A stretch of DNA of 61,751 nt, filler included, from 5 parts of 5 records of this genome joined end to end with filler, not necessarily neighbours in it; one strand, 5' to 3'; shown: positions 1 to 61,751, counted from the first letter of the whole stretch. The notes: generated by a model from the letters alone, not told the origin. Translations and numbers: made by a program.

Positions 1-2
1 GA

Positions 3-971
3 TGTCTGAAAGAAAAGAGTATTAGTGAAAATCAATACTGCAATGCTTGTAGAAAAAATCTTTTCAGAGGAAAAAATATTCCCGTAACACTTAACTTTGA
101 TAAACAAGGGTATGTTGATTTCAGAACGAGGTCAGGTGGCAGGTTTTCCATTTCCGGAGTTCAGTCGAAAATATCACTCAAAGTAGAAGAAAGAAATCTT
201 ATTCCTGTTACTGAAAATGGTGAATACATTTTAAAACCGGTTCCATCATCTGATAATATTCCGACATTATATGAAGATGTTCCTGCAAATGAACACCTTA
301 CAATGCAGATAGCGAAACAGATTTTTAAAATGAAGGTTGCCGAAAATGCTCTAATGAGGATGAGTAGCGGTGAAAATGCCTATATTACATTGAGGTTTGA
401 CAGAACAGAGTCAGGAGAAAAAATCCCTCAGGAGGATTTTGCACAACTTTTAGAAATGACTTCTATAACTCATGGAGAGGATTACAAATATGAAACAAGT
501 TATGAAGCAGCAGCAGTAATTATTGAGAAATTCTGCTCAGCAAAAGCGATAGAGATAGAGAAATATTATAAATTGGTGCTTTTTAGTTACGCTTTTTCAA
601 ACGGGGATGCTCATCTTAAAAATTTCTCGCTTCAAAGATCAGTACACAAAGATTACATTTTTACTCCAGCATATGATCTTCTAAACACTTCTGTGCACTT
701 TCCCAGTGAGCATAGGATGGCTCTTGATCTTTTCTCAGATTTTGAAACACAGCGATTTAAGGAAAATGCTTTTTATACTGGTGCATGTTTTAAAGATTTT
801 GCCAAGCACCTCAAGGTGAGAGAAAGTTTTGCTCAAAAATCAATAAATAGTTTTTTTGAGAAAAAAGAAAAGGTTGTTGAACTTGTTGGAAGATCATTCC
901 TGAGTGATGATGCTAAGGAAGATTATATTTATCGTTTTAATGACAGATTGAAAGCTCTTGAAGTGGTATGA
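3..971 (+). CDS. HipA-family Ser/Thr kinase toxin, 5'-truncated by the window edge
   Basis: The frame is open from nt 3 (CLKEKS..YCNACRKNLF..FSISGVQSK..YILKP..ANEHLTMQIA), well upstream of the tracked ATG at 303. HipA motifs SISGVQxK, NGDAHLKNFS and PAYDL are present. Confidence 0.88.
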   Translation, partial: CLKEKSISENQYCNACRKNLFRGKNIPVTLNFDKQGYVDFRTRSGGRFSISGVQSKISLKVEERNLIPVTENGEYILKPVPSSDNIPTLYEDVPANEHLTMQIAKQIFKMKVAENALMRMSSGENAYITLRFDRTESGEKIPQEDFAQLLEMTSITHGEDYKYETSYEAAAVIIEKFCSAKAIEIEKYYKLVLFSYAFSNGDAHLKNFSLQRSVHKDYIFTPAYDLLNTSVHFPSEHRMALDLFSDFETQRFKENAFYTGACFKDFAKHLKVRESFAQKSINSFFEKKEKVVELVGRSFLSDDAKEDYIYRFNDRLKALEVV

Positions 972-1595
972 TTAAGTCTTTATACTTACCGTCAATCCAT
1001 GTCCAATTGGAAGTATTGTCGAATAAAGCTGAGGATGATCAAAGACAGCGCGATTGTATTCATCGGTATGTTTTCCAAGATTCTCACGCACGTTTTCATT
1101 AACTTTAAAAAGTGTGTCGTCAGCTACTATCATTCCGCCAGATCTAAGGAGTTTCACGGTCATTTCGAGCATTTTTGGGTAAAGGTATTTCCCGCAGTCC
1201 TGAAAGATAAGATCAAATTGATCCTTTTCATTAAGAAGTTTTTGCGCTTCAACTTCGGCATCACCAAAAATCAGTTTGCAACGGTCTTTAAACCCTGCCT
1301 TTTCAATATTGATAACGGCCTCATCGTACAGTCTGTCCTTACTTTCTATTGAAATTATTTTTCCACCTGTTTTTTCCAAAGCCGTTGCCAGCCAAATCGT
1401 TGAATATCCATTTGAAGTGCCAAGTTCCAGAACATTTTGGGTATTTGAGAATTGAATTAGGAGTGAAAGAAGTTTAGCTGTTTCAAACTCAACTGGAGGC
1501 TGAATATCGTTTCTCGTGCTATTAGACTTTTCAAGCTCAGGAAGCAAAGGGTGATCAGTTTTTAAGAATGATCTTATATAGTTCGCAGTTTTCAT
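972..1595 (-). CDS. Class I SAM-dependent O-methyltransferase (CCoAOMT/TrmR-like)
   Basis: VLELGTSNGYST SAM-binding motif, FDLIFQD, GGMIVADD, PIGHG. Confidence 0.85.
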   Translation of the reverse strand: MKTANYIRSFLKTDHPLLPELEKSNSTRNDIQPPVEFETAKLLSLLIQFSNTQNVLELGTSNGYSTIWLATALEKTGGKIISIESKDRLYDEAVINIEKAGFKDRCKLIFGDAEVEAQKLLNEKDQFDLIFQDCGKYLYPKMLEMTVKLLRSGGMIVADDTLFKVNENVRENLGKHTDEYNRAVFDHPQLYSTILPIGHGLTVSIKT

Positions 1596-2942
1596 TTAAT
1601 TCTCCAACATCTTGAATTTCCTCATCTTTTTCCATAGTGCAACGGTGCTGATGCCAAGGTGTTCCGCAACCATTTTTCTGCTTTGATGGTATTTAACAAG
1701 CAGTTCCTCAAGTTCTTTCTTTTCTATTGGAGCTCTTGCATATTTAAGATTGTTTGATGTTTTGGGATCTTTTCGGTCAATTGGTACAGAGACGTTATTA
1801 AAAACTATTTCCTTTGGAAGGTCTTCTACCTCAATATCTCCTTCACGACGCAAAACAAAGGCGTGCTCAATTGCATTTTCAAGCTCTCTAACATTTCCCG
1901 GCCAGTTATATCCAACTAGGGTCTCCATAGCATTTCTGCTTATTCCTGTAATGAACCTTCCATATCGATCGTTGAACTTCTCGATTAGATGTTTTGTTAT
2001 AAGAAAGATGTCTGAACCCCTGTCACGAAGAGGAACGGTGTTTATTGGAAAAACATTCAGTCTGAAAAAGAGATCCTCACGAAAAGTTCCCTGATCGACC
2101 ATTTTTCTAAGGTTTCTATTTGTTGCAGTTACTAACCGGATGTCAGTTTTTCTTTCAATATTTTCTCCAACTCTTGTAATGACCTTTTCCTGAATAGCGC
2201 GCAGTAGCTTTACCTGTGTTGCAGGAGAAATGTCTCCTATCTCATCAAGAAAAAGAGTGCCTCCGTGAGCAGCTTCAAATTTACCTATTCTATCACTAAC
2301 TGCACCGGTAAAGGATCCTTTAACATGACCAAAAAGCTCACTTTCTAGAAGATTTTCAACTAAAGATGAGCAGTTTACCCTGATGAAAGGTTCTTTTCTT
2401 CGAAGTGACTCACTGTGAATTGCTGAAGCAACCAGTTCTTTTCCTGTTCCGCTTTCTCCAAGGATTAGTACGCTGACATCACTATCCGCTGCAAATTCGA
2501 TCTGGCGAAAAAGCATCTTCATTGGATCGCTGTTTCCAACAATGCTGTGAAATTTCTGTCGTTGAGGTTCAGTGGAAGGCAAGATGTCACATCCTTCAAG
2601 TCGTGTAAGATCGGTAACAGAAAAAAGTATCATGTCATTTTTGTCTATCACAGTTTTAATGCCTGAAACAAAAACAGGAATAACATTTTTGCCACCCGTA
2701 AGATATAGATGCCTTTGAATGACGCGCTCTCCTTTTCTACACAGACAGTCATCATCTTCAGGTTTCATTAATTCACCATCTGAGCGTCTGAAAGAAAAAG
2801 CATAGATGCCTCTTCTGGAAACTAAAGATTTGGAAACATCTGCCATTTTAAGCATTGAATCGTTGACATAGTGAACGTTAAAATCCTCGTCGGTAACAAA
2901 AACGCCGCTTGGCAGCTTGTCTATCAGTGCAGACTTTTTCAT
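1596..2942 (-). CDS. Sigma54-dependent enhancer-binding activator (PAS-like / AAA+ / HTH)
   Basis: GESGTGKE Walker A, ESELFGH..GSFTGA, FLDEIG, WPGNVRELEN, C-terminal Fis-type HTH, N-terminal PAS-like region containing Cys residues. Confidence 0.93.
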   Translation of the reverse strand: MKKSALIDKLPSGVFVTDEDFNVHYVNDSMLKMADVSKSLVSRRGIYAFSFRRSDGELMKPEDDDCLCRKGERVIQRHLYLTGGKNVIPVFVSGIKTVIDKNDMILFSVTDLTRLEGCDILPSTEPQRQKFHSIVGNSDPMKMLFRQIEFAADSDVSVLILGESGTGKELVASAIHSESLRRKEPFIRVNCSSLVENLLESELFGHVKGSFTGAVSDRIGKFEAAHGGTLFLDEIGDISPATQVKLLRAIQEKVITRVGENIERKTDIRLVTATNRNLRKMVDQGTFREDLFFRLNVFPINTVPLRDRGSDIFLITKHLIEKFNDRYGRFITGISRNAMETLVGYNWPGNVRELENAIEHAFVLRREGDIEVEDLPKEIVFNNVSVPIDRKDPKTSNNLKYARAPIEKKELEELLVKYHQSRKMVAEHLGISTVALWKKMRKFKMLEN

Positions 2943-2951
2943 AAAGACCTC

Positions 2952-3010
2952 AAGTTAATTAACATGGCGAAGTTAATATAACATAATTTATGAAGTTAAT
3001 GCAAGTTATT
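2952..3010. promoter_or_regulatory. Repeated AAGTTA(A/T)T motif, candidate upstream activator sequence
   Basis: AAGTTAAT at 2952, 2970 and 2993 and AAGTTATT at 3003. Includes the palindrome GTTAATTAAC (2954-2963). Lies between the activator gene and the sigma54 promoter. Confidence 0.5.
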
Positions 3011-3040
3011 GTGTTGAAGCTGTTTTTCAGGCACTTATTC

Positions 3041-3056
3041 TGGCACGCTTTTTGTA
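3041..3056 (+). promoter_or_regulatory. Sigma54 -24/-12 promoter of the thioredoxin operon
   Basis: TGGCAC-GCTTT-TTGTA has one mismatch to TGGCAC-N5-TTGCW, sits 50 nt before the trx start and is next to a divergent sigma54 activator. Confidence 0.7.
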
Positions 3057-3105
3057 TTAAGAAAGCCGTTCTTGCTTTTTGAATATTTGATTTATGGAGA
3101 TTATT

Positions 3106-3420
3106 ATGACACACGAACTTAATGACAACAACTTTGAAACTTCAATTGCTAAAGGCGTAACTCTTGTTGATTTTCATGCTCCCTGGTGCGGACCTTGCAG
3201 GATGCAGACACCTGTTCTTGAAAAAGTTGGCGACTTTGTTGGAGATAAGGCAATGATCGCATCCGTTAATGTTGATGACCACCCGGCAGTTGCTGCAAAA
3301 TTCGGTATTAGAAGTATTCCTACACTGATACTTTTTTCTAATGGAAAACCAGTTAAGCAGTTTGTTGGACTTCAGAGTGAGAGCACTCTCATATCTGTTG
3401 TGAACGAGGCGGTAAAATGA
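3106..3420 (+). CDS. trxA: Thioredoxin
   Basis: WCGPC active site and SIPT cis-Pro motif. Start placed at ATG 3106, after a GGAG RBS. Confidence 0.92.
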   Translation: MTHELNDNNFETSIAKGVTLVDFHAPWCGPCRMQTPVLEKVGDFVGDKAMIASVNVDDHPAVAAKFGIRSIPTLILFSNGKPVKQFVGLQSESTLISVVNEAVK

Positions 3421-3833
3421 AGAGGGGAAGTCTTGTGAAAGCTGCGGTGGCAATTGCTGCTGTGGCTTTACTTTTTGTAGCTAACTATGATGTGGAAAAG
3501 AAAAAAGAGCTTCCTCAAAGTGTAAAAAATGGAAAAGTGCAGATAGTTTCTTTTTCATCTCCAGGTTGCGGGGCTTGCGTTAAACAGAAAAAGATATTAA
3601 ATTTATTAAGAGACGAGTACTCTGATAAAGTAAGCTTTGAGTTTGTTGATGTGACAAAGGATGACCGTACTACTGATTACTATGAAGTTGGAATTGTTCC
3701 GACACTTTTAGTGACTGTAAACGGAAAGGAAATAGACCGCTTGGTCGGTTCTCAGATGGAGCCGGTTCTAAGAGCGGTTGTTGAAAGTGAAGCTGCTCAT
3801 GGAAAATACTGCGAGGATGGATCATTATGCTGA
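3417..3833 (+). CDS. Exported or membrane-anchored thioredoxin-family protein
   Basis: N-terminal hydrophobic segment, CGAC active site, IVPT motif, C-terminal CEDGSLC. ATGA overlap with trxA. Confidence 0.8.
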   Translation: MKRGSLVKAAVAIAAVALLFVANYDVEKKKELPQSVKNGKVQIVSFSSPGCGACVKQKKILNLLRDEYSDKVSFEFVDVTKDDRTTDYYEVGIVPTLLVTVNGKEIDRLVGSQMEPVLRAVVESEAAHGKYCEDGSLC

Positions 3834-3997
3834 AAAAGAAATATCTTATTCCTTCAATTGCTGCTGCAGTCGGTTTGGTTGCAGGATATCTTTTCTATCA
3901 TTTTTATGGATGTACTAATGGATGTCCAATGACATCAAGTCCTCTTATTACTACCGCTTATGGCGGAGTCGCAGGATTTGTACTTTTTTATAAGTAG
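3827..3997 (+). CDS. Small 56-aa membrane protein, DUF6132-like (absent from the ORF track)
   Basis: MLKKKYLIPSIAAAVGLVAGYLFYHFYGCTNGCPMTSSPLITTAYGGVAGFVLFYK*: two hydrophobic helices flanking GCxxGCP. Overlaps the upstream stop codon. Confidence 0.8.
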   Translation: MLKKKYLIPSIAAAVGLVAGYLFYHFYGCTNGCPMTSSPLITTAYGGVAGFVLFYK

Positions 3998-4077
3998 TAG
4001 TCTAAAAACAATCCTTTACTCTTTTATCCTAATAATTTAAAATATCAGGTCTTGTTGTCTGAATCGGGAGATTGTTT

Positions 4078-5019
4078 ATGGAAAGTTCAGAACTTCGGAA
4101 AATTCTTAATGATGTTAAAGAAAACACTGCGACACTGTTAAAAGGGACGCAATCAACGCTGAAAAAGTCTGTTTTGACATTTTTTTCAGGCGGGCATTTG
4201 CTGCTTGAAGATGTGCCGGGAACTGGAAAAACTACTCTTGCGAAGGCTTTGTCAAAATCGCTTGATATGGACTTTTCACGTATTCAGTTCACTCCTGATC
4301 TGATGCCTGCGGATGTTACGGGTGTTTCTATCTACAATCAGAATACTGCAAAGTTTGAATTTCGTAACGGTCCTATCTTTTCAAATATAATTCTTGCTGA
4401 TGAGATAAACAGAGCTTCTCCAAGGACTCAGTCTGCACTTCTTGAAGCTATGGGAGAAGGTCAGGTGAGCACGGATTCAGGGCAATTTATCCTTAAAAAG
4501 CCTTTCTTTGTAATAGCCACTCAAAATAATGTTGAATCAAAGGGGACTTACACGCTTCCAGAGTCTCAGATGGATCGTTTTACGATGAAACTTTCTCTTG
4601 GGTATGTTTCAATTGCTGATGAGATAAAGATACTTGAAGGAAATGGATTTCTTGAGGCTCTTGAAAATCTCAAACCTGTAGTTGATGCGCCAAAAGTAAT
4701 TGAGGCGATGAAAGAAATTGACAAGATCGAAGTTAGCGGAGAACTTAAACAGTTTATTGTTGAAGTTGTAAATGCAACAAGAAGAGCAGAGGGCGTTAAG
4801 GTCGGTGCAAGCCCTAGAGCATCGCTAAATCTTATGAAGGTTGCTCAGGTGAGTGCTGCAATGGAAGGACGGAAGTATGTTGTTCCTGATGATATTCTTG
4901 AAAATGCTGTTGACGTTCTGGCTCACAGATTAATTCTTGATAGCTCAGCCTATGTTACTGGTGTTTCTGGTGAAAATGCTGTATTAAATATTCTTGAGAA
5001 AATAAAAGTTCCAACCTAG
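4078..5019 (+). CDS. MoxR-family AAA+ ATPase
   Basis: GHLLLEDVPGTGKTTLAK, RIQFTPDLMPAD, LADEINRASPRTQSALLEAM, GASPRAS. Confidence 0.93.
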   Translation: MESSELRKILNDVKENTATLLKGTQSTLKKSVLTFFSGGHLLLEDVPGTGKTTLAKALSKSLDMDFSRIQFTPDLMPADVTGVSIYNQNTAKFEFRNGPIFSNIILADEINRASPRTQSALLEAMGEGQVSTDSGQFILKKPFFVIATQNNVESKGTYTLPESQMDRFTMKLSLGYVSIADEIKILEGNGFLEALENLKPVVDAPKVIEAMKEIDKIEVSGELKQFIVEVVNATRRAEGVKVGASPRASLNLMKVAQVSAAMEGRKYVVPDDILENAVDVLAHRLILDSSAYVTGVSGENAVLNILEKIKVPT

Positions 5020-5116
5020 ATCCTATTTTTAATTCAACAGAAGTCAGCTTTATCCGAATCTTGACTTTATTCACTATTAAGCTATAAATTACGGAGTTTT
5101 TTACAAGGAGAGAAAA

Positions 5117-6553
5117 ATGCTGAAAATTTACAACACACTTACAGAAAAAAAAGAGGAATTTGTTCCAATTAATGATAAAAAAGTTGGTTTTTACGCTTGT
5201 GGAATGACAGTTTATGACAAACCGCATATCGGTCATGCAAGAAAGGAAGTCGCTGTTGATCTTATCGTTAATTATCTTCGCTACACTGGTTATGAAGTCA
5301 ATTACGTAAGAAATTTCACGGATATTGATGACAAGATAATTGCCCGTGCTAATGAAAGAGAGATCGGTTTTAAAGAGCTGACTGAAGAAAATATTCAGGC
5401 TTTTTACACTGCAATGGATAAACTCGGACTTGCAAGAGCGAATGTTGAACCTAAGGCGACAGAACATATCGAAGAGATCATCAAAATGGTTGAAAAACTG
5501 ATAGAAAATAATATCGCCTACGCAGTTGAAGACGGCAGTGTTTATTTTGCTGTTGAGAACTTCAAAGGTTACGGGAAGCTCAGCGGCAGAAAGATTGATG
5601 ACATGATATCAGGAACTCGTTTTGAAGTTGAAAGTCTCAAGAAAAATCCTCTTGATTTTGCTCTTTGGAAAGCATCAAAAGAAGGTGAGCCGGCTTGGAG
5701 TAGTCCTTGGGGAGAAGGTCGTCCCGGATGGCATATTGAATGTAGCGCAATGAGCACAAAATATCTTGGTGAGAGCTTTGATATTCACGCTGGCGGAAGA
5801 GATCTTATCTTTCCTCACCACGAAAATGAGATCGCACAGGCAGAAGGCGCAACAGGAAAACCATTTGTTAAATACTGGGTTCATAACGGATTTCTTACAG
5901 TTGAAGGTGAAAAGATGAGTAAATCTCTTCATAACTTTATTACTGTTGATGATGCGCTTAAAGAATATCACTCAGAAGTTCTAAGATACTTTATGCTTTC
6001 AACTCATTACAGAACTCCAATTGATTTTTCCATGTCAAACCTTAAGGATACTGAGAAGAGACTGAGCTACTTCTATAACACTGTGAAAATGCTTGAGCAG
6101 TTTAGCAAAAAGGCAAATGGAAAAGTTGAAAGAAATGATAAAGCATCTGAATTTATTGAAGAATTCAAGACTTCAATGGAAGATGATTTTAATAGTGCAA
6201 AAGTAGTTGCAGCCTTTTACGGACTTTTTAAACATCTTAATGATGTACTCGTTTCAAAGAAGACAAGACCAGCACCTGCTCACTGTGCAGGATTCCTTGA
6301 AGTTATAAAGGAAGCAGGAAAGGTTCTCGGAGTTTTGCAGAAGAATCCCGAAGAAATTCTTGAAGAAATAAAAGAGCTCCAGATCAAAAGATACAATATC
6401 TCAAAAGACGAAGTTGAAGGACTTATTGATCAGAGAAATGCTGCCAGAAAGGAAAAGGATTTCCAGAAAGCAGATGAGATCAGAGATAAACTTCTTGAAA
6501 TGAATATCCTTATTCAGGATACACCAGAAGGAACTAAATGGAGTTTTAGCTAG
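5117..6553 (+). CDS. cysS: Cysteine--tRNA ligase
   Basis: ACGMTVYD..HIGH, GRPGWHIECSAM, DLIFPHHENE, KMSKS. AGGAG RBS upstream. Confidence 0.98.
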   Translation: MLKIYNTLTEKKEEFVPINDKKVGFYACGMTVYDKPHIGHARKEVAVDLIVNYLRYTGYEVNYVRNFTDIDDKIIARANEREIGFKELTEENIQAFYTAMDKLGLARANVEPKATEHIEEIIKMVEKLIENNIAYAVEDGSVYFAVENFKGYGKLSGRKIDDMISGTRFEVESLKKNPLDFALWKASKEGEPAWSSPWGEGRPGWHIECSAMSTKYLGESFDIHAGGRDLIFPHHENEIAQAEGATGKPFVKYWVHNGFLTVEGEKMSKSLHNFITVDDALKEYHSEVLRYFMLSTHYRTPIDFSMSNLKDTEKRLSYFYNTVKMLEQFSKKANGKVERNDKASEFIEEFKTSMEDDFNSAKVVAAFYGLFKHLNDVLVSKKTRPAPAHCAGFLEVIKEAGKVLGVLQKNPEEILEEIKELQIKRYNISKDEVEGLIDQRNAARKEKDFQKADEIRDKLLEMNILIQDTPEGTKWSFS

Positions 6554-6756
6554 TAATCAATCTCTAACCCTCCATCACACTCAACCAAACACAATTCAAT
6601 AGCTGAGCAAACACTTATATGGATATGTTTTGTAATATTTATTTACTATTTGGGGTGGATTGTTATATTGTTTTGCGCTAGATGAATCTTTGCAGGCATT
6701 CGACATATGCAAGTAGAAAAACGGTTGTCTTAAAACAGCAGAGGAGAGAAAGAGAT

Positions 6757-7884
6757 ATGGATTTTAATCAACTTTCAGAAATTATAGACAAAACACACAA
6801 ACACCTTCAAAGCAGTTCAGTTAAAGCAATTAATCAGAATCTTACTGTCAGAAACTGGCTTATAGGATACTACATTGTTGAATTTGAACAAAATGGTGAA
6901 GATCGTGCGGTGTATGGGGCGAGATTATTGAAAACTCTTGAACAAAGGATAGATGATAAAGGGTTGAATGAAACTCTTTTCTATTGGTCGAGAAAGTTTT
7001 ATATTTTTTATCCATTTATAGGAAAAATGATATCTGCGACAGTGTCGCAGATATTTAAAGAACTACCCGATGAGATTTCTGCGACAGTGTCGCAGAAATT
7101 GGTTGTAAGAACCAAAGATTCAGTTTTGCACAGTAGCAAGAACAGAATAGATTGTTATACAGATCCCCAAAAGCTTGTTTCAAAATTATCATTTTCACAT
7201 ATTAAGGAAATTCTCATAATAGATGATCCTTTTAAACGCTTATTTTATGAAAATGAAAGCATGAAGTGCAGTTGGAGTGTAAGAGAACTTCGTCGCCAAA
7301 TTAATAGGCAGTTGTATGAACGCTGCGGAATTAGTGAATCTCCTGAATTGCTTATTGAAAAGATTAAAAAGAATGATCAAATAAAAGCTGTTGACACAAT
7401 AAAGAATTCATTTGCCTTTGAGTTTTTAGGGTTGAAATCTTTTGAAGTAATTGAAGAGAAAGATCTCGAACAGGCCCTTATAGATCATTTGCAGGAATTT
7501 CTTTTGGAATTAGGATATGGTTTTTGTTTTGAAGCGAGGCAGAAACGGATAATAATTGATGATGAATACTATTTTGCTGATTTAGTTTTTTATCATAGAA
7601 TTTTGCATTGTAATGTCATTATTGAATTGAAAAACGATGAATTCAGACATGAACACTTAGGACAACTAAATGCATATGTTTCTTACTACAGAGAAAACGA
7701 AATGAATTTAGGTGATAACATGCCAATAGGAATTTTGCTTTGTACACGAAAAGGTAAAAAAATGGTTGAATATGCTATTGCAGGAATGGACAACAAACTT
7801 TTTGTATCACAATATATGCTGCAACTGCCAAACAAGAAAGAATTGGAAAAATTCATACTCAAAGAAAAAGATCTGATTGAATGA
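6757..7884 (+). CDS. YhcG/DUF1016 PD-(D/E)XK nuclease-family protein
   Basis: RNWLIGYYIVEFEQNGEDRAVYG, LSFSH, WSVRELRRQI, FLLELGYGFCFEARQKR, DLVFY..IELK, GQLNAY. Start placed at ATG 6757, after GAGGAG. Confidence 0.92.
   Translation: MDFNQLSEIIDKTHKHLQSSSVKAINQNLTVRNWLIGYYIVEFEQNGEDRAVYGARLLKTLEQRIDDKGLNETLFYWSRKFYIFYPFIGKMISATVSQIFKELPDEISATVSQKLVVRTKDSVLHSSKNRIDCYTDPQKLVSKLSFSHIKEILIIDDPFKRLFYENESMKCSWSVRELRRQINRQLYERCGISESPELLIEKIKKNDQIKAVDTIKNSFAFEFLGLKSFEVIEEKDLEQALIDHLQEFLLELGYGFCFEARQKRIIIDDEYYFADLVFYHRILHCNVIIELKNDEFRHEHLGQLNAYVSYYRENEMNLGDNMPIGILLCTRKGKKMVEYAIAGMDNKLFVSQYMLQLPNKKELEKFILKEKDLIE
7030..7099. repeat. Two tandem 25-bp perfect palindromes inside the YhcG coding sequence
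   Basis: ATATCTGCGACA-G-TGTCGCAGATAT (7030-7054) and ATTTCTGCGACA-G-TGTCGCAGAAAT (7075-7099). Both encode ISATVSQ. Confidence 0.92.
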
Positions 7885-7909
7885 AAAGAACCTATATTGG
7901 GTGTTCTTT
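7885..7909 (+). terminator. Possible terminator hairpin after the YhcG gene
   Basis: AAAGAAC...GTTCTTT inverted repeat immediately after the stop codon. Weak stem. Confidence 0.35.
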
Positions 7910-8168
7910 AATAAGAGCCTGAAGTTTAAATCTTACCTCACAAGCTCCCCTGTTTGGTATCCCGGGGGCATTCCTTTCAATTCGGGACACACTGCGCCCC
8001 AGATTAAATCGAGTGACAGTTAATAAAACAATCCAGCCATCGGAATGAAATTAAGCTAGTTGCTTTTTGTTTTCTAGCAATTCTTATGGCAGATATTCAG
8101 TTTCTCAGAAATAAAAATAAAGAGCTTTATGACGATTTGGTGTGAAAGTTTTGAGGTGTTGAAATTTA

Positions 8169-8268
8169 NNNNNNNNNNNNNNNNNNNNNNNNNNNNNNNN
8201 NNNNNNNNNNNNTTAATTAATTAANNNNNNNNNNNNNNNNNNNNNNNNNNNNNNNNNNNNNNNNNNNN
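8169..8268. other. Artificial contig linker
   Basis: N-run / TTAATTAATTAA / N-run, 100 nt in total. Confidence 0.99.
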
Positions 8269-8276
8269 CAACTGGT

Positions 8277-11200
8277 TCAGATTTTGGGGTCCATTATAAG
8301 TATTGAGAGCAGATTGTTTACGACTTCTTCAATGTCCTGAAGTTTAATTCGAATATTTTTCACATCAAAACTCTGGGAAAATCTGCACAATTCAGTTCCG
8401 CAGTTAATCAGTTTCAGAATATTATGTTCTTTTCCCAGGGATTGCAGGCTATTTCCAAACCCTCTGATTTCACCCATTGTCATGGCCCCCTGCAAAGGCC
8501 TTAAAGACGGTATGACATCGTTTTCCAGGGAAGACAACAATTGGGATGGGTTGGCAATGTCTCTAAAAGAGAGTTCCTCGACCATAACATCGCTTTTCAA
8601 ATGTTCCTTTTTATTGGTACGACAACTCAGATAATTCGATAATTCCGCAAAGAGCCTGCTTATTTTAACAGGCTTCGAAATATATACGTCAAACCCTTTC
8701 TCTAATATTTCAGCCCGTTCAATGGATGTTGCAAATGCCGTCACGGCAAAAACGGGAATGTTTCTTGTTTTTAGATTGGCTTTCAGCCGCCTTGTCGCTT
8801 CAATACCGTCCATTCCCGGCATTCTTATATCCATCAGAATAATATCGGGTTGATATTCTCCCGCGATAATCAAGGCTTCCTGCCCGTTTTCCGCCGTAAG
8901 AACATCCAGATTGACCTGGGCAAGCAACTCCTTCAGCAGAATGCGATTGTATTCAACATCATCCACAACCAATATTTTCGCCTTTTCAAAAGAGATGCTC
9001 TTTGCGTTTAAAGAATCTTCCTCTGAGGTCACTATATCCGATACGGAAATTTCCACGTCCCGAAAGGTGACTTGGAAAAGACTGCCCTCACCATACCGGC
9101 TCTTGACCGAGATCTGACCGTTCATCATCTCCGTGAGTCTTTTGCATATGGTAAGCCCCAGTCCCGTACCGCCGTATCGGGTTCTATGCATGGCGTCTTC
9201 CTGACGGAATGCTTCAAAAATGGATTCCAGTCCTTTGTCCGATATTCCGATGCCTGAATCCTCCACCGATATGATAACGTCCGTTTGATCCGGCTCATCC
9301 AGAGTGTAGATCTGTTTCGCTGAAAGGCGGATATGCCCCTTTTCCGTAAATTTTAAGGCATTGCCCACAAGGTTGAGCAGAATCTGCCTGAGTCTTGTTT
9401 CATCGAGCATAAGCGGATAATTCAGGTTATTATCAATCTCAACGAGAAACCGAAGATTTTTTTCTTCCGCCTTCATTCGGAATATCTGTTCTATCTCCTC
9501 GAAAATCACTTGCAGATGTACCGGAGTGTATTGTATATCCATTTTCCTTGCCTCGATCTTTGACAGGTCAAGGATATCGTTTATAAGGGTTAACAGGTTT
9601 TTTCCGGATGTTTTTATGGCATCAAGATAACTTTTTTCCTTGTCATCGGAAACAATGGACGATAAGAATTCACTGAATCCCGTCACGGCATTCAGAGGCG
9701 TTCGCAATTCATGACTCATATTCGCAAGGAATTCGCTCTTGGCCCGGTTGGCGGTTTCAGCGTCTTCTTTTGCTCTGATCAGCGCCTTTGTACGCTCTTC
9801 AACAAGTTCTTCAAGGTGATCACGGTGTTTTTTCAGTTCATCCTCGGCATTTTTACGCTCGGTTATATCCACGATTACACCATCAAGCCATAGGAATTCG
9901 CCTGTATCATCGAAAATGCCATTCCCTTTTTCATGAACCCATTTGATGTTTCCGTCCCTGGTGACGATACGGTATTCAATGGTATACGGCCTCATGTTCA
10001 TTACACTATCGTGAACAAAGCGGATAACGAAGTCTCTGTCTTCAGGGCAAATGATGCTGGCAAAAGAACGCACTTCATTTTTAACAAAATCCCCGGCAGG
10101 ATACCCGGATATTTTTGTCACCTCTCCGCTGACAAATTCCATTGTCCAATCAGCGTCATTTGCACATCGGTAAACGATTCCCGGAATATTGTCAACCAGG
10201 GACCTGAATCTTTTATCAGAGATTCTAAGGGATTCTTCAGCCCGTCTTCGTTCGGCGTTTTCAAGTTCCATTGCCCTGATTTTATCCTGTATGACATGCC
10301 GCATATGTGAAAAACTGCCCGCCAGCCGCCCCAGTTCATCCGTCCTTTCCTCATCCAGCTGTATATCATGACCGCCGAATGCCATATGATTTGCCGCTTC
10401 TGCAAACTTATTCAGTGGAACGGCTATCTGTCTGTGAAGTACCATATAAAGAATATATATCTCTATCAGCAGGGAGATAACCCCAAGTATCAGAATCAAA
10501 CTGGCTGTACTGAAAGCCCGTTCTTCAATAATCGACATGGGAAAAACAGTCATGAAATACCAGTCGGGCTCGTCTATTCTGGTTACTGCAATATATTCGC
10601 GACTGCCTGGGTTCGCCAGGACTGTCGTGTGGGACGGCTTGTTTGTAACGAGTTCAAATATGCTTTTCAGGTGCAAATCACCGGATTTCATGATATCAAA
10701 GACCCCTCTGCCGGCCTGAATTTCTTTCATTTTTTCCGGATGGGCAATGAGACGGCCGTCAGATCGGAAAATAATGTTATATGCGCCATCAAGATGGTCA
10801 TGAATTGCCCGTTCAAGCAGTTCATTCAGGGTAACGTCATGACTTATCGTTGCAATCTGCTTGCCAGCCATATATACAGGCGTTGAGCAGGAAAGCATAA
10901 ACAGTTTTGATACATCATCAAGAAAAAGCCCTGTCCAGACTGTTTCACGAGAAGGATTATGCCGGTGATCGGCAACCCAGACATATTCTTCATCAGGCAT
11001 ATATAAATCCGTTGTCGCCTTCTGACACCAATCGGGTTGCTCCGGCCAGTAAACGACCATAATATTTTCCGGTGTTGTTATATATGTGTCCTGAAACCGG
11101 TTATGCCATGCCCGTCCGTAACTGTTGCACAATTTGTAAAAAGTAATGACGCGTCTGCGAATCTCGGCTTCGATTTCCAGGTTTTCATCAATATAGACTC

Positions 11201-11519
11201 CGGCCTGATCAAGACCGTCAAAAGAATCAGGACGATTCCTCGTAACGCCGTCTTCATGTTTTATGAACAAGCGGTCAAAATCGGCTTTGGGGTCACGATT
11301 TCCAAGTTTCTCAAGAGACTTCAGGACGGCTTTCCTGAGCACCTCATGATTATCTTTGGCAAGAAGAAAAATAGCCCTTTCCCGCTGTCCCCTTTCGATA
11401 ACGTATTTTTCAAGCTGACCGAGCGCCTGTTCCTTTAAGTTGCCAATCATATGGAAATAGGCAATCGTCGTACCGATTATGATAACCAGCCCGATCCTGA
11501 TACCAATATTGATCAGCAT
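8277..11519 (-). CDS. Hybrid sensor histidine kinase (TM / Cache-like / TM / HAMP / PAS / HisKA / HATPase / REC)
   Basis: [15 protein letters not shown]-box, [28 protein letters not shown], receiver [40 protein letters not shown]. Confidence 0.93.
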
Positions 11520-11928
11520 TCTTCGTGTAATTGAAGCTCTGCCGGAGGATCGTTTTTCATAAGCACCACTTATCTTATTGATTCTGTGCTAAACACCAGG
11601 GGAAATACCATGTTGCATTTTCCATCTGCGGATCAAAGACTTGATAGAATCGAAAACAAACAAAGATTCGGACATGCTCCCAATCTTCGAGGGATGGATC
11701 GGGTTCGTAAGATTTTTGCGCCCGGATATGAGATTCAACCATAAAGACTGTTAACATTTTTTTTATCCACTATAAAAGAAAGGCTCGGTTCCAGTCAAGA
11801 CAATTGGATTTACCTTGATGGTCCTGAGCATGGAATGCTATGCTGCCCTAAAGGCCATAGCCTTTAATCAATTATTAATTGATATTGCCAGTTTAAAATG
11901 GAAAAGAGCCTGAAAATCTGAAAGACTT

Positions 11929-12462
11929 ATGAAATTGAAAATTCTCATAACCGGAGAACCGGGGGTTGGTAAGACGACTCTCATTAAAAAATTGTCCGAC
12001 ACACTGGGTAACTATTCCATAAATGGATTTTACACCCAGGAAATCAGAGACTACGGAAAAAGAAAAGGGTTTGAGTTGAAAGGATTCAACAATGAAACCG
12101 CCATCCTTTCCCATGTAAACATTCAAACGGCATTCAGGGTTGGAAAATACGGTGTGGATATTTCAGCTTTTGAATCATTTCTTGATTCCATTGATTTTTT
12201 CAGTTCTGAAACCGAACTGATTCTAATAGATGAAATTGGAAAAATGGAATGCTTTTCCTCAAGATTTACCCATCTTATCCAGGATATTTTTCAAAGGGAC
12301 AGGCCTGTTATTGCAACCATTGCCTTGAAAGGATCGGGTATCATTTCAAAAATTAAAAACCGGCCAGATATACGGATAATTAAAATCACCAGGGAAAACA
12401 GGAATCAAATTCTCAAAGAATTGCTCGAATCCGTTCATATGAAAATCATTAAAAAGAAGTAA
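11929..12462 (+). CDS. THEP1/NTPase_1-family nucleoside triphosphatase
   Basis: ILITGEPGVGKTTL, GFYTQEIR..GKRKGF, RVGKYGVD, LILIDEIGKME. Confidence 0.9.
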   Translation: MKLKILITGEPGVGKTTLIKKLSDTLGNYSINGFYTQEIRDYGKRKGFELKGFNNETAILSHVNIQTAFRVGKYGVDISAFESFLDSIDFFSSETELILIDEIGKMECFSSRFTHLIQDIFQRDRPVIATIALKGSGIISKIKNRPDIRIIKITRENRNQILKELLESVHMKIIKKK

Positions 12463-13435
12463 AAAAGATACAAAGGCTTTTTACAAGTTGTGCCATGAAC
12501 CCAAAATCCAGATACTCCATGGAATCGGTCCGAAGATGATAGCGGGGATTCCGATAAAAAGCCGTATCTGTAATCATGACCGCCTTATACCCCTGATTCC
12601 AGAATGATGTGTGGTCGCTGAGCCTGACATTTGGAAGCAGAAAACCGCTCAACGGCACCGTCAGCTTGACCACTGGAAGATCAGGATTTGTTTCAAAGGC
12701 TTTAAATAGAGCGTCGGTAAATATTCTTGATTTGAAGTTTCCAACGATCCCGATAAAATCACCTGTTTTCGGGTAGCCCAAAAACATGAGTGGAAATGGA
12801 TACGCCTGGCACCCAGGTTCATGGCATGTATATCCCACCATCTCAAGACAAATCATGCCATCAATTTTCTCATTATGCTTTTTCGCCTCCCGGGCATAGA
12901 CTCTGCTTCCCATGAAGCGTGTCCCGTATACCGGGGGTTCCTCCAGGGCAAAAGATACAAACTTGACGGCAAGATCGATATTCTGTTTTTCTTTTATGCT
13001 GGCCAATTCCCTGGCGACTTCCATCTGTACTGCAACAGCACTGGCATTGTCATCGGCTCCGACAGTTCCCGACACAGAGTCATAATGTGCACCAACCAGA
13101 TATACAATCGACGGATTGGAACCAAGATCAATCCTGGCAACAATGTTAGCAACGGTTTTTTTTCCATAGGCATACGGTTTACGGTCAGGTGCAATGTTGA
13201 TCGTCCTGTAAAAAGATTCAATGTAGTCCGCTGTCCTGTCAAGGTTGTCCGGTTTGTAAACACTTCGCTCACCAATGGTTTTGGTAAGTTCTTTAACATG
13301 CTTTTCAAGGCGTTGTCCGGTCTTCTCGATATCAATCATACGATCCTCTCTGCCAATGCATAAACCGGATGGAATGATAGGGAATATCATTAGGAGAAAA
13401 ATCACAACGGGTTTCATCCAACCCGGACAATTCAT
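12449..13435 (-). CDS. M28-family metallopeptidase with N-terminal signal/anchor
   Basis: VGAHYDSV, GADDNASAVA, LEEPP, CLEMVGY, RLSDH, YH. ATGA overlap with the upstream gene. Confidence 0.88.
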   Translation of the reverse strand: MNCPGWMKPVVIFLLMIFPIIPSGLCIGREDRMIDIEKTGQRLEKHVKELTKTIGERSVYKPDNLDRTADYIESFYRTINIAPDRKPYAYGKKTVANIVARIDLGSNPSIVYLVGAHYDSVSGTVGADDNASAVAVQMEVARELASIKEKQNIDLAVKFVSFALEEPPVYGTRFMGSRVYAREAKKHNEKIDGMICLEMVGYTCHEPGCQAYPFPLMFLGYPKTGDFIGIVGNFKSRIFTDALFKAFETNPDLPVVKLTVPLSGFLLPNVRLSDHTSFWNQGYKAVMITDTAFYRNPRYHLRTDSMEYLDFGFMAQLVKSLCIFFTSF

Positions 13436-14412
13436 AGGGAAAGGTTCAATGCCAACAAGCGTTTCAATTTGTACGCTGTTTTCAGGGCCGTATCTTTCAA
13501 TTCCCGACTTAAATAACCCGATTCGAAAGACCGTTTCAGGTCCTCTTCGTCAATGATGGCAACTTTTCCATCCGGCCATCGGACAACATCAATTTCCAGG
13601 TCCACATATCTGATTTTGTCAGGATATAATTCAATCATGGTGTTGATGTTATAGTATTCGCCGATAAGCCGCCCATCCCGGCGAAAATAGGCGTGCTTAT
13701 AAAACCAATTCCCTTCCCTTAGCTCACTGATAGCATAATCTCCCTCTTTTTTGGGAAGATTCAGTCCGTCAAATTTGCTCCCCCCCTTAAACATTATTCG
13801 CTTGAGCATGAGTTTTCCCTGCTCCGGATTTGATCCGATAATTTCGCCCGGGGAAAGAGAAAGAACCTGACCGCTTGATTTCACATGGTCAATGCCGATC
13901 TTTTTTCCTTTCTTCAGCCGATCCCAGATCAATCGTCTGGCTGCGTCCCGACTGATGCTCTCTCTTCTATCGGAATGAATTAAAAGCTCCCGGGACTCCA
14001 CCTCATCGACATAATCAGAGTCAATGAGCCGCAACCGATGATGATTCAGTACCGTGGTCACAACCCTGTTCCTGAAATCATCTAATCTGGATTTTGCCAG
14101 ACAAGGAAATTCAAACTGCATAAAACCGGGGAGAGCCTTTCCGTCTTTTCGACAGATGGCATCAAAAAAAGCCTGTCGAATCAACTCCGCCACATGGGTT
14201 AATTGTTCCGGATTACCTGCCAGGATAATTCCCTGTCCGTCTTCCTTGTCCTCGATTTCCACTCCAATGGGCTTATGGAATTCAAATTTGCTGAAATTTC
14301 CGAATCGATCCATAATTGGCTGTGAGGGATCCACAATCGTTAACCCATTCTCTAAAAAAAAACGTGTCAATGCGGTGGAATAGATCCCTCTTAATTTCAG
14401 CGTCACGTCCAT
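13432..14412 (-). CDS. FAU-1 (AU-binding RNase)-like protein with a C-terminal DUF402 domain
   Basis: N-terminal LRGIYSTALT..IVDPS, central EFP..AKS.LD..RN.V..T..HH, C-terminal GEYYNINT.IELYPD..RYVDLEIDVVRWPDG..IIDEEDL. All resemble archaeal FAU-1. Confidence 0.8.
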   Translation of the reverse strand: MDVTLKLRGIYSTALTRFFLENGLTIVDPSQPIMDRFGNFSKFEFHKPIGVEIEDKEDGQGIILAGNPEQLTHVAELIRQAFFDAICRKDGKALPGFMQFEFPCLAKSRLDDFRNRVVTTVLNHHRLRLIDSDYVDEVESRELLIHSDRRESISRDAARRLIWDRLKKGKKIGIDHVKSSGQVLSLSPGEIIGSNPEQGKLMLKRIMFKGGSKFDGLNLPKKEGDYAISELREGNWFYKHAYFRRDGRLIGEYYNINTMIELYPDKIRYVDLEIDVVRWPDGKVAIIDEEDLKRSFESGYLSRELKDTALKTAYKLKRLLALNLSL

Positions 14413-15479
14413 TATTCTCTCCGATACCCAATCCCTTTGATTCGAACCAGATTGTTCTTAACTTCTGCCTTTCCTCCGAGTATCTTTTCAATCAACCACA
14501 GCCTCGCTCTGATATGATCCGTCATTTTCGGGATCAAATAAGCACTCCAACCTTCAGCCAAAGCCATAAAGGGGATGACCTGATCTGCCAGATATCTATC
14601 GACCGTGGCCCCCCTCCGCAAATCATCAATGAGTTGTTTCGCTACGCGTTTACCGATAAATTCGGCCGACCTTCTCAGTGCGCCGGCCATATCCGATCCG
14701 ATCAAACACCCCGTATCCGTTCGGGCCCAGATGGCCAGGGAAGCTCCGGCCTGTACGGAAGCCTTCCGATAAACAGGAAACTCCCGGGTATCGTATAAAA
14801 CTTCTATTTGGGGATTATATCCCCTGGCGATTAATTTTTTTTGACATTCCCCTGCCATTCGTTCCGAAACCTTTCTCCCTTTGAGCAGGGATGATAAGGC
14901 GACTCCTTTAATTTCTGTTAATTCACCTTGATCCGTTAAGGTCAGAGGTTTTAAGTGTTTCTTTAACGGATTGACCATCACTTCAATTTGCCCCTTGCCT
15001 TGAGGCACATAACCCGGCCGGCTGATCGTCAGATCAAGATCAGCCCCCATTTCTCTCAGGAGCGGCACTAATACATATTTTAAATGGTATACAGAAGGAG
15101 CAAAATCCTGAAACAGTCCGCCTGAAATTTTATAATTGGAAGGACCATCTGCAAATAAAGCCAAAGGCAAGACGCATAAAGCCAGCATCGTGGCGGAGCC
15201 GGCGGTTCCGATATCCCAATTGAAATGGCCCCCCTTTATTTGTCCTCCGGGCGTAAATGTGATTTCTTTTGATCCGAGTTTTGATCCTTCCAACCGGCCT
15301 CGGCAAAGTTGAGCCGATGCCTCAAGCCCCTTCAGGTGTTGCGCCCTCAACCCCGGCTTATCTCTTTTGGCCCTGATGTTTTTTAAATAAAGATTTTTTC
15401 CAACCAAAACCGAAAATGGCACCGCATCCCTGACGATAGTTCCGGAGCCTGATTTTTGACTGCCATCGATCTCTATCAT
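14412..15479 (-). CDS. rtcA: RNA 3'-terminal phosphate cyclase
   Basis: IEIDGS, IRAKRDKPGLRAQHL, IGTAGS, PGYVPQGKG, DRYLADQ..PFMALA, catalytic His in MTDH. Likely start is ATG 15479. Confidence 0.9.
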   Translation of the reverse strand: MIEIDGSQKSGSGTIVRDAVPFSVLVGKNLYLKNIRAKRDKPGLRAQHLKGLEASAQLCRGRLEGSKLGSKEITFTPGGQIKGGHFNWDIGTAGSATMLALCVLPLALFADGPSNYKISGGLFQDFAPSVYHLKYVLVPLLREMGADLDLTISRPGYVPQGKGQIEVMVNPLKKHLKPLTLTDQGELTEIKGVALSSLLKGRKVSERMAGECQKKLIARGYNPQIEVLYDTREFPVYRKASVQAGASLAIWARTDTGCLIGSDMAGALRRSAEFIGKRVAKQLIDDLRRGATVDRYLADQVIPFMALAEGWSAYLIPKMTDHIRARLWLIEKILGGKAEVKNNLVRIKGIGYRRE

Positions 15480-15988
15480 TTTCAATCTGTCCTTCATAAA
15501 AATTAATGCAACTTGCCTGAAGCCGATTGCGGCTTCCATTTATCCGAAGGGCGGATGAACCTTTGCCATTCTGCGAACAAGATCGAAGGTCTTTTAAAAT
15601 TCAAAAAGTATGTGAAAAAGTGTTTTAAGTTTCATCTCCATATAGATGCATAATGTGCAGGATCATCCGAAAAAGTCAATAATTTCAGGGTGGAGAATAT
15701 TTTTTTTGAAGGACGGGTGTCTGTTTTTTATTTCAATAATATTTTGATCAAGTCCGGCGTTACATTTTTTCTTTTATATTTTTGTTAACAATAAGCAACG
15801 GCCTCATCCCTTAAAGTCATGAGTTTCATTACATAAAAAATATGTAATTTACTCCACACTATTATTTCCATAACCATCCTCCGTGCCAATTTCCAACAAT
15901 TACTTTTGTTAAAATTCCAGTCTAACAAAACGCCGCAATACCGATATAAACCGTACCCTGAAAAACTCTACCTCAATCAAGCAACTTC

Positions 15989-16004
15989 TGGCATATTCAT
16001 TGCT
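15989..16004 (+). promoter_or_regulatory. Sigma54 -24/-12 promoter
   Basis: TGGCAT-ATTCA-TTGCT, near-consensus with correct GG/GC spacing, upstream of the coiled-coil gene. Confidence 0.75.
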
Positions 16005-16077
16005 ACAGCAATAATCATTAACAGTTAACAACTGATGGATGTTATCACAAAAACAAGCCAGACATAGGGTTTTAATC

Positions 16078-17652
16078 ATGAGTTTGAATTACGATAAAAT
16101 AAGTCAAAAGGAAGAATCGCCTCAAACATCGATGAGCTCATACAGCGATCTTTTTGCGGCCCTTGCTTTTATTTTTCTCTTTCTATACGTGATATCTGCC
16201 CTCCAGCTGAGCCTTGAAACCATCTCATCGAGGATTGAATTCAGTAAATTTGAAACACAGCTCAAGGAGTACGAGGTAATCGCCCAGGAGGAAGATACGG
16301 CTTTTGAGGATGAACCCAAAGAGATTAACCTTGAAAAGGTTCTTACACGACTGACGTTACTGGAGAATAAAGCCCGGGAGGCTGCAGAGGATTTTGCCCG
16401 GCAGATCAGCTCGTACCAGGAGAAGGAGAAAGCGCTTCTCAACAATTACCAGACGGTATTCAAACACATAAAAAACAGAAACAACTTTCTGGCCACATCT
16501 TTGTCGCAGCAGAAAATCATCAACAATCAGAACAAAATCGAATTTGATGAATTCCTTAATCGAGAGAGAGAAAAATATCAGGAGGATATAATTGAGGCCC
16601 GCAACCAGATAGCACTGCGGGAAAAGGAGCTTGAGGACCTGAGTGAGACCTCGGAAAACATTGCCCGGAGCAACGAAGAACTGCAAATGCTGGCGGAATC
16701 TCTGGAAGAGAAGATGAAAAGCCAGGAATCGGAGCTGATATCCCTGGCATCGGAAAAATCGGATATTGCCGAAGACAAAGAAAGGCTTCAAATGGCCCAG
16801 GCAAAACTCAGGCAGGAGTTGTCTGAAAAACAGGGCCGTGTGAAAGAGCTGATAAAAGCAAAAGAAATAGGTGATGCGGAAAAAAAGAGACTCCTCGCAG
16901 CCCAGAATAAACTTGAGGATGACCTGAACCGCAGCATGGTCCTTTTACGGAAACAGGAGAGGGATAGACAAAATGCCGTTGCGGAAAGAAACCAGCTGGC
17001 AGTTGTTCAGAGAAAGCTTGAAACACAACTGGGTAAAAGCAGAGCCAGGATAGATCGCATCGAAAGAGACAAGAAAGCCGCCATTACAGAAAAGAAGAGA
17101 CTGGCCGCCCTCCAGAAAAGCCTTGAAAAAGAGTTGGGAAAAAGCAAGACAAAATTAAAAATCATGGAGAAAAAAAGACGTATTGCCAAAGCTCAAAAAG
17201 AAAAGCTCTATGATGCCCATAAAAAACTTTCGGACGACCTGAAAAAGAACAATGCCCGCCTCCTCGCCCTCAAAAAGGGTAAGAATGCCGAGACAGCCGA
17301 TAAAAAGAAACTTATCGCAGCTCAGAACAAGCTCAAAAATGAACTCCTGAAAACGGAAAAGAAGCTTCAGGGCATGGAAAAAATGAATGCAAAGGCAGAT
17401 GCTGACAAAGAAAAACTCCTCGCAGAGAAGCAAAGGGTCCAGCAGGAGCTGGGGGAAAGCAAAGCCAGATATCAGGAAATGGAAAAGGACAAGGCGAATG
17501 CTGATGCTGAAAAAGAGAGACTGGCAGCCGCCCAGAAAGCACTTGAAGATGAGTTGAATCAGACGGCTGACAGGCTCAAGGATATAGAAAAAATGAAAGA
17601 AGCTTCAGATGATGAGAAAGACCGGCTCATTGCCGCCCAGGAAGCGCTTAAG
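16078..17652 (+). CDS. MotB-plug-like membrane-anchored protein with a long repetitive coiled coil, 3'-truncated
   Basis: SSYSDLFAALAFIFLFLYV resembles the MotB TM motif with the conserved Asp and is followed by a continuous heptad pattern. The ORF runs into the N linker. Alternative start at 16039. Confidence 0.7.
16768..17652 (+). repeat. About 8.5 degenerate 35-aa (105-nt) coiled-coil repeats
   Basis: Units such as DAEKKRLLAAQNKLEDDLNRS.., ITEKKRLAALQKSLEKELGKS.. and DAEKERLAAAQKALEDELNQT.. recur every 35 codons. Confidence 0.85.
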
Positions 17653-17752
17653 NNNNNNNNNNNNNNNNNNNNNNNNNNNNNNNNNNNNNNNNNNNNTTAA
17701 TTAATTAANNNNNNNNNNNNNNNNNNNNNNNNNNNNNNNNNNNNNNNNNNNN
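17653..17752. other. Artificial contig linker
   Basis: N-run / TTAATTAATTAA / N-run. Confidence 0.99.
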
Positions 17753-17757
17753 ATTTT

Positions 17758-19011
17758 TTAGAAAAATTCCGATAAACGTTCTTTTAATTTATTCCAGAGT
17801 GTCATCTTGTTCTGACCTGAAGGGAACTTAGGTTTCAGGTTCTTTTTATTTGCCGAGTGCAGAAGTCCGATACCCGTTGCAAAGTCCGGTGTATAGTCTT
17901 CTTTCTCCAAACCGTTCATATGAATGGGGTAGCCCACCACACAGTTCATGTTGAAGATCTCTTCTCCAAGATATTCAATACCGCGAAGCAATGAGCCGCC
18001 GCCTGTCAGGACGATACCGGCATTCAATTGCATGCCTTTAATATGTTCCTTAGCCAATACGAATATCTCACGTATACGGGCTTCGATGAATTGCGAAAGC
18101 AGATCGGAATCAAGCGCCATATCCACTTTACCGTTGACCGGTTTGATATAAAATTCTTTAATGCCTTGCGCTTTAGCGATCTTTGCTGTTGCAAACCCAT
18201 ACTGTTTTTTAATGCGTTCTGCCTCAAGAAAGGATGTTGTTGCCAGTGAAGCGATATCACGGGTGATGATCTCACCACCGAAGCCGACAATATGGGTAGA
18301 GGCAAGATGTCCGTTCTTGAAAACGGTAATATCCGTCGTGCCGCCACCGATATCGATCAAGCAGACACCGAGATCCTTCTGGTCGTAAGTCAGGACCGAT
18401 TCGGCTGAAGCCAGAGGCTCGAGTATGATATCATTGACATTCAATCCGGTTTTTTGAACACAATTCACCAGATCACGTGCATTATTGATCGCCGCCGTGA
18501 TCACATGGGCTTTAAGCGCCAGCTTGCTGCCGGACATACCCAGGGGATTCTTAACGACCATCTGGTCATTGATGATATACTCCTGAGGGATCACGTGGAT
18601 GATCTCACGGTCAATACCGATATTGATATTCTTGATCGATTCTTCAAGTCGGACCATATCCTTTTCATCAATAACATTGATGTTTTTGGAGTTGTCCGGA
18701 CGATTGATCGAGATCGCGTGCTCCGCATCCATACTGCGAATATGGTCCCCGGCGATCCCGACGGTCACTCCACTGATCTTCTCAAGACCGGAATTTTCCA
18801 AAGCCTTGGTAACAGAAGATTCGATGGAAGCCCGCATTTGATCAATGTCAACAACAACACCGTTCTTCATGCCTGAAGAAGGTACCTTACCGACACCGAG
18901 GATGTGGTACTCCGAGACAGAACGATCATATTCGCCGACAATGGCGCATATCTTCGTTGTCCCGATGTCCAACGCGCTTAAAATGATCTTTTCATTCATA
19001 GCTTTACTCAT
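17758..19011 (-). CDS. ftsA: Cell division protein FtsA
   Basis: ALDIGTTKICAIVG, LIDIGGGTTD, GIVLTGGGS, position in the dcw cluster. Confidence 0.96.
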   Translation of the reverse strand: MSKAMNEKIILSALDIGTTKICAIVGEYDRSVSEYHILGVGKVPSSGMKNGVVVDIDQMRASIESSVTKALENSGLEKISGVTVGIAGDHIRSMDAEHAISINRPDNSKNINVIDEKDMVRLEESIKNINIGIDREIIHVIPQEYIINDQMVVKNPLGMSGSKLALKAHVITAAINNARDLVNCVQKTGLNVNDIILEPLASAESVLTYDQKDLGVCLIDIGGGTTDITVFKNGHLASTHIVGFGGEIITRDIASLATTSFLEAERIKKQYGFATAKIAKAQGIKEFYIKPVNGKVDMALDSDLLSQFIEARIREIFVLAKEHIKGMQLNAGIVLTGGGSLLRGIEYLGEEIFNMNCVVGYPIHMNGLEKEDYTPDFATGIGLLHSANKKNLKPKFPSGQNKMTLWNKLKERLSEFF

Positions 19012-19013
19012 AG

Positions 19014-19766
19014 TTAATCACGTACTATTACTTGCCCGTTAAAACGTAAACTCACATATCTATAATCACGCATATCAATACTGTCGCGATGCATTTTGGC
19101 AATAAATGCATCCAGGATATCAAAGCGTTTTTCTAATTCAGTTTTTCCAAGGTAGACAGGAGGATGTTCTCTGTCCTTTTGAATGACCCAGCCTTTTTCA
19201 CCCGACCAGAAAATGTGTGAACAATATGATCTGACATCAGTACTGAATCGCTCCACATAGTTGACGAAATTGATCGCATGGCGGATGTCTGGATGAAAGG
19301 TCTGTTTACCCAGTTCAAAGGGTAATTCACTGTCCACACCCGTAATGATCGGCATGGAATCCGATGGATAATTAACTGGTCCCGGTAACATGGTTGCAAA
19401 TGCATCCAATGCATAATCCTCTTTAAGCCTCAACAATGCTACCGGCTGGCGTTCTATTACATGGATATTGATAATATCCGGGAAGTGCCGGCTGATGTAA
19501 GCGTTGTAGATATATGGCTGTGAGATCAGATTTTCGATACCTTTACCAAGCTCAAGCTCGAACATATCGGCACCCTGGTGAATGCCGCTGGCCCGAATGA
19601 TCTCATCCCGGCTAAGCTCATACTGTCCGTGAACAAAAATATGGTTCACGGTAAAGACCACCTGTGACCTGCAGTAAAGCAGGGACAGGATGAACAGAAT
19701 GATAAAGGCCGAGACCTTTAAGATCTTGTTCATAAATGATCTCTTATGTGCTTTTTCAGGAAACAT
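19014..19766 (-). CDS. ftsQ: Cell division protein FtsQ/DivIB
   Basis: Single TM followed by a POTRA-like region (VHGQYELSRDEII..ISRHFPD..IERQPVA) and C-terminal LRFNGQVIV. Lies between murC and ftsA. Start uncertain. Confidence 0.85.
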   Translation of the reverse strand: MFPEKAHKRSFMNKILKVSAFIILFILSLLYCRSQVVFTVNHIFVHGQYELSRDEIIRASGIHQGADMFELELGKGIENLISQPYIYNAYISRHFPDIINIHVIERQPVALLRLKEDYALDAFATMLPGPVNYPSDSMPIITGVDSELPFELGKQTFHPDIRHAINFVNYVERFSTDVRSYCSHIFWSGEKGWVIQKDREHPPVYLGKTELEKRFDILDAFIAKMHRDSIDMRDYRYVSLRFNGQVIVRD

Positions 19767-21168
19767 TTTTTTCCTTGTATATTTTATCCGATACCTGCCA
19801 GATGTCTCCGGCACCTATGGTCATCACGATATCGTGGTCTTTAATTTCGGGAAGGACCGCTTTATGAACGTCCTTCAGTTTGCCGGCATACGTGACGTCA
19901 CTATAACCGTCTTCTTTCATCATTTTAATGAGCATTTTGCTGTTCACTCCACGAATGGGTTTTTCGCGAGCGGGATATATGTCGGCAATATAAACTTTGT
20001 CTGCTGCCTGTAATGACGACGCAAAGCCTTCGGCAAAATCCTTAGTGCGAGAAAACAGGTGCGGTTGAAAGATCACCAGAAGCCTGCGGTCGGGATGCAA
20101 TGTTCTTACCGCGGTTAAGGTTGCGTTTATTTCTGTGGGATGATGTGCATAATCATCGTAAAAGAGAATATCATTCAATTCATGACGAAGTTCAAAACGT
20201 CGTTCTACGCCCGCAAATTCCTTAATTCCTTTACCGGCACTCTTCATATCAAGATGAAGTAGATAAGCCGTTACAAGGGCTGCTGTGGCGTTTAAAACGT
20301 TGTGAAGACCAACCTGTGCAATAGAATATGAACCGATCACCGCATTATTGAAATGCACATCGAAATGGGACCCCTTATCGTATTTAATATCTGTAATGGT
20401 GAAATCCGCATCTTCGTCCGTTCCGTAGGTTATGTAAGGACGATCGATCATGGGTAGAAGTGAGCGAGCGTTCTCATCATCGTAACAAATAATGACCGAG
20501 CCGTTCTCCGGGACGCTGTTGGCATATTTCAAAAATGTATTTTTCATGTCCTGAAGATCTTCATAAATATCAAGATGATCCGCATCCACATTGGTGATGA
20601 TCGCCAGAGTGGGGGGCAGGGCCAAAAATGTGCGGTCGAATTCGTCCGCTTCAAAGATCACATAGGTTTTTGAATCCATTCTTGCATTCGTTTGCAGATC
20701 CTTGATGATACCGCCGATGAACATGGAGGGATGTGAACCGCAGGCATCCAATGCGGATGCAATAATGGAAGATGTTGAAGTTTTGCCATGCGTACCGGCT
20801 ACACCGATACGAATAGGCCATACCGATAATAGCATTCCCAGGAATTCTGCGCGTCGGATCCGTTTGATCCCCAATGCTTTTGCCTGGCGAAATTCGGGAT
20901 TATCTTCTTTGATAGCAGAGGAATAAACGACGATATCGGGTTCCTTGACATAATCCCGGTGATGACCGATACTTACTTTTGCTCCCAGAGAAACAAGATG
21001 CTTTGTAATATTGCTTTCAGTGGAATCAGATCCGCTGACTACAAATCCCAAACGGATCAGAACGTCCGCGATACCGCTCATGCCTATGCCGCCGATCCCG
21101 ATCATATGGATCTTCCTTATGGAACCGAATACTGTTGTGATCCTGTTATCTTGCATGATTAACTCCAA
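19756..21168 (-). CDS. murC: UDP-N-acetylmuramate--L-alanine ligase
   Basis: IGIGGIGMSGIA, AGTHGKTSTS, EADE, DDYAHHPTE, FQPHLFSRT. Confidence 0.97.
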   Translation of the reverse strand: MELIMQDNRITTVFGSIRKIHMIGIGGIGMSGIADVLIRLGFVVSGSDSTESNITKHLVSLGAKVSIGHHRDYVKEPDIVVYSSAIKEDNPEFRQAKALGIKRIRRAEFLGMLLSVWPIRIGVAGTHGKTSTSSIIASALDACGSHPSMFIGGIIKDLQTNARMDSKTYVIFEADEFDRTFLALPPTLAIITNVDADHLDIYEDLQDMKNTFLKYANSVPENGSVIICYDDENARSLLPMIDRPYITYGTDEDADFTITDIKYDKGSHFDVHFNNAVIGSYSIAQVGLHNVLNATAALVTAYLLHLDMKSAGKGIKEFAGVERRFELRHELNDILFYDDYAHHPTEINATLTAVRTLHPDRRLLVIFQPHLFSRTKDFAEGFASSLQAADKVYIADIYPAREKPIRGVNSKMLIKMMKEDGYSDVTYAGKLKDVHKAVLPEIKDHDIVMTIGAGDIWQVSDKIYKEKNVS

Positions 21169-22313
21169 GCATAAATATGTTTAAGTTGTTCAATGATCTC
21201 TTTAGCGATCAGCACATCTGCCTTATCTTTCCCTTCCGGGAATTTGTCAGCCATGTTCTTGAGCTTTTGGGGATCATTGATCATATTGTTCAAAGGTGCG
21301 ACCATGGGTTTATTCGGGAACTGATTTTCCTCTACGATCATGGCACAACCGAGTTTTTCAAGGGCTTTTGCATTGTAGTACTGATGATTGCCTGCAGCAG
21401 TGGGAAGCGGAACAAGAATGGCCGGGATGCGCATGCGTTCAATTTCTGCCAGACTTAAAGCACCCGCACGGGCAATGACCATGTCCGCAGATGAGTAGGC
21501 TGCTGACATATTGTCAATGAACTTCATCAGATGAATGGATTTATGCTCGCAGAATTTCTGGCAAAGCATATCAAAGCTGTAATTCCCCGTTTGCCATAAA
21601 ACCTGCAGGTCGTATTTATGTATCCAGGACCTGATGCGTTGAGAGATGTATTTATTTACATTCAAAGCGCCCTGAGATCCACCGAAAATAAAGATGGTGA
21701 ATTTATCGGGCTCCAGTCCCATGGTTTTACGAGCTTCAATTTTATCAATACGTTCAATGGACGATCTGACGGGATTACCGCTTTTGATGAAAAGAACCTT
21801 ATCTTTAATATGATCTTTGACATCTTCGTATGCATAAAAAAGTCCCGATGCCCGTTTGGCTAAAGTGCGGGTAGTAACACCCGGATAAGCATTCTGTTCC
21901 TGAACAAAAAGTGGAACGCGTTTCTTGTGAGAAATAAGGCCCGGAAGCATGGAAACGTATCCTCCGGTCGCGATCGTGGCAATGGGATCCAAGCTGCGGT
22001 AAAGTTTCTTGATCTTTACCCAGGAGATCAACAATCTGAAGGGCAAGATCAGGTTTTGCATAAATGAAGCCAAGGACAAGTAGCGTGAAAAGCCTTTCAC
22101 CGGGACCAAGGTGTAGGGATAATCGTATTTGGGGACAAGACGGTTTTCAATTCCAAAAACCGAGCCGATATAATGGCATTGAATGCGAATATCTTTCGGC
22201 AGGTCCTTAGCTTGTTTCATGATAGCATCTGCGATGGCCAGAGCAGGATAATAATGTCCGCCCGTACCGCCGCCGGTGATCACGATATTGTATGTATTGT
22301 TTTTAGAGTTCAT
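21159..22313 (-). CDS. murG: Lipid II GlcNAc transferase MurG
   Basis: GGGTGGHYYPA, GGYVS, EQNAYPG, GNPVR, GGSQGA, RAGALS, HQYYNA. Start placed at ATG 22313. Confidence 0.97.
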   Translation of the reverse strand: MNSKNNTYNIVITGGGTGGHYYPALAIADAIMKQAKDLPKDIRIQCHYIGSVFGIENRLVPKYDYPYTLVPVKGFSRYLSLASFMQNLILPFRLLISWVKIKKLYRSLDPIATIATGGYVSMLPGLISHKKRVPLFVQEQNAYPGVTTRTLAKRASGLFYAYEDVKDHIKDKVLFIKSGNPVRSSIERIDKIEARKTMGLEPDKFTIFIFGGSQGALNVNKYISQRIRSWIHKYDLQVLWQTGNYSFDMLCQKFCEHKSIHLMKFIDNMSAAYSSADMVIARAGALSLAEIERMRIPAILVPLPTAAGNHQYYNAKALEKLGCAMIVEENQFPNKPMVAPLNNMINDPQKLKNMADKFPEGKDKADVLIAKEIIEQLKHIYAWS

Positions 22314-23448
22314 GTAAAAACTCCGCTTTCTTTTGGACTTCATGCTGGGATTGTTTGACAATATTCATACATATCCCAAGCAGGGCGAGATTAACGAGTA
22401 ATTGCGACCCGCTCTTTGAAATAAAAGGCATCGGAAGTCCGGTTACGGGACCCAGTCCCACACAAACAGCCGCATTGATCAGAGCATAATAGATCAAAGC
22501 AAAGGCAGTTGCAAACATGATACCCTTGCCAAAGGGATCCGAAACGTGTTTTGCCAGACGAAGCATGGTAATGAACAGGACGACAAAGGCAATAAGTATA
22601 ATGATCGTCGTAATAAATCCCAGTTCTTCTCCGGCGATCGAAAAGATAAAATCCGTATGGGCTTCAGGTAAGAAAAGATTTTTTCCGGTACTGTTGCCGA
22701 AACCGCGGCCGAAGAAACCACCACCGGAAAGCGAGATCAAGGATTGCCTGATCTGATAATTTCCATTGCTGATGTCTTCGGGATTGAGGAAAGCAACGAT
22801 ACGTGCGCGACGATAAGGAGATATCCAGATATAAGCTGTACCGGCAATGGTTAAAAGTGCAGATACAAAACCCAATTGAGCTAAAGAGGCACCGGATATA
22901 TAAAGGGTCGTGGCAACAATGATGAACAAGGAAAACGCCGATGAGAAATCAGGAGTTAAAGCGATCATTGCAATAAGCAGCATTGAGATGATCATGACCG
23001 GCATCAATCCGCGTTTGAACTGTCCAAGCGTATCTTTATGATTTGAAATGTAGGTTCCCACATAGATGATAAGTGTGAATTTTACGATCTCTGCCAACTG
23101 AAAAATATTCCTTCCACCAAGGGAAAGCCAACGCATGGGAGATGTAATGCCAAGTGTAAATTTTCTGATCAAGGTCATGGCAAGCAGAGCGAAAGTGATA
23201 AGGATAAATAACCATGATAGTTTCTTAAAAACCTTATAATCAATTAGATAGAAAACAAAACCGACCATGATCGCCAGCACGAGATATTTGATATGGCTCT
23301 CAAAAAAGCTGTTGGCATTGCCATCAATATTAAAGGCAACCCGCGAGCTTGCGGAGAACAGGATCAGCATGCCGCCCAGGATCAACACCAGCAAGGTGAT
23401 GGCAAAGAGCTTAAAACTTTTTGGATATTCTATCTTATTCGCTTTCAT
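22303..23448 (-). CDS. ftsW: SEDS peptidoglycan polymerase FtsW
   Basis: Multi-TM protein with RW, YQIRQS, LPEAHTDFIFSIAGEELG and TGLPMPFIS. Confidence 0.95.
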   Translation of the reverse strand: MKANKIEYPKSFKLFAITLLVLILGGMLILFSASSRVAFNIDGNANSFFESHIKYLVLAIMVGFVFYLIDYKVFKKLSWLFILITFALLAMTLIRKFTLGITSPMRWLSLGGRNIFQLAEIVKFTLIIYVGTYISNHKDTLGQFKRGLMPVMIISMLLIAMIALTPDFSSAFSLFIIVATTLYISGASLAQLGFVSALLTIAGTAYIWISPYRRARIVAFLNPEDISNGNYQIRQSLISLSGGGFFGRGFGNSTGKNLFLPEAHTDFIFSIAGEELGFITTIIILIAFVVLFITMLRLAKHVSDPFGKGIMFATAFALIYYALINAAVCVGLGPVTGLPMPFISKSGSQLLVNLALLGICMNIVKQSQHEVQKKAEFLHEL

Positions 23449-24799
23449 TTCCCAGGTCCATGATCGTTTTTACGATCTGTTTAAAATGATCTCCTCGTTC
23501 TTCGAAATTCTTGTATTGGTCAAAACTTGCACAGGCGGGTGATAGGAGAATAGCATCGCCGGGATGTGCTTCGCTAAAAGCGTTCATGACCGCTATTTTC
23601 AGATCTCCGCAGGGCATGGGAGAGAATTCTGATAATTGTTCAATGATCTTGCCGCTGGCTTCGCCGATTACATAGATCTTATCTTCTTTACTCAGATAAG
23701 GGGCAAGTTCTTTAAAATCACTGTCTTTATCACGTCCACCCAGTATTAAATGAAGCGGAGATTTAAAGCTTTGAATGGCCATTTTGACCGAATCGGTATT
23801 TGTACCCTTAGAATCGTTATAAAATCTGATATTGCCTGCTTCACCGGCGAATTCTATGCGGTGAGGAATGCTTTTAAAATTCTTGAGTGAATCAAAGATA
23901 CCTTGATGATCGTCAACAAAGGGTGAAACGGCAGATGCGGCAGATGCAATATTATATTCATTATGTATGCCGAATAACTTGATATCTTTTTTCTCCAATT
24001 CATGCCATTTTTCGTTCAATTTGAAAGAAAAGGTCTCTCCATCGAAATACGCTATGGAATCCGGCAGTTGTTCTTTAGAGACGGGGATAACGTAAGCTTT
24101 TGTTTTGGCATGTTCGTTGATAACCTCATCGTCCCGGTTCAAAACAGCATAATCTTCTTTTTCCTGATTGATCAGGACACGGCATTTTGTCAATGCGTAA
24201 TCCAGGAAAGAATCATAACGATCCAGGTGATCAGGAGTGATATTCAGCAAAACGGCGACATTCGGGCGGAAGTCCTTGGTGGTTTCCAATTGAAAAGAAC
24301 TGACTTCGGTCACATACATGGGATGTGAGCCGCTGACGATGGCTGTGTAGACAGCCTGTGAAAATGAATGACCGATATTTCCGCATGCGATGGCGGGAAT
24401 TCCCGACTTTTCAAGCATATCGGCGATCAGTGTCGTGGTTGTTGTCTTGCCATTGGAGCCGGTCACTGCAATAATGGGACTTTCTGTAAACCAGCTGGCA
24501 ACTTCAATTTCGGAGTAAACGGGAATATCGCGTTCATACAGCATTTGTACAACAGGGGAGGTGGTCGGTATACCTGGGGAGAGGATCACGAAATCTGAGT
24601 TTAAAATTCTATTACTGTGTTGTCCGAATTCATATTCAATTTGATGCTCATTAAAGATGGCGATCAAGTCATCTGAGCGACTTTTTTCATTGCTGTCGCT
24701 GACCAGAACCTTTGCATCTTTATTGGCAAGCAAGATGGCAGCGGAAATTCCACTGCGTCCGGCGCCTAAAATGGTGATGTTCTTATCTGTTACGAGCAA
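23435..24799 (-). CDS. murD: UDP-MurNAc-L-Ala--D-glutamate ligase
   Basis: GAGRSG, AVTGSNGKTTTT, EVSSFQLE, PDHLDRY, NDSKGTN, LSPACASFD. Confidence 0.97.
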   Translation of the reverse strand: MLVTDKNITILGAGRSGISAAILLANKDAKVLVSDSNEKSRSDDLIAIFNEHQIEYEFGQHSNRILNSDFVILSPGIPTTSPVVQMLYERDIPVYSEIEVASWFTESPIIAVTGSNGKTTTTTLIADMLEKSGIPAIACGNIGHSFSQAVYTAIVSGSHPMYVTEVSSFQLETTKDFRPNVAVLLNITPDHLDRYDSFLDYALTKCRVLINQEKEDYAVLNRDDEVINEHAKTKAYVIPVSKEQLPDSIAYFDGETFSFKLNEKWHELEKKDIKLFGIHNEYNIASAASAVSPFVDDHQGIFDSLKNFKSIPHRIEFAGEAGNIRFYNDSKGTNTDSVKMAIQSFKSPLHLILGGRDKDSDFKELAPYLSKEDKIYVIGEASGKIIEQLSEFSPMPCGDLKIAVMNAFSEAHPGDAILLSPACASFDQYKNFEERGDHFKQIVKTIMDLGNESE

Positions 24800-24811
24800 T
24801 TTATTTTCCTC

Positions 24812-25915
24812 TTATCGGATTTTGAATGTTGCCATTGACATAAGGGCACATAGAATACCCATGATCCAGAAACGGATGACCACTTTGGATTCCGGCCAGC
24901 CTTTCTGCTCAAAGTGATGATGCAAAGGCGCCATCAAGAACAAGCGCTTGCCTGTTCCGGTCCGCCTTTTTGATATTCTGAAGCTGCCAACCTGTAAAAC
25001 AACGCTTAAAGCTTCAACTACAAAGACCATACCTATCATTAAGAAGACGATCTCTTTTTTCAAAAGAATGGCAACCACACCCAAAGCGGCGCCATATGCC
25101 AAAGAACCGGTATCACCCATGAAAACTTCTGCCGGTCGGGAATTGAACCAGAGAAAACCGACCAGTCCACCCACCATAGCGGCAAGATAAACGGTCAATT
25201 CACCTGTCGTAGGCAAGTAGATGATGCCCAGATATTCCGAAAAGTCAACACGGCCTGAGAGGTAAGCGATACCCAGCAAAACAAAGGATGCCAAGGCCAT
25301 CAGACCCGCGGCAAGCCCGTCAAGTCCGTCAGTTAAGTTCACTGCATTGGAAAAACCGGTAATGTAAAGAATAACCATTGGAGCATAGAATATCCCGAAG
25401 TTGACCAAGACATTTTTAAAGAATGGTACTGATGTTGCGGTGATCATATTGGGATCTGAAGGATAGACATACATAAAAAGTGCTACAACGATACCGATAG
25501 CGATCTGACCCATCAGTTTATAACGGGCAACCAATCCTTTTTTCATTTTTTTAACGACTTTCAGATAATCATCGATAAATCCGATAGCTCCCATCCAGAA
25601 CGTGACGAACATGGTAAGCAGAACGTATTTATTGCTAAGGTCGCCCCAAAGCAGAGTAGGAACAAACACAGCAAGATGGATGATAAGTCCGCCCATTGTG
25701 GGTGTGCCGGCTTTTACATGATGTGTTTCGGGGCCGCTTTCGCGGATCGTTTCACCAATATGATTCTTTTTTAAGGCGCGAATGATCACAGGACCCAGAA
25801 AAAAGGTGATCAGTAGAGCCGTAATGGCCGCAGCGGCCGAACGGAAAGAAATATAGCCCAACATATTCAGCCAGGAGATTTGATCGCGCAATGGATATAG
25901 CAAAAGATAAAGCAT
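24812..25915 (-). CDS. mraY: Phospho-MurNAc-pentapeptide transferase
   Basis: KAGTPTMGG, GFIDDYLK, NAVNLTDGLDGL, FMGDTGS, MAPLHHHFE. Confidence 0.98.
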   Translation of the reverse strand: MLYLLLYPLRDQISWLNMLGYISFRSAAAAITALLITFFLGPVIIRALKKNHIGETIRESGPETHHVKAGTPTMGGLIIHLAVFVPTLLWGDLSNKYVLLTMFVTFWMGAIGFIDDYLKVVKKMKKGLVARYKLMGQIAIGIVVALFMYVYPSDPNMITATSVPFFKNVLVNFGIFYAPMVILYITGFSNAVNLTDGLDGLAAGLMALASFVLLGIAYLSGRVDFSEYLGIIYLPTTGELTVYLAAMVGGLVGFLWFNSRPAEVFMGDTGSLAYGAALGVVAILLKKEIVFLMIGMVFVVEALSVVLQVGSFRISKRRTGTGKRLFLMAPLHHHFEQKGWPESKVVIRFWIMGILCALMSMATFKIR

Positions 25916-25916
25916 A

Positions 25917-27263
25917 CTACATATCCTTTATGAGAGATATGACCTCTTCAATGGCCACGCCGCGCGAACCTTTGAAGAGGACGATATCCCCGGGTTTCAT
26001 TGCGGAATTTAATGCTTCCGCAAGGTCGTTCTTGGTCTTGAAATGCTCTGCATAAGATATCCCGGCTTCTTTGGCGGATGCAATGGTGTAAGCACTGTCG
26101 TTTCCGTAGCAGAAAAGATGGGAAATGCCGGCTTCAACAACTTCTTTGCCCACTGTTTCGTGGGAAGATCGGGCTTCCACGCCCATTTCGAGCATATCAC
26201 CGAAGACCATCAGCTTCTTACTCTCTGTTCTCATTGCCTTCAGAGCCTCAATGGCATTCTTAACCGAGAATGGATTGGCATTATAAGTATCATCGATCAG
26301 GATCATATCATTCCAGGACTCCATTTTTCCTCGTCCTGCGCCGGCTTCATAGCTTTCAATGGCAGAGATGATCGTATTTTTGCCCATTCCCAGTGTCAGT
26401 GCAAAGGCGTAAGCCGCCACGGCGTTCAATGCGGCGCCTTTACCACTGCTTTTCAAGTGTATATTCATTTCTCTGTTCGAAAGGATATAGCATCCTTTCT
26501 CATCTATGTCGATGATATCAAGCTTGATATCTGCATCTTTCTCTAATCCGTAGCTGATCCTTTTTCTTTTATCGGTCGGATAAGCTGAAACCCGAGGGTC
26601 ATCATTATTTACAAAGAGCGTCCCGGATGCTTTTATAGAGTCAAATAGCTCGTATTTTGCTATCTGTACATTTTCTATAGAGCCCATGCCGCCAATATGC
26701 GCATGTGCAATGGATGTGATCATACCGTAATCGGGAGGGACGATCTTGCAAAGGTTTTTGATCTCACCGATCCCGGACGTACCCATCTCGATCACAGCGA
26801 TATCTTCTTTGCCCGTCATTCCAAGAATAGTGATAGGCAAACCGATGTGATTATTGAAATTCTTTGGTGTTTCGGCTACTTTCATCGAGGTTCTGAGAAT
26901 ATGCGAGACCAATCGGCGTGTAGATGTTTTGCCTGCCGATCCGGTGATGGCTAGAATGGGCATGTTCAACTCTGATGCGTATAAGGACGCCATATCAACA
27001 AGGCCTTGATAGGTGTCTTCAACAATGATCAGAGCTTCGTTTCGATCTGCTGTTTCAGCATATTCTTTATTAACCAATGCCGCAACAGCACCGTTGTTGA
27101 GCGCTGTGCCCACAAAACGATGACCATCCGTATGTTCACCTTTCAATGCGCAAAAGATATGGCCTGCAGGGATGGTTCGGGAATCTATGCTGACTCCGTT
27201 GAACTCTGCAACGCTGACCTTACGCAAAGTGAAAGGCCCGTGATGTAATTGTGTCATCTTCAT
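25917..27263 (-). CDS. murF: UDP-MurNAc-tripeptide--D-Ala-D-Ala ligase
   Basis: SIDSR, ITGSAGKTST, NFNNHIGLP, DDTYNANP, GDMLEMG, KGSRG. Start placed at ATG 27263. Confidence 0.96.
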   Translation of the reverse strand: MKMTQLHHGPFTLRKVSVAEFNGVSIDSRTIPAGHIFCALKGEHTDGHRFVGTALNNGAVAALVNKEYAETADRNEALIIVEDTYQGLVDMASLYASELNMPILAITGSAGKTSTRRLVSHILRTSMKVAETPKNFNNHIGLPITILGMTGKEDIAVIEMGTSGIGEIKNLCKIVPPDYGMITSIAHAHIGGMGSIENVQIAKYELFDSIKASGTLFVNNDDPRVSAYPTDKRKRISYGLEKDADIKLDIIDIDEKGCYILSNREMNIHLKSSGKGAALNAVAAYAFALTLGMGKNTIISAIESYEAGAGRGKMESWNDMILIDDTYNANPFSVKNAIEALKAMRTESKKLMVFGDMLEMGVEARSSHETVGKEVVEAGISHLFCYGNDSAYTIASAKEAGISYAEHFKTKNDLAEALNSAMKPGDIVLFKGSRGVAIEEVISLIKDM

Positions 27264-27275
27264 CGTTTTTAGGAT

Positions 27276-27307
27276 CCCCGGTGCTGAGAGAGCTCTCAGC
27301 ACCGGGG
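27276..27307. repeat. Perfect 15-bp inverted repeat between murE and murF
   Basis: CCCCGGTGCTGAGAG-AG-CTCTCAGCACCGGGG. Confidence 0.9.
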
Positions 27308-27317
27308 TGGTAGAGGG

Positions 27318-28763
27318 TTATTTTTTTTGCTCCAGCTTTAGCATGATTTCTTTATCGTTAAAAGGCAATTGCTCGCCCTTGATCTCCATATATGTTTCGG
27401 CTCCTTTGCCGAGTATCATTAAAATATCGCCGGGTTTGGAATCATTCCATGCATCCTTGATGGCTTTTTCGCGGTCCAGACAGATGATGACCTTTTCCTG
27501 TTCGTTAATACCTTCAAGAATGGCCTCAGCAATGAGTCCCGGTTCTTCATTTCTTGGATTGTCATTCGTTATATAAATATTATCAGAATAATTTTCGGCG
27601 ATCTTGCCCATAATAGGTCGTTTTGCTTTATCACGATCACCACCGCAGCCAAATACACAGATAAGACGTTTTCTATTATCAAGCTCCGAAGCGGCCTTGA
27701 GTGCTTTCTCCATGGCATCGGGAGTGTGGGCATAATCGATCACAGCAGTTGCTTTTGACGTTCTGATCATTTCCATGCGACCGGATACCGGTTCGAAAGA
27801 GAAATCGTTCAGTTCAAGCGTGCCCGGATACAAATAGTCCCAACATGCAATACTTCCGGCAATGTTCTCAGCGTTGAATTTTCCCAGCAAGGGAGCATTG
27901 ACGGAAATATTGCCATGCGGTGTGCTTAGGATACCGTGAATACCGTTAACATTAACGCTCAGTTCACTGAAATGATAATCAGCATATTTATCATCAACAG
28001 CGTATGAGATCTTACCGATATTCAGGTCATTGTAAAGTCGTTTGCCATAAGGGTCGTCTATATTGATGATCCCGCGTGCGCCGGGTTTCATCTGTAGAAA
28101 TAGTTTTGATTTTGCTTTAAAGTATTCTTCCATGTCTGCATGGAAGTCCAGGTGATCCTGGGTCAAATTTGTAAATAGAGCGGCATCGTATCGCAGACTA
28201 TGAACTCTCATCAGTTCAATCGCGTGTGATGATACTTCCATGAACAGCGAAGCAATACCCTGTTTATCAAGATCATTGAAGATCTTAGCCAGATCGGCGC
28301 TTTCGGGTGTGGTACGAGAACCTTCAATGGCACCTTTTTGTGTTTTGATACCAAGAGTTCCGATAAGGGCGGGTGATTTTTCTGCCTTTTCCGCCAGTTG
28401 GTACAGAAGATGCGTCATGGTTGTCTTGCCATTCGTTCCCGTAATACCGGTCACGGTAAAATTATTGTATTGGCATCCATAAAAATAGAAACTCAGCTCA
28501 GCCATAGCCCGTCTTGTATCATTTGTAATGATCTGAGTTTGCTCGTGATCAACTTTATGGTCGACCAATAAAGCAACAGCGCCATTTTCGATGGCTTGAG
28601 CAATATGATTGTGTCCATCGGTCTTAAAACCTATAATGGCAACAAACAATGAGCCATTACGAACCTGTCTTGAATCGTAGGTGATATGCTCAATATCAGT
28701 ATCTTTACCCAGGATGCGATAGGGGAGTTGCAGAGCAGGCAGTATCAATGAAAGTTTTTTCAT
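27318..28763 (-). CDS. murE: UDP-MurNAc-dipeptide--meso-DAP ligase
   Basis: GITGTNGKTT, TTPES, MEVSSH, FTNLTQDHLDFH, DYAHTPDA, GCGGDRD, DNPR (the mDAP-type motif). Confidence 0.97.
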   Translation of the reverse strand: MKKLSLILPALQLPYRILGKDTDIEHITYDSRQVRNGSLFVAIIGFKTDGHNHIAQAIENGAVALLVDHKVDHEQTQIITNDTRRAMAELSFYFYGCQYNNFTVTGITGTNGKTTMTHLLYQLAEKAEKSPALIGTLGIKTQKGAIEGSRTTPESADLAKIFNDLDKQGIASLFMEVSSHAIELMRVHSLRYDAALFTNLTQDHLDFHADMEEYFKAKSKLFLQMKPGARGIINIDDPYGKRLYNDLNIGKISYAVDDKYADYHFSELSVNVNGIHGILSTPHGNISVNAPLLGKFNAENIAGSIACWDYLYPGTLELNDFSFEPVSGRMEMIRTSKATAVIDYAHTPDAMEKALKAASELDNRKRLICVFGCGGDRDKAKRPIMGKIAENYSDNIYITNDNPRNEEPGLIAEAILEGINEQEKVIICLDREKAIKDAWNDSKPGDILMILGKGAETYMEIKGEQLPFNDKEIMLKLEQKK

Positions 28764-30838
28764 GATCTTACCTCCAGACGGCAAAGCTCACCTTTTTTAA
28801 GGTAACTTCCGGGTGCCGGTATTTGATATTTGACCTTGCCGCGATCAGAATTACGCTCAACTTCCAGACCGATGGTCCTGAGTTTTTTCTCGGCGTTCAA
28901 AATATGGATCCCGGTCACGTCAGGCATAATAATATCGTAATCCTCGGGATTACCAATCTTAGTCGCATTCTTGACCTCGATCTTACTATTTGAGATATCC
29001 TCATTCTCGTTTTTGACCTTGGCCTTGACCTCATTACTTGATCTATCGCTGTGTAAAATTGATAAAACGGGATTTGAGCGTTTTGGTTGGACTTCTTTTA
29101 CCGGTTCACGTATGGCCAGGTCCTTTGAAACGCTGGGATACAACTGATGGAAGTTTGGTGTGTTGATGATGCGTGTAAAAGTACCCTGTACGGCAGGTGC
29201 TGCACAGGTGCCGCCATGATGAAGTCCGAATGCCGGTTCATCGATCACAACACCGCAAACCAAGACGGGATCTCCTGCAGGGAAGAATCCTACAAATGAT
29301 GAATAATATTTGGAATTGGAATACTTGCCGTCTTCAACCTTCTGTGCCGTACCGGTCTTACCGGCAACGTGATAACCTTTGATCCTTGCTCGTTTGGCAG
29401 TTCCTTCGGTGACCACACCTTCCATAATGCCCTGAAGTGTTTGAGAGGTTTCTTCACTAATGGCTTGGCGTACAGGAGATTTTCCGTAGCTGTCCTTGAT
29501 CTTGTTCTTTGCCGTATATGTCTCGGAAACAAGGTAAGGTTTAAGTAAAGTACCGCCGTTCGCTATTGCGGAATAGGCAGACATCATTTGCATAAGTGTT
29601 ACGGTAACCCCGTGACCCATAGCAAGTTGTGTATGACCAACAGAGCTCCAGTCTTTGGGTAATTTCAGCAATCCGGCACTTTCGCCCCAAAGTCCGATAG
29701 CTGTTGGCTCACCGAATCCGAATTTTCGTGAAATATCATAAATGGTCTTATTCCCGACTTGCTCGGCGACCTTTCCGGCTCCAATATTGGATGAATAAAT
29801 GACAACTTCTTCAACGGTCAGCCATTCATGTGGCTTTGTATCGTGAATAATGCGATCGCGGACTTTCCATTCTCCGTTCTCACAGTATATCTTGGAAGTA
29901 GGTGAAAAAATATTGTTTTCAAATGCTGCGGCAGCCGGGATGAATTTATAGATCGAACCGGGTTCGAATTGATCGGCAATAACCTTGTTCCGTCGGCTTT
30001 CTGCAGTGGAGCTTCTGACTTTATTTGGATTGAAAGCGGGATAATTTGCCATAGCCAATACTTCGCCCGTATTGGGATCCATGATCACGGCCATACCGCT
30101 TTTACCTTTATTCTTTTTAACCGCGTTAGCCAGCTCTTCTTCTAAAATGACCTGATATTCCACGTCGATTGTCAGTTTAACATTGCCACCCGGGATGGCT
30201 TCACTTGTATTGGCATTTTGAAGCGTAATGATATCCCCGCGCTTATCACGCTGGATCATCTGGAAACCTTTTTCACCCTTCAGATGCTTATCGTAATATT
30301 TTTCAATTCCCGTTTGTGCCGTACCGTCATTGGATAGAAAACCGATCAACTGGCCGGCGGCATCCTGATAAGGATACATGCGGCTCATTTTTTTATCGTA
30401 ATTTAATCCGTGGCAAGCCCTTCCGGATCTTAGCTCAGCAACCACCTCTGGACGGACTTTTGTTTCAAGCATATAAAAAGAGGATTCTTTCTTGAATTGA
30501 CTACGATAGTATTCGGGAGTTTTGTCAAATGCTTTAGCCATGGCTACATAACAGCTCTCCGGCTGCAGTAGATCGATATATCTAGCCCCGATATTATATT
30601 CAATGACGTTATTAGCAAGAATATGGCCGTTGCGGTCTAAAATGTGTCCGCGTTCGGGCAAAATTTCTTCACTGCGCATACCTTGACTATCTGCATAGCC
30701 GCGCAATCCTTCAGAATCAAAAAGCTGAACGGCAACAAGGCGAACCATCACGATGGCAACAAAGACCAGGATGATGATCATCACCACGGCAACTCGCAAT
30801 GAGTAGGGATCACGCTTTTTGTTCAGTTCTTCGATCAT
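28760..30838 (-). CDS. ftsI: Class B penicillin-binding protein FtsI with a C-terminal PASTA-like domain
   Basis: RGHILDRNG, EPGSIYK (SxxK), SSN, KTGTAQK, MPDVTG. Confidence 0.95.
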   Translation of the reverse strand: MIEELNKKRDPYSLRVAVVMIIILVFVAIVMVRLVAVQLFDSEGLRGYADSQGMRSEEILPERGHILDRNGHILANNVIEYNIGARYIDLLQPESCYVAMAKAFDKTPEYYRSQFKKESSFYMLETKVRPEVVAELRSGRACHGLNYDKKMSRMYPYQDAAGQLIGFLSNDGTAQTGIEKYYDKHLKGEKGFQMIQRDKRGDIITLQNANTSEAIPGGNVKLTIDVEYQVILEEELANAVKKNKGKSGMAVIMDPNTGEVLAMANYPAFNPNKVRSSTAESRRNKVIADQFEPGSIYKFIPAAAAFENNIFSPTSKIYCENGEWKVRDRIIHDTKPHEWLTVEEVVIYSSNIGAGKVAEQVGNKTIYDISRKFGFGEPTAIGLWGESAGLLKLPKDWSSVGHTQLAMGHGVTVTLMQMMSAYSAIANGGTLLKPYLVSETYTAKNKIKDSYGKSPVRQAISEETSQTLQGIMEGVVTEGTAKRARIKGYHVAGKTGTAQKVEDGKYSNSKYYSSFVGFFPAGDPVLVCGVVIDEPAFGLHHGGTCAAPAVQGTFTRIINTPNFHQLYPSVSKDLAIREPVKEVQPKRSNPVLSILHSDRSSNEVKAKVKNENEDISNSKIEVKNATKIGNPEDYDIIMPDVTGIHILNAEKKLRTIGLEVERNSDRGKVKYQIPAPGSYLKKGELCRLEVRS

Positions 30839-31161
30839 TTTTTCTTCTTAACGAATATGGCGTCAGCTTGAGGGGTTGAATTGACCAATCCCAACTGTTC
30901 GTTTGCTATCTGTTGAATATATCCGGGACGCGATAGGTCGATGATCTCGCTTTCAAGATAGATTATCTCCTGCTGCGCTTGGGCATTGTTGCTTTTCATG
31001 GTGAGATTTCTGGCAATGATCGCATCCAAGCCATTCCTTATATACATGTAGCCAACCAATGTGGCGACAAGAATGACTATCAGCAGGATTAGAAAGAAGA
31101 TCTTGTTATCGATCAACTTTTTTCTACCAACATCATGATGTGATTTGACACTTAAACTCAT
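30835..31161 (-). CDS. ftsL: Cell division protein FtsL
   Basis: Short TM plus coiled coil, LSRPGYIQQIA..LGL, located between rsmH and ftsI. Confidence 0.8.
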   Translation of the reverse strand: MSLSVKSHHDVGRKKLIDNKIFFLILLIVILVATLVGYMYIRNGLDAIIARNLTMKSNNAQAQQEIIYLESEIIDLSRPGYIQQIANEQLGLVNSTPQADAIFVKKKK

Positions 31162-32075
31162 AATTTCTCAATGACCCTGCATTTTGCCGATCGGCTTCTC
31201 GGGTTGTTCTTTATTTCCTCATCCGTCGGGATGATAGGTTTCTTTGTGATCTTTTTGGCTACCGCCTTGTGGTCGCAGATACAGACCGGGATCTCGGGGG
31301 GGCAGATACATTCCGTCACCGCTTCTTGGAAAAACTGCTTTACAATGCGGTCTTCCAAAGAATGAAAAGATATTACGACGATCCGGCCGCCGGGATTTAA
31401 CATGTCCAAAGCATTGTTCAGACTTTTATATATGGAATCCAATTCATGGTTGACTTCAATGCGCAGGGCCTGAAAAATACGCGCCAGTGTTTTGGTAACG
31501 TATGGTCCCTTAATAATACTTTTTATACATGCCACCAATGGAAGTGTACGAAAATAGGGGCGTGTCTCGACGATGGTGCGTGCAATGCGTCCAGAAAAGC
31601 GCTCTTCACCAAATTCTCTAAAGATCTTTGTCAAATCTTCCATGGAGTAAGTATTCACGACATCCGCTGCGGTTAATTCTGTTTCACCCATACGCATATC
31701 CAATGGACCGTCTTGCATAAAGCTGAAACCGCGTTCCGGGGAGTCTATTTCCATGGAGGAAACCCCCAGATCATAAAGAATACCGTCTATACTCTCTATA
31801 CCCTGTGAGATCAGGGCCATTTTAAGTTTATCGTAATTTTTATTGATAAAATGAACATTTCCGAATTCTTTGAGCCGGTCTTTGGCAAAAGCCTGTGCAC
31901 GTGGATCAAGGTCGAACGTGTACAGACTGCCCTTGGGGTCCAAACGCTTCAATATCTCTTGCGAATGTCCGCCCAAACCACAGGTTGCATCAATATACGT
32001 TCCGGTAGCTGTTGTAATGAGATGTTCGATCGTCTCATTCAACAATACCGGCGTATGCTGGTACGAGATTGACAT
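31158..32075 (-). CDS. rsmH: 16S rRNA m4C1402 methyltransferase
   Basis: HTPVLLNE, DATCGLGGHS, DLGVSS, GPLDMRM, FQALRIEVN, ISFHSLEDR, NPRSRSAK. Confidence 0.98.
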   Translation of the reverse strand: MSISYQHTPVLLNETIEHLITTATGTYIDATCGLGGHSQEILKRLDPKGSLYTFDLDPRAQAFAKDRLKEFGNVHFINKNYDKLKMALISQGIESIDGILYDLGVSSMEIDSPERGFSFMQDGPLDMRMGETELTAADVVNTYSMEDLTKIFREFGEERFSGRIARTIVETRPYFRTLPLVACIKSIIKGPYVTKTLARIFQALRIEVNHELDSIYKSLNNALDMLNPGGRIVVISFHSLEDRIVKQFFQEAVTECICPPEIPVCICDHKAVAKKITKKPIIPTDEEIKNNPRSRSAKCRVIEKL

Positions 32076-32083
32076 AATCACCC

Positions 32084-32551
32084 TTAGATTAATGGCAATT
32101 GTTCAAGTTTCTCAAAATCGTTGTCTGTTAGAGGGGTGTTTTCTTCGTGTTTCTTAAGTTCGTCAGGATCCCAGATCTCCATGAAGTCTATCATACCGAT
32201 GATCTTGACGCTACCACTGTCTTTGATCCCGGCAAACTCCATGAGTTTGGGTGTTAGCATGATGCGGCCCTGACTATCCAGCATGCAATGGCTTGCATTC
32301 TGGGTGAACTGACGCAAGAAGTTTCGGTGTGTCCGATTGACCAACTGCATCGAGGCCGTGATCTTATCACGCAATGCTATCCACTTGGGGAGAGGATAAA
32401 CATCGATGTGATTTGAATCTAAACCCTTTGAAATAACTACCTCAGTAACACTTTCTTCAGACATGATCTTTCTAAAGCGTGAAGGGATGTTCACACGATG
32501 TTTAGAATCGACTGAATGCTTGTGTTCGCCTGTGTAGTCCGTATAACCCAC
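32084..32551 (-). CDS. mraZ: Transcriptional regulator MraZ
   Basis: GEHKHSVDSKHRVNIPSRFR and LDSQGRI (DxxxR motifs), EIWD. GTG start at 32551 follows a purine-rich RBS. The tracked upstream extension overlaps the promoter. Confidence 0.92.
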   Translation of the reverse strand: MGYTDYTGEHKHSVDSKHRVNIPSRFRKIMSEESVTEVVISKGLDSNHIDVYPLPKWIALRDKITASMQLVNRTHRNFLRQFTQNASHCMLDSQGRIMLTPKLMEFAGIKDSGSVKIIGMIDFMEIWDPDELKKHEENTPLTDNDFEKLEQLPLI

Positions 32552-32587
32552 TCTACCTATTCCTTTTACCTTCTGAAATGATAATAA

Positions 32588-32630
32588 CCCATTATCACCC
32601 ACAATATAACACATTCACCCACAAATGCAA
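32588..32630 (-). promoter_or_regulatory. dcw promoter with 10-bp-phased MraZ boxes
   Basis: Minus-strand GTGGG, GTGTT, GTGGG and ATGGG at exact 10-nt spacing, overlapping TTGCAT-16nt-TATATT. Confidence 0.75.
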
Positions 32631-32650
32631 ACAATATTTTGGTTTTCAGG

Positions 32651-32750
32651 NNNNNNNNNNNNNNNNNNNNNNNNNNNNNNNNNNNNNNNNNNNNTTAATT
32701 AATTAANNNNNNNNNNNNNNNNNNNNNNNNNNNNNNNNNNNNNNNNNNNN
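32651..32750. other. Artificial contig linker
   Basis: N-run / TTAATTAATTAA / N-run. Confidence 0.99.
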
Positions 32751-33701
32751 TAAACAAGCACCACAACGAATACATTTTAAAGCTTCGTAATGTTTTTTTT
32801 CCTGTGCAATTTCGCTTCGTTTATTATCCAGTAGCACCACAACCATTTTTTCCGGCCCGTTGGTTTCACTTTTACGTTTTGGTCCGGTAAAAAGCGAATT
32901 ATATACTGTTAGTTGTTGTCCGGTTCCTAAGGCAGCCAATAAAGGAAACATTAATTGAAGATCATTAACTGAAGGTATCAGTTTTTCGATACCGGCAATA
33001 ACAATGTGCAGCTTAGGAAAGGCAACCGACATAAAACCATTTCCTTCATTTTCAGTAAGTGCTACTCCTCCAATATCGGCCACTAAAAAATTTGCCCCGG
33101 TTACCCCAACTTCGGCCGTCATAAATTTTTGGCGAAGTACTCGTCTTACGTATTTTGTTAAAGCAGTTGGAGTTGCGTCTGCCGGAGTACCAAACTTTTG
33201 ATTAAATAACCTGGCAACATCTTCTTTTGATTTATGCATGGCAGGTGTTAAAATATGATAGGGTTTTTCACCTGCTACCTGAACAATAAACTCACCCAAA
33301 TCTGTTTCAACCGGCTCAAATCCAGCTTCCTCCAGATTTTCATTAAGTTCCAGTTCTTCCGAAATCATCGACTTGCTTTTAACCAAAAGCTTTGCTTCGT
33401 TTTCTTTTAAAATATTTATGATTTCTGAAACAGCTTCCTCTCCATTACGTGCCCAAACAACATCGATATTGTTCTCTTGAGCCCTGGTTTCGAATTCTTC
33501 CAGGTAAAAAGCCAGATTAGAAACAACTTTCTTTTTCAGGTATGCCGCCCTTTGTTTGGCCAAATCCATATTTCTGTAACGAAGCTTGCCTTTTTGTACT
33601 GCCTGATCGTACTTTGAAATATTAAAATTTAAAGTTTTTCGATGGTTTTTGTCAAAAGCTATTTTCGAATCGTTAAGAAATATGTCTTTTAATTCTGCCA
33701 T
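32751..33701 (-). CDS. lutB: Lactate utilisation Fe-S protein LutB/LldF, 3'-truncated
   Basis: VKSKSM..EE, ETDLGEFIVQ, PYHILTPAMH, TENEGN, CIRCGACL. Confidence 0.92.
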
Positions 33702-33705
33702 TTAC

Positions 33706-34155
33706 TTATCCTATCGGGATCTGAGCTATTCTTCGTTCATGACGCCCACCCTCAAACTCTGCATTTAAAAAGGCATTAACAATGGCAATTGCTTCGTCAT
33801 CCGAAACAAAACGGCCCGGAACAGCGCAAACATTGGCATTGTTATGCTGACGTGCCAAACTAGCAATTTCAGTATTCCAGCACACTCCCGAACGAACTCC
33901 CTGATGTTTATTTGCAGCAATGCTTATCCCCTGTCCACTTCCACAAAAAGTAATACCTATTTCGAATTCACCTTTTTCAATTGCTTCACCCATTAAGTGA
34001 GCATACACCGGATAATCAACACTTTCTTCAGAATAACATCCTAAATCTTTATATTCAATGTTATTATCGCTTAAAAACTTTTTGATCACCTGCTTTTTTT
34101 CAAAACCTGCATGATCACTTGCAAGTGCAATTACCTTTCCTTCTAAATGCTTCAT
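33706..34155 (-). CDS. rpiB: Ribose-5-phosphate isomerase B
   Basis: ASDHAG, VDYP, CGSGQG..IAANK, ARQHNNAN, FEGGRHERRI. Confidence 0.96.
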   Translation of the reverse strand: MKHLEGKVIALASDHAGFEKKQVIKKFLSDNNIEYKDLGCYSEESVDYPVYAHLMGEAIEKGEFEIGITFCGSGQGISIAANKHQGVRSGVCWNTEIASLARQHNNANVCAVPGRFVSDDEAIAIVNAFLNAEFEGGRHERRIAQIPIG

Positions 34156-34277
34156 TTTTGCAAAATTAATACTTTTTGATATTTATTTCATTTATTCCGA
34201 AATTTTGTTCCTTTTTAAGGCAAACTACTTCTAAATAAAATTATATATATCTGTTTTTCTTGTTGTTACAAATCTTT

Positions 34278-35762
34278 TTATTTACTTTTTTTTCGTTTTA
34301 AATGCCCGGTTAATTCGGCTTTTTCAAATTTAAAAACCGTTAATAAAAACAAGCCTATAAAAATAAAATGAATTAAATACTTTACCACCGGGCTATAAGT
34401 ATGGGTTATAAATGATACAGTAAAAAGTAAAATGGCTACAGCAAAATAGCTTCCTATTCTTTTTAAATTGTACGGAACAGGGTAGTGTTTTTGCCCCAGA
34501 AAATAAGAAATAACCACTATAATTAAAAAACACGTAAATACCGCAATGGCCGATCCCATATATCCCATTACCGGAATTAATACAATGTTTAAAACCAGTG
34601 TTATGGCTGCACCAATTAGCGCCATATAAGCACCAAATCGTGTTTTATCGGTAAGTTTATACCACAACGAAAGGGTAAAATATACCCCGTAAAAAAGGTT
34701 GGCCATTAAAATTATGGGAACAACTTTTAATCCTTCGTGATAATCACTGTCCACAATAAACTTTATAATATCGATAAACAATGTCATTCCCAGGAAAATA
34801 AATAAACCAAAAATGACAAAGTATTTCATGACTGCTGCATATACTTTTGGATCATCTTTTGAACCGCTGCGGGCAAAAAAGAAGGGCTCAAAAGCGTATC
34901 GAAATGCTTGTATGAACATGTTCATTAGAACTGCCAGCTTATAATTTGCCCCATAAATTCCGAGTTGAAACATTGGATCCTGATCTTCCGGAATTAAAAA
35001 AGGAATAAGAACTTTATCAATGTTCTGATTCACCATTCCTGTTATTCCAACAATCAAAATTGGAAATCCATAGCTGAGCATTTTCTTCAATAACTTTTTA
35101 TCAAATTGAAGTGATACATTAAAAAACTCGGGAAGTAATAAAATTAATGTAATTAAAGAAGCTAACAGATTGGAAATAAAAACATAACCAACTCCTATTT
35201 CGGCTGAATATATGGCATTGATAAACGAATCAGGATTATTTTCAATTAACTTTGGACACAGCGAAATAAAAAATAAATTAAATCCGATGTTAAAACCAAT
35301 ATTCACCAGTTTTATAAAAGCAAATTTTATTGGTCGGTTTTTTAAACGCAGGCGGGCAAACGGTATGGCTGTAAATGCATCAACACCAAGTATTATCGCA
35401 AACCATAAAATATATTCCGGATGATTGGGATACTGAATTAAACCTGCTATTTCTTGCCTGAAAACCGAAGCGAGTAATACAAACGAAAATGTGGTAAAAA
35501 ATAAAGATATAAGCGATGTTGCATATACTTTTTCAGGTTCATCACTTTTTGAGGCAAACCTGAAATATGAGGTTTCCATTCCGTATGTAAGCAATACCAA
35601 AAGAAAGGCAACATAAGCATACATGTTGGTAACCACCCCATATTCGCCCGGTAAAAACATAAACGAGTAATAGGGAACAAGCCACCAGTTTAAAAAGCGG
35701 CCAACTATGCTGCTTACCCCATATACAGCTGTATCGCTTGCTAATTTTTTAAACGAATTCAA
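34278..35762 (-). CDS. Polysaccharide biosynthesis flippase (MOP superfamily)
   Basis: Many TM segments with motifs YGVSSIVGR, TYGMETSYFRF and IQAFRYAFEPFFF, typical of Bacteroidota. Confidence 0.85.
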   Translation of the reverse strand: MNSFKKLASDTAVYGVSSIVGRFLNWWLVPYYSFMFLPGEYGVVTNMYAYVAFLLVLLTYGMETSYFRFASKSDEPEKVYATSLISLFFTTFSFVLLASVFRQEIAGLIQYPNHPEYILWFAIILGVDAFTAIPFARLRLKNRPIKFAFIKLVNIGFNIGFNLFFISLCPKLIENNPDSFINAIYSAEIGVGYVFISNLLASLITLILLLPEFFNVSLQFDKKLLKKMLSYGFPILIVGITGMVNQNIDKVLIPFLIPEDQDPMFQLGIYGANYKLAVLMNMFIQAFRYAFEPFFFARSGSKDDPKVYAAVMKYFVIFGLFIFLGMTLFIDIIKFIVDSDYHEGLKVVPIILMANLFYGVYFTLSLWYKLTDKTRFGAYMALIGAAITLVLNIVLIPVMGYMGSAIAVFTCFLIIVVISYFLGQKHYPVPYNLKRIGSYFAVAILLFTVSFITHTYSPVVKYLIHFIFIGLFLLTVFKFEKAELTGHLKRKKSK

Positions 35763-35778
35763 TTGCTGAAATTTTAGG

Positions 35779-35845
35779 CAAAGATAAAATCATTTGCTTT
35801 GATGCATTCTTACAAAACAACCTTTTACAATATGTTTTATATTTG
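35779..35845. promoter_or_regulatory. Divergent Bacteroidota -7 promoter elements (TAnnTTTG)
   Basis: TATCTTTG on the minus strand (35779-35786) and TATATTTG on the plus strand (35838-35845), each about 17-20 nt before a start codon. Confidence 0.65.
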
Positions 35846-35864
35846 AGTGCTAAAATAAAAAATT

Positions 35865-36947
35865 ATGACTCGCAACCTTTTCCCGATAGTACTCATATTT
35901 TGCTTCATTGTAAGTTTTGTTTCGTGTTCAAACAAATCAAATAAAAGACCCCGCAGGCCAGTTAGTACAATTAACATAAAACCGTCGAAACAACAATATA
36001 CTTATGGCGATAAAGTAACACTAAACATAAAAACAAAACTTCGCGACGGAGAGCTTAAATCTGTAAAAGTTTATTTTCAAGACCAACTACTAAAAGAAAG
36101 CAATGAACTTGAATTTCAGATTAAAGACGTAGAATTAAATAAACTGGGTAATACCAATTTTAAAGTAACAGCTGAAAAAACTGATGGTTTAAAAAATCAA
36201 AGAAGCAAAGCTGTTAATGTGGTTTCTGATCTTGTACCAAAATTACTTACTTATAAGATTATAGAAAAATATCCCCACCTGAAGACATCTTACACCCAGG
36301 GATTGGAGTATTACAATGGATTTTTATATGAAGGAACCGGTGAAAATGGTCATTCAAAATTGATGAAAGTTGACATTAAATCGGGTAAACCTGTACAATC
36401 ATTCGATTTGGCAGATAAATACTTTGGGGAAGGAATTACCATTTTAAATGATAAAATTTACCAGCTAACCTATAAAGCAAAAAAAGGATTTGTTTACGAC
36501 CTTGAAACCCTCGCTGTAATTGATAGTTTTCAGTTTCAATCAGTTACTAACGAAGGATGGGGACTTACCAATGATGGAACCAATCTGATTATGAGTGACG
36601 GAAGCAATGTACTTACCTGGTTAAATCCTGATGATTTTTCTATCATTAAAAAGGTTCAGGTAGCCAGCAACAGGGGAAACATGGGTGTATTAAACGAATT
36701 GGAATACATTGAAGGAAAAATATACGCCAATATTTATACCACCAATGTTATCGTAAAAATTGATATTGAAACCGGTAAAGTACTGGAACAAATTGATATG
36801 AGTGGTATCATAGACATGTATCACAATCAAAAAGACCGGATTGATTACCTTAACGGTATTGCCTACGATGCTGAAAACAACCGCATGTTTATCACCGGAA
36901 AACTTTGGCCAAAATTATTTGAGGTTGAGTTTATTGATAAAAAATAA
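35865..36947 (+). CDS. Glutaminyl-peptide cyclotransferase (beta-propeller type), lipoprotein
   Basis: Lipobox-like VSC, YTQGLE, LYEGTG, YFGEGIT, EGWGLT, LNELEY, LNGIAYD, TGKLWP. Confidence 0.92.
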   Translation: MTRNLFPIVLIFCFIVSFVSCSNKSNKRPRRPVSTINIKPSKQQYTYGDKVTLNIKTKLRDGELKSVKVYFQDQLLKESNELEFQIKDVELNKLGNTNFKVTAEKTDGLKNQRSKAVNVVSDLVPKLLTYKIIEKYPHLKTSYTQGLEYYNGFLYEGTGENGHSKLMKVDIKSGKPVQSFDLADKYFGEGITILNDKIYQLTYKAKKGFVYDLETLAVIDSFQFQSVTNEGWGLTNDGTNLIMSDGSNVLTWLNPDDFSIIKKVQVASNRGNMGVLNELEYIEGKIYANIYTTNVIVKIDIETGKVLEQIDMSGIIDMYHNQKDRIDYLNGIAYDAENNRMFITGKLWPKLFEVEFIDKK

Positions 36948-37020
36948 TACAAGAACACTGAAATGCGTTATTTATTTACGCTTAAATATTCTTGCATTAT
37001 CTCCTTCAATTCATCAGTAA

Positions 37021-38049
37021 TCACTCATTAAACAGGGTAGGGGAGTTGCCGTAATTAATTTTTCCCAGGTGTTTATAAGCCAGTTCTGTAACTTCACGTC
37101 CGCGTGGTGTACGTTTTATAAATCCTTCTTTAATCAGAAAAGGTTCATAAACCTCTTCAATGGTTCCGGCATCTTCACCAACCGCTGTGGCAATGGTAGT
37201 AATTCCTACAGGTCCTCCCTTAAATTTATCGATAATAGCATTTAAAATGCGATTGTCCATAATGTCAAGGCCGTATTTATCAATGTTTAAGGCGGTAAGT
37301 GCATGTTGGGTAATATTCATATCAATATGCCCTTCTCCTTTTACCTGGGCAAAATCGCGCACCCTACGCAACAAAGAATTAACGATACGAGGTGTACCAC
37401 GGCTCCTGAAAGCTATCTCCCGAGCCGCCTCGTCGCTTATCTCTATTCTTAGTATACCTGCAGAGCGTTTTACAATTCCGGTTAAAATATCGGCGTCGTA
37501 GTACTCCAAATGAGAATTAATACCAAAACGGGCTCGTAAAGGTGATGTTAACAATCCGGACCGGGTAGTTGCACCAATTAATGTAAACGGACTTAACTCA
37601 AGTTGTACAGATCGGGCACTTGGTCCTTTATCAATCATAATATCGATACGAAAATCCTCCATTGCCGAATATAAATATTCTTCAACAATGGGAGAGAGGC
37701 GATGTATCTCATCAATAAAAAGTACATCGTTATCTTCCAGGTTTGTAAGTAAACCGGCCAGGTCGCCGGGTTTATCCAATACCGGACCGGAAGTGATTTT
37801 TATTCCTACCCCTAATTCGTTGGCAATAATGTTTGATAAGGTCGTTTTACCCAATCCGGGAGGTCCATGCAATAATACATGATCAAGCGCTTCACCTCTA
37901 AGTATAGCAGCTTTAACAAATATTTCAAGGTTTTCAACAATTTGTTTTTGTCCACTGAAATCGTTAAAACGTAAAGGTCTCAAGCGTTTGTCAAGTTCCT
38001 TTTCTGTTTCTGAATATGAATGTCCCCTAATATCTAAACTATCTTCCAT
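37021..38049 (-). CDS. ruvB: Holliday junction branch-migration ATPase RuvB
   Basis: [46 protein letters not shown]. Confidence 0.98.
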
Positions 38050-38058
38050 CTGCAAATC

Positions 38059-38433
38059 TTATTCGGGAATAAAGATGCGTATTTTTTCAATAAGCTGTTC
38101 TGCAGTGAAGGGTTTTGCCAAATATTCATCCATACCAACATCGAAACATTTTTTCCGGTCGTTATCCAGCGTGTTAGCTGTTATTGCTATAATAGGCACC
38201 GGATTTTCAATACCTTTTAATTCTTCAAACTTTCGAATTTCCTGGGTTATTTCATAGCCATCCATTTCGGGTAGCATAATATCCATTAGAATTAAATCGA
38301 AAGTTTGGTTTTTTACGAATTTCATGGCATCGTTTCCGTTTGTAACAGCTGTTACGTTGTATTTGTATTTTCTCAAATTGAACGTAACCACTTTTTGATT
38401 TAATAGGTTGTCTTCAACAAGTAAAATGTCCAA
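38059..38433 (-). CDS. Single-domain response regulator (receiver only)
   Basis: ILLVEDN, LILMDIMLPEMDG, IIAITAN, YLAKP. TTG start. Confidence 0.9.
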   Translation of the reverse strand: MDILLVEDNLLNQKVVTFNLRKYKYNVTAVTNGNDAMKFVKNQTFDLILMDIMLPEMDGYEITQEIRKFEELKGIENPVPIIAITANTLDNDRKKCFDVGMDEYLAKPFTAEQLIEKIRIFIPE

Positions 38434-38860
38434 ACTTTAAGTATTATAATTATTTAATTTAAACAAATATAAAAACTAATACTAGTAATTATATCCTGTT
38501 CAAACGTGTTAATTACTATTTTTTAATTTTTATGAAAAATAAGTACACACTCTTGTTAAACATTTTTCAACACTAAAAGTTATTCTAACCACTTTAAAAA
38601 AAGTATAATAGCAAAAGTTTTTAACATGTGTTAATAGCTGATGTAAATAGTGAATCAAGGTTTTCAACCCGTGCATTTCCTGTGAATATGTTTCAATCAA
38701 AAAATAAGAAAATCTAAATTGTAATTCGAAGTTTGGTTTATATGATGAAAATTCTGAAGAATGCAAAAATTAGTTTAAAAGATTACTTTTGTTTTTTGTA
38801 CAACGTTGCACACAATTATTAACAATTGTGGAAAAAAGTAAACGTTTGAAATATAGCTAA
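38434..38860. other. AT-rich intergenic region with a cluster of DnaA-box-like sites (candidate oriC)
   Basis: TGTGGAAAA (reverse complement TTTTCCACA) at 38827, plus near matches TTTTCAACA 38564, TTTTTAACA 38618, TGTTAATAG 38629, TGTGAATAT 38681 and TTATTAACA 38816. Confidence 0.5.
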
Positions 38861-38869
38861 TTGGAAAAA

Positions 38870-41800
38870 ATGACTGAAAATTATAACATACTTGTTAATA
38901 AACTAAATGCTTTCAGATTAAAATACAATTTATATCGATTGCTAAAAGGTAGTATAATTACATTTGTTTTATTAATTGCCACATACACAGCTTTTTCGCT
39001 TGTTGAATACTTCGTTTTTTTATCTCCTGCTATACGAAAGGTCATCGTTTTCAGTTACCTTTTTTTTGGTGTTCTGTTAATAGCTCATTATATAATACCA
39101 TCCGTTCTACGTTTATTGCATGTATTAAAACCTATGGACCCTAAAGCTTCGTCTGGTATAATACAGAATTATTTCAAGGAGATAGAAGATAAGTTATTGA
39201 ATATAATAGAATTAGCGGATATTAACGATGCCAGTTATTCTAACGAAATAATTGTCGCAAGTATTGATCAAAAAATTGCTGAATTAAAAGTATTTGATTT
39301 TAATGACGCAGTACAATTTAAGAACGTTCGTTTTATTGCATTTTATCTGGTTATTAGCCTGATTATTGCAACCGGTATATTTCTGGCCAACAAAAATATT
39401 TTAACAGATTCAACCTATAGGTTGGTGTATTACAATCAACAGTTTGTAAAACCTGCCCCCTTTAAATTCGAGCTTAAGAACAATATTTTAAAAGCAAAAA
39501 AAGGTGATTCATTTGTTGTTCGGGTAAACGCAAAGGGTGATGAAATTCCAAAAATTGTATACATCAATATTGAAGGCAATAATTATTTGATGAAAACAAT
39601 AAATAGTGGGAGTTATGAATTTGAAATTGCAAGCGTAATAAATCCGGTTAAATTTTATTTTAGTGATCTAAAATATAATTCTGAAACTTTCAGTTTAAAA
39701 CTATTACCAAAACCAGGGATTAATTCGTTTCGTACTTTAATTGAACCTCCAAAATACACCACTATAGAAAATAAGGAGTTTGAAAATATTGGTGATGTGC
39801 AAGTACCCAACGGAACAAAAATTACATGGTCTTTTAACGGTATGGATGTCGATTCTTTGTTTTTTATTATCGATGATTCAATAAGAGTTAATTCAGAAAA
39901 TAAAGACGAAAATTTTGTAATTGAAAAAACGTTTTACCAATCGTGTAATTATAATGTTTACATAAGAAATAAAGTTACAGAACCCGAACTTTCGCTTTCA
40001 TATAAAATTGATGTAATACCTGACCTGTTTCCTGAAATTGAAATAATTCAGGTTAAAGATTCAATTCAATTAACTCGTTTCTTTTTTAAAGGTACTATAG
40101 GCGATGATTATGGATTTTCAGCTCTAAAGTTTCATTATAACATTGAAAATAATGATTCTGCAATTTCAATACCTTTAGTAAGGACAATGGTTGACCAGGA
40201 ATTCTATTATAGTATTGATTTTAAGGATTTAGATTCAGCAGAAGGAACAATATCGTATTATTTCTCTGTTAGCGACAACGATCAAATAAACAAATATAAA
40301 ACAACAACATCAAACAGTTTTACTTTTAAAATTCCTGATAGAGAAGAGTTGTTAGAAAACGAAAAGGAAAGATTTGAAGACCTTCAAAAAATGGTTGAAG
40401 AAAGTCAAAGTCTGGCTCGTGAAATACAAAAGGATATGAAAAATCTTCAAATGAAGAATATGGATACCAATATTTCAAATTGGGAAAAATCGCAAATGGT
40501 TAACGACATTGTGCAAAAACAAAATAAACTGGAAAAACTATACGACAAAATAAGGGAGGACAATAAAAATTTGAATAATTACTTGAACTCGTTTAATGAA
40601 CAAAACCAGAAAATTGTTGAAAAGCAAAAACTAATAGAACAATTGCTCGAGGAGGTTTTTACTGATGAGTTGAAAGAACTAATGGATGAGTTTAATAAGC
40701 TTGCGGAAGAATTCGACGGTAAAAAGTTAAACGAATTGTCAAAAAATATGGACCTCACAATGGATGATCTGCAAAAACAACTGGATAGAAATCTTGACAT
40801 GCTAAAAAAATTGAAAGTTGAGCAAAAAGTACAGGATGTTATTGATGCAGTTAAGAAAATGGCAGATGAAGAAGACAATTGGTCCAAAGAAGTTGTAGAA
40901 AAGAAGAACTTTGAAGAAATAAATAAAGGGATTAATGAACATCAGGAAAATCTCTTACAGTTGCAAGAACAGCTTAATGAAGCAATAGAAATGAATGAGG
41001 AATTGGAAGAGCCAATTGGTATGGATAATTTTGAACAGGAGTTTAATGAATTGGATAAAAGTATTGAGAAGAGCAAAGAGAATTTAGATAAAAAGAATCG
41101 TAAAAAATCTGGATCGAGTATAAAAAATAACTCTGAGCAGATGAAAAATCTGGCATTTGCAATGCAGCAAATGATGGAAATGAATTCTATGCAGCAAAAC
41201 AAGGAGAACATTCAAAATCTAAAGCAAATTTTAAGTAACCTTATTCTTTTATCCTTTACACAAGAAGATGTTTTAAGTGATTTGGCAGGTATTAGTGCAA
41301 AAGATCCAAGACTAGTTGACTTAAATAAAAAGCAAAAATCGATCGTTGATAATAGCAAAATTGTACGCGATTCTTTGTATAGCCTGGCCATGCGAACTCC
41401 GCACATTAACAGTATGGTAAATAACGAAATTATTTCGATGGAAACTAACCTGAATAAGGCAAGCGAGCAAATGGAAGAGGCCCTATTTACTAATGCAAGA
41501 AGTAGTCAACAATTTGTGATTACTGCAGCAAATAATCTTGCTTTAATGTTAAACGAAGCCTTGGAACAACTTGAAAAACAACAAGCAAATTCAGAACCGG
41601 GAAATCAACAGTGTGAAAATCCTGGACAGGGTAGTTCCGGAATGAATAATTTGAAGGAATCATCGGAAAGTATAAAACAACAATTGCAAAAGATGATTGA
41701 ACAAATGAAGAGTGGTAATCAAAAAGGATTGAGTAAACAAATGGGGCAAAATCTTATGCAACACGAAATGATGCAGCAAATGTTAAGGGATTTAATGAAT

Positions 41801-42151
41801 AACGGTAATGTGGGAAGTGGAACAAAACAAACTCTAAAGCAAATTGATGAAATGCTTGAACAGAACCGTAAAGAATTAATGAACAGATCGATAAACGCTC
41901 AAATCATAGCTAGGCAAAACTTAATTACAACACGTTTATTGGAAGCAGAAAAAGCTGAGTTTGAAAGAGAATTTGAAGATAAAAGAGAATCAGAAAGTGC
42001 AGAAGAATTTTATAGTAACCCTGTAAGGTTTTTTGAGTATAAGAACAAAGAAAATTATTCCATAGAATATCTGAATAAAAACTCACATAAGTTGTCTAAT
42101 TTTTACAACAAAAAATATAAGAACTATATAAATAGTATACAGAAACAGTAG
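38870..42151 (+). CDS. DUF4175-like large membrane / coiled-coil protein
   Basis: N-terminal TMs, IEDKLLN, PPKYT, DDYG, VSDND, a long Gln/Glu/Met-rich coil and TRLLEAEKAE. This architecture is usual upstream of ybeY in Bacteroidota. Confidence 0.75.
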   Translation: MTENYNILVNKLNAFRLKYNLYRLLKGSIITFVLLIATYTAFSLVEYFVFLSPAIRKVIVFSYLFFGVLLIAHYIIPSVLRLLHVLKPMDPKASSGIIQNYFKEIEDKLLNIIELADINDASYSNEIIVASIDQKIAELKVFDFNDAVQFKNVRFIAFYLVISLIIATGIFLANKNILTDSTYRLVYYNQQFVKPAPFKFELKNNILKAKKGDSFVVRVNAKGDEIPKIVYINIEGNNYLMKTINSGSYEFEIASVINPVKFYFSDLKYNSETFSLKLLPKPGINSFRTLIEPPKYTTIENKEFENIGDVQVPNGTKITWSFNGMDVDSLFFIIDDSIRVNSENKDENFVIEKTFYQSCNYNVYIRNKVTEPELSLSYKIDVIPDLFPEIEIIQVKDSIQLTRFFFKGTIGDDYGFSALKFHYNIENNDSAISIPLVRTMVDQEFYYSIDFKDLDSAEGTISYYFSVSDNDQINKYKTTTSNSFTFKIPDREELLENEKERFEDLQKMVEESQSLAREIQKDMKNLQMKNMDTNISNWEKSQMVNDIVQKQNKLEKLYDKIREDNKNLNNYLNSFNEQNQKIVEKQKLIEQLLEEVFTDELKELMDEFNKLAEEFDGKKLNELSKNMDLTMDDLQKQLDRNLDMLKKLKVEQKVQDVIDAVKKMADEEDNWSKEVVEKKNFEEINKGINEHQENLLQLQEQLNEAIEMNEELEEPIGMDNFEQEFNELDKSIEKSKENLDKKNRKKSGSSIKNNSEQMKNLAFAMQQMMEMNSMQQNKENIQNLKQILSNLILLSFTQEDVLSDLAGISAKDPRLVDLNKKQKSIVDNSKIVRDSLYSLAMRTPHINSMVNNEIISMETNLNKASEQMEEALFTNARSSQQFVITAANNLALMLNEALEQLEKQQANSEPGNQQCENPGQGSSGMNNLKESSESIKQQLQKMIEQMKSGNQKGLSKQMGQNLMQHEMMQQMLRDLMNNGNVGSGTKQTLKQIDEMLEQNRKELMNRSINAQIIARQNLITTRLLEAEKAEFEREFEDKRESESAEEFYSNPVRFFEYKNKENYSIEYLNKNSHKLSNFYNKKYKNYINSIQKQ

Positions 42152-42561
42152 TGATAAAACAACCACCCAACATATTAATAATTAGGTCGCAAAGGTCTGA
42201 ATTAAAACGAGTTGAACAATTTATAAAAGAAATATTTTCTTATTATAATTTTAATGAAGCTTGTTTTAATAAAGTATTATTATGTGTTTCAGAAGCTACC
42301 ATTAATTCTATTATTCATGGAAATAAGGAGGACGGAACAAAAAAAGTAGAATTAAACGTTAATTGCAAAACGCATATTATAAGTATTAATATAACAGATG
42401 AAGGGCAAGGTTTTGATACCACTTCAATTCCGGATCCGACACATTCTGACCATATTTTAAAGGAATCGGGAAGAGGGATACATATAATAAGAAACATAGC
42501 AAGAAGTGTTTGGTATAATGAAAAAGGAAACAGTTTAAGATTTGATATAGAATGTAAATGA
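42151..42561 (+). CDS. RsbW/SpoIIAB-like HATPase protein (anti-sigma-factor-type kinase)
   Basis: EATINSIIHGN, ITDEGQGFD, ESGRGIHII. Confidence 0.85.
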   Translation: MIKQPPNILIIRSQRSELKRVEQFIKEIFSYYNFNEACFNKVLLCVSEATINSIIHGNKEDGTKKVELNVNCKTHIISINITDEGQGFDTTSIPDPTHSDHILKESGRGIHIIRNIARSVWYNEKGNSLRFDIECK

Positions 42562-42995
42562 GTTCAATAACGTTTTTTTTCGAGGATATTGCTAAAATAT
42601 CAATTAATGAAAATGATCTAAAGGATAAAGTTAAAGAGTTAATAATCAATGAAAAAAAGGTTCTAGGTAACATTTCAGTCATATTTTGTTCAGATGACTA
42701 TTTGCTGGAAATCAATAAAGAATATCTAAATCATAACTATTATACGGATATAATAACTTTCGATTACGTTGAGAAAAACGTAATTTCGGGCGATTTATTT
42801 ATTAGTATGGATCGAATAAAGGAAAACGCAAATGACTTTAAAGTAATAGTAATAAGGGAGTTATACAGAGTCGTTTTTCATGGAGTGTTGCATTTGGTAG
42901 GTTATAAAGATAAAAAGGATGAAGAACAGGCTTTAATGACTTCAAAAGAAGATTTTTATTTGTCTAAGGTTGATTTCAAGGAATATAAGATATGA
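42558..42995 (+). CDS. ybeY: rRNA maturation RNase YbeY
   Basis: IN..YLNH.YYTDIITF, GDLFIS, HGVLHLVGYKD. Confidence 0.93.
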   Translation: MSSITFFFEDIAKISINENDLKDKVKELIINEKKVLGNISVIFCSDDYLLEINKEYLNHNYYTDIITFDYVEKNVISGDLFISMDRIKENANDFKVIVIRELYRVVFHGVLHLVGYKDKKDEEQALMTSKEDFYLSKVDFKEYKI

Positions 42996-43477
42996 TTCAA
43001 AAGTATGATGTTATTGTTGTAGGAGGAGGACATGCGGGATGTGAAGCAGCAGCTGCAGCAGCTAACCTGGGTTCAAATACTTTATTGATTACAATGGATA
43101 TGACCAAATATGGTCAAATGTCGTGTAATCCGGCGATGGGCGGTATAGCAAAAGGTCAAATTGTACGCGAAATTGATGCGTTAGGCGGCTATTCAGGGAT
43201 TATAGCAGATAAGACTACGATACAATTCAGAATGCTAAACAAGTCAAAAGGACCGGCAATGTGGAGTCCAAGATCGCAAAATGACCGATTTAGGTTTGTT
43301 GAAGAATGGCGTGAAATTTTAGAAAGTATAGATAATCTTGATTTATGGCAGGATGCTGTTACATCATTAATTATCAATAATAACTCGGTAAAAGGGGTTA
43401 AAACAAAAATCGGGATAGAATTTTTTTCCAATTCGGTTATTTTAACCAATGGTACTTTTCTAAATGGATTAATGCAT
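42992..43477 (+). CDS. mnmG: tRNA U34 modification enzyme MnmG/GidA, 3'-truncated
   Basis: VVGGGHAGCEAA, MSCNPAMGGIAKGQIVREIDALGG, LNKSKGPA. Confidence 0.97.
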
Positions 43478-43577
43478 NNNNNNNNNNNNNNNNNNNNNNN
43501 NNNNNNNNNNNNNNNNNNNNNTTAATTAATTAANNNNNNNNNNNNNNNNNNNNNNNNNNNNNNNNNNNNNNNNNNNN
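43478..43577. other. Artificial contig linker
   Basis: N-run / TTAATTAATTAA / N-run. Confidence 0.99.
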
Positions 43578-43604
43578 TTGGTCCTTGAGAACCTGAGTTG
43601 TTAC

Positions 43605-43636
43605 AAAAAAAGCAAGCCGGAATGGCTTGCTAAAAA
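43605..43636 (-). terminator. Rho-independent terminator after the TonB receptor gene
   Basis: AGCAAGCC-GGAAT-GGCTTGCT stem. The plus-strand A-run at 43605-43610 reads as a U-tract on the minus strand. Confidence 0.75.
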
Positions 43637-43663
43637 TAATATTATGTACTAAAAAGTATTTAA

Positions 43664-46222
43664 CTAAAATTTATAACTAACTCCTCCAAGTACTAGCATA
43701 GGTGCTTCATCCATATAGGCAAACTCAACAGACTTGCTGTTAAAGATATTTCTCCCATTAACAAAGAATTTAAGATTGTTATTGACTTTATAGGCAACTT
43801 TTGCATTGAGCAAAAATTTACTATCAATTTTAATCGTTCCATATTGATTTTCAAAAGACTGTTCTCCATAAAAATATCCTTGAGGAACAATTTCAATTTT
43901 CTCAATCGGTTTGTATGTAAGAGAAAAACCACCAAAATAATCTGGTGTAGACTTGTGTTTGTAATTATCTTGGGAAGAAGTTGGCAAGCTAGTTGATTCA
44001 CCCATGGTTATTTGAGGAATATCCATGGGATTTATTTGACCATTCATTAGTAAGCCTCCGTAATTAGTTAAGGTCTGAGTAGCGGCATCAGTGCTTAAAG
44101 CTGCAATCAGATTATCACGACTTATTCCTCTAAAATTATCTAATTTTGTTTGTTGCCATGTTAAATGAGCATTAGCTACTAATTTTTCGTTTATAACCCA
44201 GTCCACATTAATACTAGCTCCCAGTTGTTTTGATTTTAATTCCAGATTGTTGTATTGCATGTGCACAGAATCGGGAATAACACTAGGTGTTGTGGTTTGA
44301 GTCATATCTAATAAATAGTCTCTTGTATTTGTAATGTACACACTTGTGTAATCAGGAGATAATGAACCAAAACCATCAGACATAGTATAAAATGCTTCCA
44401 AGTCAACCAATATGTTTTTAGCAGGTCTCCACCTATATCCAAGTTCAATCATATCTGTGGTTAATAAATCGTAATCCTTGTTTCCACTAAATTGCATTAC
44501 TCTTGGGTATGGACTATTAACAATATTCCATGTATAATTAGAATGTGCGTTAACTAAAAATGATGACTGGTTTGCTCTTGAATATACAAGTCGTATTAGG
44601 TTATTATCATTGATTTTATAAGAACTTACTAATTGCCAGGATGCATATATTTCATCCGGGTGGTTATAATTTTCTCCTCTTAATGCTGCAATTAATCTTA
44701 GTTTTTCAATTGGTTTATAATCAAAACGCATACTCGCAGCTATAATACTAATATCTTTTTTCCCATTCAGGTATCCTCTACCTAAATCAGCCAAATGTGG
44801 AGAGTCGTCGTAGGAAATATGTTGGTAATTTAATCCTGGTCGAATATCCATTTTATTAAACTTGAGGTCATATTCAGCAGTGGCATTAATTTGATTAAGA
44901 TCTAATTCAAAACCTTCATTACCTACCATAAAATCAATGGTACCTCCATTATAATTAGTCTGGACATTTAAAGCGCCAATATTTGCCCTTAAATCGATAT
45001 AACCGGTTTTAGAGTCTTTTCCAGCTAGAGGACTTTGCATATCACCCATGGTTGTTGTAAATACATCAGACACTTGGTAACCTCCACTAATATCGAATTT
45101 AGTATTGTTATTTGGAGTGAATGCGATATATCCATTTGCTGCATATCTGTTTTTTGATTGATCTAAATTTTCAAAAACATGATCTATGCTGTATATGGTA
45201 TAATCAACCCCATTTAATTGTCCGGTATGGCCTTTTTCGGGGAAAGCAGTGTAAGAATAAATATTTCCGGAATAAGGGTTTGGTATTGGCTCTCCTGTTA
45301 TAGGGTGAATAAGTTCAAGTCGTTTTATTTCATCCAACGTATAATATCCATCTCCTAAAGATTCGCCAACTCCACCTATTTTATATTTACCTACTCCGGC
45401 TTCTTTATTGTAATAGGCGTTGTATAAATATAGATCATCTCTTTCACGCTTACGTGTTTCATAATTTCCAGAAATTCCTAGGGCTAGCTTTTTATTGATT
45501 TGCTTTCTAAATGCAATATCACCAATTAAAGTATTTAAACCACCTCCTTGTATATTTCCTGAAACCAAAGGGCTTTTGGTATTGATGTCTTTTGTAAAAA
45601 TATTTATCACACCAGAAACCGCATTGGGTCCATATAAAGCACTGGATGGACCTCTTACAACCTCTATTCTATCAACATCTTCGAAACTTATAGGTAACGA
45701 TTCCCATAATGTTCCTCCATGTGAATAGTTGAAAACCGGACGACCATTGATCATTACCAATGTTTGCGAGTTTTCGGAATAGAGTAACATATTATTCGAA
45801 GGTAAGTTGTCGTTTCCTCTGATGTGTACATCAAAGTTTCCATTGGTTTTCTGACGTACAATTACTCCAGGAACCATACGTAATGCTTCTTCAAAGCAGG
45901 TTGCACCGGATGCTAGCATTTGGTCGTGGCTAAGCACGGTTGTAGATAAAGGGGAGTCGAAAACACTTTCTTCAGATTTAGAAGCCGAGGTAACGTCTTT
46001 GTTTAATAGTAGTTCGTACAGTTCGTCTAGACTGGAAGCTCCAACTATATCCATTAATTTGCTTAATTCCTCTAAGTCATAAAAGGACAGTTCCTCAATG
46101 GTCATTTCTAAAACGTCATCTTTGGAAAGCGAATTAACATCTTTCTTAATCTCTTGTGCAACAGTAGCTACACTCAATAATATAGCAAATACGAATAAAA
46201 TGTATTTTGTGAGTCTCATCAT
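43664..46222 (-). CDS. TonB-dependent receptor of the YfiR-associated type
   Basis: Signal peptide, VTSASKSEES..SP, EALRMVPG, LVMINGR, RIEVVRGPSSALYGPNAVSGVINI plug signature, C-terminal YKF. Confidence 0.9.
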   Translation of the reverse strand: MMRLTKYILFVFAILLSVATVAQEIKKDVNSLSKDDVLEMTIEELSFYDLEELSKLMDIVGASSLDELYELLLNKDVTSASKSEESVFDSPLSTTVLSHDQMLASGATCFEEALRMVPGVIVRQKTNGNFDVHIRGNDNLPSNNMLLYSENSQTLVMINGRPVFNYSHGGTLWESLPISFEDVDRIEVVRGPSSALYGPNAVSGVINIFTKDINTKSPLVSGNIQGGGLNTLIGDIAFRKQINKKLALGISGNYETRKRERDDLYLYNAYYNKEAGVGKYKIGGVGESLGDGYYTLDEIKRLELIHPITGEPIPNPYSGNIYSYTAFPEKGHTGQLNGVDYTIYSIDHVFENLDQSKNRYAANGYIAFTPNNNTKFDISGGYQVSDVFTTTMGDMQSPLAGKDSKTGYIDLRANIGALNVQTNYNGGTIDFMVGNEGFELDLNQINATAEYDLKFNKMDIRPGLNYQHISYDDSPHLADLGRGYLNGKKDISIIAASMRFDYKPIEKLRLIAALRGENYNHPDEIYASWQLVSSYKINDNNLIRLVYSRANQSSFLVNAHSNYTWNIVNSPYPRVMQFSGNKDYDLLTTDMIELGYRWRPAKNILVDLEAFYTMSDGFGSLSPDYTSVYITNTRDYLLDMTQTTTPSVIPDSVHMQYNNLELKSKQLGASINVDWVINEKLVANAHLTWQQTKLDNFRGISRDNLIAALSTDAATQTLTNYGGLLMNGQINPMDIPQITMGESTSLPTSSQDNYKHKSTPDYFGGFSLTYKPIEKIEIVPQGYFYGEQSFENQYGTIKIDSKFLLNAKVAYKVNNNLKFFVNGRNIFNSKSVEFAYMDEAPMLVLGGVSYKF

Positions 46223-46229
46223 GTTTGGA

Positions 46230-46736
46230 TTATTTAATTTCAATACCTAAAGAAATAAGTTTGGGATCAACGTTTAATTTATGCGAAATAATGTTTCTGC
46301 GGCAAACTTCATATTTCATTTTGCCACCTATCGTAACGTAATTAATGCCTGCACCCTGACTGCATAAATTAGCTTTATCAGAGATAATAAGAGTTGGCTT
46401 TCCTGAAAAGAAACTAGCCACATTTTCAATGTTGGGCGATTGTTTTGTTGGAATGTAAAATAAATTGGCGTTAGGAACTTCTGATGGATTGTTAACGCTT
46501 TTAACCACAATGGTTTTGTTGTTGATTTTACGAGCTGCAGCTAGTTTTTTTAGTTCAGTAACAATTTCGTCGTTACCATAAACGCCAATAATAAATTCAT
46601 CTTGAGAGCTGTTGTTTGGCCATTCGATGTATTTAGCAAAGTTAAACATAAACAATGCTTTAAACATCGATTGTTGCCCATTTGCCGTTATGCATAATAT
46701 GAGCACCAGAGATGTAAGAATCGTCTTCCTTGTCAT
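46230..46736 (-). CDS. YfiR/HmsC (DUF4154) family periplasmic protein
   Basis: KALFMFNFAKYIEWP, IGVYG, PTLIISD, GAGINYV..GKMKYEV, LISLG. Confidence 0.88.
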   Translation of the reverse strand: MTRKTILTSLVLILCITANGQQSMFKALFMFNFAKYIEWPNNSSQDEFIIGVYGNDEIVTELKKLAAARKINNKTIVVKSVNNPSEVPNANLFYIPTKQSPNIENVASFFSGKPTLIISDKANLCSQGAGINYVTIGGKMKYEVCRRNIISHKLNVDPKLISLGIEIK

Positions 46737-47137
46737 AGATTAAAGTTTAAGTAATAATTTGAATATCAAAACACCTTGTTCTGATATTACAGTGTGATGT
46801 GTAAATATATGAATTATTTCAGTTATGCCAATATTAATAGGCTTTTCAAGCTTAGTTTAGGTTTTAAAATAAAGTGACTATTTACAATTAATATATCATT
46901 TGAAACGAATATATAATTTTAATTTAATGAAATAAAACCCTTTTATTCGGATGAATGCTTGAAAGGTTTCAATATGTGCAATGTTTTTATAATTCTGCAT
47001 TATGATGAATAAAGCTATTGTAATGAACATCAGTAGTATGTGGATGTCTTTTTATAAGCCAAATTAAAAGAAGAATTGAATTACAAGCATAATAGCTTTA
47101 ACTTCGCATTTATAACACAACACAAATACATACGATT

Positions 47138-47920
47138 ATGAAAGGATTATTTTCAATTTTAGTGGGTGCACTAATTATTTTTAGTGCTTGTTCGGATGAT
47201 GATAACAAAGAAGTTAATCTGAAAATCCGTTTAACAGATTCTCCGGCAGATTACGAAGAAGTGTTAATTGATATTGAGGAGGTCAGGGTTCAATTTGACT
47301 CAAATGGAGATTGGATAACGCTTGACAATGTGGAAGCAGGTATTTATAATTTACTTGATTTTACTAATGGTACAGATACACTATTAGTGGATGCCACATT
47401 ACCGGAAGGTACTATTTCGCAAATTCGATTAGTTTTAGGCGATGAAAACAGCGTAAAGATTGATGGACAATATTATGATATAAAAACGCCATCTGCCCAG
47501 CAATCCGGATTAAAACTAAATGTGCATGCTAATTTGGTTAGCGGGATAACTTATAAAATGTGGATTGACTTTGATGCAGGACGTTCCATCGTGCATAAAG
47601 GAAATGGAAGTTATTCTTTAAAACCGGTTATTCGAACTTTTACCGAAGCAACTTCTGGTGGTATAAAAGGAATGATTAACCCTGTTGAATCGTATCCTTA
47701 TATCATGGCTATTAGTGAGTCGTTAGATACCTTTAGTACTTATGCAGATACAGCCAGCGGATATTTTTTAATTCGAGCACTTCCGGAAGGAACTTATTCA
47801 TTAGATATTGAGCCTGTTGAAATGTATCAGGAAAAAGAAATAGAAGATATTTCAGTGAGTACAGGAGAAGTTACTGATGTAGGTGAAATTATACTCGAAG
47901 AAGAAGAAGTGTCATTGTAA
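47138..47920 (+). CDS. DUF4382-domain lipoprotein
   Basis: Lipobox FSAC, IRLTDSPA, ISQIRLVLG, TPSAQQSGLK, DFDAGRSIV, LKPVIR. Confidence 0.88.
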   Translation: MKGLFSILVGALIIFSACSDDDNKEVNLKIRLTDSPADYEEVLIDIEEVRVQFDSNGDWITLDNVEAGIYNLLDFTNGTDTLLVDATLPEGTISQIRLVLGDENSVKIDGQYYDIKTPSAQQSGLKLNVHANLVSGITYKMWIDFDAGRSIVHKGNGSYSLKPVIRTFTEATSGGIKGMINPVESYPYIMAISESLDTFSTYADTASGYFLIRALPEGTYSLDIEPVEMYQEKEIEDISVSTGEVTDVGEIILEEEEVSL

Positions 47921-47942
47921 ATTATAACGATAAAAATATTTT

Positions 47943-47972
47943 GAAAAGAGGCTGGATTGGCCTCTTTTCTTA
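47943..47972 (+). terminator. Rho-independent terminator
   Basis: GAAAAGAGGC...GCCTCTTTTC followed by a T-rich tail. Confidence 0.7.
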
Positions 47973-47982
47973 TTTTTGAGGC

Positions 47983-48375
47983 GTGCGAATTCGTCGGGTA
48001 ATCATATTTATTGGGGCTATTTTATTAGGATTATGGTCGCGTTCAGGTTGGACAAAGCTACCCTCATTTGTTAATGAGTACCTGGGGGATGTGATATGGG
48101 CCTTTATGGTGTTTTATTTACTGGCTTCGATTTTTGTCTCTCTAAAAACGAAAACACTATTTCTCTATTCATTTTTGTTCGCTTATGCCATAGAATTTTC
48201 TCAGTTATATCATGCCAACTGGATTGATTCTATTCGAGATATTCGTCTGTTTGCTTTGGTTTTAGGTAAAGGCTTTCTTTGGACAGATTTGCTTTGTTAC
48301 GCAGTAGGTATCGTCATCGCCTTTCTAACAGAAAATGTATTTGTTCTACTTACAACAAGAAAAGTACCTGACTGA
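47983..48375 (+). CDS. DUF2809 membrane protein
   Basis: LGLWSR, YLGDVIWA, IEFSQLYHA.W, LVLG.GF.W.DL.CY..G. Confidence 0.85.
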   Translation: MRIRRVIIFIGAILLGLWSRSGWTKLPSFVNEYLGDVIWAFMVFYLLASIFVSLKTKTLFLYSFLFAYAIEFSQLYHANWIDSIRDIRLFALVLGKGFLWTDLLCYAVGIVIAFLTENVFVLLTTRKVPD

Positions 48376-48517
48376 TATTTATCTATCTTTTAAACCTTTA
48401 TATATTTTATGGTGTTATTGATGTAGTCAACCTCTTTAATTTGTAGGCTTGAGCTATTGAAATAACATTTGTATCTTATTAAAGTGTAATAAATATCACC
48501 CCTCAAAAAGAAAGCTT

Positions 48518-49930
48518 ATGAAATCGTATGTAAACCATTTTGTAATACTAATATTGATTGTTCTAACAGCCTGTCAATCTAGTGCAGAATCCAATAAGCA
48601 GACTCAAGTCGATTTCTCTGACCCTAAAGCAGTATTCAATAATTTCTGTTTAGGGTGTCATAACGATAAAAAGTCATCGTTTGTAGATCGTAACTGGTTA
48701 TTTGGAAATGGCAGGGAAGATGTTTTCAAAAGTATTAAGCACGGAAGAATTGCTCATGGAATGCCATCCTTTTCAGAAGGATTGGGAGATGAAACCATTT
48801 ATGCACTGGCAGATTATATATTAAGTTTGGAAGAAATGGTTCCTTTGGGTGACGAACATGAGGCAACCATGGATGGTGTTGAAATTACACAACAGCAAAA
48901 ATTTAGAGTTGATACCGTTGTTTCAGGATTAGAAGTACCTTGGGGATTGGAATTTTTACCGAATGGCGATTTGTTAATAGCCGAGCGTAAGGGAGAATTA
49001 CTGCGCTTTACTCCTGATAAAGGGTTAGAACGAATTGAGGGTTTACCTCCCATTAAGGCAAGAGGTCAGGGAGGCTTACTCGATTTAGAATTACACCCAA
49101 GTTACGCTGATAATGGATGGTTGTACTTTTCTTATTCTTCTCCGGATGAAAATGATGATAATTTAGCGAACACAGCCATTATGCGAGCACGCTTAAATGG
49201 AAATCAGCTGGTGGATCAGCAACAGATTTTTAAAGCCAATCCACAAACAGATAAGCGTCATCATTACGGAAGTAAACTGGAGTTTGATAACGAAGGATTT
49301 CTGTATTTTTCAGTTGGAGACAGAGGAAACAGAGACAGGCATCCACAATATTTAGATAATGACTGTGGTAAAATTCACCGAATTTATGATGATGGTAGCA
49401 TTCCGGCTGATAATCCATTTGTGAATACGGAAGGAGCAAAACCTTCGATATATTCCTATGGACATCGTAATCCGCAAGGCGTTTGTATGCATCCGGAAAC
49501 AGGAAGAATATGGACAGATGAACATGGTCCTAAAGGTGGCGATGAAATAAATCTTATTGAACCAGGTAAAAATTACGGCTGGTCGGTTATTTCATTCGGA
49601 ATCAATTACAATGGAACCATCTTTACCAATGATACGGCCAAAGTAGGTATGGAGCAACCTATATTATATTGGGTTCCTTCCATTGCACCTTGTGGGATGA
49701 CCTTTGTAAAAGGAGATCGTTATCCTGGATGGAAGAATAATATATTAACGGGTTCTTTGCGTTTTGAATACCTAAAAAGAGTGGTGTTGGAAGGTGAAAA
49801 GGTTGTAGGACAAGAGAATTTACTGGAAGGAATTGGTCGTGTTAGAAATGTAGAAATGAGTCCGGATGGTTTTGTGTATGTGGCGATTGAAAATCCGGGT
49901 AAGATATTAAAACTTGTTCCGGTAGAATAA
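48518..49930 (+). CDS. Lipoprotein: c-type cytochrome fused to a PQQ-dependent glucose/sorbosone dehydrogenase
   Basis: Lipobox LTAC, CLGCH plus distal GMP, PWGLEFLP, GQGGLLD, HYGS, SYGHRNPQG, EHGPKGGDEIN. Confidence 0.9.
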   Translation: MKSYVNHFVILILIVLTACQSSAESNKQTQVDFSDPKAVFNNFCLGCHNDKKSSFVDRNWLFGNGREDVFKSIKHGRIAHGMPSFSEGLGDETIYALADYILSLEEMVPLGDEHEATMDGVEITQQQKFRVDTVVSGLEVPWGLEFLPNGDLLIAERKGELLRFTPDKGLERIEGLPPIKARGQGGLLDLELHPSYADNGWLYFSYSSPDENDDNLANTAIMRARLNGNQLVDQQQIFKANPQTDKRHHYGSKLEFDNEGFLYFSVGDRGNRDRHPQYLDNDCGKIHRIYDDGSIPADNPFVNTEGAKPSIYSYGHRNPQGVCMHPETGRIWTDEHGPKGGDEINLIEPGKNYGWSVISFGINYNGTIFTNDTAKVGMEQPILYWVPSIAPCGMTFVKGDRYPGWKNNILTGSLRFEYLKRVVLEGEKVVGQENLLEGIGRVRNVEMSPDGFVYVAIENPGKILKLVPVE

Positions 49931-49939
49931 AATACTTCA

Positions 49940-50008
49940 GTGTGTTGACATATCTATTATTCAATAGGTGGTACTTAAAATAAAGGTATGTCGACACACA
50001 TTTTTTTT
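49940..50008 (+). repeat. Long imperfect inverted repeat with a T-tail (terminator or REP-like element)
   Basis: GTGTGTTGACATATCT...AGGTATGTCGACACAC followed by T8. Confidence 0.6.
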
Positions 50009-50031
50009 CTATTTCCGTTTACTCAGATCTT

Positions 50032-52065
50032 ATGCGCATAAAGCTTTTCCTTATATTTTTGACGGTTTATTTTTGTACAGCACCCTTAATAAGTCAGGTA
50101 AAAGATAGCACTGAAATAACTCTCTCTCCGAAAAGCATTGAGGAGGTTCAGGTTATATCTCCATACTACATTACGCAAGCTCAGCAATGGCCAGGAGCAT
50201 ATTCTAAGATAACAGTTCAGCAGTTGAATCGTGGTAATTCCTACAATCTTCAGGAGCAAATAAACAAAGTTCCAGGAGTAATGATGCAACAGGGTACTAT
50301 GAGTACCAATCGTATTACCATTAGGGGCATTGGATCACGTACTCCTTATCAATCAAACAGAATTAAGGCTTACTGGGGTGAAGTTCCTTTAACGGACGGG
50401 GATGGTGTGACTTCAATTGAAGATATTGAGTTGTATGATATTTCAGTACTTGAAATCTTAAAAGGACCATCTTCAGCGTTATTTGGAGCAGGAATGGGTG
50501 GGACAATTTTATTACAGGCTTTTGATAATATAGATACGAAGCCTAACGTGCTATTAAAAAGCGAGGTGGGAAGTTATAGTACCTTTTCCCAACAGGCTGC
50601 AATAAATTGGAGTTCGAAAAGTACAGGAAACTATGCGCTGAGTGCAGGCGCTTTATCAACTAATGGTTATAGAGAGAATAGTGATTATCAGCGATACAAC
50701 ATAACATTTAAGGCTAAGCAAGCCATTGGGAATCATTATTTACAACTATTATTCAACTACAGATATCTAAACGGACAAATTCCAAGTTCATTGGATAGTG
50801 TAGATTTTCATGATCATCCAGAAAAAGCTGCATTTACATGGAGAAATATTGAAGGTTATGAAGAAAACTCAAGGCACTTGATAAGCATAGGATGGATTGC
50901 TCCTTTAAAAACAGCAATGGTTAATCAACTCACTTTATTTTCAAAAGTATCTACATTAAATGAGTTGCGTCCTTTTAACCGATTAAAAGAAAATCGATAT
51001 AGCATAGGTGTTCGTGATCGATTCAAATATAAAAGGGAAAAGCTAAATGCGGAGCTCGGCTTTGAGTCTATGTTAGAAAATAGTGATGTTTTTCTGTTTT
51101 CTGTTGAGGAAGAGAATTTAGGCCAACGGATTACATCCACGGAGCATTTGCGATATTATCTTAATGGTTTTGCTTTGTTGGAATATTTACCTAACAATCG
51201 ATTTGTTTTACAAGGAGCCTTTAATGTCAACAATACAGTTTATCAAGCCATCAATGAAGATTACAAATTTCAATACCGTACAATTTGGTCGCCTCGTATT
51301 GGAATAAACTATGCCTTAACTAAAAATGTGCATTGGTTTGCCTCCTTGGGACACGGTTTTTCAGCTCCTTCATTGGAGGAAGCACAATTGCCGGATGGAA
51401 GTTTTAATCCGGACATCAAACCGGAAGAAGGAATGAATTATGAAACAGGATTGAGGTATCAGAGTGCCAACCAAAAGCTAAATGTAGATATTGCCTTTTA
51501 TAAAATGGAGATGAGTAATTTGTTGGTGACAGAACGAGACGCCATTGATCAGTTTTATGGAAAAAATGCAGGCAAGACTGCTCATCAAGGAATTGAATCA
51601 AGTTTGCGATGGATGCTTTATAATCCGCAGCCAGATCGTTCTCTTCAGTTTAGTTTCAATCATTTTATATCACAAAATAAGTTTAGGGATTTTACAGATG
51701 ATGGCGTAAGCTTTAAAGGAAATCATTTGCCAGGTATTCCTAAATCAAACTGGTCTGCAGATGTTAATGCACAAATCAAATCTTTTTCACTCAACCTAAG
51801 TCATCAATACTATGGGGAGCAATATTTAAATGATGCCAACACAAAAGAATATACCAGCTATCAAAAAAGTAGTGCAAAATTGACCTATCGAATTAAAATG
51901 AAAAGAAATATGGTACGCTTGTATATGGGTGTTGATAATCTCTTTGATAACCATTATGCATCTATGGTGTTGGTGAATGCATCCTCTTTTGGCGGAAGAC
52001 TACCTCGTTATTTTTATCCTGGAAAACCATTAAACATGTATGGCGGCTTAGAGGTGAAATTTTAA
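50032..52065 (+). CDS. TonB-dependent receptor, substrate unknown
   Basis: RITIRGIGSR, EILKGPSSALFGAG.GG plug motif, IKPEEG.NYETG, DNLFD, C-terminal VKF. Confidence 0.9.
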   Translation: MRIKLFLIFLTVYFCTAPLISQVKDSTEITLSPKSIEEVQVISPYYITQAQQWPGAYSKITVQQLNRGNSYNLQEQINKVPGVMMQQGTMSTNRITIRGIGSRTPYQSNRIKAYWGEVPLTDGDGVTSIEDIELYDISVLEILKGPSSALFGAGMGGTILLQAFDNIDTKPNVLLKSEVGSYSTFSQQAAINWSSKSTGNYALSAGALSTNGYRENSDYQRYNITFKAKQAIGNHYLQLLFNYRYLNGQIPSSLDSVDFHDHPEKAAFTWRNIEGYEENSRHLISIGWIAPLKTAMVNQLTLFSKVSTLNELRPFNRLKENRYSIGVRDRFKYKREKLNAELGFESMLENSDVFLFSVEEENLGQRITSTEHLRYYLNGFALLEYLPNNRFVLQGAFNVNNTVYQAINEDYKFQYRTIWSPRIGINYALTKNVHWFASLGHGFSAPSLEEAQLPDGSFNPDIKPEEGMNYETGLRYQSANQKLNVDIAFYKMEMSNLLVTERDAIDQFYGKNAGKTAHQGIESSLRWMLYNPQPDRSLQFSFNHFISQNKFRDFTDDGVSFKGNHLPGIPKSNWSADVNAQIKSFSLNLSHQYYGEQYLNDANTKEYTSYQKSSAKLTYRIKMKRNMVRLYMGVDNLFDNHYASMVLVNASSFGGRLPRYFYPGKPLNMYGGLEVKF

Positions 52066-52068
52066 AGC

Positions 52069-52118
52069 CCATACCTTTATTTAGAACTTGGCAGAAGTAT
52101 CAAAAAGTAAAGGTATGG
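52069..52118. repeat. Inverted repeat between convergent genes, related to the 49940 element
   Basis: CCATACCTTTA...TAAAGGTATGG (11-bp arms). Shares TAAAGGTATG with 49981-49990. Confidence 0.6.
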
Positions 52119-52182
52119 AACTGAAATAGTAGAAACACCAGACTAATAACCATATGGGACTACTTGGTGTAATCCTTAGCAA

Positions 52183-53106
52183 TTATAGTTTTTGAAATTC
52201 AAATGTTGGATATCCTTTTTCACCACTTAGGTTATAGAAATCAAGAAAACGCAACTTAAAGTAAGTCCCTTTACTATCTTTTAGAATGTATACCATTTCT
52301 GAATTAGTAACATAAGCTCCATCAGTATAACTTTTCCAATTATAACCCACACCTTCCTGATCTTGTGTAAATGATAATGCAGCTGCATAAGTTTTATCAA
52401 CAGTTTCAAAATCCAGGTTGTCAGCATAAAAACTGATATCAGGACTTAATACAACTCCTTTTACAGGGTATAAGGTTCCGCTTTCCAGAGCTGTAGTATA
52501 GGGCGTAAATAATAATTGCCAATCACCTTTATTAGGCTCTTCATCTGTACTTGAATTTGTAAATGAAAAACGGGTATAATAAGCATCGCTGTTTACAGTA
52601 ATAGTAGCAGTTGCCGATGTAGTTTCTCCAAAAGTAGCATATTCAATGTCGAAACTGCTTGAACCTTGAGATACTTTAACTGCATAAACAGGAGTAAATG
52701 AACCATGAGAATTCTTACCAAGAACATATACAGCACTGGCATCCCAGTTATAAAAAGCCCTTCCGCTTACCGATCCGTCTGGGTTGTCAATTACCCACTC
52801 TGCATCTTCCGGAATAGTAATATCTCCGGTTACAGAGGCTGCTGCAGATTTATATACACCATAGGTTTGACCGGGATTGGTAATTAATCCATCGGCATCA
52901 AAACCTAAATCCCATGAATCCGGAGCTATGGACTGTACTACTTCTCCAGCAACCATATCAAAATATAGCTGGCTTGTGTAAATAGATTCTTCCAGAGAGG
53001 TTTGTGTTAAATCTCCCGGAAGATCAATTTTTTCATCCTCCTTTTTGCACGCAGTAAACATTAATGCAGTTAGTATAACCGCAGATAAAATTTTCGTTTT
53101 CATCAT
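52183..53106 (-). CDS. hmuY: HmuY-family heme-binding lipoprotein
   Basis: Lipobox FTAC, SWDLGF, DWQLLF, GYNWKSY, YFKLRFLDFY..G.KGYPTFEFQ. Adjacent to a TonB receptor. Confidence 0.8.
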   Translation of the reverse strand: MMKTKILSAVILTALMFTACKKEDEKIDLPGDLTQTSLEESIYTSQLYFDMVAGEVVQSIAPDSWDLGFDADGLITNPGQTYGVYKSAAASVTGDITIPEDAEWVIDNPDGSVSGRAFYNWDASAVYVLGKNSHGSFTPVYAVKVSQGSSSFDIEYATFGETTSATATITVNSDAYYTRFSFTNSSTDEEPNKGDWQLLFTPYTTALESGTLYPVKGVVLSPDISFYADNLDFETVDKTYAAALSFTQDQEGVGYNWKSYTDGAYVTNSEMVYILKDSKGTYFKLRFLDFYNLSGEKGYPTFEFQKL

Positions 53107-53139
53107 TTGTATAAATATTTATTGTTAATTATTCTTTGT

Positions 53140-55350
53140 TCAATATTTTTTAAGCTGATAGCTAAGCTTCAAAAAGAAAGTACGCCCCCATCCTACGGCA
53201 TAAGAATCGCTGCCTGATGAGTGGGCTGAACCAGTATCACCAACCTGTTCTATGTTGATGTTATTAAGTAAATTATTGGCGCCTGCGATAAGCTGAAATT
53301 TATTTTTTCGAAATGATTTCTTGATATTAAAATCCAGTGTGTGGTAAGTTCCCTGATAGCCTAGCTGGTATAACTCACTATCTTCACTATAATAGTATCT
53401 TGGACGTTTTCCATTGAGCTTGTAATAAGTGGCAATTTCAATGTTATACTTTCGATATAGATATCTCGCATTAAATATTAAATCGTTTGACCAAATGAAT
53501 TCATCCATACCATCATCTTCATTAAAATAATCATTACTAATGGCATTTTGAGATATAGCTAAATTGAACGAGAGGTTGGTGTTTAACTTGTATTTTGCCG
53601 AAGCATTAAACCCTTTAGTTGTAATGTTGTCTATGTTAAAATAACGGTTGTTTGTAGTTCCAGCTTCTTTTGCCAGACTAATTCGATTATCAATATTGTT
53701 GTAATAGGCTCCTGTGCTTAGCTCTACAAAACCGGTTCTGGTTCCAATTGTCCAGGAAAAATTTGTACTCAAATTATCAGAAGTTTCTGCTTTAAGCTCG
53801 CTATTTCCAAATATTTGGTGATTGCTGTCTACAAATTCGTAGTAGAGTTCTTTTAACGAAGGAGCTCTGAAACCAACTGCATAGGATGTTCGCCATTGCA
53901 CATTTTCAAATGGTTCGGCTTTTACATTTAAGGAGTAAACTAAAGGAGCCTCGTATGCTGAATTATAAATATACCTGGTTCCGGGCTGCAATTGTAAATA
54001 ATCAGTAGGTTTAAATATAACACTTAAAAAAGCAGCTCCATTTTGCATTGACTGTTCTTTGTTTTCAATACGTTGTCCATGTGTATCTTCATTGCGGAAT
54101 TCAATGCCGGTTAGAATATCTACTTGTTTTATCAACTGTTTTATAGAAACAGCAGATCGCACCATATAGGCACCAAATTTTGTTGTGTCCTGATCCCCTG
54201 ATCCGCAGGAAAGGTTTTTACTTAAGGAGGTCATATCCTTGATCCATGTTTCCTTCTTACGATCGTATTCATTATATGCAGCTAATAACTCAAGATTAAT
54301 TTTAGGAGCTAATTGCTTTGAAGTATTAAAGGTTAAGTCGTATCTGGAGGTTCGATAAAACTTATCAGTAGCAATATAGCGTGCATTAGTTTCACCTAAA
54401 TCGCTAAGTTTTTCTTTAAATAAACTACCGTTTATTTTACTTTCCCATCCCTTGATGTTTGATGCATAAAAAATATTGCTATTGATTTTATTTTTGGGTT
54501 TCCAGTTGTATCCTCGCTCTAATTCATCATTAAAACGATATCCACCAAATGTATAAAACCCTCCCGAAACACCCATTTTATGATTTTCTCCACCAAGTGT
54601 AAAAGAGGCTTGTGAATTACTTACACCAACAGATTCTCCATATTGTGATACTTCTAATCCTTTTCTTTTTTGATGGTTAGATTTAGTAATGATATTAATG
54701 GTGCCAGCTAATGCATCACTACCATATAAAACAGACATAGGTCCTTCTATAATCTCAATGCGTTCCACATCCTGCAGGTTAATTTGAGTTAAATCTATTT
54801 CTCCGCCCAATCTGCCAATTATAGGAACACCATCAATCATGTATTTGACATATTCCCCGGATAATCCCTGCATTTGAATACCACTTCCCAATGCCAAATC
54901 TTCTACAATGCGAATATTTAGTTCTTCTTTTAAAATGTCTTTTAAATCATTATTTGCTTTGGTGGCCATTTGGCTCATATTAATAACTCTGATACTGTAA
55001 GTAGAATTCTTAATTTTAGTAGGTTCTGGCTGGCCGGTTACAACAACTTCATCCATTGAATAGCATTCTGGTTCCAGTTTAATTTGCTCAGGCACATGAT
55101 CCAGCGTATCTATATAGGTTTGATACCCTATGGCAGAAGCCACCAAAACCATTGGTCCCTGGATAATCAAACTACATTTTCCTGATTCATCAGTAACGTA
55201 GTAGCGGGCAATTTTACCCGAAACTGTTTGTGTACAAATATGCACTCCGGGTATGGCTTTGTTAGATTTACTATCTGATACGGTTAATGGCGTATTAGCC
55301 CATGCCAGTGAGTAAACAGTGATAAATAATATTGAAATAATTCCTCTCAT
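53140..55350 (-). CDS. hmuR: TonB-dependent heme receptor (HmuR-like)
   Basis: DEVVVTG, QMQGL, ERIEIIEGPMSVLYGSDALAGTINII, GFRAPSLKELY..NH..GNSELKAE (FRAP and NPNL-like motifs). hmu context. Alternative start at 55380. Confidence 0.78.
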   Translation of the reverse strand: MRGIISILFITVYSLAWANTPLTVSDSKSNKAIPGVHICTQTVSGKIARYYVTDESGKCSLIIQGPMVLVASAIGYQTYIDTLDHVPEQIKLEPECYSMDEVVVTGQPEPTKIKNSTYSIRVINMSQMATKANNDLKDILKEELNIRIVEDLALGSGIQMQGLSGEYVKYMIDGVPIIGRLGGEIDLTQINLQDVERIEIIEGPMSVLYGSDALAGTINIITKSNHQKRKGLEVSQYGESVGVSNSQASFTLGGENHKMGVSGGFYTFGGYRFNDELERGYNWKPKNKINSNIFYASNIKGWESKINGSLFKEKLSDLGETNARYIATDKFYRTSRYDLTFNTSKQLAPKINLELLAAYNEYDRKKETWIKDMTSLSKNLSCGSGDQDTTKFGAYMVRSAVSIKQLIKQVDILTGIEFRNEDTHGQRIENKEQSMQNGAAFLSVIFKPTDYLQLQPGTRYIYNSAYEAPLVYSLNVKAEPFENVQWRTSYAVGFRAPSLKELYYEFVDSNHQIFGNSELKAETSDNLSTNFSWTIGTRTGFVELSTGAYYNNIDNRISLAKEAGTTNNRYFNIDNITTKGFNASAKYKLNTNLSFNLAISQNAISNDYFNEDDGMDEFIWSNDLIFNARYLYRKYNIEIATYYKLNGKRPRYYYSEDSELYQLGYQGTYHTLDFNIKKSFRKNKFQLIAGANNLLNNINIEQVGDTGSAHSSGSDSYAVGWGRTFFLKLSYQLKKY

Positions 55351-55464
55351 CTCTATTGGTTTTATGAATAGAGATACCATTTAATGAAAGAACATACCGG
55401 AAGGTGTTTGCAAAGTAATGGCCATAATTTGGCTGCCACAATCCCAATATTTGGGTAAAAGATT

Positions 55465-55487
55465 CTATTTAGATTCATTACAAATAG
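55465..55487. promoter_or_regulatory. Palindromic putative Fur/iron-box-like operator between the divergent hmu genes
   Basis: CTATTTAGATTCATTACAAATAG, with dyad CTATTT...AAATAG. A weaker copy lies at about 55514-55535. Confidence 0.55.
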
Positions 55488-55831
55488 CTATTTCTTATCA
55501 ATCGCTACTGTCTTAGTTTTGAATCAATCGAAATATAAAAATAAACAGATACCAAAATGAGTAAGAATCTATATAAATCCCGGAAGGTTTATAAAAGATG
55601 ATGTGGAATGAGGTTAATTGCTTTTGTGCATAAAATTGTAATGAGCTTTATGGAATGATAAAAATTGAATCACTAGAAATAGGCAGTCAGAATTATAAAT
55701 GAAGTAGCCAAAAATAGTGAGTACATAAAATCACAAAGCACTCTTTCCTTTATGAATTGGTAGTTTAAATGATGTATAAACCAACCAAAGGCAGTAATTA
55801 CTGAATTTGGTTTAACGAAACTGAATGTAGG

Positions 55832-58800
55832 ATGAAAAGAAATCAGCTTTTATTTTTAATAGCTGTGTTTAGCGCACTGTTGTTATGTGGATGGCTTTTG
55901 ATAAAGCCAACAGAAGTAGCTTTTGTAAATTATCCCGGTCATATTGCAGCACGTATTGCCCGGTCGATGGATTCGCCTTTTATTGAGGTAAAGGCATACA
56001 CACCGGAAGAAGTGGATGATGCTGCAGATGCCGATGTTATTTTTATGTGGGGAATGGGTATTTCTATTACCCGCGAAAACCTGGCTGTTTTAAAAGCCTC
56101 AGCTGATGCCGGAACTCCGGTTTATGTGCAAGCCAATACAAATCCGGCTAATAATATTACCAATATTAAAGGGGATACACTGGAATTAGTGAAAACCTAT
56201 ACAGCAAATGGAAGCGATCATAATTATGCTTCCTTATTAGCCTACTCCAGAAAAGTGCTTCATGGTAAATCGTTTATGACTCCTGAGTATAGTGAGCCGG
56301 AAGAAACGCCTTCGGATTATTTATTTGGTACCGATCCGGAAGCTATTTTTGAAACAGTGGAAGAATATGAAGCTTATTTAGAAAGTAAAGGCTTGTACAA
56401 ACCCAATGCTCCTAATGTGGCTATAATCTGCGTTTTTGCCAGTCCTATTAATGGTTCGCGTAAACATTTAGATGCTTTAATAAGTAGTATTCAGGAAAGA
56501 GGCGCCAATGTTTATCCGCTTTCGTCATTTAGGAAGCGAATGAAATTTCTGAATGAGATAAATCCGGACTTGGCTGTTATTTTACCGCATGGTCGAATTG
56601 CCAGAGGGCCTGCTGCAGATAAAGCGATTGACTGGTTAAAGAAAAAGAATATTCCGCTTTTGGCTCCATTAACCGTAATGCAGGAAGAACAAGATTGGCT
56701 CAATGATCCTAAAGGAATGTTTGGCGGTATGCTGAGTCAAAGTGTTACTATGCCGGAACTGGACGGAGCTATTGTGCCTTATGCTATTGCAGCTCAGAAA
56801 GAAAGCGAAGAAGGATACCTGGAATATGCACCTGCCGGAGATCGTATCGAAAAGTTTGCCGATATAGTTTCTGGTTATCTGAACTTAAAAACAAAAAGTA
56901 ATCAGGATAAAAAAGTGGCTGTGTACTACTTTAAAGGGCCGGGATTAAATACGATGGTAGCTTCAAATCTGGAGGTTATTCCATCCTTGTATAATTATTT
57001 GAAGCGACTTAAAAAAGAAGGCTATAAGGTTGAAAACCTTCCTGCGAATACAGATGAATTTGAAAAGTTGATTCTTGAAAAAGGCCCGGTACTTGGACCC
57101 TATGCCGAGGGTGTTTTTGCGAAATATTTAAAGACAGGGAATCCTGAATTGGTTGGACAAAAGGAATACAATAGCTGGACATCAAAAGCTATCGAGCTAG
57201 AAAAATATCAGGAGGTAGTTCAACGTTATGGAGATTTTCCTGGTGAGTATATGGCAGTTAACAAAGGAGATACTGCTGCCATAGCTGTTACCCGCATTCA
57301 GTTTGGAAACGTGGTTATTTTACCGCAACCTCTACCAGCTGTAGGTGAGGATACTTATAAAATTGCTCACGGAGTGGATATGCCACCTACACACCCATAT
57401 TTGGCTTCGTATTTATGGACTCGATACGGGTTTGAGGCAGATGCCATTGTTCACTTTGGAACTCACGGTAATCTGGAGTTTATTCCCGGAAAGCAAATTG
57501 CACTTTCCAACAAGGACTGGACAGATGCTATCATCGGTACATTACCGCATTTTTATATTTATACCATTGGAAATGTGGGAGAAGGGATGATTGCCAAGCG
57601 ACGTTCTTATGCTGTTACCAACACCTACCTAACTCCTCCATTTTTGGAAGGAGAAGAGTATGGCGATTTGCATGATCTGCACGAAAAGATTCATAAATAC
57701 TATGATCAGGAGGATGGCTTATATAAGGATGCGACAGAGAAAATAATCCGTCAATTGTTTTATAAACTCGGTATGTTTAAAGACTTATCTATGGATAGCG
57801 TACCCAATAAAGTATTGAAACTGGAAGAAATTATTCGCATTGGAAATTTGGTGGAAGAAATACGCAATGAAAAAATAACGGGTGGACTCTATACGCTGGG
57901 TGAACCTTATGAAGAAAAAGATTTAATTACGACTTCTGTGTTGATGACAGCTGATGCAATTACCTACAATCTGGTAAAATTGGCCGTTCTGAAAGGAAAA
58001 GAAGACAAATCTTTATTTGAAAATAAAGTGGAGTTTAACCATGATTATTACAACCCTATTGTAAAGCTATTAAAAGAGGTGGCAGCAGGAAAGTCTGTTA
58101 GCCCTCTTCAAAGCAGTGTTGTAAAAAAAGTAATTTCAGACAAGGAGTTGCATGACTGCGAAGTTATAGCTGCATCAAAACCAGATACACTACCGAATTA
58201 TAATCAGCTTAGATTGGTTTATGATATTAAACAAGCTTTTGCACAGGTAAAGCAATATAAAACGGCCTTAAAAGAAAGTCCGGAAGCTGAGATGCAGTCT
58301 TTTTTAAATTCTTTGAAAGGGGGATATACTGCACCGACATCAGGAGGAGATCCGGTTCGCAATCCAACAACGGTGCCTACAGGGCGTAATCTTTTTAGTG
58401 TGAATGCAGAGCAAACGCCTTCACCCGAAGCATGGGAAGCCGGGGTTAAGTTGGGTGATGCTATGATCGAGAGTTATCGGACTAAAAACAATGGAGCGTA
58501 TCCGCAAAAGGTAAGTTTCACTTTATGGTCAAGTAGTTTTATTGAAACAGAAGGTGCTACTGTTGCCGAAATTCTTTATCTGTTGGGAGTAGAGCCTATT
58601 CGGGATAAATACAGACGTATTCGCGAAGTAAAATTAATTCCGCAGGCAGAGTTGGGGCGACCACGTATTGATGTGGTAGTACAAACATCTGGGCAGTTAA
58701 GAGATCTGGCAGCTTCAAGGTTGTTTTTAATTCAGGAGGCTATCGACTTGGTTTCAAAAGCAGTAGGAGAAGAGAACTTTATTCAGCAGGGAAATGTAGA

Positions 58801-59863
58801 TGCAGAAAAGCAATTAGTGGAAGCAGGAATGTCACCTGTCGAAGCACGTCGTATGTCGTCATTTCGAATTTTTGGGGGTGTTAATGGCAACTATGGAACC
58901 GGTATTATGGGCATGGTTGAATCTTCGGATCGTTGGCAGGATCGTTCAGAAATTGCAGATCAGTACTTGAAAAATATGGGTGCTGTTTATGGTTTGCCAG
59001 ATAATTGGGGCGAGTACGCTGAGGGTATGTTTAAAGCCGCCTTGCAAAATACAAAAGTGGTTATTCAACCGCGTCAAAGTAATACCTGGGGTGCCTTAAG
59101 TCTTGATCATGTTTATGAGTTTATGGGAGGACTAAATGCAACCATAGCTGAAGTTACCGGAGAAGAACCAATGGCTATGTTCAATGACTTTCGTAATGCT
59201 TCCAATGCACGTGTACAGGATTTAAAAGAAGCGATATATGTGGAAGCTCGTTCAACCTTGTTGAATCCAAAATACATTAAAGAGTATATGGATGGAGGAG
59301 CTTCATCTGCTGAGAATTTTGCTGAAATTTTCAGGAACACTTTTGGATGGAATGTGATGAAACCGGATGTTATCGATGAGCAATTATGGGATAAGTTCTA
59401 CGATACTTATGTAAAAGATGAATTGAACCTGGGTGTACGCAAATTTTTTGAACGAGAAAATCCCTATGCCATGGAAGAAATGACTGCTGTTATGATGGAA
59501 AGTATTCGCAAAGGTTATTGGTCACCTTCAGAAGAGGTAGCCCAAAGAATTGCGGAAATGCATCAGGAACTTATTCGTGATCATAAGGCAGGATGTAGTG
59601 GTTTTGTTTGTGATAATGGAGCGTTGAAAGATTTTATTGCCTCCAAACTTAGCCAGCAACAGTCGCAAGAATATCAGCAAGCTATTAATAATGTCCGCGA
59701 AGCAACAGCCGAAAAGGACAATGCTTTGGTAATGGAAAAAGAGGAGCTTCAAAAAAGTGCAGAGTCGGGCGAAGGAGTCAATTATAAAGTATTGGCAATG
59801 TTGGCAGGTGTGCTTATTGTTTTGGTGTTCTTAATGATTCGAAGAAAGAACAAGAAAAAATAG
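55832..59863 (+). CDS. hmuS: CobN/Mg-chelatase-like protein HmuS (heme dechelatase by context)
   Basis: MPELDG, HFGTHGNLEFIPGK, EGMIAKRR, PTGRNL, RPRIDVVVQTSGQLRDL, LDHVYEFMGG, LLNPKYI. N- and C-terminal TM anchors. Confidence 0.85.
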   Translation: MKRNQLLFLIAVFSALLLCGWLLIKPTEVAFVNYPGHIAARIARSMDSPFIEVKAYTPEEVDDAADADVIFMWGMGISITRENLAVLKASADAGTPVYVQANTNPANNITNIKGDTLELVKTYTANGSDHNYASLLAYSRKVLHGKSFMTPEYSEPEETPSDYLFGTDPEAIFETVEEYEAYLESKGLYKPNAPNVAIICVFASPINGSRKHLDALISSIQERGANVYPLSSFRKRMKFLNEINPDLAVILPHGRIARGPAADKAIDWLKKKNIPLLAPLTVMQEEQDWLNDPKGMFGGMLSQSVTMPELDGAIVPYAIAAQKESEEGYLEYAPAGDRIEKFADIVSGYLNLKTKSNQDKKVAVYYFKGPGLNTMVASNLEVIPSLYNYLKRLKKEGYKVENLPANTDEFEKLILEKGPVLGPYAEGVFAKYLKTGNPELVGQKEYNSWTSKAIELEKYQEVVQRYGDFPGEYMAVNKGDTAAIAVTRIQFGNVVILPQPLPAVGEDTYKIAHGVDMPPTHPYLASYLWTRYGFEADAIVHFGTHGNLEFIPGKQIALSNKDWTDAIIGTLPHFYIYTIGNVGEGMIAKRRSYAVTNTYLTPPFLEGEEYGDLHDLHEKIHKYYDQEDGLYKDATEKIIRQLFYKLGMFKDLSMDSVPNKVLKLEEIIRIGNLVEEIRNEKITGGLYTLGEPYEEKDLITTSVLMTADAITYNLVKLAVLKGKEDKSLFENKVEFNHDYYNPIVKLLKEVAAGKSVSPLQSSVVKKVISDKELHDCEVIAASKPDTLPNYNQLRLVYDIKQAFAQVKQYKTALKESPEAEMQSFLNSLKGGYTAPTSGGDPVRNPTTVPTGRNLFSVNAEQTPSPEAWEAGVKLGDAMIESYRTKNNGAYPQKVSFTLWSSSFIETEGATVAEILYLLGVEPIRDKYRRIREVKLIPQAELGRPRIDVVVQTSGQLRDLAASRLFLIQEAIDLVSKAVGEENFIQQGNVDAEKQLVEAGMSPVEARRMSSFRIFGGVNGNYGTGIMGMVESSDRWQDRSEIADQYLKNMGAVYGLPDNWGEYAEGMFKAALQNTKVVIQPRQSNTWGALSLDHVYEFMGGLNATIAEVTGEEPMAMFNDFRNASNARVQDLKEAIYVEARSTLLNPKYIKEYMDGGASSAENFAEIFRNTFGWNVMKPDVIDEQLWDKFYDTYVKDELNLGVRKFFERENPYAMEEMTAVMMESIRKGYWSPSEEVAQRIAEMHQELIRDHKAGCSGFVCDNGALKDFIASKLSQQQSQEYQQAINNVREATAEKDNALVMEKEELQKSAESGEGVNYKVLAMLAGVLIVLVFLMIRRKNKKK

Positions 59864-59960
59864 AAATCAACTCGGCTCGTTTCAAAATAATCTTAAGTAT
59901 GGTTTCTTGCTTATGATCTTTTGTAACAAGTTTTTAGTATGTTAAAATAAAGAATAATAT

Positions 59961-60635
59961 ATGCAGGAATTTGCATTTCTTTTTTGCTTTATAAATCTGA
60001 TTCTACTCTCCATACAATTATCCCGGCTAAAGCGGAGATGGTTATTGGCAGTGGTAATTCCTTCGGTACTCTTGTTAGTATTACTTTTTTACCCTACGGT
60101 GATTAATCAGCGTATTAGTTCGTGGTATAGTTTAATTGCAGACAAAGTAATGTTGGGAAATCTGGCTCTCTTTTTTAGTATAGAGGCCTTGCTTGGCATT
60201 TTTATCTCGCTTCAATTATTATTTCCGGGTGGTACAAAAGAAAAACTATGGAAAGCTTTGGCTATGATACCGGGGCCATCCATACTTATTAGTTTGGCAG
60301 GAATCGAGATCATCATCTTTTTTTCAGTATATGGCTTTGATTTTATGAACCTGGCTATTATAACTGGTTTATCCATTGCTATTGTTATTGCAGCGCTGGC
60401 ATTTATTATAGCAAAAACCATATTGCCCGAACATGCCTTGGAATACCGTTTGGGTATTCATGGCTTGCAAATGGTGATAGCTATCTTGTTAAGTACAAGT
60501 TATTGGTCGGTTCCTGTTACTACAGAAAGTAAAATTGAATGGAAGCCTTTACTATTAATGGTGGTTTTGATCGGTTTTGGAGCTGTTTGTGGATATTTTA
60601 TCAAACAAATTAAAGAGAATAGAAATAAATGGTAG
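59961..60635 (+). CDS. hmuT: Multi-pass membrane protein (HmuT-like)
   Basis: About 7 TM segments, directly downstream of hmuS as in hmu operons. Confidence 0.65.
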   Translation: MQEFAFLFCFINLILLSIQLSRLKRRWLLAVVIPSVLLLVLLFYPTVINQRISSWYSLIADKVMLGNLALFFSIEALLGIFISLQLLFPGGTKEKLWKALAMIPGPSILISLAGIEIIIFFSVYGFDFMNLAIITGLSIAIVIAALAFIIAKTILPEHALEYRLGIHGLQMVIAILLSTSYWSVPVTTESKIEWKPLLLMVVLIGFGAVCGYFIKQIKENRNKW

Positions 60636-60673
60636 AACGACGACCTCGTTGTATCATAAAAAGAATTTATAAT

Positions 60674-61258
60674 ATGGAATGGTTTAGTAAAGTGCTTTAT
60701 TGGTTATCTACAGGATTAATGATTCCTGTAATGGTGTTGTTAATAATATTTTTTGTACGATCTCTAATCATGATGGGATCTCTTTGGGGAATATATTCTA
60801 TCCGAAAATCAGTCAATAATAAATCGGATTTAGATACTAATAATTTAAATCAGGATAATTTAGGAGAAGCAATTAAAGAATTACCTAACAAAGGTTCTCT
60901 GGCTAAAGCTTTAAAAAATATAGGAGGTAAAAACACTTCAGTTCCACATATGGAACAATTTATTGCAGATTTTGAGCAAGAGCTTCAAATGGATTTGGAT
61001 AGAGTGAATAGCTTAGCTAAGCTAGGACCAATGCTCGGGTTAATGGGAACATTAATTCCTATGGGGCCTGCTTTATTAGGTTTGGCGGCTGGAGATATTG
61101 CTACGATGGCGCAAAACCTACAGGTGGCTTTTTCTACCACAGTAATCGGTCTGTTTATTGGAGGAATAGGATATTTTGTAAAACAGGTAAAACAGCGATG
61201 GTATACTGGAGATGTGAATAAATTAGAGTTTGTGGCTGCATTGTTTAAGGAAAGTTAA
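60674..61258 (+). CDS. hmuU: MotA/TolQ/ExbB-family protein (HmuU-like)
   Basis: GPMLGLMGTLIPMGPAL..LA.GD..MA.NLQVAFSTTV.GL. Start placed at ATG 60674. Confidence 0.88.
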   Translation: MEWFSKVLYWLSTGLMIPVMVLLIIFFVRSLIMMGSLWGIYSIRKSVNNKSDLDTNNLNQDNLGEAIKELPNKGSLAKALKNIGGKNTSVPHMEQFIADFEQELQMDLDRVNSLAKLGPMLGLMGTLIPMGPALLGLAAGDIATMAQNLQVAFSTTVIGLFIGGIGYFVKQVKQRWYTGDVNKLEFVAALFKES

Positions 61259-61590
61259 TGAATATGCGAAAAAGAAAAGTACGTTTTGCAGGAGGAGATG
61301 AGGATCCGATGGCTTTGGTTGGAAATCTGTTCGATGTAGCCATGGTATTTGCGGTCGCATTAATGGTAGCCTTGGTGAGTCGATATAACCTAACAGAGAT
61401 ATTCTCTCAGGATGATTTTACTATGGTAAAAAATCCGGGAACACAACAAATGGAAATTATAACAAAAGAAGATGGAAAGGTAATCAAATACCGACCTTCC
61501 GAGAATAAAAAAAACACTGGATCAAAAGGTCGTAAAGTTGGGGTTGCCTACGAGCTGGAGAACGGTGAGATTATTTACATTCCGGAGTAA
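61258..61590 (+). CDS. hmuV: DUF2149 protein (HmuV-like)
   Basis: DPM..V.NLFDVAMVFAVAL, KNPG..MEII.K.G, G.AY.L.NG.IIYIPE. Confidence 0.88.
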   Translation: MNMRKRKVRFAGGDEDPMALVGNLFDVAMVFAVALMVALVSRYNLTEIFSQDDFTMVKNPGTQQMEIITKEDGKVIKYRPSENKKNTGSKGRKVGVAYELENGEIIYIPE

Positions 61591-61653
61591 TTTTCTTGAT
61601 TAAGTATTTTTATACCTGTTTGGTAAGTAGATACTAGTTTTCAACTTTTTACA

Positions 61654-61710
61654 AAGGGCATGGTGATAAGTTTTTGATTTATTCTTAACTTATTGCTATG
61701 CCCTTTTTTT
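61654..61710 (+). terminator. Long hairpin terminator after hmuV
   Basis: AAAGGGCATGGTGATAAGTT...AACTTATTGCTATGCCCTTT (with G-U pairs) ending in a T-run. Confidence 0.7.
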
Positions 61711-61751
61711 GTTTAACCCGAATTATGTATTAAAGATTCGTTATGAGTATT

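Follow-up and report, generated by a model that had tools for sequence, protein, structure and literature searches.

The window, meaning the whole stretch of DNA analysed (61,751 nucleotides), consists of five contigs joined by N44-TTAATTAATTAA-N44 linkers, and the contig that carries all four genes discussed here, from 8269 to 17652, is only 9.4 kb long. All four open reading frames that a first-pass annotation had reported on it are present. The features are as follows:

8169..8268, no strand: artificial join between contigs (N44-TTAATTAATTAA-N44), bounding the 9.4-kb contig on the left
11929-12462, plus strand: THEP1-type NTPase (PF03266, E = 4e-47, 160.5 bits; 173.6 bits with NF010248, cut-off 156)
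12449-13435, minus strand: M28-family peptidase with a hydrophobic N-terminal leader (PF04389, E = 1.7e-25)
13432-14412, minus strand: DUF402 gene, short RNase W/FAU-1 homologue, 326 aa (PF04167, E = 2.5e-17)
13468..13905, minus strand: DUF402-type catalytic domain, residues ~170-315, with the RNase W active-site set aligned
14122..14145, minus strand: short hairpin loop, residues ~90-97, at the site of the long-form insert
14412-15479, minus strand: rtcA, RNA 3'-terminal phosphate cyclase; RNase W-linked subfamily; ATG at 15479, 355 aa (PF01137, E = 5e-68)
14514..14516, minus strand: codon for RtcA His322, predicted to accept AMP
15438..15452, minus strand: RtcA signature codons S10-G11-S12-G13-T14, replacing the canonical E-G-G-G-Q
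17653..17752, no strand: artificial join between contigs, bounding the 9.4-kb contig on the right

The rtcA reading frame is open back to 15539, and its homologues begin at MIEIDGS, that is, at 15479. Its stop codon (TAA, 14414-14412) and the start codon of the DUF402 gene (ATG, 14412-14410) share base 14412 in the TAATG overlap that had been annotated, and the DUF402 gene is very probably co-transcribed with rtcA. The further ATGA overlap claimed between the DUF402 and M28 genes does exist in the sequence, where the stop TGA (13434-13432) overlaps an ATG (13435-13433), but its meaning is uncertain because a second in-frame ATG at 13417-13415 opens a more typical hydrophobic leader (MKPVV...) and would give an M28 gene without overlap. 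The M28 gene is probably co-transcribed at this locus, and THEP1 runs convergently into it with a 3' overlap of 14 bases (12449-12462), as had been described.

Judged by sequence comparison and by a structural model, the DUF402 gene product is a true homologue of RNase W/FAU-1, and the proposed FAU-1-like identity is borne out. Its alignment with PDB 8rza/8wo8 (E = 1.4e-62) falls into two blocks, pairing query residues 2-97 with Pf 6-94 and 98-315 with Pf 245-464, and the protein has 226 homologues of near length. Its layout comprises a central N-terminal domain, a helical bundle and the DUF402-type nuclease domain, and its AlphaFold2 model (pLDDT 92.9) matches 8wo8 in Foldseek with E = 1.3e-32 and a TM score of 0.89 on the query, followed by 8rza (E = 4.5e-32) and 8rzf (E = 6.2e-25). 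Domains, active site and central patch are thus common to the window protein and to the enzymes described from Pyrococcus furiosus, Sulfolobus acidocaldarius and Haloferax volcanii (8rza, 8wo8, 8rzf; PMC11602121, PMC5627344). It differs from them in lacking the ~150-residue S1/5'-sensor insert, which is RNase G/E-like and is treated as the regulatory and substrate-recognition part of RNase W (PMC11602121): the alignment skips Pf 95-244 at query 97/98, and the model has strands 86-89 and 97-101 at this site, with a pLDDT dip to 78. The RNase_E_G profile PF10150 matches archaeal long forms at ~152-265 and gave no match in the window protein or in one short Bathyarchaeia form. In addition, RNase W/FAU-1 has been described as archaea-specific, whereas the window protein is bacterial, and its gene lies directly behind a dedicated rtcA, whereas five fetched Thermococcaceae/Thermococci RNase W loci had no rtcA within their flanks.

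All ten RNase W active-site residues align, one of them as a T-to-S change: H176, K178, R205, D215, S229, Y242, N255, D271, D275 and D288 correspond to Pf H326, K328, R355, D364, T378, Y391, N404, D420, D424 and D437, whose roles are described in PMC11602121 (sections 16 and 18). Among 22 homologues, no variation occurs at H176, K178, R205, Y242, N255, D271 or D275 and hardly any at D215, and the last catalytic position alternates between D288 and the adjacent E289. The central basic/histidine phosphate-binding patch is likewise kept (K6, R8, T13, R36, R114, H124, H125 and R128 for Pf R10, R12, T17, R40, R261, H271, H272 and K275, with R10 replaced by K). The protein is presumably an endoribonuclease of the RNase W type that acts without the S1/5'-sensor insert.

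An NDP phosphatase of the NtdP type, which the first-pass annotation had itself named as one reading that would undo its proposal, was considered and rejected, with NF049996 scoring 24.9 bits against a cut-off of 280, a second model (NF010183) scoring 26.1 against 213, RNase W-specific residues kept, and a length of 326 aa with extra domains compared with ~170-180 residues for the NtdP type. The stand-alone DUF402 phosphatases (S. aureus NtdP/Sa1684, FomD, SC4828) do share the beta-barrel fold and the acidic metal site, with Foldseek E values of 1e-9 to 4e-7 and TM scores to the target of 0.56-0.68. They span only the C-terminal half of the window protein, however, which in contrast to them carries the RNase W-specific H176/K178 and D215 and extra N-terminal domains.

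This kinship nevertheless raises the alternative that the DUF402 protein works with RtcA as an RNA-end phosphoesterase, either a 2',3'-cyclic phosphodiesterase or a 3'-phosphatase, rather than as an endonuclease, so that the two enzymes would interconvert 3'-phosphate, cyclic phosphate and hydroxyl ends. The phosphohydrolase fold and the Foldseek matches are in keeping with it, as are the RNase W crystal, which places a terminal 3'-phosphate where those enzymes hold a terminal phosphate, and the short form's lack of the insert credited with feeding long RNA into the site. We nonetheless consider it unlikely. RNase W had no phosphatase activity on RNA or nucleotides, according to data mentioned but not displayed in PMC11602121, and the isolated domain is a strong RNase whose activity is abolished by D424K (PMC11602121, section 18), the equivalent D275 being kept here. 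Moreover, ATP would be spent futilely if a cyclase were paired with a cyclic phosphodiesterase restoring the 3'-phosphate.

RtcA recognises RNA 3'-phosphate ends and converts them to 2',3'-cyclic phosphates with ATP. The window protein matches both the RTC domain and the insert domain (PF01137, 229 bits; PF05189, 55.7 bits) and exceeds the cut-off of TIGR03399 (304.8 bits against 250), although it stays below the thresholds of two NCBIfam RtcA models with narrower scope, at 273 for a cut-off of 352 and 158 for one of 333. In the PDB it matches P. horikoshii RtcA best (4o89, E = 8e-52), and it has in common with canonical RtcA (4o89; E. coli 1qmh/3tut) the domain layout, the 3'-phosphate-binding residues and the nucleotidyl histidine. 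It differs in its N-terminal loop, where the canonical G-E-G-G-G-Q is absent and S10-G-S12-G-T14 stands in place of E-G-G-G-Q. The canonical Glu of this motif is, we presume, Glu14 of E. coli RtcA, a metal ligand; because it is replaced by Ser, cyclase chemistry could be altered or lost. On the other side, G13, R17, R36, R39, Q47, H48 and H322 are conserved across all 65 RtcAs compared, and His322, which is also invariant in homologue alignment A2, has as its counterpart in P. horikoshii RtcA the histidine within 'itnHlktniw'. PMC4174438 numbers that histidine His307 and gives the P. horikoshii residues G13, R17, R36, R39, Q47, H48 and H307 their roles as AMP acceptor and in terminal 3'-phosphate binding. 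From its sequence, the window RtcA looks active.

The loop defines a subfamily signature that is new here. At positions 10/12/14, the 74 RNase W-linked RtcAs have S/S/T in 72 cases and S/S/A in 2, compared with E/G/Q in 20/20 unlinked RtcAs; 13 further unlinked proteins have E-G-G-G-Q. Three unlinked RtcAs carry S-G-S-G-T and had no RNase W gene in the fetched 1.5-kb flanks, and in 2 of these 3 genomes no RNase W match was found genome-wide. We built an unrooted tree of 45 linked RtcAs (25 bacterial, 20 archaeal), 10 unlinked archaeal and 10 unlinked bacterial RtcAs. The linked proteins form one clade (SH-aLRT 100) apart from all 20 unlinked ones, in which the window RtcA stands beside 24 other bacterial and 20 archaeal sequences. 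The bacterial and archaeal halves of this clade are each monophyletic, and one old transfer between bacteria and archaea, in either direction, is likely on this unrooted tree; the acquisition from archaea suggested in the first-pass annotation would be one of the two directions.

The first-pass annotation had called for a gene-neighbourhood survey of the adjacency and had stated that its restriction to this genome would refute the proposal. That possibility falls away because the adjacency recurs across bacteria and in some archaea. Among 59 bacterial-labelled genome loci, 53 were assessable and rtcA adjoins the RNase W gene in 37 (upstream on the same strand in 31, divergent in 5, downstream in 1); among 80 metagenome loci, it does so in 31 of the 57 assessable. 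Intervals are mostly 2-80 bases. A sample of 301 genomes from the phylum held RtcA in 105 genomes and RNase W in 11, and 4 of the 5 genomes that carry both genes have them adjacent. Within a sample of 151 Bathyarchaeia genomes, rtcA is adjacent in 25 of the 50 with RNase W, long forms included; this adjacency was counted by eye, and 20/20 were confirmed among the loci fetched (20 of the 25). Overall, at least five labelled bacterial phyla, and Bathyarchaeia as well, contain the pair, and the adjacency of rtcA and the DUF402 gene is far beyond chance.

The link is also facultative. An adjacent rtcA is missing in 16/53 assessable bacterial genome loci, in 26/57 assessable metagenome loci and in 25/50 Bathyarchaeia RNase W genomes (20 of the latter with high-scoring short forms), and none adjoined the fetched Thermococci, Asgard and Methanocellales RNase W loci. 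In the phylum sample, 6 of the 11 RNase W genomes had no RtcA at E <= 1e-10. Among five genomes with unlinked RNase W loci, two had no RtcA and three had a canonical RtcA elsewhere. No RtcA-RNase W fusion was seen among the longer proteins, which is weak evidence, and we found no paper linking the two enzymes.

These observations bear on a second alternative, in which two genes that serve separate substrates and have no common pathway are adjacent through common descent and through being horizontally transferred together. The many genomes in which the genes lie apart, the patchy distribution (11/301 genomes with RNase W) and the intermixing of bacterial phyla in the RtcA tree, which implies movement of the pair between lineages, possibly by hitch-hiking, all speak for it. 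Yet the pair is kept down to ~44-50% RtcA and 35-40% RNase W identity across those phyla and Bathyarchaeia, it persists in Chloroflexota despite changed relative orientation, and its flanking genes differ even in the closest relative. The linked RtcAs also bear a signature of their own and therefore appear specialised. On balance, this explanation seems rather improbable to us, and coupling of RtcA and RNase W is likely.

The other two genes do not share in this conservation. THEP1, whose P-loop GEPGVGKT lies at residues 9-16, was found in 0/160 related loci; M28 was found in 1/160 (L057), 6 kb from the RNase W gene; and neither turned up in the closest relative's genome with these queries. 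They are local bystanders outside the conserved unit. The M28 match is to profile positions 1-102 of 193 only at its best stretch (PF04389, 90.4 bits against a cut-off of 21.3), and the hydrophobic leader suggests export. The proposal that M28, THEP1, RtcA and the FAU-1-like protein form a four-gene, ligase-free system could draw on the possible ATGA overlap, on the convergent overlap of THEP1 with M28 and on the fact that THEP1 and RNase W are both families known above all from archaea. Set against the locus counts, the suggested export of M28 and its alternative start, it is scarcely credible.

Its ligase-free element meets a further difficulty. No RtcB or RtcR domain was found among the 48 window ORFs scanned, so that the stated absence of rtcB and rtcR from the contig is true, but it carries little weight on a contig of 9.4 kb. 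RtcB is encoded elsewhere in 5/5 relatives' genomes searched, and given this and the short contig, action without a ligase is unsupported.

Nor did we find support for the premise that bacterial rtcA normally sits with rtcB and rtcR. The rtcR-rtcB-rtcA operon of E. coli and Salmonella, in which rtcB adjoins rtcA and a divergent rtcR and a sigma-54 promoter are present, has RtcA in common with the present locus and likewise pairs it with another 3'-phosphate/cyclic-phosphate enzyme. Here, however, the partner is a nuclease rather than the ligase RtcB, which is encoded elsewhere, the RtcA falls in a clade apart, in which S-G-S-G-T stands for E-G-G-G-Q, RtcR is lacking in the window, and no sigma-54 promoter consensus lies upstream of rtcA in 71 linked loci. 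The same comparison bears on the idea of a conflict or stress module, in which a toxin-like RNase would target tRNA or rRNA, phage attack being one possible occasion, and the ends would be healed by RtcA, much as in the ribotoxin-plus-repair arrangements around rtcBA. In E. coli and Salmonella, RtcA does belong to an RNA repair operon that is induced by stress (PMC3854526), and the present pair is patchily distributed and mobile. We regard this idea as very improbable, since RtcR is missing from the window and the sigma-54 consensus from the 71 linked loci, PADLOC returned no match for either protein, mobile-element or defence neighbours do not recur, and the archaeal family is tied to rRNA maturation (PMC11602121, section 20).

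Our results instead favour a model, to which we assign a probability of roughly 0.6, in which two conserved genes that are inherited together, rtcA and the DUF402 gene, make up an RNA 3'-end module that combines a nuclease with a dedicated cyclase. What supports this model is the homology of the proteins, the residues they retain, the adjacency of the genes in different phyla and in both domains, and the existence of a specialised clade of RtcA. It retains from the first-pass annotation the nuclease/cyclase pair and the adjacency, and drops the membership of M28 and THEP1 and the ligase-free action. The nuclease would cut single-stranded RNA, which the Haloferax case suggests could be a spacer of an rRNA precursor, and the dedicated RtcA would then keep or restore the cyclic phosphate on the new 3' end. 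That phosphate might mark or protect the end, or hold it ready for RtcB encoded elsewhere. We infer this order of steps, the substrate and any physical contact between RtcA and RNase W.

Work on the archaeal enzymes is consistent with such a role. In RNase W/FAU-1, an RNA 3'-phosphate occupies the active site, one of whose possible activities, according to the authors, is 'resolution of cyclic 3'-phosphate' (PMC11602121, section 16). FAU-1 products are phosphatase-resistant and were read as having 2',3'-cyclic phosphate and 5'-OH ends, a gel-shift and phosphatase argument from one paper (PMC5627344); the structural paper could not define the end chemistry (PMC11602121). The recurrent pairing of RtcA with RNase W may reveal a joint role of both enzymes. 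A nuclease is likewise combined with an Rtc-family enzyme in the archaeal cut-and-join pathway, whose targets are structured RNA precursors and in which EndA leaves cyclic phosphate and 5'-OH ends that RtcB ligates with Archease, whereas the nuclease here is of the RNase W type and the linked Rtc enzyme is a cyclase, not a ligase. In Haloferax, RNase W acts on a product of the cut-and-join pathway (PMC11602121, sections 4 and 20).

Our results support a model in which rtcA and the DUF402 gene beside it form a conserved, mobile two-gene module that pairs a nuclease of the RNase W type with a specialised RtcA; we put the probability of this overall statement at about 0.6. The pair lies on a 9.4-kb piece of the window (8269–17652), where the first-pass annotation had described a candidate four-gene RNA 3'-end system. 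Profile matches found all four ORFs at the places claimed and in the families assigned:

11929–12462, + strand, THEP1-type NTPase (PF03266; NF010248 above cut-off)
12449–13435, − strand, M28 peptidase (PF04389)
13432–14412, − strand, DUF402 protein, here called short RNase W (PF04167)
14412–15479, − strand, RtcA (PF01137, PF05189; TIGR03399 at 304.8 bits against a cut-off of 250)

One base belongs both to the stop of rtcA and to the DUF402 start (TAATG), as had been described. An ATGA is likewise present at the DUF402 stop, but the overlap claimed there with the M28 start is uncertain because a second in-frame ATG, 18 bases downstream, gives the more usual MKPVV... leader. The THEP1 and M28 genes are convergent and overlap by 14 bases. 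The window as a whole consists of five pieces separated by four N44-TTAATTAATTAA-N44 linkers (8169–8268, 17653–17752, 32651–32750 and 43478–43577).

Adjacency was surveyed at the loci of the best 80 of 255 relatives in a species-representative genome collection and the best 80 of at least 362 relatives on metagenome contigs. Neighbours were counted by tblastn with the four window proteins, and bacterial and archaeal labels were assigned from record titles. The two sets overlap partly (L003 and L090 are the same contig).

Loci with and without rtcA beside the RNase W gene; "no rtcA" was counted where at least 1.2 kb upstream was readable
Bacterial-labelled genome loci (n = 59): rtcA adjacent 37, no rtcA 16, not assessable 6
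Archaeal-labelled genome loci (n = 21): rtcA adjacent 1, no rtcA 16, not assessable 4
Metagenome loci (n = 80): rtcA adjacent 31, no rtcA 26, not assessable 23

The gap between the two genes is mostly 2–80 bases, and at the 37 adjacent bacterial loci rtcA is directly upstream on the same strand in 31, divergent in 5 and downstream in 1. The only adjacent archaeal-labelled locus, the 2.7-kb contig L015, clusters with bacterial sequences in trees. A sample of 151 Bathyarchaeia genomes contained RNase W in 50 and RtcA in 142; when coordinates were compared by eye, rtcA stood directly upstream on the same strand in 25 of the 50, and adjacency was confirmed in all 20 of these loci that were fetched. 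The neighbourhood survey suggested earlier thus finds the adjacency well beyond this genome. RNase W in the fetched linked Bathyarchaeia loci, that is, those with rtcA adjoining, is either long (466–502 aa) or short to intermediate (338–378 aa), and of the 25 non-adjacent genes, 20 are high-scoring short forms, 3 are long forms and 2 are fragments.

The other two genes of the proposed system do not share this conservation. THEP1 was found by tblastn at none of the 160 loci and M28 at one (L057, 6 kb off). The closest relative, a Desulfobacteraceae MAG (L001), carries the pair with 81% identity in RNase W and 90% in RtcA and with different flanks, and searches of its genome with the window queries found neither M28 nor THEP1. 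A four-gene system was therefore rejected. Clustering all ORFs of the 80 genome loci revealed no third gene conserved across lineages, only lineage-specific neighbours: LpxK in Syntrophobacteraceae, a MerR regulator in one clade, and DUF72.

The link between rtcA and RNase W is itself facultative, since each gene is frequently found alone. Profile searches of 301 genomes from the phylum of the closest relative found RtcA in 105 and RNase W in 11; among the latter, the genes are adjacent in four, on different contigs in one, and accompanied by no RtcA (E ≤ 1e-10) in six. Co-occurrence in this sample is thus not obligatory (6 of 11 without RtcA), but genomes with both genes almost always have them side by side (4 of 5). 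RtcA is encoded elsewhere in three of five genomes with unlinked bacterial loci and not at all in two.

Other arrangements were also seen. Five loci have the Syntrophobacteraceae gene order lpxK–rtcA–RNase W (L043, L062, L067, L068, L078). In a further five (L047, L049, L058, L061, L066) rtcA is missing and lpxK stands a short way upstream of the RNase W gene, as though rtcA had been deleted; two lpxK–RNase W genomes without rtcA at the locus have no RtcA anywhere. A bacterial clade of short RNase W genes (L023, L024, L025, L027, L030, L033) has a MerR-family regulator directly upstream in place of rtcA; on the downstream side there is often a B12-binding radical SAM gene. Four Bathyarchaeia loci with unlinked short RNase W (L048, L053, L071, L077) have, three genes off on the opposite strand, a Clp1-type P-loop gene; Clp1 is a polynucleotide 5'-kinase family, so this is another RNA-end enzyme. 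One Bathyarchaeia genome (G454; L186, L198) has two RtcAs, one linked and one long-branched and unlinked, and at G431:C33:6901–7191, in another sampled genome, the match to RNase W beside rtcA is just a short remnant containing two TAA stops.

The identity of the DUF402 protein bears directly on the model. Its closest solved structures are those of P. furiosus FAU-1/RNase W (8rza and 8wo8; E = 1.4e-62), which it matches in two stretches, residues 2–97 with Pf (8rza numbering) 6–94 and residues 98–315 with Pf 245–464, and about 150 residues of the archaeal enzyme have no counterpart. Vayssieres et al. 2024 describe five domains in RNase W, among them an N-terminal central domain and a helical bundle, and place RNase activity in the divergent DUF402 domain (PMC11602121). 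The Pfam RNase_E_G family matches the fetched long forms at about 152–265 and had no match in the window protein or in one short archaeal form. An AlphaFold2 model from a 22-sequence alignment (pLDDT 92.9, pTM 0.89) has a short hairpin at about residues 86–101, where the insert would be, and superposes on FAU-1/RNase W with TM 0.89 and E 1.3e-32. Residue numbers in PMC11602121 are those of 8rza, so equivalents can be read from the alignment. In the active-site set, Pf H326, K328, R355, D364, T378, Y391, N404, D420, D424 and D437 correspond to window H176, K178, R205, D215, S229, Y242, N255, D271, D275 and D288, respectively. Central-patch residues Pf R10, R12, T17 and R40 correspond to K6, R8, T13 and R36, and Pf R261, H271, H272 and K275 to R114, H124, H125 and R128; most are invariant or nearly so among 22 bacterial homologues. 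The first-pass annotation had called the protein FAU-1-like, which these matches bear out, and had conceded that it might be a mere NDP phosphatase. Stand-alone DUF402 phosphatases do align with the model, but with its C-terminal half only, and the NtdP equivalog model scored 24.9 bits against a cut-off of 280, so an NtdP-type enzyme was rejected. Because the RNase W match and residues agree and the NtdP score is far below its cut-off, the DUF402 gene encodes a short RNase W homologue and no NDP phosphatase.

Short forms of this kind are numerous. A word-indexed protein search found 226 relatives of 179–571 aa, of which the best 120 are nearly all 318–344 aa; some bear source names such as 'protein associated with RNAse G/E' or 'probable ribonuclease FAU-1'. 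A profile search of 1.84 billion representatives gave 333 clusters at E ≤ 1e-30, 500 at E ≤ 1e-10 and 783 at E ≤ 0.001, and the best 150 include both one-stretch proteins of about 313–367 aa and two-stretch proteins of about 438–520 aa. Each of five archaeal genomes with short forms has a single RNase W match. We built two RNase W trees, both excluding 3 fragments and the second additionally excluding 15 near-duplicate or long-branch rows. Linked archaeal RNase W genes form a clade (support 99) within a long-form clade (99), and support is poor for the deep branches that separate short forms of bacteria and of unlinked archaeal loci. Short forms fall inside long-form groups on three or more occasions. 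The insert has therefore been lost repeatedly, and for the bacterial short form the best reading is that of a deletion derivative.

The RtcAs that adjoin RNase W are also distinctive. Our unrooted RtcA tree (65 rows; IQ-TREE quick mode, LG+C20) included 25 sequences, chosen as complete ORFs from the 38 linked genome-locus RtcAs plus that of the window, together with 20 linked and 10 unlinked Bathyarchaeia and 10 unlinked bacterial sequences. All 45 linked RtcAs form a single clade (SH-aLRT 100) with monophyletic bacterial (100) and archaeal (99) halves, the tree, being unrooted, giving no direction of transfer. Because labelled phyla are intermixed in the bacterial half, the pair has been passed among bacterial lineages. 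Positions 10, 12 and 14 are among the columns in which linked and unlinked RtcAs differ; here the window protein reads S-G-S-G-T against the canonical E-G-G-G-Q. Among N-terminally complete sequences, linked RtcAs have S/S/T in 72 and S/S/A in 2 (some rows are duplicated between collections), whereas all 20 unlinked RtcAs have E/G/Q. Sixteen further RtcAs from the phylum sample divide into 13 with E-G-G-G-Q and 3 with S-G-S-G-T; the fetched 1.5-kb flanks of these three contain no RNase W gene, and RNase W is on another contig in one of their genomes and unmatched in two. The Glu of the canonical loop is presumably Glu14 of E. coli RtcA. That residue is reported (Chakravarty et al. 2011) to be the only ligand that the protein supplies to the catalytic metal during adenylylation. 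If so, RtcAs of the linked subfamily may use metal or nucleotide differently. Pho (P. horikoshii RtcA, 4o89) G13, R17, R36, R39, Q47, H48 and H307 (H322 in the window RtcA), which PMC4174438 assigns to terminal 3'-phosphate binding and AMP acceptance, are kept.

What might such a pair do? RtcA converts an RNA 3'-phosphate, and more slowly a 2'-phosphate, to a 2',3'-cyclic phosphate (PMC3854526, PMC4174438). For RNase W, PMC11602121 considers three options, namely cleavage (endo- or exonucleolytic), loss of a terminal 3'-phosphate and resolution of a cyclic phosphate, reports that phosphatase activity was not detected, and attributes to the isolated domain a strong RNase activity that D424K abolishes. 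FAU-1 cuts at UA according to Ikeda et al. 2017, whose authors infer 2',3'-cyclic phosphate and 5'-OH ends from products unshifted by phosphatase (PMC5627344). The two enzymes thus handle the same kind of 3' end. RtcB is the ligase that joins such ends to a 5'-OH, and it is encoded elsewhere in the genomes of five out of five relatives, which leaves the earlier view of a system without a ligase unsupported. Nor does rtcA normally sit with rtcB in bacteria, as had been assumed; Das and Shuman call that linkage an exception. We consider it probable that RtcA and RNase W are functionally coupled, and place less confidence in a particular order, in which the RNA would be cut first and then cyclised. 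An unlikely variant is that the S-G-S-G-T RtcA would act as the end-sensing subunit of a two-protein ribonuclease and not as a free-standing repair cyclase. Once bound to the 3'-phosphate end of an RNA, RtcA would deliver RNase W or switch it on, making cutting conditional on the state of the 3' end, and in the short bacterial forms RtcA would replace the lost S1/5'-sensor insert in substrate selection. RNase E senses a 5'-monophosphate, and this would be its 3'-end counterpart.

A module of RtcA with an RNase W-type nuclease has several implications. To our knowledge, the chemistry of RtcA is well known and its physiological role is not settled. A conserved partner nuclease from a family handling 3'-phosphate or cyclic-phosphate ends would give RtcA a concrete, testable role; its reaction is apparently wasteful from the viewpoint of RtcB, as Das and Shuman 2013 put it. 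When RNase W was first described in 2024, it was presented as specific to archaea and its end chemistry was left undefined (PMC11602121); a 2025 survey likewise calls it archaea-specific (PMC12641178). The pairing widens RNase W to several bacterial phyla and indicates which end chemistry to look for. The short form, which keeps the inhibitory central patch and lacks the 5'-sensor, should be useful for dissecting regulation of the enzyme, and the changed nucleotide or metal loop (a putative role) of the linked RtcAs, which has no earlier description, makes their enzymology worthwhile in itself. Because L068 comes from a named isolate genome, and thus a cultured carrier, genetics is feasible. 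We found no literature joining RtcA with RNase W, FAU-1 or DUF402, in a search with about 1.7 million PMC articles beyond its reach.

An E. coli-type rtcBA operon was also considered. Of the 49 window ORFs with 90 aa or more, 48 were scanned with Pfam (all but 16039–17700, which runs into a linker), and no RtcB or RtcR domain was detected; the earlier statement that neither gene is on the contig thus holds for the scanned ORFs but says little because the contig is short (9.4 kb). A sigma-54 −24/−12 look-alike, TGGCACGGAGGATGGT (15869–15884, − strand), lies 409 bases upstream of rtcA with two mismatches, both in the −12 part, and none of 71 linked loci showed a sigma-54 consensus ahead of rtcA. 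With neither the domains nor the consensus found, this operon type was rejected. Sites resembling promoters or terminators occurred no more often than in shuffled sequence, and the 9.4-kb contig had no Rfam match at E ≤ 0.1. No RtcA–RNase W fusion was found among proteins of 572–2000 aa, though this evidence is weak; an open frame of 692 aa seen in one genome is spurious and runs over an amidohydrolase gene. PADLOC gave no match to defence families save weak P-loop hits for THEP1. No tRNA recurs near the pair, any tRNA being found in 3 of 38 linked loci. In L001, identical 77-base tRNA-Arg(TCT) genes (941–1017 and 10702–10778) flank a 9.7-kb segment with the rtcA–RNase W pair; identity drops beyond the tRNA ends, and no integrase was found between the copies.

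Divergent from rtcA, a long Lys-/Glu-rich, coiled-coil-like ORF (16039–17652, + strand) is truncated by the contig end; it has no PADLOC match, and its C-terminal half consists of repeated units of about 35 residues ending ...AAQ..L..EL. G+C is about 0.42–0.45 at 8–32 kb against 0.29–0.37 for much of 33–56 kb, TonB-dependent receptors and HmuY are encoded on later pieces, and the pieces may come from more than one organism. Other contigs of the window encode a HipA C-terminal fragment at a contig start (303–971), a YhcG/DUF1016 PDDEXK nuclease (6682–7884), and ybeY followed by mnmG (GidA), the latter cut by the contig end (42558–43477).
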